In this document: piece after piece, positions 1 to 27,061 of the stretch
How positions within the stretch are numbered: position 1 is the stretch's first letter
Layout: each line of letters opens with the position of its first letter
NCBI GenBank assembly: GCA_938010745.1
Contig: CALLVF010000007.1
Span: 1 to 27,061 of the forward strand
Source: an uncultured Patescibacteria group bacterium
Lineage (GTDB): Bacteria > Patescibacteriota > Microgenomatia > UBA1406 > GWC2-37-13
Direction of reading: 5' to 3'
DNA length: 27,061 nt
The notes under the pieces: generated by a model
What the model saw: only the letters and a program-made list of their open reading frames with translations
Told to the model about the DNA's origin: nothing
Database searches by the model: none
Program-made: the position numbers and the translations under genes

Positions 1-71
1 AATCGTAACTGTCCAATAACTGCCGTTACCCTACGAGCACATTACTACGGCAGAAAATACTTAGAAATTTC

Positions 72-107
72 TCATTTTTAATTTTGAATTTGGATTTTAA
101 TTTCTAA
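72..107. repeat. Short T-rich 6-7-nt periodic repeat tract
   Basis: ttttaat tttgaat ttggat tttaat ttctaat; same units as the larger elements. Confidence 0.5.
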
Positions 108-142
108 TGCCTGACAGAAAATAACGAATTTCTATTTTTTAT

Positions 143-171
143 TTGCTATTTAACATTGGATGTTTTATATT
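143..171 (+). promoter_or_regulatory. sigma70-type promoter (TTGCTA-17 bp-TATATT), leaderless start at ATG 178
   Basis: -35 at 143-148, -10 at 166-171, ATG 6 nt downstream. Overlaps the ORF-track start at 160, which favours 178. Confidence 0.5.
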
Positions 172-177
172 GTTTAT

Positions 178-948
178 ATGCTTTGTCCAAACTGCAACCA
201 ACCAATGAATTTAGTTATAGCTGATGATCAAAAAATTCTTCATTGTTCAAACTGTGGTGGTTCTTTTTTTGAGGAAAATGGTATTAACAAAATTACACTA
301 AATACTGCCCAAACGCTAGCGGAGGATAAAAAAAGTGATGAGATTTCAAGCAATGAAAAAAAATGCCCAAAAGATCAAACTCTTCTTAAACCAATCTTGC
401 CTAATTGTAACCAATCTCACCAGATCTCATCGCATATTTCAGACGACATCACTCTTCTTCACTGCCAAAAATGTCGAGGAATTTTTGCTTATCCAGATGA
501 TTTAATAAGTTTAAAAAAAACACAAGTGGCAAAAATTGAGTATTACAAACACTGGCAATTACCTCTTAATCTTTTAAAAAAAACAATTATCTTAGGAGTA
601 GGTGCCCTAATTTTTACCGCAGTAATTGTCAATTATACTTATTTTCAAAAAGCTTTAAATCAAGCCAATGCCTCTGACTTGATAAAAAAACTCTATCTTT
701 CACGCTCAGCTAATTATCTTTTTTTATTTTTCAAAACGGAAAAACCTTTTCGCTCAAAGGTAATTTTTCAAGATGCAACTGACAAAAAAATTATTAAAAA
801 AATATTGTCCCCTCAACCAAAAACTATTCATCAATTAACAACTACAGAAATCAATCTAGAAAATGATATTTATTATCAAATTGTTTTAACTCAAGAAAAT
901 GGATTGGAAATAAAAACTGAAGTCAAAAGATTAATAATGAATAATTGA
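178..948 (+). CDS. Membrane protein: tandem TFIIB-type (zf-TFIIB) zinc ribbons, one TM helix, C-terminal FN3/Ig-like domain
   Basis: CPNC...HCSNCGGSFFE and CPKD...HCQKCRGIF repeats; hydrophobic IILGVGALIFTAVIVNY; beta-rich C-terminus (FKTEKPFRSKVIF...H...IYYQIV). Start moved from 160 to ATG 178. Confidence 0.7.
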   Translation: MLCPNCNQPMNLVIADDQKILHCSNCGGSFFEENGINKITLNTAQTLAEDKKSDEISSNEKKCPKDQTLLKPILPNCNQSHQISSHISDDITLLHCQKCRGIFAYPDDLISLKKTQVAKIEYYKHWQLPLNLLKKTIILGVGALIFTAVIVNYTYFQKALNQANASDLIKKLYLSRSANYLFLFFKTEKPFRSKVIFQDATDKKIIKKILSPQPKTIHQLTTTEINLENDIYYQIVLTQENGLEIKTEVKRLIMNN

Positions 949-996
949 TTCTTCACAAAGAGGAAAATAAAAAGTTTTCTCATTACTTTATTAAAA

Positions 997-1866
997 TTAA
1001 TATTTTCTTAATCTTTTTAAAACATTCTCAATTTTTTGTACATCCTTAAGTTCTTGAGCAGCAATTAAAGGATCAATTATGTTAACAGAAAGACCTGTAC
1101 CCAACTCAAAACCAGCTCGATGAACCAGGCGTGGAATAATTCGTAAATACCAGTTATTTCCTGGGTATATATAAAAATTATATGCAAAATCATCTTTTAT
1201 TAACTTATATTTTTTGGTTACTTTTTTAATACTTTTTAGAGTACCTTGAAATATCAGAGCCAAATCTGAAATTTCCTCATCAGTAATATCACCAAAATAA
1301 GTATTGTCTTTTTTTGGAGTAATCCAAACTTCGTAAGGCCATTGAGAAAAATCTGGGCAATAAACATAAAAAAATTTATTATCTTTAACAATGTTATTCA
1401 GTGGTTCACGCGTTAAGGTGTCAAGATTAATCTGAAAAGGAATAACTACTAACTGTGAATGTGGATGTGTTAATGAAGCTCCCGAATGCTCTCCGTGATT
1501 GCAAAAAATTAAAACTTGACCTTTACTTCTAAAATATTGAAAACGAGCCCGGTACGCTTTCAAAATAAACTCCACTTGAGTTAGTGGCAACTCATCGATG
1601 TCTTTTTCATGATCCGGTGAATGAACAATAACTTCATGAAAATCAGTAATTGGATATTTGTTTGAAAATACTCTTACCTTCCAACCCGGTTTTCCTTTCT
1701 CACCTTTTCCTATACGAAAGGTTTCTTCTGGCGTCATTTTTTCATGATTTGGACAGAAAACACAAAAAATTTTTTTCTTGTGAAAATTATCTTCTGGTCG
1801 ATGTAGTCTTTGCTGAGAAATGATTACCCAGCGACGTGATGAAATATCAGGAATATATTTACTCAT
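997..1866 (-). CDS. galT: GalT-like hexose-1-phosphate nucleotidylyltransferase (HIT superfamily)
   Basis: CVFCP Zn motif, NKYP, HEVIVHSPDH and catalytic GASLTHPHSQ (HxHxQ). Confidence 0.85.
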   Translation of the reverse strand: MSKYIPDISSRRWVIISQQRLHRPEDNFHKKKIFCVFCPNHEKMTPEETFRIGKGEKGKPGWKVRVFSNKYPITDFHEVIVHSPDHEKDIDELPLTQVEFILKAYRARFQYFRSKGQVLIFCNHGEHSGASLTHPHSQLVVIPFQINLDTLTREPLNNIVKDNKFFYVYCPDFSQWPYEVWITPKKDNTYFGDITDEEISDLALIFQGTLKSIKKVTKKYKLIKDDFAYNFYIYPGNNWYLRIIPRLVHRAGFELGTGLSVNIIDPLIAAQELKDVQKIENVLKRLRKY

Positions 1867-1904
1867 GAAACGTTAAAATTATTTATTAATTTTTCTTAAA
1901 TCTT

Positions 1905-1933
1905 AGTATAAAAATTTGTCTGTCAAAATTCAA
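1905..1933 (-). promoter_or_regulatory. sigma70-type promoter for galT (TTGAAT-17 bp-TATACT)
   Basis: Reverse complement: -35 at 1933-1928, -10 at 1910-1905. Confidence 0.5.
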
Positions 1934-2217
1934 TAAATAAAAATGTGATAAATTCTATTTAAAATTTATTTTCAATCTATAAAAATAATTTAAGACAATA
2001 AACATTTAAATCATAAAAAAATTTAGAAAATCTTTTATTTTAAAATAAACTAAGAGATCAAATAATAAAATATGCTAATAAAGTTAAAGCTCTATAAAAA
2101 AACAATTAGAATTTAAAACAATCAATGCACAAGAAATATTTAAAAATTTTTTATAATTTTGAATAAAGAATTAATCCTAAAAAGAATCAATGAGAATTTT
2201 ATTTTTCATTGCTGAAT

Positions 2218-2246
2218 TTGGCACAAATACTCGCAAGTGATATAAT
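2218..2246 (+). promoter_or_regulatory. sigma70-type promoter for GT4 (TTGGCA-17 bp-TATAAT, extended -10)
   Basis: TTGGCA 2218-2223, TG 2238-2239, TATAAT 2241-2246. Confidence 0.6.
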
Positions 2247-2297
2247 ATAAAAGTTTTTTTATATTAACTAACAATTTAGTTTGGATAAAAAATTTTT

Positions 2298-3500
2298 ATG
2301 AAGGTTTTATATCTTTACATGTTCCCCCTTTGGGGTAATGGCTCTGGTAATTGGCTGCGAAGATTAACTTACCACCTTAAAGAAAAATATGAAAACAATT
2401 TTCAATCAGCCATTGTTGCTCCTGAATCAAGGGTTTTAAAACATGCCAAAATTTTTAGACTCAAACCCCCGCGAATGGGGGTTTTTGTTGGTAATCCCGA
2501 GCTTCCCCAAGATAAAAAATATTCAAAATTTTCTAATCAAGAATTTTTACAAGTTTTTACCTACTATCTTATCCGCACGGCAAAAGCAATTGAAAAATTT
2601 AAACCCGATCTTATCCATGTTTTTCATACAGCTTTTTTGCCAGCGGTGGCAATAAATTTAGCTAATCTTTACAAAATTCCCTTTATCATTACCACTCACG
2701 GCAGTGATCTTTATTATTTTAATGAAGATGGCAGGTGGAAAGCTAGTACTCGTGATGCCTCTGTTAGAGCAAAATTTATTACCGCCAACAGTAACTTCAC
2801 CCGAGAGTGGTACCTTCAGATGTTTGGTAAAGATTTAGCAAAAAAAATTAAAACGATTCCTGCTGGTGTTTCCTCAAATCCTAATGCTAGCAAAGATCCT
2901 TCTTGGATTGATAAAAAATATAATTTTAAATACGACAAAATGGTCCTTTTTACAGGAAGACTAACTGAACACAAAGGAGTTGAATACCTTATAAAAGCTG
3001 CAAGACAAATAAAAGCTGAAATTGTCATTTTAGGTGATGGACCTGAAAGAAAATATTTAGAAAGTTTAATATTAAATTATAAATTAGATAATGTCCATAT
3101 GCTTGGCTATTTTTCTCAAAAATTAGAAACTATCAATGACTTTTACGCTAGAGCCAATATTTATGTTGTCCCCTCAGTTTGGAATGAACCTCTAGGATTA
3201 GTAATTCTTGAGGCAATGGCTCATAAAACACCAGTTATTGCCTCAAGAAAAGGTGGGATTACCACTTTAGTTAAAGATGGCTTCAATGGTTTTCTTGTTC
3301 GCCCTCGAGCTCCAGGATTGATTGCGCAAAAAGTGAATTTACTACTAAATGATGATAAATTAAGACTAAAAATGGGTGAAAGAGCACTTAAAACGGTTAT
3401 CGAAAAATTCTCCTGGGAAAAAATTGCAACAAAATTTTATAATCTTTATGAAAAATCACTTCATAAATTAAACAATAATCATCAAAAAAAATCTCAATAG
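2298..3500 (+). CDS. Glycosyltransferase family 4 (GT-B)
   Basis: TTHGSDL, FTGRLTEHKG, PSVWNEPLGLVILEAMA (EX7E), FSWEKIA. Confidence 0.92.
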   Translation: MKVLYLYMFPLWGNGSGNWLRRLTYHLKEKYENNFQSAIVAPESRVLKHAKIFRLKPPRMGVFVGNPELPQDKKYSKFSNQEFLQVFTYYLIRTAKAIEKFKPDLIHVFHTAFLPAVAINLANLYKIPFIITTHGSDLYYFNEDGRWKASTRDASVRAKFITANSNFTREWYLQMFGKDLAKKIKTIPAGVSSNPNASKDPSWIDKKYNFKYDKMVLFTGRLTEHKGVEYLIKAARQIKAEIVILGDGPERKYLESLILNYKLDNVHMLGYFSQKLETINDFYARANIYVVPSVWNEPLGLVILEAMAHKTPVIASRKGGITTLVKDGFNGFLVRPRAPGLIAQKVNLLLNDDKLRLKMGERALKTVIEKFSWEKIATKFYNLYEKSLHKLNNNHQKKSQ

Positions 3501-3553
3501 AAAAAAGTAAAATCCAAAAAAAATTAAAAGGAAATTTTTTGAAAATTTTAATG

Positions 3554-3562
3554 TGCTAGAAT
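3554..3562 (+). promoter_or_regulatory. Extended -10 promoter (TG-c-TAGAAT), leaderless start at 3570
   Basis: TAGAAT 3557-3562, ATG 7 nt downstream, no SD. Confidence 0.45.
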
Positions 3563-3569
3563 AAATTTT

Positions 3570-4556
3570 ATGATAAAAACCTCAATCATTATCCCCTGCT
3601 ACCAACGTGTTAGTCAAACCTTAAAAACTATTGAGTTAATTTTTGCCTCAAAAGGTTTAAATCAACATTTTCAAGCAGAAGTTATTATTGCTGACAGTTC
3701 GCCTGATCACCAATTAAAAAAGGCTCTTGCTGAAAAATTTGCTAATAAAATTATCTATACTCGTCCCCAAAAACCAGGGATTGCTACCAATAAAAACCAA
3801 GGAGCAAAAGTGGCTCAAAATCCTATCTTAATCTTTTGTGATTCAGATATGGAGGTTGAACCAAATACAATTTTGAACACAATTAATGCTTTGAAAAAAT
3901 ACCCAACCGCCGCTGCCCTAACCGGTCAAGTTATTTGGCGCAGTGGTCCAAAAGATGGTCAACTTGATCGCCCCCGACCAGAAGACCGAATGATGACCAT
4001 TGAAGGAATTACTTACACTGAAGCCATTTACTCAAGATATATTGCCACCTACAAACAAGTTTTTTGGGAAGTAGGTGGTTATGATGAGGAGGTTTTTAAT
4101 ATGCGCGGTGAAGGATCTGATTTATCAGTGCGTTTTTGGAGAGATGGTTATCCTTTAGTTTTCGATAAAAATATAATTGTTCACCATGTCCATGAAACCG
4201 AAGGAGGGATAATAAGGGGTGTTTCTCATCCTGAATGGGGTATTGCCAAAGATCTTTTAATTTTGGCTTATAAATACGATATTGATGATGAAAGTAAAAA
4301 TTTTGTCAATACAGTAGCAGCTAATTTTGAGAAGTTTGGAAAAGAGGGTTATTATAGAATTATTGAAGGTATAAAAAATAACTACGATTTTATTGCAACA
4401 GTAAAGCCAATTATTGATCAGCAAAAAAAACAAATGAAAGCAATTTTTGATTTCAAGTTTTTGGAGATATTTTCTCAAAAAGAATTATTTAATCAATGCA
4501 TCAGTCAGGCAAAACATAGATTAGCTAAAATTAGAAAAGAAGTATTTTATGAGTAA
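3570..4556 (+). CDS. Glycosyltransferase family 2 (GT-A)
   Basis: SIIIPCY, IIADSS, LIFCDSD (DxD), FWEVGGYDE, EGSDL. Confidence 0.9.
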   Translation: MIKTSIIIPCYQRVSQTLKTIELIFASKGLNQHFQAEVIIADSSPDHQLKKALAEKFANKIIYTRPQKPGIATNKNQGAKVAQNPILIFCDSDMEVEPNTILNTINALKKYPTAAALTGQVIWRSGPKDGQLDRPRPEDRMMTIEGITYTEAIYSRYIATYKQVFWEVGGYDEEVFNMRGEGSDLSVRFWRDGYPLVFDKNIIVHHVHETEGGIIRGVSHPEWGIAKDLLILAYKYDIDDESKNFVNTVAANFEKFGKEGYYRIIEGIKNNYDFIATVKPIIDQQKKQMKAIFDFKFLEIFSQKELFNQCISQAKHRLAKIRKEVFYE

Positions 4557-5628
4557 AAAAAAACTAAAGATTGCCCAGTTAGTTCTACCCTGGATTTCGT
4601 TACCGCCACTAACTTATGCTGGCACGGAAAGAGTTGTTTATAATTTAACTGAAGGATTGGTAAAAAAAGGCCATCAAGTGACTTTATTCTCCGTTGGTGA
4701 ATCAAAAACTTCTGCTTGCTTAGAATATGTTTTTGAAAAAGCTCTAGGATTGCAGACTGATGTAATGAAAACTTTAAAATCCTCTTTTTATCCTTTAATC
4801 CATGTTGCCCATTGTTTTGAAAAACAAAATCAGTTTGATATCATTCACTCCCACGCTCAATTTCTTGCCCTTCCTTTTGCTACCATCTCAAAAACTCCCT
4901 CGCTTCATACCTTTCATCGATCTTATGATTCCCTCTCAGAAGACGAAAATGATCTAGTTTTAAGATACGGAAAAAAACTAAACTTTACCTCAATTAGTAA
5001 TCACCAAAGAATTCCCGGTGTCAATTTTGTCGCCACCGTCTATAATGGGGTTGACACTGAAAAATATAAACCAACTACCTCTCCTAAAAGAAATTTTCTT
5101 TTCTGGGCGGGTCGAATAATTGAAAAAAAAGGACCCAAAGAAGCAATTGAAGTGGCAAAAAAACTTAATTTTCCCTTGATTCTAGCCGGGGCAATCACAG
5201 AAGTGGATTATTTTGAAAGTGAAATAAAAAAAGAAATCGATAATAATTTAATTCATTTCATTGGGGAAATTTCTGAAGATAAAATGATCGAGTTATTTCA
5301 AAATGCCTTGCTAACATTAGTGCCGATTAAATGGAATGAACCTTTTGGCTTAATTCCTGTTGAATCAATGGCATGCGCTACTCCCGTAGTTGCCTATGCC
5401 AACGGAGGAGTAAAAGAAACTGTTGTTGATGGATTAACAGGATATTTAGTTGAAGAAAAACTGGGAGTTAAAGAATTAGTCAAGAAAACAAGAGCTATTT
5501 TAGAAATGAACAAGGTGCAATACCAAAAAATTTCCAAGAATGCCCGTGAACATGTGGTAAAAAATTTTTCTCTTGAGAAAATGGTAAATGATTACGAAAA
5601 AGTTTATTATCAAATTTTAGGGCTATGA
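4549..5628 (+). CDS. Glycosyltransferase family 4 (AviGT4-like subfamily)
   Basis: PWISLPPLTYAGTERVV, GRIIEKKG, WNEPFGLIPVESMACATPVV; overlaps the upstream gene by 8 nt. Confidence 0.92.
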   Translation: MSKKKLKIAQLVLPWISLPPLTYAGTERVVYNLTEGLVKKGHQVTLFSVGESKTSACLEYVFEKALGLQTDVMKTLKSSFYPLIHVAHCFEKQNQFDIIHSHAQFLALPFATISKTPSLHTFHRSYDSLSEDENDLVLRYGKKLNFTSISNHQRIPGVNFVATVYNGVDTEKYKPTTSPKRNFLFWAGRIIEKKGPKEAIEVAKKLNFPLILAGAITEVDYFESEIKKEIDNNLIHFIGEISEDKMIELFQNALLTLVPIKWNEPFGLIPVESMACATPVVAYANGGVKETVVDGLTGYLVEEKLGVKELVKKTRAILEMNKVQYQKISKNAREHVVKNFSLEKMVNDYEKVYYQILGL

Positions 5629-6794
5629 AAATCGCCATATTATCTCCACCCTGGATAGCGCTTCCGCCAACTGGTTATGGAGGGACTGAACGAGTGGTTT
5701 TTGAATTGACAGAAGGCTTAGTAAAAAAAGGTCATCAAGTTACCCTTTTCGCCACTGGCGATACAAAAACCTCTGCTCGCTTAAAGTATTATTACAAAAA
5801 CGCCTTAGGCAACGATTGGAATAAAAAGCAAAGTCAATATTTAGCCCTTTATCATATCCACAATTTCATCTCGTTGGTAAAAAAAGAAAAATTTAATATT
5901 ATTCACAATCACTCCTTTTACTTAACGTTATTTTTCCTATCTCTTATTAACACTCCTTTCCTTACTACTTTGCATAATCCCTTATATTCTAAAATTAAAG
6001 AGTTAGGCAGAGCTGATGATCGAAATATTGAGGAGAAAAGAAACATCCTTATTTATTTTAAAAATTATCCTTTTGTTAGCATTTCCAACCATCAACGAAA
6101 AGGATTACCTCAACTCAATTACATCAAAACTATTTACAATGGCGTTAAAGTAGATAAAATTAAATTCAGCCAAAAAAAAGGAACATATCTTGCCTGGTTG
6201 GGAAGAATAAGCCCAAAAAAAGGGGTTGATCTGGCAATAAAGGTAGCCTTAAAATTAAATCTTCCTCTTAAAATATCAGGATATATTGATCCCCTTGATC
6301 AACAATTTTTTGATGAGAAAATTAAACCTTTAATTGAAAAAAATTCCTCAACTATAACTTTTTTGGGAGAATTCAAAGATGAGGAAAAAAAGAATCAATT
6401 TTTAGGAGATGCTCTTCTTACTCTTTTTCCTTTGCGCTGGCATGAGCCATTTGGGATTGTCATGATTGAGTCTTTAGCAGCCGGAACACCAGTTGTTGCT
6501 TTTGCGCAAGGGTCTGTCCCTGAAGTTATAAAAGACGGCAGTACGGGATTTATTGTCAATCCAAAAGATACGCAAATCCAAGAAGACTTTATTATCAAAA
6601 AAACTGGGATTGAAGGACTGCACGAGGCAGTAGAGCGAATTTACTCAATGCCGGAAAATGAGTACCGACAAATAAGACACAACTGCCGCCTTCATGTAGA
6701 AAAGAATTTTACTGTCGAGAGAATGGTTGAGGAGTATGAGAAAGTGTATTATCAGATAATAAATTCAAAATCCGAATCTCAAATCTCAAAATGA
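5625..6794 (+). CDS. Glycosyltransferase family 4 (AviGT4-like subfamily)
   Basis: PPWIALPPTGYGGTERVV, GRISPKKG, WHEPFGIVMIESLAAGTPVV; ATGA overlap with the upstream paralogue. Confidence 0.92.
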   Translation: MKIAILSPPWIALPPTGYGGTERVVFELTEGLVKKGHQVTLFATGDTKTSARLKYYYKNALGNDWNKKQSQYLALYHIHNFISLVKKEKFNIIHNHSFYLTLFFLSLINTPFLTTLHNPLYSKIKELGRADDRNIEEKRNILIYFKNYPFVSISNHQRKGLPQLNYIKTIYNGVKVDKIKFSQKKGTYLAWLGRISPKKGVDLAIKVALKLNLPLKISGYIDPLDQQFFDEKIKPLIEKNSSTITFLGEFKDEEKKNQFLGDALLTLFPLRWHEPFGIVMIESLAAGTPVVAFAQGSVPEVIKDGSTGFIVNPKDTQIQEDFIIKKTGIEGLHEAVERIYSMPENEYRQIRHNCRLHVEKNFTVERMVEEYEKVYYQIINSKSESQISK

Positions 6795-6951
6795 TAATTG
6801 AAAATTCAAAATTCAAAGCGCAAATGTCAAATTAAGAAGCTTTGGATTTGATTTGAAATTTGATTTTGACCTTTGAAATTATTGATTTTTGAGTTTTATG
6901 ATTTATTTTTTAGTTGTTATTTTGAGATTTTAATTTTAAAGTTTGAATTTT
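6761..6951. repeat. Heptamer-periodic imperfect palindrome (~190 nt hairpin)
   Basis: aaatctcaaaat 6781-6792 is the exact reverse complement of 6919-6930; aaattcaaa 6761-6769 pairs with 6942-6950. Confidence 0.8.
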
Positions 6952-6952
6952 T

Positions 6953-7234
6953 ATGTATTCAGTCAAGGATATCTTAAAAAACTTCAATCCCCTAAAAGAC
7001 AAGTACGTCTCTCATGATTTTCAAGCTTTTGGGATATATCTTGCTCAAAAATTAGATGATGAAAAAAGAAAAAGTCTTTATATTAAATTAGCAAAAAATA
7101 TTCCACGATCGATTTTAGAGGAAGCATTAAGGTTTGTTTTGGATGCCAAAGCTAGAAAAAAAGGCGCTCTTTTTATGTGGAAGCTAAAAGAGCTAAACGC
7201 CTTTAAAACTGCAAAATCCAAATCTAAAACTTAA
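6953..7234 (+). CDS. Small basic helical hypothetical protein (of a type seen in Microgenomates)
   Basis: Clean 93 aa ORF with ATG; SLYIKLAK...ILEEAL...ARKKGALFMWKL; no assignable function. Confidence 0.75.
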   Translation: MYSVKDILKNFNPLKDKYVSHDFQAFGIYLAQKLDDEKRKSLYIKLAKNIPRSILEEALRFVLDAKARKKGALFMWKLKELNAFKTAKSKSKT

Positions 7235-7378
7235 AAATGAAAACCTAAAATCCAAATTTCAAAAACAAAATTTCAAATGAAGATCAAAATCAAAATAATA
7301 AAATATAATTTAAGCTTTGAATTTGATTTGAAATTTGGACTTTGACCTCTGAAATTTTTAAATTTTGAGTTTTATAAT
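7212..7378. repeat. Heptamer-periodic imperfect palindrome; homologue of the 6761-6951 element
   Basis: tccaaatttcaaa 7251-7263 is the exact reverse complement of 7327-7339; 7312-7378 aligns to 6837-6902 with about 8 differences in 67 nt. Confidence 0.8.
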
Positions 7379-7423
7379 ATTTAATTATTAGCTTTTTTTA
7401 AGGTTTTAATCTCGCATTAAATT

Positions 7424-8623
7424 TTAAAAATATCCCCATGCCCAATAAGCTATCGATCCTATACCCTTTTCTTTTAAAAAGTTAGTTTTAATTTTTACTG
7501 ATTCCTCATCCTCAAACCAAACAATGTGATAATAAAGATTATAAATCCCTTGATCATCTGCCTGTTTTGAGGAAATAACATAATTAATCTCAATTTCTTT
7601 ACTTGCTTCATCACGCTTAATCAAGCAATTTTCAAAAAAACAAACAAAATTAGTATCAAATGAGAATAACTCATTTTTACTTGATTCTTGCCAAGAAGCT
7701 GCAGTAAGAAATTTTTCTTTGATCTGTTTTGTTGTTAAAGCTTTAGCTTGTTTTATTGGTCTTTTTTTCTCGTCAACCTGCCAATCATAACCATACATAC
7801 CAAAAATGACTGTTAATTTTCCTGGCTTGACAAATTTTAAAAAATCATCAATCATGGTTTTGAAATCGTAACCAAAGTTGCCTTTTCCCTCAAAGGGAAA
7901 ATTAGGTCCTGGCTGACCATAACTTTTGTGAAAATCATATGCCATTATCATTACCTCATCAGAATGTTCAGCTAAAAATTTAACATCAAAGGGCCGACTT
8001 CGATAAAAAGTATCACCATACAGGATAACTGCTATTTTTAAATTTTCACTTTTAATTTTTTCTTGAAAATATTGTACAAAATTGTTAATTCTTCTTACTA
8101 TATCATCTGTTGGCAAACTGTTTATCTCCAAATCTAGCGCCACCCCTTGAAGATTATAGTTTTTTACTATATCCACTGTTTTTTTTGTGATTAAGAATTG
8201 CTCTTTTTCATCTGAAACCTGAGTTATTTTTAAGGCAAACCACACTTCACCTTTAAAATTTTGTTGCGATTGTATCAACTCATAAAAAACCGCAAAATTT
8301 TTCTCACTACCAAAATAGATTACTCTTTGATATTCATTTAAATGATTCCTCTCTGTTTCATTTTGAGTTGTTTTTAAATGATTAATTTGCCATTCGGGAA
8401 CAAAAATCGTTTTCGATTTCTGAGAAGTAATTTGCTCAACTAAGTTTTTTCTTGGAAGAGAATCATCATTAAGTAGTTTATTTTTTAATCGCTTTTTTTC
8501 TTCGTGAAGTTCTTTTCTTTTCCCTTGTTTGTTAATTAGATCAAGTCCTAAAATAATTGCAAATGAAAAAATAAGAAATAAAGCAATCAAAAACAATTTC
8601 TTTCCCAAATAAATATATTTCAT
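7424..8623 (-). CDS. Membrane-anchored glycoside hydrolase family 18
   Basis: N-terminal TM helix; GVALDLE (DxE), VMIMAYDFH, FGMYGYDW, GIGSIAYWAWG. Confidence 0.85.
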   Translation of the reverse strand: MKYIYLGKKLFLIALFLIFSFAIILGLDLINKQGKRKELHEEKKRLKNKLLNDDSLPRKNLVEQITSQKSKTIFVPEWQINHLKTTQNETERNHLNEYQRVIYFGSEKNFAVFYELIQSQQNFKGEVWFALKITQVSDEKEQFLITKKTVDIVKNYNLQGVALDLEINSLPTDDIVRRINNFVQYFQEKIKSENLKIAVILYGDTFYRSRPFDVKFLAEHSDEVMIMAYDFHKSYGQPGPNFPFEGKGNFGYDFKTMIDDFLKFVKPGKLTVIFGMYGYDWQVDEKKRPIKQAKALTTKQIKEKFLTAASWQESSKNELFSFDTNFVCFFENCLIKRDEASKEIEINYVISSKQADDQGIYNLYYHIVWFEDEESVKIKTNFLKEKGIGSIAYWAWGYF

Positions 8624-8663
8624 CTTAAAATTAAATTAAGAAGCATTCTGGTTTAATCTAAAT

Positions 8664-9065
8664 CTAATCTCGAATGTGACGTAATCCCAAATATGCAAGT
8701 GCAATTGCGCCTGCGCCTATTGACCAAGGTTCTAATTGCTCTGGTGAAAAATACTGTGTTGCTGCTGCAGCTGCCAATGTGACTACTCCTGAGGTCGCTC
8801 TATATTTTTCATCTTTGAATAAACCCATATACCCACCAAAAGCTTCAATAAAATTTAATCTTCTAGAGAAAGTTGCTGTTGGCAATGCCGCCAATAATGA
8901 TACTACAGTATGAGGAAGAACTCCTAATAATCCAAGAGCATTAGGTATCTCTCTGAGTATGTACAAAAGACCATAGACGCTTTCAGATGTACCTGATAAA
9001 AAATTTCTTAAATTGTCTAGAGATTTTCCGCTAGAAGCATCGGTGATACTTTTTGATATTTCCAT
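8664..9065 (-). CDS. Hypothetical small membrane protein
   Basis: 133 aa ORF with Gly/Ala-rich hydrophobic segments and a good upstream promoter. Confidence 0.6.
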   Translation of the reverse strand: MEISKSITDASSGKSLDNLRNFLSGTSESVYGLLYILREIPNALGLLGVLPHTVVSLLAALPTATFSRRLNFIEAFGGYMGLFKDEKYRATSGVVTLAAAAATQYFSPEQLEPWSIGAGAIALAYLGLRHIRD

Positions 9066-9099
9066 AATTATAAAATAAATTTTTAATAATCTTTTTTTA

Positions 9100-9128
9100 A
9101 TTATACACTTTTTCAGTTAAAAAATCAA
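9100..9128 (-). promoter_or_regulatory. sigma70-type promoter (TTGATT-17 bp-TATAAT)
   Basis: Reverse complement: -35 at 9128-9123, -10 at 9105-9100. Confidence 0.55.
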
Positions 9129-9271
9129 TAGTTAAATTAGTAAAAAAGTAAAAAAAGCAATGATAAAATTTTTAAAAAGAAGTTATAATTGAAACAGTTA
9201 TCAGAAAAAAACAGAAAGATTGATAAATTTAATGTTAAAAATTGATAACGAATAGTGGGCGTGGTGATTTT

Positions 9272-10006
9272 TTATTTTTTTATTTGATTTTTAATCGCCT
9301 CAATTACTTGTCTTACTTCCTCCATCGAAGCTAAATAATAATATTTTTTTATCATACCTTTCTTCCATTCATAAATTAAAGGGATACAATATGGAACATT
9401 TACCTCAACTATTTCCTTATCTGAAATTTTATTTAAATACTTAATAATCGCACGAAGTGAATTACTGTGACCAGATAAAATTATATTTTCACCTTTTTTA
9501 AGAAGCGGTTCAATGTTTTTTTGGAAATAAGGAATAGTCCTTTCATAAGTATCTTTTAACGATTCAGAAGAAGGTAGTTCTTCCACTGGTACATCATTGT
9601 ACAAGGGGTCAAAGCGAGGATGACGAGGGTCGGAGAATGAAAGTTTTGGAGGAGCAACGTTATAACTTCGTCGCCAGATATTAACTTGCTCCTCTCCATA
9701 TTTTTCCACAGTCTCTGGTTTTTCTAAACCTTGTAATGCTCCATAATGCCTTTCGTTAAGATGCCAATCGCGATATAAAGGAATATTTTTTTGTCCCAGA
9801 ACTTCCAGAAAAATCTCTAGAGTTTGATACCCTCTTTTTAAAACTGAAGTAAAACCTTTATCAAAATTGATGTTTTTTTCTCTTAAGCGTAAAGCGTATT
9901 TTTTTGCCATCTCTATCCCCTCTGGAGATAAATCTACATCAGTCCAACCAGTAAATTTTTTTGCCCAGGCTGTTAAACCATGACGAACGATGACTAAATA
10001 ATTCAT
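9272..10006 (-). CDS. gpmA: 2,3-bisphosphoglycerate-dependent phosphoglycerate mutase
   Basis: VRHG, FTGWTDVDLS, LNERHYGALQG, QVNIWRRSY, ESLKDT, HSNSLR. Confidence 0.95.
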   Translation of the reverse strand: MNYLVIVRHGLTAWAKKFTGWTDVDLSPEGIEMAKKYALRLREKNINFDKGFTSVLKRGYQTLEIFLEVLGQKNIPLYRDWHLNERHYGALQGLEKPETVEKYGEEQVNIWRRSYNVAPPKLSFSDPRHPRFDPLYNDVPVEELPSSESLKDTYERTIPYFQKNIEPLLKKGENIILSGHSNSLRAIIKYLNKISDKEIVEVNVPYCIPLIYEWKKGMIKKYYYLASMEEVRQVIEAIKNQIKK

Positions 10007-10066
10007 AAAAAATTCCTTTCCGATAATGTGAAATTTAGAAATTAAAGTAATAAAAAATACGGTAAA

Positions 10067-11299
10067 TTACAATTCATTTTCAATTTCAATTAAACGATTA
10101 TACTTTGCCAATCTTTCAGAGCGAGACATTGAGCCTGACTTGATAAAATCAGCCCCTACCCCATAGGCAAAATCAGCAATAAATGGATCCTCTGTCTCTC
10201 CAGAGCGATGAGAAACTATTACATGCCAATTATTTTTTTGAGCTAATTTAACTGCCTCAACTGTTTCCAAAACTGTGCCAATTTGATTAAGTTTTATCAA
10301 AACGGCATTGGTTGTTTTTTGATCAATTCCTTTTTTAATTAAGTTTGGGTCAGTTGTATAAATATCATCACCAACAACCATGGATGGAGAGATTTGACTT
10401 GTAAATTTAGAAAAATTTACCCAATCATCTTCAGCAAATGGATCTTCAAAAGAAAAAACCTTGTACTTATCTTTTAGCTTTTTATAATACAAAATTAGTT
10501 CATCACCTGATAAAACACAATTTTCTTTTTGAAAAAAATATTTTCCCTTTTGATAAAACTCAGAGGCGGCAGCATCTATCGCTAAATTAAAATCAGTATC
10601 ATTCTTATAACCAAGCCTATCAGCTGCCTCTAAAATCAGCTCAAAAACTTCCTCGTTGTCAGACAAAGAGGGAGAAAAACCTCCTTCATCACCAACTAAA
10701 ACAGAAAGTTTTTTTTCTTTAAGAATCTTGCCTATTTGGTGAAAGATTTCCGCTGCAATCCTTAACGATTTTGAAGGTTTGTTTGATTGAGGAGAAATTA
10801 TAAATTCCTGGACATCAAAATTCCAATTTGCGTGCTTTCCGCCATTAACAACGTTTACCATCAATCTTGGAAAATTAGTTTTTTTAAATGAGTAGTATTC
10901 ACTGATAAAACGCCAAAGAGGAATTTTTCTCGACAAAGCTATTGCTCTTACTAGTGATTGAGATACACAAAGAATGGCATTAGCACCAAGAAAGGACTTA
11001 TTTTTTGTTCCGTCTTCTTTTATTAAAATTTTATCAATTACTTCCGGCTCTGCCTTCTGACCAACAATTAACTTTTTAATTTTATCATTTACATTTTCAA
11101 TCGCCCTCAATACTCCCTTACCAAAATATCTTCTTTTATCACCGTCACGAAGCTCTAAAGCTTCATGAGAACCCGTAGATGCCCCTGAGGGAATGGAAGA
11201 TACACCAACTGTTTGATCATCAAGAAAAACAAAAGTTCGTAGAGTTGGTATTCCCCTTGAATCTAGAATCTCAATAGCTTTTACATCTTTGATTATCAT
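10067..11299 (-). CDS. eno: Enolase
   Basis: EILDSRG.PT, PSGASTG, GDEGGF, EDPF, LIKLNQIG, SHRSGETED, RSERLAKYN. Confidence 0.98.
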   Translation of the reverse strand: MIIKDVKAIEILDSRGIPTLRTFVFLDDQTVGVSSIPSGASTGSHEALELRDGDKRRYFGKGVLRAIENVNDKIKKLIVGQKAEPEVIDKILIKEDGTKNKSFLGANAILCVSQSLVRAIALSRKIPLWRFISEYYSFKKTNFPRLMVNVVNGGKHANWNFDVQEFIISPQSNKPSKSLRIAAEIFHQIGKILKEKKLSVLVGDEGGFSPSLSDNEEVFELILEAADRLGYKNDTDFNLAIDAAASEFYQKGKYFFQKENCVLSGDELILYYKKLKDKYKVFSFEDPFAEDDWVNFSKFTSQISPSMVVGDDIYTTDPNLIKKGIDQKTTNAVLIKLNQIGTVLETVEAVKLAQKNNWHVIVSHRSGETEDPFIADFAYGVGADFIKSGSMSRSERLAKYNRLIEIENEL

Positions 11300-11308
11300 T
11301 ACATATAA

Positions 11309-11382
11309 AATTTACATCTAAATAAAAAAAATTGCAAGTTTTTTAAAAATCTATTGACAAAACATTTTTTTTATTTAATAAT
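11309..11382. promoter_or_regulatory. Back-to-back divergent sigma70 promoters (eno and glutaredoxin-like gene)
   Basis: Minus strand: TTGCAA 11337-11332, 17 bp, TAAATT 11314-11309. Plus strand: TTGACA 11354-11359, 17 bp, AATAAT 11377-11382. Confidence 0.5.
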
Positions 11383-11392
11383 GAAATTTATT

Positions 11393-11965
11393 ATGAAAAT
11401 TACTATCTATACCGTCAGCGACTGTCAGTTTTCCAAAGCAGAAAAAGAATATTTAGCTTCCCACAATCTTCCTTTTGAAGAAAAAAATTTAGAACAAAAT
11501 CGAGAATGGTTGTCTGAGATGTTGACTATATCCAATAACTTTGCTGGTACGCCAGTTACCAAAATTGAAAAAGATGATGATCAAATAATTGTTTTAAAAG
11601 GATTTACAAAAGAAGAATTTGATAAAGCATTAAATATAACTACTCAAGAATCAAGCCCAGCGCAAACAGTGAACCAAACAACTCCCACTCCTCAAACAAC
11701 ATCAGAACCACCTCAACAGCCGCCATCACCACCAGCACAACCCACTCAACAAACCTCACAAACTTCATCAACGATTCCTTCAGTTAATCAATCACCTGCT
11801 TCACCATCCCTATCAAATCAACCGCTAACTAATACCTCATCCACTTCCACTCAACCCAATGATCCCTTAAACTCTATTCTTAATGAGTTACAAAAAAAAG
11901 TTAACGAAAACAATCCTAATCAACCCTCTACTCCGTATATTCCTGATTTCCCTGCAAAAGATTAA
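11393..11965 (+). CDS. Glutaredoxin/NrdH-like domain (CQFS) with long P/Q/S/T low-complexity tail
   Basis: ITIYTVSDCQFSKAEKEYL, GTPV cis-Pro site, KGFTKEEF; then ~100 aa low-complexity region. The ORF-track TTG start at 11354 is the -35 box. Confidence 0.8.
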   Translation: MKITIYTVSDCQFSKAEKEYLASHNLPFEEKNLEQNREWLSEMLTISNNFAGTPVTKIEKDDDQIIVLKGFTKEEFDKALNITTQESSPAQTVNQTTPTPQTTSEPPQQPPSPPAQPTQQTSQTSSTIPSVNQSPASPSLSNQPLTNTSSTSTQPNDPLNSILNELQKKVNENNPNQPSTPYIPDFPAKD

Positions 11966-12048
11966 TAAATAAAAAATGGTAAAAACTTCTTCCAGAGTCA
12001 AGATAAATTTAAGAAAGTCAGTTCTAAATTATTTTTGCAGACTTTAAG

Positions 12049-12090
12049 CAGGGGCTGAAGGAATCGAACCCCATCAAAGGTTTTGCCCTA
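12049..12090 (-). pseudogene. tRNA-Trp-like remnant (3' half; D-arm and 5' anticodon arm absent)
   Basis: Minus strand TAGGGC-AAAACC-TTTGAT-GGGG-TTCGATT-CCTTC-AGCCCCT-G: T-loop, acceptor 3' strand and G discriminator are present. Confidence 0.7.
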
Positions 12091-12112
12091 GAATTATCTT
12101 GTAAATTTCAAG

Positions 12113-12183
12113 CAGGGACGCCCCGACTCGAACGGGGAAAGACGGTTTTGGAGACCGTCGTGATACCATTTCACCACGTCCCC
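12113..12183 (-). tRNA. tRNA-Trp (CCA), 3'-CCA not encoded
   Basis: GGGGACG/CGTCCCT acceptor, GTGA/TCAC D-stem, ACGGT-CTCCAAA-ACCGT, CCCCG-TTCGAGT-CGGGG. Confidence 0.95.
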
Positions 12184-12189
12184 TAAAAA

Positions 12190-12345
12190 AACATCTAGCA
12201 ACTAACACTTAACATCTAACGTCTAATTTTTAACTTTATAAACTTTCTAACTTTAAAACTTTCAAACTCTAATAATTTAAAATATTTTAATTTTCTAATT
12301 TTTAATTGTAATTTTTAATTTTTGATTTTAATTTTTAATTTATCT
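12190..12345. repeat. Periodic AT-rich repeat tract between the tRNAs
   Basis: aacactt aacatct aacgtct... then ttttaat-type units; 12204-12247 matches the reverse complement of 20611-20647. Confidence 0.7.
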
Positions 12346-12349
12346 ACAG

Positions 12350-12421
12350 TGTCCTCGGGCAGAATCGAACTGCCACCAGAGGTTCCGCAAACCCCTATTC
12401 TATCCATTAAACTACGAGGAC
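12350..12421 (-). tRNA. tRNA-Arg (GCG), 3'-CCA not encoded
   Basis: GTCCTCG/CGAGGAC acceptor, GGGGT-TTGCGGA-ACCTC anticodon arm, GGCAG-TTCGATT-CTGCC T-arm. Confidence 0.93.
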
Positions 12422-12489
12422 AAACAATTATCGCAGTTTTTTATATAAATATTCTAACACAATAAATAAAAAATTATTGCTTGAATAAC

Positions 12490-12683
12490 CAATATCTAAC
12501 ATCTAATGTCTTACAACTAACATCTAACTTTAAAACTTTTAAACTTTTTAAACTTTAATATTAAATATTAAATTTCAAATGAAAAATATCAAATAATAAA
12601 TAAAAAATTAATTACAAATATCCGAAATGTCGAATGTCAAATTTGTAATTTTTTAATTTTTAATTTTAATTTTTTGCTTCTAC
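12490..12683. repeat. Periodic AT-rich repeat tract upstream of the nuclease gene
   Basis: atctaac atctaat...; aaacttt x3; aaatatt/aaatttc; gaaatgtc gaatgtc aaatttg; ttttaat units. Confidence 0.65.
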
Positions 12684-12749
12684 CTTTTATTTTCTATTTC
12701 AATATTCATTAAGATTGAATTAAGACAACTTGTTAATTTCTAATTATGA

Positions 12750-12777
12750 TTGATATTATTTAAAAAAAATATATAAT
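12750..12777 (+). promoter_or_regulatory. sigma70-type promoter (TTGATA-16 bp-TATAAT)
   Basis: -35 at 12750-12755, -10 at 12772-12777, ATG at 12792. Confidence 0.5.
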
Positions 12778-12791
12778 ATCCTACTTAAAAA

Positions 12792-15479
12792 ATGGCTAAA
12801 GAAAATTTAATTAATGCCTGGTATCAAGAAAAAAATGATCGTTTTGATCAAGAAAAATTAAAAACATTAAAAGAATTAATTGATAATGATCAGAAAATAC
12901 TGGCTGTTTTTAATCTTTTTCCTCAGTTTGACCAAGAATTTTCTTTTTTATATTTTGTCAATCCTGACATTGGCGGCTCGCTGGGTTCTGGCTTAAGAGT
13001 AGTTTCTCTAAGAAACGTGATTGATCCAAATTTAAATATTATTATTCCCTCTTGTAACTTTGCAGGAATTTTTATTCCAAAAACAGATGACCTAAAGGAA
13101 TCATTAAATGAAGCAAAAAGAATAAAACAAACCCTCATTCGCAAAAGGACCAAATTTTATCCTAACATCCCGGAAGAATCTTTTAGGATTGCAATCGCAA
13201 CTGACAAACAAGTAGAATATTGGAAGAAATTAGGTTTTTTTGATGAAATTAAACCAAACCTAGAAAACGCTCCATCACTTTTATCAATAATTAATGCTCT
13301 TTATAATCCGAAAACTGGTTTTGGTCTTGATAATTTAGGAGTCAGGTTCCGAACCAAAGGAATAACTGTTCCTCAAATTGATGTTTCATTTTACACTTTG
13401 GATGAAAATAAAATTGCTCAACCTTGTGCTTTAACTCTTTGGGGCTGGGATAAAACTTTAGAAAATCTTGTCCCTTATGAAAATGTTACCGCCTTAGTAA
13501 GTGTCCCCCGTGAACTTCCTCTTTCTCAAAGAAAAGCAATTCAACGAGAAACACAAAAACTTCTTGTATATTGGCTAAAAAACCCAGAAGCTAATGTACT
13601 TACAGTTGATAAATCTCTTTTAAATTTTTGGCAAGAAAAAGGAGCTTTAGTTAGTGAAGAAACAAAAAGACTATTAAATTTAATTCCTTTAAGAAAAAGA
13701 GTTGATTATGGAGGCATAGCCGAAAAACCAAAATCAGCAAAATTGGTTCTTTTTGAACCAAAAACAATGGTTGGCGGCCCACAGCTTTTAGTTGATGTTA
13801 GTCTAGAAAATATTAGCTCATCAGTAATTCTTGACTGGGGGCTTCCTTATATTAATGAAGCATTAATGAGCTTGGGAAATCGACCTTCTTTCATTAAAGG
13901 ACTTAATCCTTTTTTAGAAGAGGGAATGCTACCTGAGATAAGAAGACTTTACCGCCTTGATCTTCTAACTCAATCATTAACTCCCCAAATGATTAATACC
14001 GTTTTAACTGGTAATTACTCTTTCATTTTAGGTGAAATTTACCACCGTAAAGGTTGGCAATACTTGGCAGATTTAATAAATGAAAAATTTCCCGGTTATT
14101 TTACTCTTCAGCAATTAAATGATCTAAAGACTCATTTGGAAAAGATCGAAGATGAATATTACTCTGACAAGAGAATTTTTGAGGAAGTATTAATTAGTCA
14201 TGGTCATACTGACCATTATGGTGGATTAGTATTTGTAAGAGATGAAATTACAGCAGGGATGTCACCGGAAACTTATGCTTTCCTAAACGCGCGCTTTCAT
14301 CAACCTGGCACTTGGCTTGATGAACACATAATAAGAAAAAAAAGAGATAATGAAAAAAAACCATATTCTCTTGCTAAAAGACCTATTCATCTTTACTTTC
14401 CCAATGCTTCAGAAAGAATCGCTCCCCATATATCTGTAACTGCATTTCCTTTAAATCATAGCATTATTGGTGCCCTAGGATTTGTTATTGGCATCACTGA
14501 TAAAAAAGGAAATCCCTTAACTCATGTTGCTTATTTAACTGATTTTCGCGAAGGTCCCCTAACAACAACCACCATTGAAGCGATTAAATCAGTAGCTCCT
14601 GAGGTATTAATTATAGAAGGGACAAATATTGCCGAGGAAAAAACCTCAAGTATTGTAACGGAAGAAATGGTTAAATTAAATATCGAAAAGTTTTTAAAAC
14701 AAGCTGATCATACAGGTGGATTTTTTATTATCCAAATACCACCCAATCACCTAGAAAGACTGACTAATATTGTGGAAATTGCCGGAAAAAGAAAGGTAGC
14801 TATTCCTTTACCAATTGCCCAAATCCTTCATGAATTTTATATTCTCAATGAAAATTTACCGCCAGAGCAAAGAATTAATCTTCCTAAAATTGGCACTGAT
14901 TTGGTGGTTTATTATCCTCAAAAGATAACCTATGACCCTTGGGAGCGACAATTAATTGATCAATATCAAGCAACAGATATTTTTTCCTTAACCTCTGATC
15001 CCGGCAACTACATTATTATTGTCTCCCACTATATCCTTTTGGAGAATCTTTTTGCCGGACAATTAGTAAAAAGTAAAAATTCACAAGGATACATAATCAA
15101 CGCTACCTACTGGCCATATAGCGATCAGACTAAAGCAACCTTAATGTCCAATTACCGTTTTGCTAAAGCTAATAACCTTGCTTTTTTAAGTGATTTTGAC
15201 CTCTCAAGAAATACTATTCAAAGACCAAGGGAAAAAATTATCGGTGTTCACGCCTCCGGCCACGCCAGTGATGAGTATTTACTGTCGGTTATTGATCAAA
15301 TTGCTCAAGATGGGAGTTTAAAAACTGTTTTACCTATTCATACTCAATTTAGAGGCAAATATGCAAAGAGGATAATTGAAAAGTTAAGAAAAAGAGGTGG
15401 AGGAATTTACCCAGAGCTTGATAACATAAAAATAATTGGAAAAGTAAAGAAGCGAGTAGCAGAAATTCCTATATTCTAA
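12792..15479 (+). CDS. MBL-fold beta-CASP (RNase J-like) nuclease with ~315 aa unknown N-terminal extension
   Basis: GG...ILDWG, ISHGHTDHYGG (HxHxDH, 14199-14216), NHSI, YLTDFR, LIIEGTN, HASGH (15249), PIHT (15339). Confidence 0.85.
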   Translation: MAKENLINAWYQEKNDRFDQEKLKTLKELIDNDQKILAVFNLFPQFDQEFSFLYFVNPDIGGSLGSGLRVVSLRNVIDPNLNIIIPSCNFAGIFIPKTDDLKESLNEAKRIKQTLIRKRTKFYPNIPEESFRIAIATDKQVEYWKKLGFFDEIKPNLENAPSLLSIINALYNPKTGFGLDNLGVRFRTKGITVPQIDVSFYTLDENKIAQPCALTLWGWDKTLENLVPYENVTALVSVPRELPLSQRKAIQRETQKLLVYWLKNPEANVLTVDKSLLNFWQEKGALVSEETKRLLNLIPLRKRVDYGGIAEKPKSAKLVLFEPKTMVGGPQLLVDVSLENISSSVILDWGLPYINEALMSLGNRPSFIKGLNPFLEEGMLPEIRRLYRLDLLTQSLTPQMINTVLTGNYSFILGEIYHRKGWQYLADLINEKFPGYFTLQQLNDLKTHLEKIEDEYYSDKRIFEEVLISHGHTDHYGGLVFVRDEITAGMSPETYAFLNARFHQPGTWLDEHIIRKKRDNEKKPYSLAKRPIHLYFPNASERIAPHISVTAFPLNHSIIGALGFVIGITDKKGNPLTHVAYLTDFREGPLTTTTIEAIKSVAPEVLIIEGTNIAEEKTSSIVTEEMVKLNIEKFLKQADHTGGFFIIQIPPNHLERLTNIVEIAGKRKVAIPLPIAQILHEFYILNENLPPEQRINLPKIGTDLVVYYPQKITYDPWERQLIDQYQATDIFSLTSDPGNYIIIVSHYILLENLFAGQLVKSKNSQGYIINATYWPYSDQTKATLMSNYRFAKANNLAFLSDFDLSRNTIQRPREKIIGVHASGHASDEYLLSVIDQIAQDGSLKTVLPIHTQFRGKYAKRIIEKLRKRGGGIYPELDNIKIIGKVKKRVAEIPIF

Positions 15480-15613
15480 ATCAAAGTTTTTTTTAAGATT
15501 AGTTTACTTCTATTCATTTTATTAATAAAATATTTTCCAATTTATAATATCTAAATAACGAATATAAAATTTGTAATTTTTAAATTTTTACTTTTATTTT
15601 TTATTTATTTAGG

Positions 15614-15686
15614 TGTTCTCGGGCAAAATCGAAATGCCACAAAAGGTTTCGAAAACCCTATTCCATCAATACCTAAAACACAAAAC
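15614..15686 (-). pseudogene. Degenerate copy of tRNA-Arg
   Basis: 15613-15670 aligns to 12349-12407 with 9 substitutions and 1 gap; T-stem mismatch and broken acceptor/D-arm. Confidence 0.8.
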
Positions 15687-15699
15687 TCAACTATTGCTA

Positions 15700-16111
15700 A
15701 TAACTTTTTTCCTAAAAATTTGTAAGAGATAATATAAGTATGAAGCCAGAAAATCGTTTTACCTGGAGCACCAATTTTTAATTTTATTTTTAACCTTGGT
15801 TTGACTAAAAAAAGGTTTGACTAAAAAAACCGATAACTAAATCCTCTCTAATGAACTAACTTAAAATATCTAAACTATAAGGCAAATTTTTTTCTCGTGA
15901 TTTTTTGATGAAAGGAATTTCCTGAAAAATCCTGTGTCTATGAAAATAATCAAAAATCATAAAAAATTTTTCTCAAAATTTACTGCTCCATCTTTATTGA
16001 TATATATTTTTGAACTAAGCTTTTTATTTCCTTTCTTGAAAACCTACCAACAAAAATCTTCCCGAAACCAACAATTAGCAAATAGCAATCAAAATAAAAT
16101 TTTTTTATCAT
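15700..16111 (-). pseudogene. Shattered 5' remnant of a DUF2207-like membrane protein gene
   Basis: Fragments in shifting frames: signal-like N-terminus, SKIYINKDGAVNFE, FDYFHRHRIFQEIPFIK, KIGAPGKTI..LHTYIISYK. These resemble the DUF2207 N-terminal pattern I.I..DG / RHGI.R.IP / IKIG.P..T..G.HTY.I.Y. Confidence 0.7.
15798..15829. repeat. Exact 16-bp tandem duplication (ggtttgactaaaaaaa x2)
   Basis: Directly visible; lies inside the DUF2207 remnant. Confidence 0.9.
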
Positions 16112-16179
16112 ACATATTAAAGCATAAAAATTAGTAAAGATTAAATAGAAAATCAAACATCCAAGGTTAATTATGAGTT

Positions 16180-17961
16180 TTAAGAAACAGCCCTTATTGA
16201 TTGATAAGTTACTCTTGTTAAATAAAATAAATTTGAAAAAGGTACTCCAATATAATCTTTACCTATCTCTTGCTCCTTAGTATGATCAATAACTAAAACT
16301 TGCTCACCGGCTTTATAATGAAAATATTCTGATCCTTTTTTTCTTCTATTAAAAACAACATATACAACCCTTGCTTTAGCTTCTGGATTATTTTCATTCA
16401 ATTCTATAGCAATACTATTAACATTTTGACCACCTAAAAGAGTCATTCCACCTTCAACTAATAACACCCCACCATCAGGCTTTAAAAAATCTAAAGCATT
16501 TCTTATCATCTGCCATCTTTTATTAAGATCGCCCACGCAAGCAACTGTGCCTCTTAAAGTCACTAAATCACTTTTTTTAATATCTAACATCTTAGTTAAT
16601 TCTTTTTCCGTTAAATCAGTTTGACCTAAAAAAACACCTTTTCCTCTAAGATCGTTTCTCCATTGAATTATTTCTTGTAATTCTTTTTCTGCTAAAAATT
16701 CATTATCAGGATAGTTAGAATATTTTTCGTGGGAAAAAACACCATCTTTTCCTCTTTTAAATCTTTCAATAGAATAATTCTTCGGATCATCAGATAAAGA
16801 TTTAGGATCTAAAATATCAACAATATGATTTACTTCTACTAATATACCATTTTCTTCTAATCTTTTAATAAGATCATAAAAAGAAGCTCCTAAAGCTCCA
16901 AAACCTAAATCTGATACTGTTAATTTTTGTCTCCCTTTAAAGTGATCTAATAATGCCCTTTCATCATATCTGCCAGAAATTTCTCTTACTTTATTACTTG
17001 GTGCCAGGAAATCAAAAAAATCACTATATTCTAAAGCCTTAAGGAGAAAAGATTTCCATTCTTCGACAGTAAATTTTTCAATATTTCCAGCATCTATTAA
17101 ACCGTGATTTGTCAAAATCATAAGAATATGATCAAAAAGATACAAAACTCCATTATGTTCTCCTCTTAACATTTTCTCAACAACAACCATCAGACCTTGA
17201 AAATATCTTGAACCAAACTCTCTTATTTTATTATTTTGATCTTGATTCTCATAATTCTCATATTGTATTTCTTTATAACTTTTTAACAAAGATTTAAAGG
17301 CTTCAGTTAATTTTTGAGGAATTAATCTTCCTGATTCATTAAAAGATTTACATGCTTGATTATGATTAAATAATAAACCAAAAAAATAAATTGATTCTAA
17401 TTCATTTAAACTATTATCTTTCTTTTGGTGATGAAAATTATCTACATAATTACTAAATTCAAAAAATCCAGGTTTTGCTTGAGTAAAATTCATAGAACCA
17501 AATTCAAGATTAGTCGAGACTAATTGAGATGCTAAAATTAGAGTTGCTAATTTATCTTTATCCCCTGCATAAGTTTGATTAATTTCTTGAAGTAAACTAG
17601 CTATTAACAATGAAGCTATTTTATCTTCAAATTCATAAGATCTAACATACTGTCCTTTTTCATCAAATTGTCTTACTTCATTAGGTAAAATATTATAATA
17701 AAATGAAAAAGGAAAATTGTAAAGACCTTCTATATGAGGATAAATATACGATTCCATTCCACCTAATAAATATTCAAAATAAGAAGGAATTGAGCCATTA
17801 TCTCTTTTTAAAATCAAATAAATAAAACGTCTTCTAAAATCATTAGTTAATACAAGATTATAAAAATCATTGTTACATTTATAAATATCTCCAAAAAATC
17901 CTTTAAATTCACATAAAAATTTTTTTATCACTGTTTTTGTTGATTTTTCAATTTCTTTCAT
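16180..17961 (-). CDS. Hypothetical protein with C-terminal class I SAM-dependent methyltransferase (CheR-like) domain
   Basis: VSDLGFG motif I (~residue 351), IVDI, QTDL, SDLVTLRGTV, ALDFLKPDGGVLLV. Confidence 0.7.
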   Translation of the reverse strand: MKEIEKSTKTVIKKFLCEFKGFFGDIYKCNNDFYNLVLTNDFRRRFIYLILKRDNGSIPSYFEYLLGGMESYIYPHIEGLYNFPFSFYYNILPNEVRQFDEKGQYVRSYEFEDKIASLLIASLLQEINQTYAGDKDKLATLILASQLVSTNLEFGSMNFTQAKPGFFEFSNYVDNFHHQKKDNSLNELESIYFFGLLFNHNQACKSFNESGRLIPQKLTEAFKSLLKSYKEIQYENYENQDQNNKIREFGSRYFQGLMVVVEKMLRGEHNGVLYLFDHILMILTNHGLIDAGNIEKFTVEEWKSFLLKALEYSDFFDFLAPSNKVREISGRYDERALLDHFKGRQKLTVSDLGFGALGASFYDLIKRLEENGILVEVNHIVDILDPKSLSDDPKNYSIERFKRGKDGVFSHEKYSNYPDNEFLAEKELQEIIQWRNDLRGKGVFLGQTDLTEKELTKMLDIKKSDLVTLRGTVACVGDLNKRWQMIRNALDFLKPDGGVLLVEGGMTLLGGQNVNSIAIELNENNPEAKARVVYVVFNRRKKGSEYFHYKAGEQVLVIDHTKEQEIGKDYIGVPFSNLFYLTRVTYQSIRAVS

Positions 17962-17979
17962 GTACTTATTTACCTTAAT

Positions 17980-18068
17980 ATAATATCAAAATATCCCTAA
18001 ATAGCAAGTTAATTTATCCAAACTCCAAGGTTATGCGGGTTGTATAGTAATTATTAATTTGTTATTAT
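17980..18068. promoter_or_regulatory. Divergent sigma70 promoters (methyltransferase and PRTase)
   Basis: Minus strand: TTGCTA 18007-18002, 16 bp, TG-a-TATTAT 17985-17980. Plus strand: TTGTAT 18040-18045, 17 bp, TG-t-TATTAT 18063-18068. Confidence 0.5.
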
Positions 18069-18076
18069 AGTAACTT

Positions 18077-18618
18077 ATGACCTTTCAAAAACTTTCCTGG
18101 CATTCTTTTTACGAAGAATGTCTTTTTTTGGGTAAAAAAATTTTGGACAAAAAAATAAAGATTGACCGTATTATGGCTATTTACCGTTGTGGTTTGGTCC
18201 CGGCAAGAATTTTATCTGATTTTTTATCTTTGCCTATCTCCAATATCGTCATCTCATCATACTCTAATCTTAAACAACTCCATGAACCAGAGATTATTCA
18301 AGTTGCCCTTTTTTCCTGGCACAAAGAAAATCTTTTAATCGTTGATGAAGTATCAGATAGAGAAAAAACTTTTAAAAGAGCCCTTAAATACTTTAAAAAC
18401 AAAAACACCGGCAAAATTTATACTACATCAGTTTATATTAAACCAAAAACCAGTTTTATCCCGGATTTTTATATCAAATCAATTGATGCCTGGATTTTTT
18501 TCCTTACGATCTTAAAGAAACCTATCAAGCCATCCTAAAACAAGAAAAAAACAAAACCAAAGCTTTAAAAAAATTAAAAGAGATTTTTTTAAAAAATGGG
18601 ATAAAGACAATTAATTAA
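18077..18618 (+). pseudogene. Type I (purine, Gpt-like) phosphoribosyltransferase, frameshifted at a T7 run
   Basis: The ORF stops at 18538. One extra T in 18495-18501 restores WIFFPY and reads on to TAA 18616-18618. Motifs are eroded: IYRCG (cf. ISRGG) and VDEVSDREKT (cf. VDxVxDTGxT). Confidence 0.7.
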
Positions 18619-18643
18619 AAGGAACACCCCTTAATAATTTGTT

Positions 18644-19012
18644 ATGAAATACCAAACTGCCCCCGAGATAAAAAAGCAGATAAAACTATTAGTAAAACAA
18701 CTTAAACTTAACCATATTAAAATCAACAATATCCATTGTATCCGCTCATTTGATGCCAAAATGCGAGCAATTGCTCGTATATGGGGAATGAGCAAACTTT
18801 TCAAAGAAGTTGCTGGTCTTGAGCCTCATTATATCATCGAAGTCAACGCTCATCGCTTTGATAAATTATCCGATCGTGAAAAAATTAAAACATTAATCCA
18901 TGAACTATTGCATATCCCAAAAACTTTCTCAGGTGCTCTTCTTTCTCACAAAGGAAGATATCATCAAATAAATGATAAAATAACGGAAAAGTTGTTATTA
19001 AATTTAAAATGA
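18644..19012 (+). CDS. Small putative zinc metallopeptidase (COG4900-like)
   Basis: ARIWG, YIIEV, HELLHIP (HExxH), GAL..H. Confidence 0.75.
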   Translation: MKYQTAPEIKKQIKLLVKQLKLNHIKINNIHCIRSFDAKMRAIARIWGMSKLFKEVAGLEPHYIIEVNAHRFDKLSDREKIKTLIHELLHIPKTFSGALLSHKGRYHQINDKITEKLLLNLK

Positions 19013-19193
19013 CTAAAACTGAAAAGACTAAAAATTCATAAAATTTAAAAAAGGCAGTCTTTTTCAATAAATTAAATTTAAACTTTGCTTAAAAAAGAAT
19101 AAAAAAACTTTGACTTGAAATGGATCAATTTATAATTGATTGTTATTAGCTATTAAATTATATTTTATTGAGTTTTTTATATAATTAAAAATA

Positions 19194-20354
19194 ATGAAAA
19201 AAGTCAGCGCTGCATTGCTGGGAATAATTTTGGCAACAGTTTTTTTTGTTGTTTTTAAATTTAGCCAGTTTTACCAAAAAATCTATACCCCTCAAAAAAA
19301 CCATCTTACCAAAGAAAAGCAATCTTACAACATTCTTCTTTTAGGTTACGCTGGAGGAAAACACGATGGCGCTTATTTGACCGATACAATCTTGTTTTTG
19401 CATTTTAACTTAGCTAGTAAATCAGCCGTTTTAGTTTCTCTACCCCGTGATCTTTGGGTTAAAGTCCCAACCCAAAATGGAGAAAATTTTCACACAAAAA
19501 TAAACAGTCTTTACCAGATGGAGCTTTTTCCTAAAAATTATCCAACCGTTCCTAAAAATTATTCATTCAAGAAAGTTTTTTCCTCTATTTTTGGTTTACC
19601 AATAGATAACTATGTGGCTTTAAATTTTGCCGGTTTTAAAAAAGCTATTGATATTTTAGGAGGCGTGGACATAAATGTTGAGAAGTCATTCACTGACTAT
19701 CAGTACCCAATTGATGGCAAAGAGAATGATATTTGTAATGAGGAAACAGAAAAGCTTTTTAAAGAGGCACAAACCTTTCTTCAACAAGAAGACAACGCTC
19801 AAGATAAAGAAAAAATATTAAAAGATAATCCTAAACTTGATGAGTTTTTAAAAAACTCAACAGAATCGCCTCATCTGGCTTTTCCTTGCCGATACGAAAC
19901 ATTAACCTTTAAAAAGGGTAAAACCCACATGAATGGCGATTTAGCTTTAAAGTATGTTCGCTCCCGTCATTCTTTAGATGATGGTGGGGATTTTGCAAGA
20001 GCGCGAAGACAGCAACTTTTGCTTGAGGCAGTTAAAGAAAAAGCATTAAGTTTGGGAGTTATTCCCAAAATTATCCCTCTTCTTGAGGAGTTAGGAGATA
20101 ATTTAAAAACGGATATTGATCTTGATCAGATAAAAAAATTTACCAAAGAGGCGGCTTTTGCGTCTCATTATCAGGTTAAAAGTTTTGTTCTTTCAACGGA
20201 AAATTATCTTCAATCATCAATTTCAGATGACGGTCAATATATTTTAATTCCCAAAGAAGGAGAAAATCAATGGGAGAAAATCCAAAAAGCAATCCAGCTT
20301 CTTATAAAAGGGATTGATCCCACAAACCTCTCTCCCTCCCCCAACCCCACTTAA
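19194..20354 (+). CDS. LCP (LytR-CpsA-Psr) family glycopolymer transferase
   Basis: N-terminal TM helix, NILLLG, TDTI, SLPRD, F...IDILGGVDI, ALKYVRSRH, DFARARRQQ. Confidence 0.92.
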   Translation: MKKVSAALLGIILATVFFVVFKFSQFYQKIYTPQKNHLTKEKQSYNILLLGYAGGKHDGAYLTDTILFLHFNLASKSAVLVSLPRDLWVKVPTQNGENFHTKINSLYQMELFPKNYPTVPKNYSFKKVFSSIFGLPIDNYVALNFAGFKKAIDILGGVDINVEKSFTDYQYPIDGKENDICNEETEKLFKEAQTFLQQEDNAQDKEKILKDNPKLDEFLKNSTESPHLAFPCRYETLTFKKGKTHMNGDLALKYVRSRHSLDDGGDFARARRQQLLLEAVKEKALSLGVIPKIIPLLEELGDNLKTDIDLDQIKKFTKEAAFASHYQVKSFVLSTENYLQSSISDDGQYILIPKEGENQWEKIQKAIQLLIKGIDPTNLSPSPNPT

Positions 20355-20374
20355 AATCATTAACAACTTATTAT

Positions 20375-20650
20375 ACTAATACTAAATAGTAAATGACAAA
20401 TAGTAAATAGAAAATGGAAATTCGTTATTCGTTATACTTTATTAGTAATTTGTCATTTAACATTTGTCATTTGAAATTTGATATTTGATATTGGATTATT
20501 GGACATGCCTGCTTTGCCCTATGCGAAGCATTTTGGACAGGTATTTAATATTAGATATTAGTAATTAGAAATTATACGTTCCACGTTATACGTTATACAT
20601 AGTGAATTTTGAAAGTTTATAAAGTTAAATGTTAGATGTTAAGTGTTTAT
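20375..20650. repeat. Composite heptamer-periodic palindromic repeat region
   Basis: aaatagt/aaatgac units; aaatgacaaat 20391-20401 pairs with 20448-20458; atttgat units; tatacgt x3-4; central gcctg...caggt module. Confidence 0.8.
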
Positions 20651-20693
20651 AGATACCATAGATATTATCTGTTAAAATATTATTAAAATCTAT

Positions 20694-21332
20694 ATGGTTC
20701 AAATTATCCCCTCAATCATTGCCAAAAATCAAAAAGAACTTGAGGAAAAAATTAACTTGCTTGATTCATCAGCTAATATATTTCAATTGGATATTATGGA
20801 TGAAAAATTTGTTTCCAATCGCTCACTTGATTTTGAATTTCTTCTTCCTCAAAATCCCCAACTTCACTTTGAAGCTCATTTGATGGTGACTGAACCTGAA
20901 AAATGGATCAAAAATTATTGGCAAAAAGTGGAAACAATTTTAGCTCCTATTGAAGCATGTCAGCAACCGGGTAAAATTTTAAAATTTTTAAAAAACAAAA
21001 AGAAATTTGGTTTTGCCTTAAATCCCCAGACACCAGTTGAAAGAATCAAAAATTTTCTTGGACAAATTGATCAGGTTTTAATTTTAACTGTTGAACCAGG
21101 TTTTTATGGAGGAAAATTTTTGCCCCAGACTCTGCAAAAAGTTAAAGTTCTTCGTCAGTTAAAACCTAATCTTGATATTGAAGTTGACGGTGGGATAAAT
21201 ACGGGAACCATCAAAATGGCAATTGAGGCAGGAGCCAATCTTTTAGTTTCTGGATCATATATTTTTAATTCAAAAAATCCAAAAAAAGCTTGGGAGGATT
21301 TACAAAAAATAATCAATGCAAATTTAAAATGA
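20694..21332 (+). CDS. rpe: Ribulose-phosphate 3-epimerase
   Basis: PSI, DIMD..FV, AHLMV, ALNP.TP, TVEPGF.G, IEVDGGIN, GA..LVSGS.IF. Confidence 0.93.
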   Translation: MVQIIPSIIAKNQKELEEKINLLDSSANIFQLDIMDEKFVSNRSLDFEFLLPQNPQLHFEAHLMVTEPEKWIKNYWQKVETILAPIEACQQPGKILKFLKNKKKFGFALNPQTPVERIKNFLGQIDQVLILTVEPGFYGGKFLPQTLQKVKVLRQLKPNLDIEVDGGINTGTIKMAIEAGANLLVSGSYIFNSKNPKKAWEDLQKIINANLK

Positions 21333-23185
21333 ACGAAAATATCAATAGAGAAAAATTAGAAAAAATTGCCAAATTCATCCGTTATCTTATCCTTACTTCA
21401 ACCACTGAAGCTGGCTCTGGTCATCCAACCTCTTGTTTATCAGCTGTTGAGCTTTTAACCACCTTATTTTTTGCCGGCTTTTTTCAAGCTGATCTTGATG
21501 ACCCTCAAAATCCAGTCAACGACCGGTTAATTTTCTCCAAAGGTCATGCCGCTCCCCTTCTTTACGCTCTTTATACTGTGGCTGGAAAAGTAAGTATCAA
21601 ACAATTATTAACTTTAAGAAAATTTTCCTCTCCTCTTGAGGGCCACCCCATTCCCTCTTTTCCATTTGTCCAGGTGGCAACTGGATCATTGGGGCAAGGT
21701 TTATCAATTGGTGTTGGCATGGCTTTAAATGGAAAATATCTAGATAAAATTCCCTATCGTACATTCGTTCTTTTAGGTGATAGTGAGATGAGTGAAGGGT
21801 CAAACTGGGAAGCCATTCAAATTGCCTCTTATTATCGATTAGATAATCTTATCGGCATTATTGATGTTAATCGTTTAGGACAAAGGGGGGAGACAATGTA
21901 TGCTCACAATATCAAAGCCTATCAAAAACGAATTGAGGCTTTTGGCTGGCGAACTTTTCTCGTTGAGGATGGTCACTCATTTGATCAAATAAGCAAAGCC
22001 TACAGTGAAGCTTTGAAGAGCAAAAATCAGCCATCAATTATTATCGCCAAAACCATCAAAGGCAAAGGGATAAGCTTTCTTGAGGGCAAAAACGGCTATC
22101 ATGGAAAAGCTTTAAACAAAAACCAACTAGAACAGGCTTTAAAAGAATTATCGCCTGTTGATACCATGATTAAAGAAGAATTAAAAAAACCTTCAATTTT
22201 TGTTAATACTTACCCAAAAAGCCAAAATACAAGTCAAAAGTTATCTTTAAGCTACAAAAAAAAGGAATTAGTTTCTACTCGAAAAGCCTATGGCAATGCT
22301 TTGGTAAGAATTTTTCCGTATTTTCCTCAAATGGTGGTTTTAGATGCTGAGGTGTCAAACTCGACTTTTGCTCAAATTTTTAAAGAAAAATATCCAGAAA
22401 ATTTTTTTGAGATGTTTATTGCCGAGCAAAATATGGCGGCAGTAGCTTTGGGTTTATCTTCTTGCAAGAAAATTCCTTTTGCCTCAACTTTTGCCGCCTT
22501 TTGGGGTCGAGCTTTTGATCAAATTAGGATGAGTCAGTATTCACAGGCTAATATCAAATTTATTGGCTGCCATGCCGGCGTATCAGTTGGTGAAGATGGC
22601 CCATCACAAATGGGCCTTGAAGATATAGCTATTTTTCGCTCAATTTTGGAAAGCGCAGTTCTTTACTCAGCCGATGCTGTTTCAACCGAAAAGTTGGTTG
22701 AGGAAGCAGCCAAATATCAAGGAATTGTCTATATAAGAACAACTCGTCCGGAAACGCCAATTATTTACAATGAAGACGAAACTTTTCCCATTGGTGGATG
22801 CAAAACATTGCGCCAAAGTGAAAAAGATCAAGTCAGTGTTGTTGCCGCTGGTATTACTTTACATGAGGCATTAAAAGCCTATGAGATATTAAAAAAAGAA
22901 AATATTTTCATAAGAGTAATTGATCTATACAGCGTCAAACCAATTGATGAGCAAACGTTGAAAGAAGCGGCTCGACAGACAAAAGCAATTGTAACTGTTG
23001 AGGATCACTACCCACAAGGGGGCATAGGTGAGGCAGTAGCCTCAACTTTAGCTCAAGAAAAAACTCCTATTTTTATAATGGCAGTTCAAAAACTTCCCAA
23101 AAGTGGTAGCTGGCAAAAGCTTTTGCAATATGAGGAAATTTGCGCTGACTCAATTGTTAAAAAGGTGAAAGAAATTGTAATTTAA
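21329..23185 (+). CDS. tkt: Transketolase
   Basis: SGHPTS, SKGHAAP, GSLGQG, GDSE...N ThDP motif, IAEQ, GEDGPSQ. Start moved to ATG 21329 (ATGA overlap with rpe). Confidence 0.95.
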   Translation: MNENINREKLEKIAKFIRYLILTSTTEAGSGHPTSCLSAVELLTTLFFAGFFQADLDDPQNPVNDRLIFSKGHAAPLLYALYTVAGKVSIKQLLTLRKFSSPLEGHPIPSFPFVQVATGSLGQGLSIGVGMALNGKYLDKIPYRTFVLLGDSEMSEGSNWEAIQIASYYRLDNLIGIIDVNRLGQRGETMYAHNIKAYQKRIEAFGWRTFLVEDGHSFDQISKAYSEALKSKNQPSIIIAKTIKGKGISFLEGKNGYHGKALNKNQLEQALKELSPVDTMIKEELKKPSIFVNTYPKSQNTSQKLSLSYKKKELVSTRKAYGNALVRIFPYFPQMVVLDAEVSNSTFAQIFKEKYPENFFEMFIAEQNMAAVALGLSSCKKIPFASTFAAFWGRAFDQIRMSQYSQANIKFIGCHAGVSVGEDGPSQMGLEDIAIFRSILESAVLYSADAVSTEKLVEEAAKYQGIVYIRTTRPETPIIYNEDETFPIGGCKTLRQSEKDQVSVVAAGITLHEALKAYEILKKENIFIRVIDLYSVKPIDEQTLKEAARQTKAIVTVEDHYPQGGIGEAVASTLAQEKTPIFIMAVQKLPKSGSWQKLLQYEEICADSIVKKVKEIVI

Positions 23186-23277
23186 GCAAATTAATCTAAT
23201 TGCCTGCCTTCAAAACCCTTATAACCTAAAATCAAAAAAATAAATAATAAATCAGCTATCACAATAATCAATCACTA

Positions 23278-23350
23278 GTTTTCAATTTTCAAATTTGAAT
23301 TTTGAATTTTTAATTCTTAATTTTGAATTTTGTATTTTGAATTTGAAATC
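23278..23350. repeat. Tandem heptamer tract (tttgaat-like x8)
   Basis: tttgaat tttgaat ttttaat tcttaat tttgaat tttgtat tttgaat ttgaaat. Confidence 0.8.
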
Positions 23351-23613
23351 TGCATTTAAAATAAACCCACAAGATATTTTCTATCTTACCTGCAACCGCT
23401 GTCAAGATAGAATTTTTATTAATATTTACATCTTCAAATCAATATTTTCTATATTGACTGCTATCGCCTAACAGATAGAATTTTACTTTTTTTCAATCCC
23501 CGAGACTTCTTTTATAAAAAAATCAACTCCAGCCGATAAAACCTTAACATAAGAAGTGTTTTTAATGATTGAATAACAAGAATCAATTTAAATTTAAAAA
23601 AAACCCACACGGA

Positions 23614-23913
23614 TTAAAAATGTTCGTTAACACTTCCATCATTGACAATTAAAACATTTTTTTTGGATAAGTAAGAACCAACTCTGTTAAAAAAGGGAAA
23701 AGTTGGCTCTGTAACTTCTTTACCTACTATCTAATTTGCATCTGGATTTGATAAGATAGAAGCTTTATAAAAATAAAGCCCTAACTCTTCACCCATCTTT
23801 AAAACAACCAAAAAAAGCTATAATTCAGGTATGACATCGTTTAGTATTTCTCTGAACAGGCGCATTTTAATCAATAATATTGTCCCCCCGCTATCTTTAA
23901 TCAAAGTCTTTTC
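23614..23913 (-). pseudogene. Possible decayed gene remnant of unknown function
   Basis: One 100-codon frame with two internal TAG stops (23818-23820, 23731-23733) and protein-like composition (...SKKNVLIVNDGSV). Confidence 0.3.
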
Positions 23914-24362
23914 CTAATTATAATTTAAACTTTAATTTGATCTATTAGGTCTTTATAATCGATATTTTCCCTATTTGAATTATTTTGATTGTTTTTTTTC
24001 TCTAAGTAAAATTTTTTATATTATATGCTCCTAAATTAAGTAAAAAATTAATTAAGGAACCTTTCTTGTTTTATTTTAGGAAGTTATTTTTGCTTTTTTC
24101 TCGATTATTAATTTTGGTTGAAGCAAAGAAAAATTATAACTGATTTTTATTTTTAGCAACTAATTTTGTCTATTAGTTTAGTAATCTTCCATATTCAAAA
24201 AATTTTTCATCTTCTTTAAATTTTTTTCTATTGATAAAATATTTAAAATTTAAAAATAAATCAAGAAAATTCTCTCTCTGCTATGCGCTTTAATAAGTTA
24301 AATTTTTCCCTTTAAATAAACTAGAAAACATTCGCAAAGAACTAATCAATAATTTTTCCAAC

Positions 24363-24452
24363 TGGCGGAGGAGGTGGGATTCGAACCCACGCGAGCCTTG
24401 CGGCTCAAGGGTTTAGCAAACCCTCGCAATGGACCAGCTATGCGACTCCTCC
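24363..24452 (-). tRNA. tRNA-Ser (GCT), class II with long variable arm, CCA encoded
   Basis: GGAGGAG/CTCCTCC acceptor, AGGGT-TTGCTAA-ACCCT, variable arm GAGCC-GCAA-GGCTC, GTGGG-TTCGAAT-CCCAC, GCCA end. Confidence 0.97.
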
Positions 24453-24724
24453 ATAATTATCGGTTTAGTCTCAAAATCAAATTGCTAAATCGAAGAATTA
24501 GCTTAGTACTTCGGAATCCCGAATTTGTAGTCCGACATGGCCGGACAAATACATCTTGAAAAAACCGCCACGATAAACCATCTATGCCAACTCCTAATTT
24601 TTCTTAATTTTATATTATTTTACCTTAAATCGCTATAAAATAAAACCACCAAAAAAGATAAATGTTTTATTTTCCCACCTATTTTTTTGGAAAAATATTA
24701 AATTTACACTTTCAAAAACAATTC

Positions 24725-24755
24725 TTGATTTTTTTTATATTTTTTTTTATATAAT
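24725..24755 (+). promoter_or_regulatory. Probable sigma70 promoter of the Nudix fusion gene
   Basis: TTGATT 24725-24730; TATATA at 17 bp or TATAAT 24750-24755 at 19 bp. Confidence 0.35.
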
Positions 24756-24769
24756 ATTAGCCTAAAAAT

Positions 24770-26797
24770 ATGGAAAAAGAAAGAAATCCAGAAACACCAC
24801 AACAGAAAGTTGTTCGGTCTTTGGTTGTCTCATTAGCAAAACCTGATGAAATTTACAATGCCTTTCTACAGAGTAAAGATCACAATCCAACTGTTTTAAG
24901 ATTTTACATTGCTCAAAAAGGTAATGAAGGGAATAGAAGATACACTTTATTTAGCGGCAAAATTAATCCAGATGAAAATTTCTCAGAGGCAATCGAGCGG
25001 AAAATAGATGAGGAATTAGGAGTAAAATTTTTAGGCATTCCTTGGCAAACTATCATCGGTCAATGGCATTATTTATCACCTTCAGGAAAAAGGGAAGTTT
25101 TTTTAACTTATAATCCAATTTATCCACAAAATACAATTTCACTAGGTGACCCAAAAATTATCAGCGCAGAAGTTTTGGATTATGATAAGTTGCAAGAGTT
25201 AATTGAAAAAGGTCAACTAGGGGAAATACCGTTAGAAGGACACTTAGCTATGAATACTCAAGATGAAATTTTCATCTCACAAGAGGAAGCGATAAAAAGA
25301 AATCAGTCAATGATAAAACTTTTATCATGGATGAGCCATATTGAAGTTTATCTTCAAAAAAGATTTGAGCAAATAATCTTAAGAAATAATAATCCTATTT
25401 CTTTTAAGGAATTTAGAGGTGAATATGAAAAAATATTGGCCCAATTTATGACTAATGGAATAAAAGTGGCAATTAAAGAAAAAATTTCTAAAGAAAATGA
25501 AAAACGGGATTCCTTGATTGAAGCCTTAGATAGTGGCTATTTAGGAAAAGATATTCTTTATTTTTTGCCTGATATTGCCGAACATGGAATAGATTGGCCA
25601 GGATTAGAAAAAACAACTGAGGGAGTAAAAAAATTTATTGGTTTTTTAAAAGATGTTTTTGTTAATTTTTTACAAGAAAGAGGAGTAACTGAAGAAGAGT
25701 ATAGAAATCTTATGACAGATCCTCAAAAAACTTTAGAAGAAAAGCTAGCTTTAATTAATTCTCTCAATATTTTTTTTAGAGAAAAATTAAAAGAAATATT
25801 TAGTGTAAATGATAATCAATTAAATACGACTAATATCTTTATCCAAAATTTCCTTCGTGATCTTTCCAATGAAATGAAAGTAGCAGATCCCAATCTAACT
25901 GCCGGTCTATATCAAGACTTTACATTAACAAATGAAGTTGCCAACGCCAATTTTGGCTATTTATTAAGTCTATTTTTAGGTTATGATACCAAAATAAACA
26001 ATGAAGAAGCTGAGAGGCTAATTCGTTTTGAAGCTGGTCGGCAATTACTTTTGCTATTTAAAGCCATGGCTGGGATAAAATATTATCTAAATGAATTAGA
26101 TAATGTAAATAATGGAAAGTTACAAAATGCTGTTAATAATTTTTTTGGACCAATAGTTGGAGAAGAAATCGTTACTTTGGATAAACATACTAAAATGAGA
26201 ATAAGAATAAGGCAAAGAAACGGTAAAAAATTTATTGTTGATGAAAAACCAACTAAATCTTTTACCTCCTTTTTGCGAAAAAGCTTAGAAGAAGAATTCA
26301 ATAAAATCTGTGATTTTTACTCTTTAAGTATAGTCTTTTTGGACGGCATAAGTGGTCAAGAAGAAGTAGAATTATTTATAAATCAATTTAACGAATTTCT
26401 CAAAAACCAGTTTCCCGATTCAGAAACAGTAATAAAAGATATGCGCACCTACGCCAGTGAAGATTACTTTTCACAAAAAAATAAAGAACAAAAAATCTCT
26501 GGTAAAAGATCAGGATCTGAAAGCAGCAGAATGGTAAGAACCAAATTGCTTCTTTCATTAAAAACAGGAAATACTGAAGAATTATTGGAGTTAACTATCT
26601 ATCCGTTTTTTTCAATTAAAGATAACTTTTATTGGGGTTGGTTGGAAAAAATTGCAGATGACAGAAACTATCTCGTTAGACGACTTGTAGCTGGAAAAAA
26701 AGGCATTCCTTCCCTTTATGATTTGCTTTTTCCTCCTAAATTATATCCCGATCATTATCTTCATAAGTTAAACTCCGATTATCATAATCACTATTAA
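24770..26797 (+). CDS. Nudix-domain protein with helical middle and putative RelA/SpoT-like nucleotidyltransferase C-terminal domain
   Basis: Nudix box GKINPDENFSEAIERKIDEELG (24956-25021); C-terminal KSFTSFLRK...ICDFYSLSIV...LELTIY. ORF reality is high; the C-terminal assignment is tentative. Confidence 0.65.
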   Translation: MEKERNPETPQQKVVRSLVVSLAKPDEIYNAFLQSKDHNPTVLRFYIAQKGNEGNRRYTLFSGKINPDENFSEAIERKIDEELGVKFLGIPWQTIIGQWHYLSPSGKREVFLTYNPIYPQNTISLGDPKIISAEVLDYDKLQELIEKGQLGEIPLEGHLAMNTQDEIFISQEEAIKRNQSMIKLLSWMSHIEVYLQKRFEQIILRNNNPISFKEFRGEYEKILAQFMTNGIKVAIKEKISKENEKRDSLIEALDSGYLGKDILYFLPDIAEHGIDWPGLEKTTEGVKKFIGFLKDVFVNFLQERGVTEEEYRNLMTDPQKTLEEKLALINSLNIFFREKLKEIFSVNDNQLNTTNIFIQNFLRDLSNEMKVADPNLTAGLYQDFTLTNEVANANFGYLLSLFLGYDTKINNEEAERLIRFEAGRQLLLLFKAMAGIKYYLNELDNVNNGKLQNAVNNFFGPIVGEEIVTLDKHTKMRIRIRQRNGKKFIVDEKPTKSFTSFLRKSLEEEFNKICDFYSLSIVFLDGISGQEEVELFINQFNEFLKNQFPDSETVIKDMRTYASEDYFSQKNKEQKISGKRSGSESSRMVRTKLLLSLKTGNTEELLELTIYPFFSIKDNFYWGWLEKIADDRNYLVRRLVAGKKGIPSLYDLLFPPKLYPDHYLHKLNSDYHNHY

Positions 26798-27061
26798 AAA
26801 ATTCTTTTGACTTTAAAAATTTTAATAATTTTTCCGTTAATAAACTTTTTATATTAAAAAATAAAACCTTATAGACAAAATAGACAAAGACTAAAGTTAT
26901 CAAAATAACACTATATTTTGAGAGCTAAATTTGGCATTGATAACTTTTTAATTTTTCCTTAACTAAGCAATCTATAATAATAGTTTAAAGAAAAATGCAA
27001 GTATTTTAAAAATTAGTTTTCTAATAACAATTTAATTCTTCAAATTAAACATAATAATCAT

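Follow-up and report, generated by a model that had tools for sequence, protein, structure and literature searches.

A rare RNase J-like beta-CASP protein with a duplicated N-terminal module in a class of CPR bacteria

The locus and its genomic setting

The window, by which we mean the whole 27,061-nucleotide stretch of DNA analysed here (contig C7 of its assembly), encodes an 895-aa protein of the beta-CASP kind. The open reading frame begins with ATG, contains no internal stops, and stands alone. Upstream of it lie an enolase, a glutaredoxin-like gene, tRNA-Trp and tRNA-Arg; downstream, a convergent gene of 593 aa is followed by a phosphoribosyltransferase. The features of the locus are as follows.

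12112–12183: tRNA-Trp
12349–12421, minus strand: intact tRNA-Arg(GCG), directly upstream of the gene
12750–12777, plus strand: promoter-like TTGATA-16-TATAAT (11/12, a consensus match only)
12792–15479, plus strand: 895-aa gene, N-terminal tandem domain and RNase J-like MBL/beta-CASP core (open reading frame, profiles, predicted structure)
15571–15670, minus strand: decayed, near full-length tRNA-Arg copy plus AT-rich 3' flank, which tRNA calling does not recognise

The gene probably has a very short leader, because the promoter-like site ends 14 nt 5' of the ATG and no clear Shine-Dalgarno sequence is seen before this start codon.

The gene is bracketed by two copies of tRNA-Arg. The decayed copy is a direct repeat of about 12306–12407, with ~84% identity, and the pair thus delimits a one-gene islet of ~3.3 kb in which no integrase or other mobility gene was found. 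Relative to the intact tRNA, the decayed copy is on the 5' side, the opposite of how attL and attR are usually laid out. Flanking the gene, the intergenic DNA (12204–12700 and 15550–15620) is filled with AT-rich short-period repeats with TAATTTT/TAACTTT-like units (families D1–D4), and a perfect 16-nt tandem pair, GGTTTGACTAAAAAAA, lies at 15798–15829.

Several neighbours have features of their own. The convergent 593-aa gene (16180–17961, minus strand) has no match in Pfam, PADLOC or PHROG and was not found in four related genomes. Three genes downstream, a 122-aa open reading frame (18644–19012, plus strand) matches PF18894, "putative phage metallopeptidase" (E 2.6e-21). The enolase (10067–11299, minus strand) is 41–44% identical to the enolases of a same-genus and a same-family genome (G001 and G010; 72% identity between these two) and 57–59% identical to one of the two enolase copies of a third genome (G005). 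Either the existence of two lineages of enolase or the transfer of a copy may account for this. No synteny with the same-genus genome was found around the enolase.

Homologues of the gene occupy different settings in different lineages. In four metagenome contigs of one lineage, a 55%-identical orthologue lies between IleRS and an ftsZ-ftsA-ftsQ-murG-ftsW-murD-mraY cluster. On metagenome contig L020 (Ga0308421_1000217), the orthologue is split into two frames (4803–6575 and 6708–7640; 590 and 310 aa) with a gap of ~130 nt, which could reflect either a real disruption or a fault in the assembly. Five genomes of the class carry their member among other genes: rplL, sigma-70, a WecG-type transferase, GlmS, an aminotransferase, a PHP protein and an alginate-lyase-like protein. 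Across the window, the four metagenome loci and the five genome loci, no neighbours are shared among lineages.

One slot, flanked by rplL and a gene for a WecG-type glycosyltransferase, is occupied by a member in each of two genomes of one GTDB family that are syntenic here: L046 (G635:C1, 8243–11518, 1091 aa) and L047 (G208:C4, 8278–10983, 901 aa). These members belong to different subgroups. Their sequences suggest fast divergence or allele replacement at one slot, because they are 22% identical to each other, whereas the flanking proteins are 45–79% identical.

Architecture of the protein

The protein is a beta-CASP member of the MBL superfamily. [quoted passage not shown] All of these are present together with MBL motifs 1–4: motif 1 is D348 (ILDWG), motif 2 is H470-G-H472-T-D474-H475, motif 3 is H556, motif 4 is D584, motif A is E609, motif B is H824 (within H820-A-S-G-H824), and motif C is H850 (P-I-H). 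In a 62-sequence family alignment, H470, H472, D474, H475, H556, D584, H824 and H850 are invariant (62/62), D348 is conserved in 59/62, and position 609 is Glu in 55 sequences and Asp in seven. The first-pass annotation, which had read all the MBL/beta-CASP motifs as intact with His at motif C, is borne out. It had seen them from about residue 326 onwards; structural alignment puts the beginning of the MBL fold slightly earlier, at ~312–316. Pfam recognises Lactamase_B_2 at residues 466–642 (E 2.6e-8, exceeding its cut-off) and RMMBL at 818–864 (E 0.21, below threshold). The parts of the protein map to the gene, all on the plus strand, as follows.

12834–13256, plus strand: N-terminal repeat 1, aa ~15–155 (AlphaFold2 secondary structure, hhalign)
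13257–13727, plus strand: N-terminal repeat 2, aa ~156–312 (hhalign, conservation)
13728–14618, plus strand: first part of the MBL domain, aa 313–609, with motifs 1–4 and motif A (Pfam, structural alignment, motif alignment)
13845–14165, plus strand: family-specific conserved insert, mostly helical, between motifs 1 and 2, aa ~352–458
14619–15236, plus strand: beta-CASP domain, aa ~610–815 (structural alignment to RNase J, aRNase J and 2az4)
15237–15476, plus strand: C-terminal return to the MBL domain, aa 816–895, with H820-A-S-G-H824 and H850

The predicted structure of the core resembles RNase J. An AlphaFold2 model of the full-length protein, built with 62 sequences, has a pLDDT of 90.4 and a pTM of 0.84; a shallow model from six sequences has a pLDDT of 45 and is confident for repeat 1 only. 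Among PDB structures, Foldseek places the archaeal RNase J of Methanolobus psychrophilus first (5ws2/5haa, E ~1e-20, target TM 0.73–0.76), with the uncharacterised Enterococcus faecalis beta-CASP protein 2az4 also ranked high (TM 0.80), bacterial RNase J next, and aCPSF1 lower. In a VIA-align comparison with 48,161 chains, the structural matches all span model residues 312–895. The inserted domain of the model superposes on the beta-CASP domains of RNase J, aRNase J and CPSF73.

The core differs from RNase J in one insert and one missing domain. The HxHxDH motif lies unusually late (residue 470, with motif 1 at 348) because of the family-specific insert: in the family, a median of 160 residues separates it from the start of the fold, whereas the figure is 78 for CPR RNase J and 84 for the archaeal enzyme. 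The model shows the extra ~80 residues (about 352–458) as helical, and few parts of the protein are better conserved. At its other end, the protein finishes with the last MBL strands (aa 879–893) and has no bacterial RNase J C-terminal domain; the RNase J of Mycobacterium tuberculosis aligns over chain residues 12–432 only.

The H820-A-S-G-H824 stretch is well conserved in the family (H820 in 58/62 sequences, S822 in 52/62, G823 and H824 in 62/62), and it aligns with H-S-S-G-H of the RNase J encoded by the same genome. In S. epidermidis RNase J1/J2, the aligned stretch is the phosphate-interaction site (PMC7864078).

The N-terminus is an internal tandem duplication of two ~140-aa alpha/beta domains. 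Profiles of residues 15–155 and 156–312 match each other with 93.6% probability (hhalign, E 2.2e-7, 103 columns). In the AlphaFold2 model, both repeats comprise several beta strands, a long helix, a beta strand and a helix with a terminal W..(K/E)xG motif. The full order in repeat 1 is alpha-alpha, four to five beta strands, long helix, beta, helix (..W..KLG). The best conserved N-terminal residues are all in repeat 2: D197 (94%), N231 (77%), K248 (79%) and W280 (98%), with V232, G234 and L276.

The N-terminal module has no counterpart in the sequence databases that we searched, as the first-pass annotation had supposed when it left the first ~315 residues unassigned. Residues 1–312 match nothing in Pfam, NCBIfam, PHROGs or PADLOC, the N-terminal region carries no Pfam domain in 45 of 45 relatives scanned, and a seven-sequence N-terminal profile finds nothing among PDB sequences. 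The ESM Atlas gave no usable match for residues 1–320. Stand-alone homologues of the module did not appear in a single-sequence search of shorter proteins, and the seven-sequence profile recovered a 158-aa contig fragment only.

Structure provides a lead to the fold of the repeats. Repeat 1 of the shallow model (aa ~12–159) superposes over 89–119 residues, as a weak lead, on the PD-(D/E)xK domains of BsoBI and NucC, the Can2 nuclease domain and the BpuSI N-domain. The secondary-structure elements of the repeat run alpha-beta-beta-beta-alpha-beta-alpha. The canonical D...(D/E)xK triad is not conserved in the N-terminal repeats, where D197, N231 and K248 are conserved but no second acidic residue is. 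A restriction-endonuclease-like fold of the repeats is a lead and no more, and we put its chance at about even.

Two other relationships were considered for the N-terminus. KH domains, as in aCPSF1, were hinted at by a VIA-align row for 3af5 that began at model residue 210 and by long Foldseek alignments to aCPSF1, whose aligned length in structural alignments is no greater than that of RNase J. Comparison with four aCPSF1 KH regions gave an hhalign probability of at most 0.3%, and KH domains were rejected at the sequence level. A kinship with the RNase J C-terminal domain was likewise rejected (hhalign, <1%).

The family, its distribution and its relation to RNase J

The family is small. A word-indexed search of 5.8 billion proteins returned six clusters only, at 51–100% identity. 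With a profile of these six, HMMER found 440 proteins at E ≤ 1e-3 among 1.84 billion representatives, 59 of them at E ≤ 1e-30. The strong matches are 890–1120 aa long and align from the N-terminal region to the C-terminus; those weaker than about E 1e-20 are single-module proteins of 440–550 aa. Among the 62 family sequences, the stretch ahead of the MBL fold ranges from 301 to 559 residues, so that the protein described here (314) is near the shortest, and alignment occupancy is high throughout its N-terminal residues. A 925-aa relative bears the name "mRNA degradation ribonuclease J1/J2" in one source; the other members are unnamed. In a protein-language-model atlas, the nearest clusters are MBL+RMMBL proteins of 420–490 aa. 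A full-text search of the literature found no description of the family, and a review on CPR MBL-fold enzymes covers small proteins of 260–300 aa. The core is of a known kind; what is new is its combination with the duplicated N-terminal module and the conserved insert, which sets apart a family for which we found neither a database model nor a literature description.

The family has a patchy distribution. We searched about 880 genomes altogether. The close-family profile found no member in 60 relatives from the genus, family and order of the window's organism. In a sample of the class, members occur in seven of 401 genomes, including that of the window, and belong to six GTDB families. A sample of the phylum (401 genomes) gave one other true member, which is again from the window's class; the remaining 49 matches are ordinary RNase J genes of 560–750 aa. 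Among the genomes sampled here, the family is found in this one CPR class only. It is characterised by the duplicated N-terminal module, the ~80-aa helical insert and the absence of the bacterial RNase J C-terminal domain.

Members of the family appear phylogenetically distinct from the RNase J of CPR bacteria. In a quick maximum-likelihood tree (80 cores, rooted on aCPSF, with long branches), CPR RNase J forms one clade (SH-aLRT 100), and the family lies outside it in a separate clade (94) that is sister to short aRNase J-like proteins (93). Because the family clade also takes in an aCPSF2 row with a very long branch, along with two probable fragments, the tree is indicative only.

The genome that carries the gene also encodes a canonical RNase J. 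Its assembly (779 kb, 87 contigs, 90.5% complete) has a 560-aa rnj on contig C86 that scores 473.6 bits against a cut-off of 400 and is 23% identical over 260 residues to the 895-aa protein. Mis-binning of the contig was considered and rejected as unlikely: C7 has a GC of 0.308 and C86 one of 0.304, and the tetranucleotide usage of each correlates with that of the whole bin at r ≥ 0.994. All five of the other carriers examined also hold a canonical RNase J above the cut-off, which with the window's organism makes six genomes. From this co-occurrence, and from the small number of carriers among the sampled genomes, it follows that the 895-aa gene is an accessory paralogue of patchy distribution that exists besides rnj. 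The first-pass annotation had proposed an accessory enzyme rather than the housekeeping RNase J; the separate rnj and the absence of the gene from 60 relatives agree with this.

Proposed function and comparison with known systems

We are nearly certain that the gene encodes a predicted active beta-CASP nuclease that is not rnj. RNA as the substrate and 5'-3' action are less certain, and we infer both: the His at motif C and the RNase J-like H-x-S-G-H stretch favour RNA. The rule that His at motif C marks RNA substrates is a correlation, and some RNase J enzymes cut DNA too. The reading that we find reasonably likely is that of a cytoplasmic RNase J-like metallo-ribonuclease that supplements RNase J, and whose N-terminal module and insert determine the choice of substrate or partner. 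In such an enzyme, the core would cleave RNA through a two-metal His/Asp site, exonucleolytically in the 5'-to-3' direction and/or endonucleolytically, and the H-x-S-G-H stretch would accept a 5' phosphate as it does in RNase J. The duplicated module and the insert would select or hold the substrate or partner, a role that we propose by comparison with the two KH domains of aCPSF1. To call the N-terminus a "sensor", "targeting" or "defensive" module is conjecture.

That the gene is instead a housekeeping, vertically inherited RNase J with a lineage-typical N-terminal extension is barely conceivable. The RNase J name given to the 925-aa relative would fit, as would the best NCBIfam matches, which, though weak, are both to RNase J models (NF047419, RnjA, and the TIGR00649 subfamily). 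These matches, at 24.8 and 21.3 bits, are far below the curated cut-offs of 820 and 400, so that the activities of RNase J are not transferable by orthology. The true rnj on C86, the rnj of every other carrier examined and the 60 relatives without the gene also stand against a housekeeping role, which was rejected on these grounds; so does the separate clade in the tree. Highly improbable, too, is a secreted or host-directed nuclease whose N-terminus serves as a secretion or targeting module. CPR bacteria are episymbionts, and the gene is large and stands alone. However, the N-terminus (MAKENLINAWYQEKND...) is hydrophilic; neither a signal peptide nor a transmembrane segment is present, and the maximum 19-residue Kyte-Doolittle mean (1.58) falls within a core beta strand. 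The N-terminal module is modelled at a pLDDT of about 82–96, which, with the pTM of 0.84, suggests that it packs against the core and is not a flexible leader. Secretion is effectively excluded, and the secretory or host-directed role floated in the first-pass annotation is not supported.

A role in conflict or defence deserves more weight and is still unlikely. The protein would be a stand-alone RNA or DNA nuclease against invading nucleic acid, or a trigger of growth arrest, with the N-terminal tandem module as the recogniser. This would fit a family that is patchily distributed, has divergent alleles in one slot and, in the window, sits in a tRNA islet. Yet no positive marker of defence was found: PADLOC-DB v2 gives at best a match to PDC-M48B (E 0.08, 9.7 bits) that is confined to the HxHxDH stretch. 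The neighbours are housekeeping genes (IleRS, the ftsZ cluster, rplL, sigma-70, GlmS) with no conserved partner gene among them, and the islet is without a mobility gene. Homologues are absent from 50,697 phage records and from IMG/VR, and plasmid matches (three plasmids) are at the level of the RNase J-like core only; a phage or plasmid origin was rejected on the same searches. In a bolder version, which we regard as distinctly unlikely, the N-terminal pair would be a degenerate restriction-endonuclease-like pseudo-dimer that clamps structured nucleic acid, and the family a new, CPR-specific type of fast-evolving conflict or defence nuclease. If true, the clamp would make the RNase J-like core a nuclease directed at particular structures or sequences, and a conflict or defence role would explain the distribution, the alleles and the islet together. 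Very unlikely is a DNA nuclease that, for instance, serves repair or lets a nucleotide-auxotrophic CPR cell scavenge or process DNA. Restriction-endonuclease-like N-terminal domains would bind DNA, but the invariant His at motif C and the ranking of structural matches speak against DNA as the substrate.

Beta-CASP enzymes of the RNase J type have a central part in the RNA decay of both Bacteria and Archaea, and what they cut is set by accessory domains, such as the KH domains of aCPSF1 and the C-terminal domain of RNase J. The family described here has a different accessory module, for which databases contain no model and which adds a new domain family. It also means that some genome-reduced CPR bacteria, which usually shed genes, retain a second large RNase J-like enzyme. 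The family is a candidate for specialised RNA processing or nucleic-acid conflict in CPR bacteria; the understanding of beta-CASP catalysis is unchanged.

Among known systems, the closest are single-module proteins of about 430–500 aa: archaeal RNase J, as in M. psychrophilus (5haa/5ws2) and P. abyssi (PAB1751), and short bacterial proteins that resemble it, such as 2az4 of E. faecalis. Compared with these, to which it is only 14–26% identical in sequence, the protein has two additions, the duplicated N-terminal module of 312 aa and, ahead of HxHxDH, the helical insert of ~80 aa. Unlike bacterial RNase J (RnjA/J1), it has no C-terminal dimerisation domain, and it belongs to a separate clade. 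With aCPSF1/FttA it shares a common design, in which two tandem N-terminal domains precede a beta-CASP core. The N-terminal domains of aCPSF1/FttA are KH domains, whereas those of the protein are not KH by profile comparison; the protein has no match to the aCPSF1 model TIGR03675, and both the structure ranking and the tree place its core nearer to RNase J than to CPSF. To our knowledge, aCPSF1 is universal in Archaea, whereas the family described here is rare.

What the first reader, a model, noticed from the sequence alone, without database searches (positions are those of the whole stretch)
24770..26797. Nudix domain fused to a RelA/SpoT-like nucleotidyltransferase: candidate single-protein alarmone or nucleotide-signal switch
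Seen: an N-terminal Nudix box, ~350 aa of helical sequence, then K496-S-x2-S-x3-K, D515-x4-I-V and E607-L-T-I. Known: RelA/SpoT synthetase domains have R.K..S...K (Syn1), D..G.R (Syn2) and E.Q.RT (Syn4) in this order and with similar spacing, and some Nudix enzymes hydrolyse (p)ppGpp. Inference: a divergent synthetase-fold enzyme coupled to a Nudix hydrolase or sensor rather than an HD domain. Syn1 R, Syn2 R, the Syn3 YxxxH and Syn4 Q are replaced, so the product or acceptor may not be ppGpp. ToxSAS enzymes make (pp)pApp or pyrophosphorylate tRNA ends, and this gene is divergent from tRNA-Ser. I do not recognise this architecture.
Basis: partly seen in the sequence, partly recalled or inferred. 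Interest (0 to 1): 0.8.

Follow-up and report, generated by a model that had tools for sequence, protein, structure and literature searches.

The report
Nudix fused to divergent RelA/SpoT-like domain
This 675-residue protein of a tiny CPR (Microgenomates-type) bacterium joins a Nudix hydrolase domain to a very divergent but structurally clear RelA/SpoT-type "alarmone synthetase" domain. Databases label it only "NUDIX hydrolase", so it may make or modify a nucleotide signal other than classical ppGpp.

Summary
Window 24770-26797 (+) is one intact 675-aa ORF with an N-terminal Nudix domain (Pfam above cut-off; fold Z about 10). A helical region of about 240 aa follows, then a C-terminal alpha/beta domain.

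No sequence library recognises the C-terminal domain (Pfam, NCBIfam, PADLOC, PHROGs, PDB profile search). Its AlphaFold model (pLDDT 87.5) does find a fold. The eight best of 48,161 PDB chains are all RelA/SpoT synthetase domains: Rel, SAS1, SAS2, RelP, an exported SAS, SpoT and CapRel (Z 7.2-9.6). Generic Pol-beta nucleotidyltransferases score Z 6.5 or less.

An orphan protein from a related genome bridges the family to canonical RelA_SpoT motifs.

The donor NTP/Mg site therefore appears kept. The acceptor (Syn3) loop is replaced by an invariant basic GKRxGS loop.

The family is narrow: 10 of 61 order-level relatives and 0 of 300 other genomes of the phylum. It has no conserved neighbours, and its lineage mostly lacks canonical RelA_SpoT.

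Function is inferred, not shown. In this genome the Nudix box reads RK instead of RE. I class it as a new variant of a known kind.

The parts
24770..26797 (+). Whole CDS, 675 aa plus stop (P0001)
   Evidence: ORF list and translation. 43 full-length-type homologues at E down to 1e-272. The full-length AF2 model has pLDDT 88.7 and pTM 0.90.
24791..25249 (+). Nudix domain, residues about 8-160
   Evidence: Pfam PF00293: E 8.8e-6, 26.2 bits against a cut-off of 21.1. Foldseek and VIA-align give Nudix hydrolases at Z about 10 over model residues about 8-190.
24956..25024 (+). Nudix box, residues 63-85. It reads G-x5-E-x7-R-K-I-x-E-E-x-G-V, with K78 where the consensus has E.
   Evidence: Regex and codon reading: CGG AAA for R77 K78. 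The family consensus is REIxEE; position 78 is E in 68/88 and K in 6/88.
25262..25981 (+). Helical middle region, residues about 165-404; no known family
   Evidence: DSSP helices at 171-402 in the model. There is no Pfam or Atlas feature hit. hhalign against the Rel HD domain gives P 0.36. The region is conserved in homologues, e.g. Q382 82/88 and E389 83/88.
25982..26704 (+). RelA/SpoT-like synthetase-fold domain, residues 405-645
   Evidence: Separate AF2 model, pLDDT 87.5. In VIA-align wide, the top 8 hits are all RSH synthetase domains, Z 9.6-7.2. The Foldseek PDB top 3 are SAS2 and Rel. Supporting results: AFDB and Atlas, Atlas language-model features, and the bridge alignment.
26246..26281 (+). 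Syn1-like motif: [KR]493-P-x-K496-x3-S500-x2-R503-K504 (strand end plus helix 498-505)
   Evidence: Conservation: position 493 is K in 68 and R in 20 of 88, K496 87/88, S500 87/88, R503 87/88, K504 83/88. hhalign places it on Rel's K..YS.Y.K and on P0122's RRKDSISAYLK.
26312..26338 (+). Syn2-like strand starting at invariant D515 (residues 515-523). The canonical G and R of D..G.R are absent (S518; S or N at 520).
   Evidence: D515 88/88; position 520 is S 39, N 39, G 8. It aligns to the D of DHIGIR in the bridge protein P0122.
26501..26545 (+). Family-specific basic Gly-rich loop G578-K-R580-x-G582-S583 ... R590-x-K592. It lies where RSH enzymes carry the Syn3 acceptor loop.
   Evidence: G582 and S583 88/88, R580 85/88, G578 83/88, R590 86/88, K592 82/88. 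Residues about 565-585 have lower pLDDT, i.e. a likely flexible loop. Segment 562-592 has pI about 10.
26579..26605 (+). Syn4-like strand, residues 604-612, E607-x3-Y611-P612 (canonical E.Q.RT)
   Evidence: E607 87/88, Y611 84/88, P612 88/88. It aligns to AELQLHT of P0122. The distant Nudix-bearing member L052 reads FEIQILP.
26636..26683 (+). Conserved helix after Syn4, residues 623-638 (G-W-x-E-K-x2-D-D-x2-Y-x2-R-R)
   Evidence: Y634 and R638 88/88, D630 86/88, G623 83/88. The model has a helix at 624-640.
26702..26794 (+). C-terminal tail, residues 645-675, with the conserved motif PS-x-Y-D/E-L-L-F-P-P-x-L-Y-P
   Evidence: P655 83/88, Y659 82/88, S648 78/88. It aligns with VNLIYPNDIYG of P0122.

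Best explanation
The gene encodes a three-part enzyme of a narrow CPR (Microgenomates-type) lineage: an N-terminal Nudix pyrophosphohydrolase domain, a helical connector of unknown family, and a C-terminal domain that is a very divergent member of the RelA/SpoT-homologue (RSH) synthetase fold.

Shown:
- Both folds are present.
- The residues that in RSH enzymes hold the donor NTP's phosphates are kept: the Syn1 K/S/K positions, here [KR]493, K496, S500, R503 and K504.
- The residues at the positions of the two Mg-binding carboxylates are kept (D515, E607).
- The Syn3 acceptor loop and the Syn2 Arg that contacts the donor adenine are replaced. An invariant basic GKRxGS...R.K loop sits in the Syn3 position.

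Inferred:
- The C-terminal domain still transfers a (pyro)phosphoryl group from an NTP, but onto an acceptor other than the GDP/GTP read by canonical Syn3.
- The fused Nudix domain acts on the same nucleotide pool, either degrading or trimming the product or supplying the acceptor. This would parallel the HD hydrolase of long Rel enzymes or the Nudix enzymes that cut (p)ppGpp.
- In this genome the Nudix box has K for the first catalytic Glu (R77-K78), so its hydrolase half may be weakened or reduced to binding.
For: Fold:
- VIA-align of the 405-675 model against 48,161 PDB chains gives B. subtilis Rel Z 9.6, SAS2 9.3, RelP 8.8, SAS1 8.6, exported SAS 8.5, Rel 7.5, SpoT 7.4 and CapRel 7.2. Other NTases score 6.5 or less.
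- The Foldseek PDB top 3 are SAS2 (two chains) and Rel.
- AFDB clusters and Atlas shape searches return RelA/SpoT families after the protein's own family.
- Atlas language-model features: 66 of 100 named hits fall in the PF04607 set.

Active-site conservation: D515 88/88, E607 87/88, K496 87/88, S500 87/88, R503 87/88, K504 83/88, position 493 always K or R, G582/S583 88/88.

Sequence links:
- hhalign of the family profile against CPR Rel synthetase domains puts Syn1 and Syn2 in register (P 0.009).
- The orphan P0122 has a sub-threshold PF04607 hit (E 2.3e-4) and canonical DHIGIR and ELQLHT motifs. It aligns collinearly with the family over 220 columns (score 27.1, against 13.6 +/- 2.5 and a maximum of 22.6 in 60 shuffles; global P 6e-5).

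Nudix: Pfam and fold. The box is canonical in most members.

Architecture: it is conserved in distant members of 617-860 aa, several with a recognisable Nudix domain.

Lineage: canonical PF04607 was found in 4 of 61 order-level relatives against 206 of 301 across the phylum, and not in the window's own genome, which is 90.5% complete.
Against: - No activity has been measured.
- No sequence model recognises the domain: PF04607 does not hit P0001 or any of 35 members at E up to 1, and PDB profile searches return nothing.
- The direct profile-profile score to Rel is weak (P 0.009-0.095).
- Z of 9-10 is only a little above the tool's stated background of 7-8 for best hits. The argument rests on the run of eight RSH hits and the motif register, not on Z alone.
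- Residue-level superposition on an ATP-bound RSH structure could not be done.
- Syn2 G/R, Syn3, and Syn4 Q/R/T are not kept, so the chemistry may differ.
- The family is in only 10 of 61 relatives, so it is not a general replacement for Rel.
- K78 in the Nudix box of this genome argues against a fully active hydrolase here.
Confidence: 0.55

Rival explanations
1. It is a fused, self-restrained toxSAS-like effector in the manner of CapRel. The RSH-like domain would pyrophosphorylate tRNA or other RNA 3' ends, or drain ATP, when triggered. The Nudix-plus-helical part would act in cis as inhibitor, sensor or reverser, serving phage defence or conflict.
For: - CapRel (Z 7.2), Tas1 (Z 6.5) and FaRel (Z 4.9) are among the structural matches.
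- The Syn3 guanine-reading loop is replaced by a basic loop, and the core domain is basic (pI about 9.0), as would suit an RNA acceptor.
- Distribution is patchy and narrow: 10/61 relatives and 0/300 elsewhere in the phylum.
- Some loci lie beside DpnI, SNase, HIT, Nudix and a Y1 transposase.
- tRNA genes lie nearby in some loci.
Against: - Housekeeping Rel and SAS structures score higher than the toxSAS ones.
- There is no PADLOC hit beyond a weak Nudix-box match.
- There is no conserved neighbour or antitoxin-like partner.
- All three domains are about equally conserved, with no sign of a fast-evolving sensor.
- Loose synteny with aspS-like tRNA synthetase and Peptidase_S11 genes is shared by members only about 33% identical in this domain, which suggests vertical descent.
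- tRNA adjacency is not conserved.
Confidence: 0.2
2. The C-terminal domain uses the same fold for a different reaction: nucleotidyl transfer (MenT, CD-NTase or adenylyltransferase-like) or simple phosphoryl transfer. It would not be RSH-type pyrophosphoryl transfer.
For: - Pol-beta-superfamily NTases also match: NF90 Z 6.5, TdT 6.2, FAM46 6.1, MenT1 5.8, CD-NTases and OAS1 about 5.6.
- The adenine-contacting Syn2 Arg and Syn4 Q/R/T are replaced.
- Many extra invariant charged residues (R580, R590, K592, D630, R638) imply a rebuilt active site.
Against: - RSH domains outrank all other NTases as a block of eight.
- The motif order fits RSH: a K..S...K helix before a single-Asp strand, then a Glu strand.
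- The Pol-beta signature hG[GS]...[DE]x[DE] is absent. Residues 516-517 are hydrophobic or aromatic, not acidic.
Confidence: 0.13
3. The protein is in effect just a Nudix hydrolase. The RSH-like domain would be a non-catalytic ligand-binding or scaffolding module that regulates it.
For: - Public records name family members only as NUDIX hydrolases.
- Several canonical RSH motif positions are lost.
- Inactive RSH synthetase domains exist in nature; E. coli SpoT/RelA pseudo-domains are established knowledge.
Against: - The residues at the metal-binding and triphosphate-binding positions are exactly the ones kept invariant over the whole family (88/88, 87/88), which is not expected of a dead domain.
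- In this genome it is the Nudix box, not the RSH-like site, that carries a damaging-looking substitution.
- Some relatives carry the domain without a recognisable Nudix: L053 at 965 aa, L051 at 703 aa and P0122.
Confidence: 0.1

Closest known systems
Small alarmone synthetases (RelQ/SAS1, RelP/SAS2; PDB 5DEC, 6FGK, 6EWZ) and the synthetase domain of long Rel/SpoT (8ACU, 6YXA, 7QPS)
   Same: They share the alpha/beta synthetase fold, including the two long N-terminal helices (Z 8.6-9.6, 138-163 aligned residues). The order of elements is the same: basic strand end, K..S...K helix, Asp strand, helix, strands, Glu strand, helix. The Lys/Ser/Lys, Asp and Glu positions are conserved.
   Different: There is no PF04607 sequence match. 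The Syn2 G/R, the Syn3 KDYI..PK.NGY.S.H acceptor loop and Syn4 Q/R/T are replaced. There is an insert of about 30 residues with an invariant GKRxGS loop and a conserved C-terminal tail. It is fused to Nudix plus a helical domain instead of HD/TGS/ACT or standing alone.
toxSAS and fused RSH effectors (CapRel 7ZTB, Tas1 6OX6, FaRel 8PU1)
   Same: The fold is the same (Z 7.2, 6.5, 4.9). Canonical guanine recognition is lost. In CapRel there is a single polypeptide with a regulatory domain in cis.
   Different: The structural scores are lower than for housekeeping RSH. There is no antitoxin gene or conserved partner, no defence-library hit, and the partner domain (Nudix) is different.
Nudix hydrolases acting on alarmones (B. 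subtilis NahA; T. thermophilus Ndx8; E. coli MutT/NudG over-expression)
   Same: It has the Nudix fold and box. A Nudix enzyme working on the product of an RSH synthetase has precedent in papers PMC7584652, PMC7593582 and PMC3153485 (ref. 90); I saw these as titles, abstracts and passages.
   Different: Those enzymes are stand-alone proteins, whereas here the Nudix is covalently fused to the synthetase-like domain. The substrate is unknown, and this genome's copy has RK for RE.
Orphan CPR protein P0122 (L007:589-2028, a genome of the same order) and AFDB entries K2F942 and A0A1F5JMH9
   Same: P0122 shares the family's RFEAGR-like helix, K..S...K, a GxSKGSSGK loop, an E strand, Y..KRL and a YP...Y tail, collinear over 220 columns. 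The AFDB entries are structural matches at E 1e-4 to 4e-6, better than canonical RSH entries.
   Different: P0122 has no recognisable Nudix. It keeps canonical D..G.R and E.Q.HT and reaches PF04607 at E 2.3e-4. It therefore sits between canonical RSH and this family.

Membership tests
RSH superfamily synthetase domain (RelA_SpoT, PF04607) | RSH synthetase alpha/beta fold | tested here: met
   VIA-align ranks 1-8 are all RSH synthetase domains, Z 9.6-7.2. The Foldseek PDB top 3 are SAS2 and Rel. Atlas and AFDB shape hits agree.
RSH superfamily synthetase domain (RelA_SpoT, PF04607) | Significant match to the PF04607 profile | tested here: not met
   There is no PF04607 hit for P0001 at E up to 10, or for any of 35 members at E up to 1. 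Only the bridge protein P0122 reaches E 2.3e-4, at 21.8 bits against a cut-off of 27.
RSH superfamily synthetase domain (RelA_SpoT, PF04607) | Syn1 R.K...S...K (donor phosphate binding) | tested here: met
   K496-x3-S500-x3-K504 is conserved 87, 87 and 83 of 88. The Arg is replaced by an always-basic residue one position further away ([KR]493), and R503 is added. The register is supported by hhalign.
RSH superfamily synthetase domain (RelA_SpoT, PF04607) | Syn2 D..G.R | tested here: not met
   D515 is invariant (88/88), but G is S/T/A at 518 and R is S/N/G at 520.
RSH superfamily synthetase domain (RelA_SpoT, PF04607) | Syn3 acceptor loop (KDYI..PK.NGY.S.H) | tested here: not met
   It is replaced by G578-K-R-x-G-S...R590-x-K592. 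hhalign finds no alignment of this part to Rel.
RSH superfamily synthetase domain (RelA_SpoT, PF04607) | Syn4 E.Q.RT | tested here: inconclusive
   E607 is conserved 87/88. Q is variable (V/I/A/T), and RT is replaced by invariant Y611-P612. Distant members read E.Q.LP (L052) and E.Q.HT (P0122).
RSH superfamily synthetase domain (RelA_SpoT, PF04607) | ATP-dependent pyrophosphoryl transfer to a 3'-OH | not testable with these tools
   This needs biochemistry. The attempted ligand co-fold was not run by the tool.
Long RSH (Rel/RelA/SpoT) | N-terminal HD hydrolase domain and C-terminal TGS/ACT regulatory domains | tested here: not met
   There are no HD, TGS or ACT Pfam hits. The middle region against the CPR Rel HD alignment gives hhalign P 0.36.
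Nudix hydrolase (PF00293) | Profile match above the curated cut-off, and the Nudix fold | tested here: met
   26.2 bits against a cut-off of 21.1. All 35 aligned members hit. Fold Z is about 10.
Nudix hydrolase (PF00293) | Complete Nudix box G-x5-E-x7-R-E-U-x-E-E-x-G-U | tested here: not met
   This protein reads R77-K78-I-D-E81-E82-L-G84-V. The family consensus is complete, with E at position 78 in 68/88. The codon could not be checked in an independent sample, because a contig gap at 24962-25021 covers it.
toxSAS toxin-antitoxin modules | Adjacent antitoxin gene or conserved bicistronic partner; recognised by defence libraries | tested here: not met
   Neighbours differ in every locus read. 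PADLOC gives only a weak Nudix-box match.
   Neither model appears for P0001 at E up to 10, or for seven distant members at E up to 1.

The most novel reading that the evidence does not exclude
In a CPR order that has largely lost the classical Rel enzyme, a Nudix-RSH fusion makes and trims a nucleotide messenger, or an RNA-end modification, that is not (p)ppGpp. It would use a rebuilt acceptor site (the GKRxGS loop), possibly as a composite site shared between the Nudix and synthetase-like domains. That would be a previously unseen synthetase-hydrolase pairing for alarmone-type signalling.
Probability: 0.3. Interest if true: 0.8.

Novelty: new variant of a known kind. Interest (0 to 1): 0.62.

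Why it matters
RSH enzymes are the core of bacterial stress signalling. Their offshoots (toxSAS, Tas1, CapRel) have repeatedly revealed new chemistry, such as (pp)pApp synthesis and tRNA pyrophosphorylation.

This family extends the superfamily beyond what sequence models detect. Public records see only a Nudix hydrolase. It pairs the synthetase fold with a Nudix domain instead of HD, and it keeps the donor site while rebuilding the acceptor site. It occurs in ultra-small CPR bacteria, most of whose relatives lack a recognisable RelA_SpoT domain.

If the domain is active, it points to an unknown product or target and gives an entry point to signalling in CPR organisms. The family is also a concrete candidate for a new Pfam/NCBIfam domain model.

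Tried and rejected
- Sequence libraries found nothing for residues about 160-675: Pfam, NCBIfam, PADLOC and PHROGs.
- PDB profile searches with A1 and A3 found only Nudix, or nothing.
- A word-indexed search with the C-terminal profile A3 returned only fragments of the family, with no bridge to PF04607.
- The bridge protein P0122 has no homologues in that database, so no intermediate profile could be built.
- Fold searches with the full-length model were swamped by Nudix hits. The separate C-terminal model was needed.
- Complex prediction with ATP and Mg was not folded by the tool, and gives no evidence either way.
- An HD-like origin for the middle domain is rejected.
- A functional link to tRNA-Ser is rejected as a conserved feature.
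- I tried to verify codon 78 (AAA) in an independent sample. The second run's contigs stop at 24961 and resume at 25022, so the codon is not covered.
- Literature searches found no description of a Nudix-RSH fusion. The 2011 RSH survey mentions Nudix only in other contexts, and the 2020 toxSAS survey has no occurrence of 'Nudix'. This is absence from the papers I could search, not proof of novelty.
Full report
**1. What is at the coordinates**

Window 24770-26797 (+) is a single intact ORF of 675 aa (P0001). Its start (MEKERNPE...) matches the N-termini of its homologues.

A Nudix box runs from G63 to G84 and V85. In this genome the canonical R-E pair reads R77-K78 (codons CGG AAA).

tRNA-Ser(GCT) lies at 24363-24452 on the minus strand, 317 bases upstream and divergent. 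The window ends 264 bases after the stop codon, so the downstream neighbour is unknown.

Upstream genes are ordinary metabolism and envelope functions: enolase, ribulose-phosphate epimerase, transketolase and glycosyltransferases.

**2. The N-terminal domain is a real Nudix domain**

- Pfam PF00293 scores 26.2 bits against a cut-off of 21.1, and all 35 aligned homologues hit it.
- The full-length AlphaFold model is confident (pLDDT 88.7, pTM 0.90).
- Residues about 8-190 match many Nudix hydrolases, by Foldseek (E about 1e-4) and by VIA-align (Z about 10).
- The family consensus has a complete box (GGKIxxxENxxEAIQREIxEExG).
- Position 78 is E in 68 of 88 long homologues. It is K in this protein and five others, and R in a distant clade.

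From established knowledge of Nudix enzymes, the glutamates of REUXEE bind the catalytic metals, and in MutT the first one is the general base. K78 may therefore weaken hydrolysis in this copy.

I could not verify the codon in an independent sample. The only other run holding the gene has a contig gap at 24962-25021.

**3. The C-terminal domain has the RelA/SpoT synthetase fold**

No sequence library recognises residues about 160-675. I therefore modelled residues 405-675 alone, using 35 homologues (pLDDT 87.5).

VIA-align against one representative of every PDB sequence cluster (48,161 chains) gave these as ranks 1-8:

| Rank | Structure | Z |
|---|---|---|
| 1 | B. subtilis Rel | 9.6 |
| 2 | SAS2 | 9.3 |
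| 3 | S. aureus RelP | 8.8 |
| 4 | SAS1 | 8.6 |
| 5 | Exported Streptomyces SAS | 8.5 |
| 6 | Full-length Rel | 7.5 |
| 7 | SpoT | 7.4 |
| 8 | CapRel (tRNA pyrophosphokinase) | 7.2 |

- Tas1, RelA and FaRel appear further down the same list.
- Other Pol-beta-superfamily nucleotidyltransferases (NF90, TdT, FAM46, pol beta, MenT1, CD-NTases, OAS1, cGAS) start at Z 6.5.
- Foldseek against the whole PDB is weak in absolute terms, but its three best hits are SAS2 (E 0.03, two chains) and T. thermophilus Rel.
- In AFDB clusters, after the family's own entries (named only 'NUDIX hydrolase' or 'Nudix hydrolase domain-containing protein') come several 'RelA/SpoT domain-containing' and 'GTP pyrophosphokinase' entries.
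- The ESM Atlas shape search returns seven RelA_SpoT family sets among ten rows, and one also appears with the full-length model.
- Language-model features point the same way: 66 of 100 named hits fall in the PF04607 set.

A Z of 9-10 alone is only modestly above the tool's stated background. What carries the argument is the unbroken block of RSH hits combined with the motif register in section 4.

**4. The catalytic-looking residues are conserved and in register**

An exhaustive search found 87 relatives. They include a distant group of 750-860 aa that matches residues about 245-661. Several of these also begin with a recognisable Nudix domain.

Conservation over 88 long members, down to about 24% identity in this domain:

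| Position | Conservation (of 88) |
|---|---|
| 493 | K 68, R 20 |
| K496 | 87 |
| S500 | 87 |
| R503 | 87 |
| K504 | 83 |
| D515 | 88 |
| G578 | 83 |
| R580 | 85 |
| G582, S583 | 88 each |
| R590 | 86 |
| K592 | 82 |
| E607 | 87 |
| Y611 | 84 |
| P612 | 88 |
| D630 | 86 |
| Y634, R638 | 88 each |

- Profile-profile alignment with Rel synthetase domains taken from 25 CPR genomes places K496...K504 on Syn1 and D515 on Syn2. The scores are weak: P 0.095 with the close family and 0.009 with the broad one.
- A stronger link is an orphan 480-aa protein from a genome of the same order (P0122, L007:589-2028).
  - It has a sub-threshold PF04607 hit (E 2.3e-4).
  - It keeps canonical DHIGIR and ELQLHT motifs.
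  - It aligns collinearly with this family over 220 columns. The aligned pairs are RFEAGR with KFEARR, the K..S...K helix, a GxSKGSSGK loop with GKRxGSxGxR, the Glu strand, Y..RRL with Y..KRL, and the YP tail.
  - The score is 27.1, against 13.6 +/- 2.5 (maximum 22.6) for 60 shuffles, and the global P is 6e-5.
- Another distant Nudix-bearing member (L052, 617 aa) reads FEIQILP at Syn4.

From established knowledge of RSH structures (RelSeq, RelQ, RelP), Syn1 Arg/Lys/Lys hold the donor ATP phosphates, and the Syn2 Asp and Syn4 Glu hold Mg. The Syn2 Arg contacts the adenine, and Syn3 reads the GDP/GTP acceptor.

In this family the first set is kept. The Syn2 Arg position is S, N or G. Syn3 is replaced by the invariant basic Gly-rich loop. 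Syn4 RT is Y-P.

**5. The middle region**

Residues about 165-404 are helical and conserved, and they match nothing. They show no likeness to the HD hydrolase domain of CPR Rel proteins (P 0.36).

**6. Distribution and context**

- The window's own genome is 779 kb in 87 contigs and 90.5% complete. It has no PF04607 match.
- Among 61 order-level genomes, 4 have a PF04607 match. Those inspected are SAS-like or divergent (L004-L007), not long Rel. Ten carry this family, eight of them in the window's own taxonomic family.
- Across the phylum, 206 of 301 sampled genomes have PF04607. None of the 300 genomes other than the window's own carries this family.
- Two genomes have both, so the family is not a strict substitute for canonical RSH.
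- Neighbours differ from locus to locus, and no small partner gene recurs.
- Loose synteny with a class-II tRNA synthetase gene and a Peptidase_S11 gene is shared by members only about 33% identical in this domain. This suggests vertical descent.
- tRNA adjacency is not conserved.

**7. Interpretation**

Shown:
- The protein is a Nudix domain, a helical connector and an RSH-fold domain.
- The residues at the NTP-phosphate and Mg positions are under strong constraint.
- The acceptor side is rebuilt.

Inferred, at about 55%: the C-terminal domain is an active NTP-dependent (pyro)phosphotransferase with a non-canonical acceptor. The Nudix domain works on the same nucleotide pool, as HD does in Rel or as NahA/Ndx8-type Nudix enzymes do on (p)ppGpp.

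Rivals:
- A CapRel-like self-restrained effector acting on RNA ends, about 20%. The basic core (pI about 9), the lost guanine loop and the patchy distribution favour it. Against it are the absence of any defence signature or partner and the even conservation of the domains.
- The same fold with other chemistry, about 13%.
- A non-catalytic regulatory module on a Nudix hydrolase, about 10%. The pattern of invariants argues against this.

**8. Comparison and novelty**

The C-terminal domain belongs structurally to the RSH superfamily. It fails the sequence-profile test and three of the five motif tests. I therefore file it as a divergent new clade rather than a member of PF04607 as currently defined.

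I found no description of a Nudix-RSH fusion in the RSH surveys I could search. UniProt/AFDB names see only the Nudix part. I class it as a new variant of a known kind.

**9.

Note e1-5293095, on this same window, groups this gene with two other large stand-alone genes as a possible 'conflict arsenal'. I tested that only for this gene. It has no defence-library hit and no conserved conflict context. The idea survives as a minority rival.

Noticed in passing
window 23186-24362: A 1.18-kb stretch between the transketolase gene and tRNA-Ser has no ORF of 60 aa or more and no Rfam match. Its AT-rich part at about 23280-23500 contains short repeat units (tttgaatttt-like). These recur about 22 times across the window's own genome and many times in related genomes at 75-94% identity.
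   Followed up: partly
genome level (G000 and 60 order-level relatives): A canonical RelA_SpoT domain (PF04607) was found in only 4 of 61 genomes of this order, and not in the window's genome. It was found in 206 of 301 genomes sampled across the phylum. The order seems largely to lack a classical Rel enzyme.
   Followed up: partly
L007:589-2028 (+), genome G053: This is an orphan 480-aa protein (P0122) with no homologue in the 5.8-billion-protein index. It combines canonical RSH motifs (DHIGIR, ELQLHT; PF04607 E 2.3e-4) with this family's own motifs. It looks like an evolutionary intermediate and is worth its own look.
   Followed up: partly
window 12792-15476 (+) and 16183-17961 (-): Two large stand-alone ORFs. 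One is 895 aa with only a weak Lactamase_B_2 (metallo-hydrolase) hit in its middle. The other is 593 aa with no Pfam hit.
   Followed up: no
window 18644-19009 (+): A 122-aa ORF matches 'Putative phage metallopeptidase' (PF18894, E 2.6e-21). It lies between a phosphoribosyltransferase-like gene and a LytR_cpsA_psr gene.
   Followed up: no
window 24962-25021: In the one other public run that holds this gene at near identity, the assembled contigs break exactly over this 60-base stretch. The stretch includes the Nudix box and codon 78. This could reflect low coverage or strain variation at the box.
   Followed up: partly
L053:671-3565 (+) and L051:714-2822 (-): These are distant family members of 965 and 703 aa. 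They carry the C-terminal RSH-like domain (E 5e-35 and 1.5e-24 to the family profile) without a recognisable Nudix domain. The 965-aa one has a DUF6799 domain instead.
   Followed up: partly
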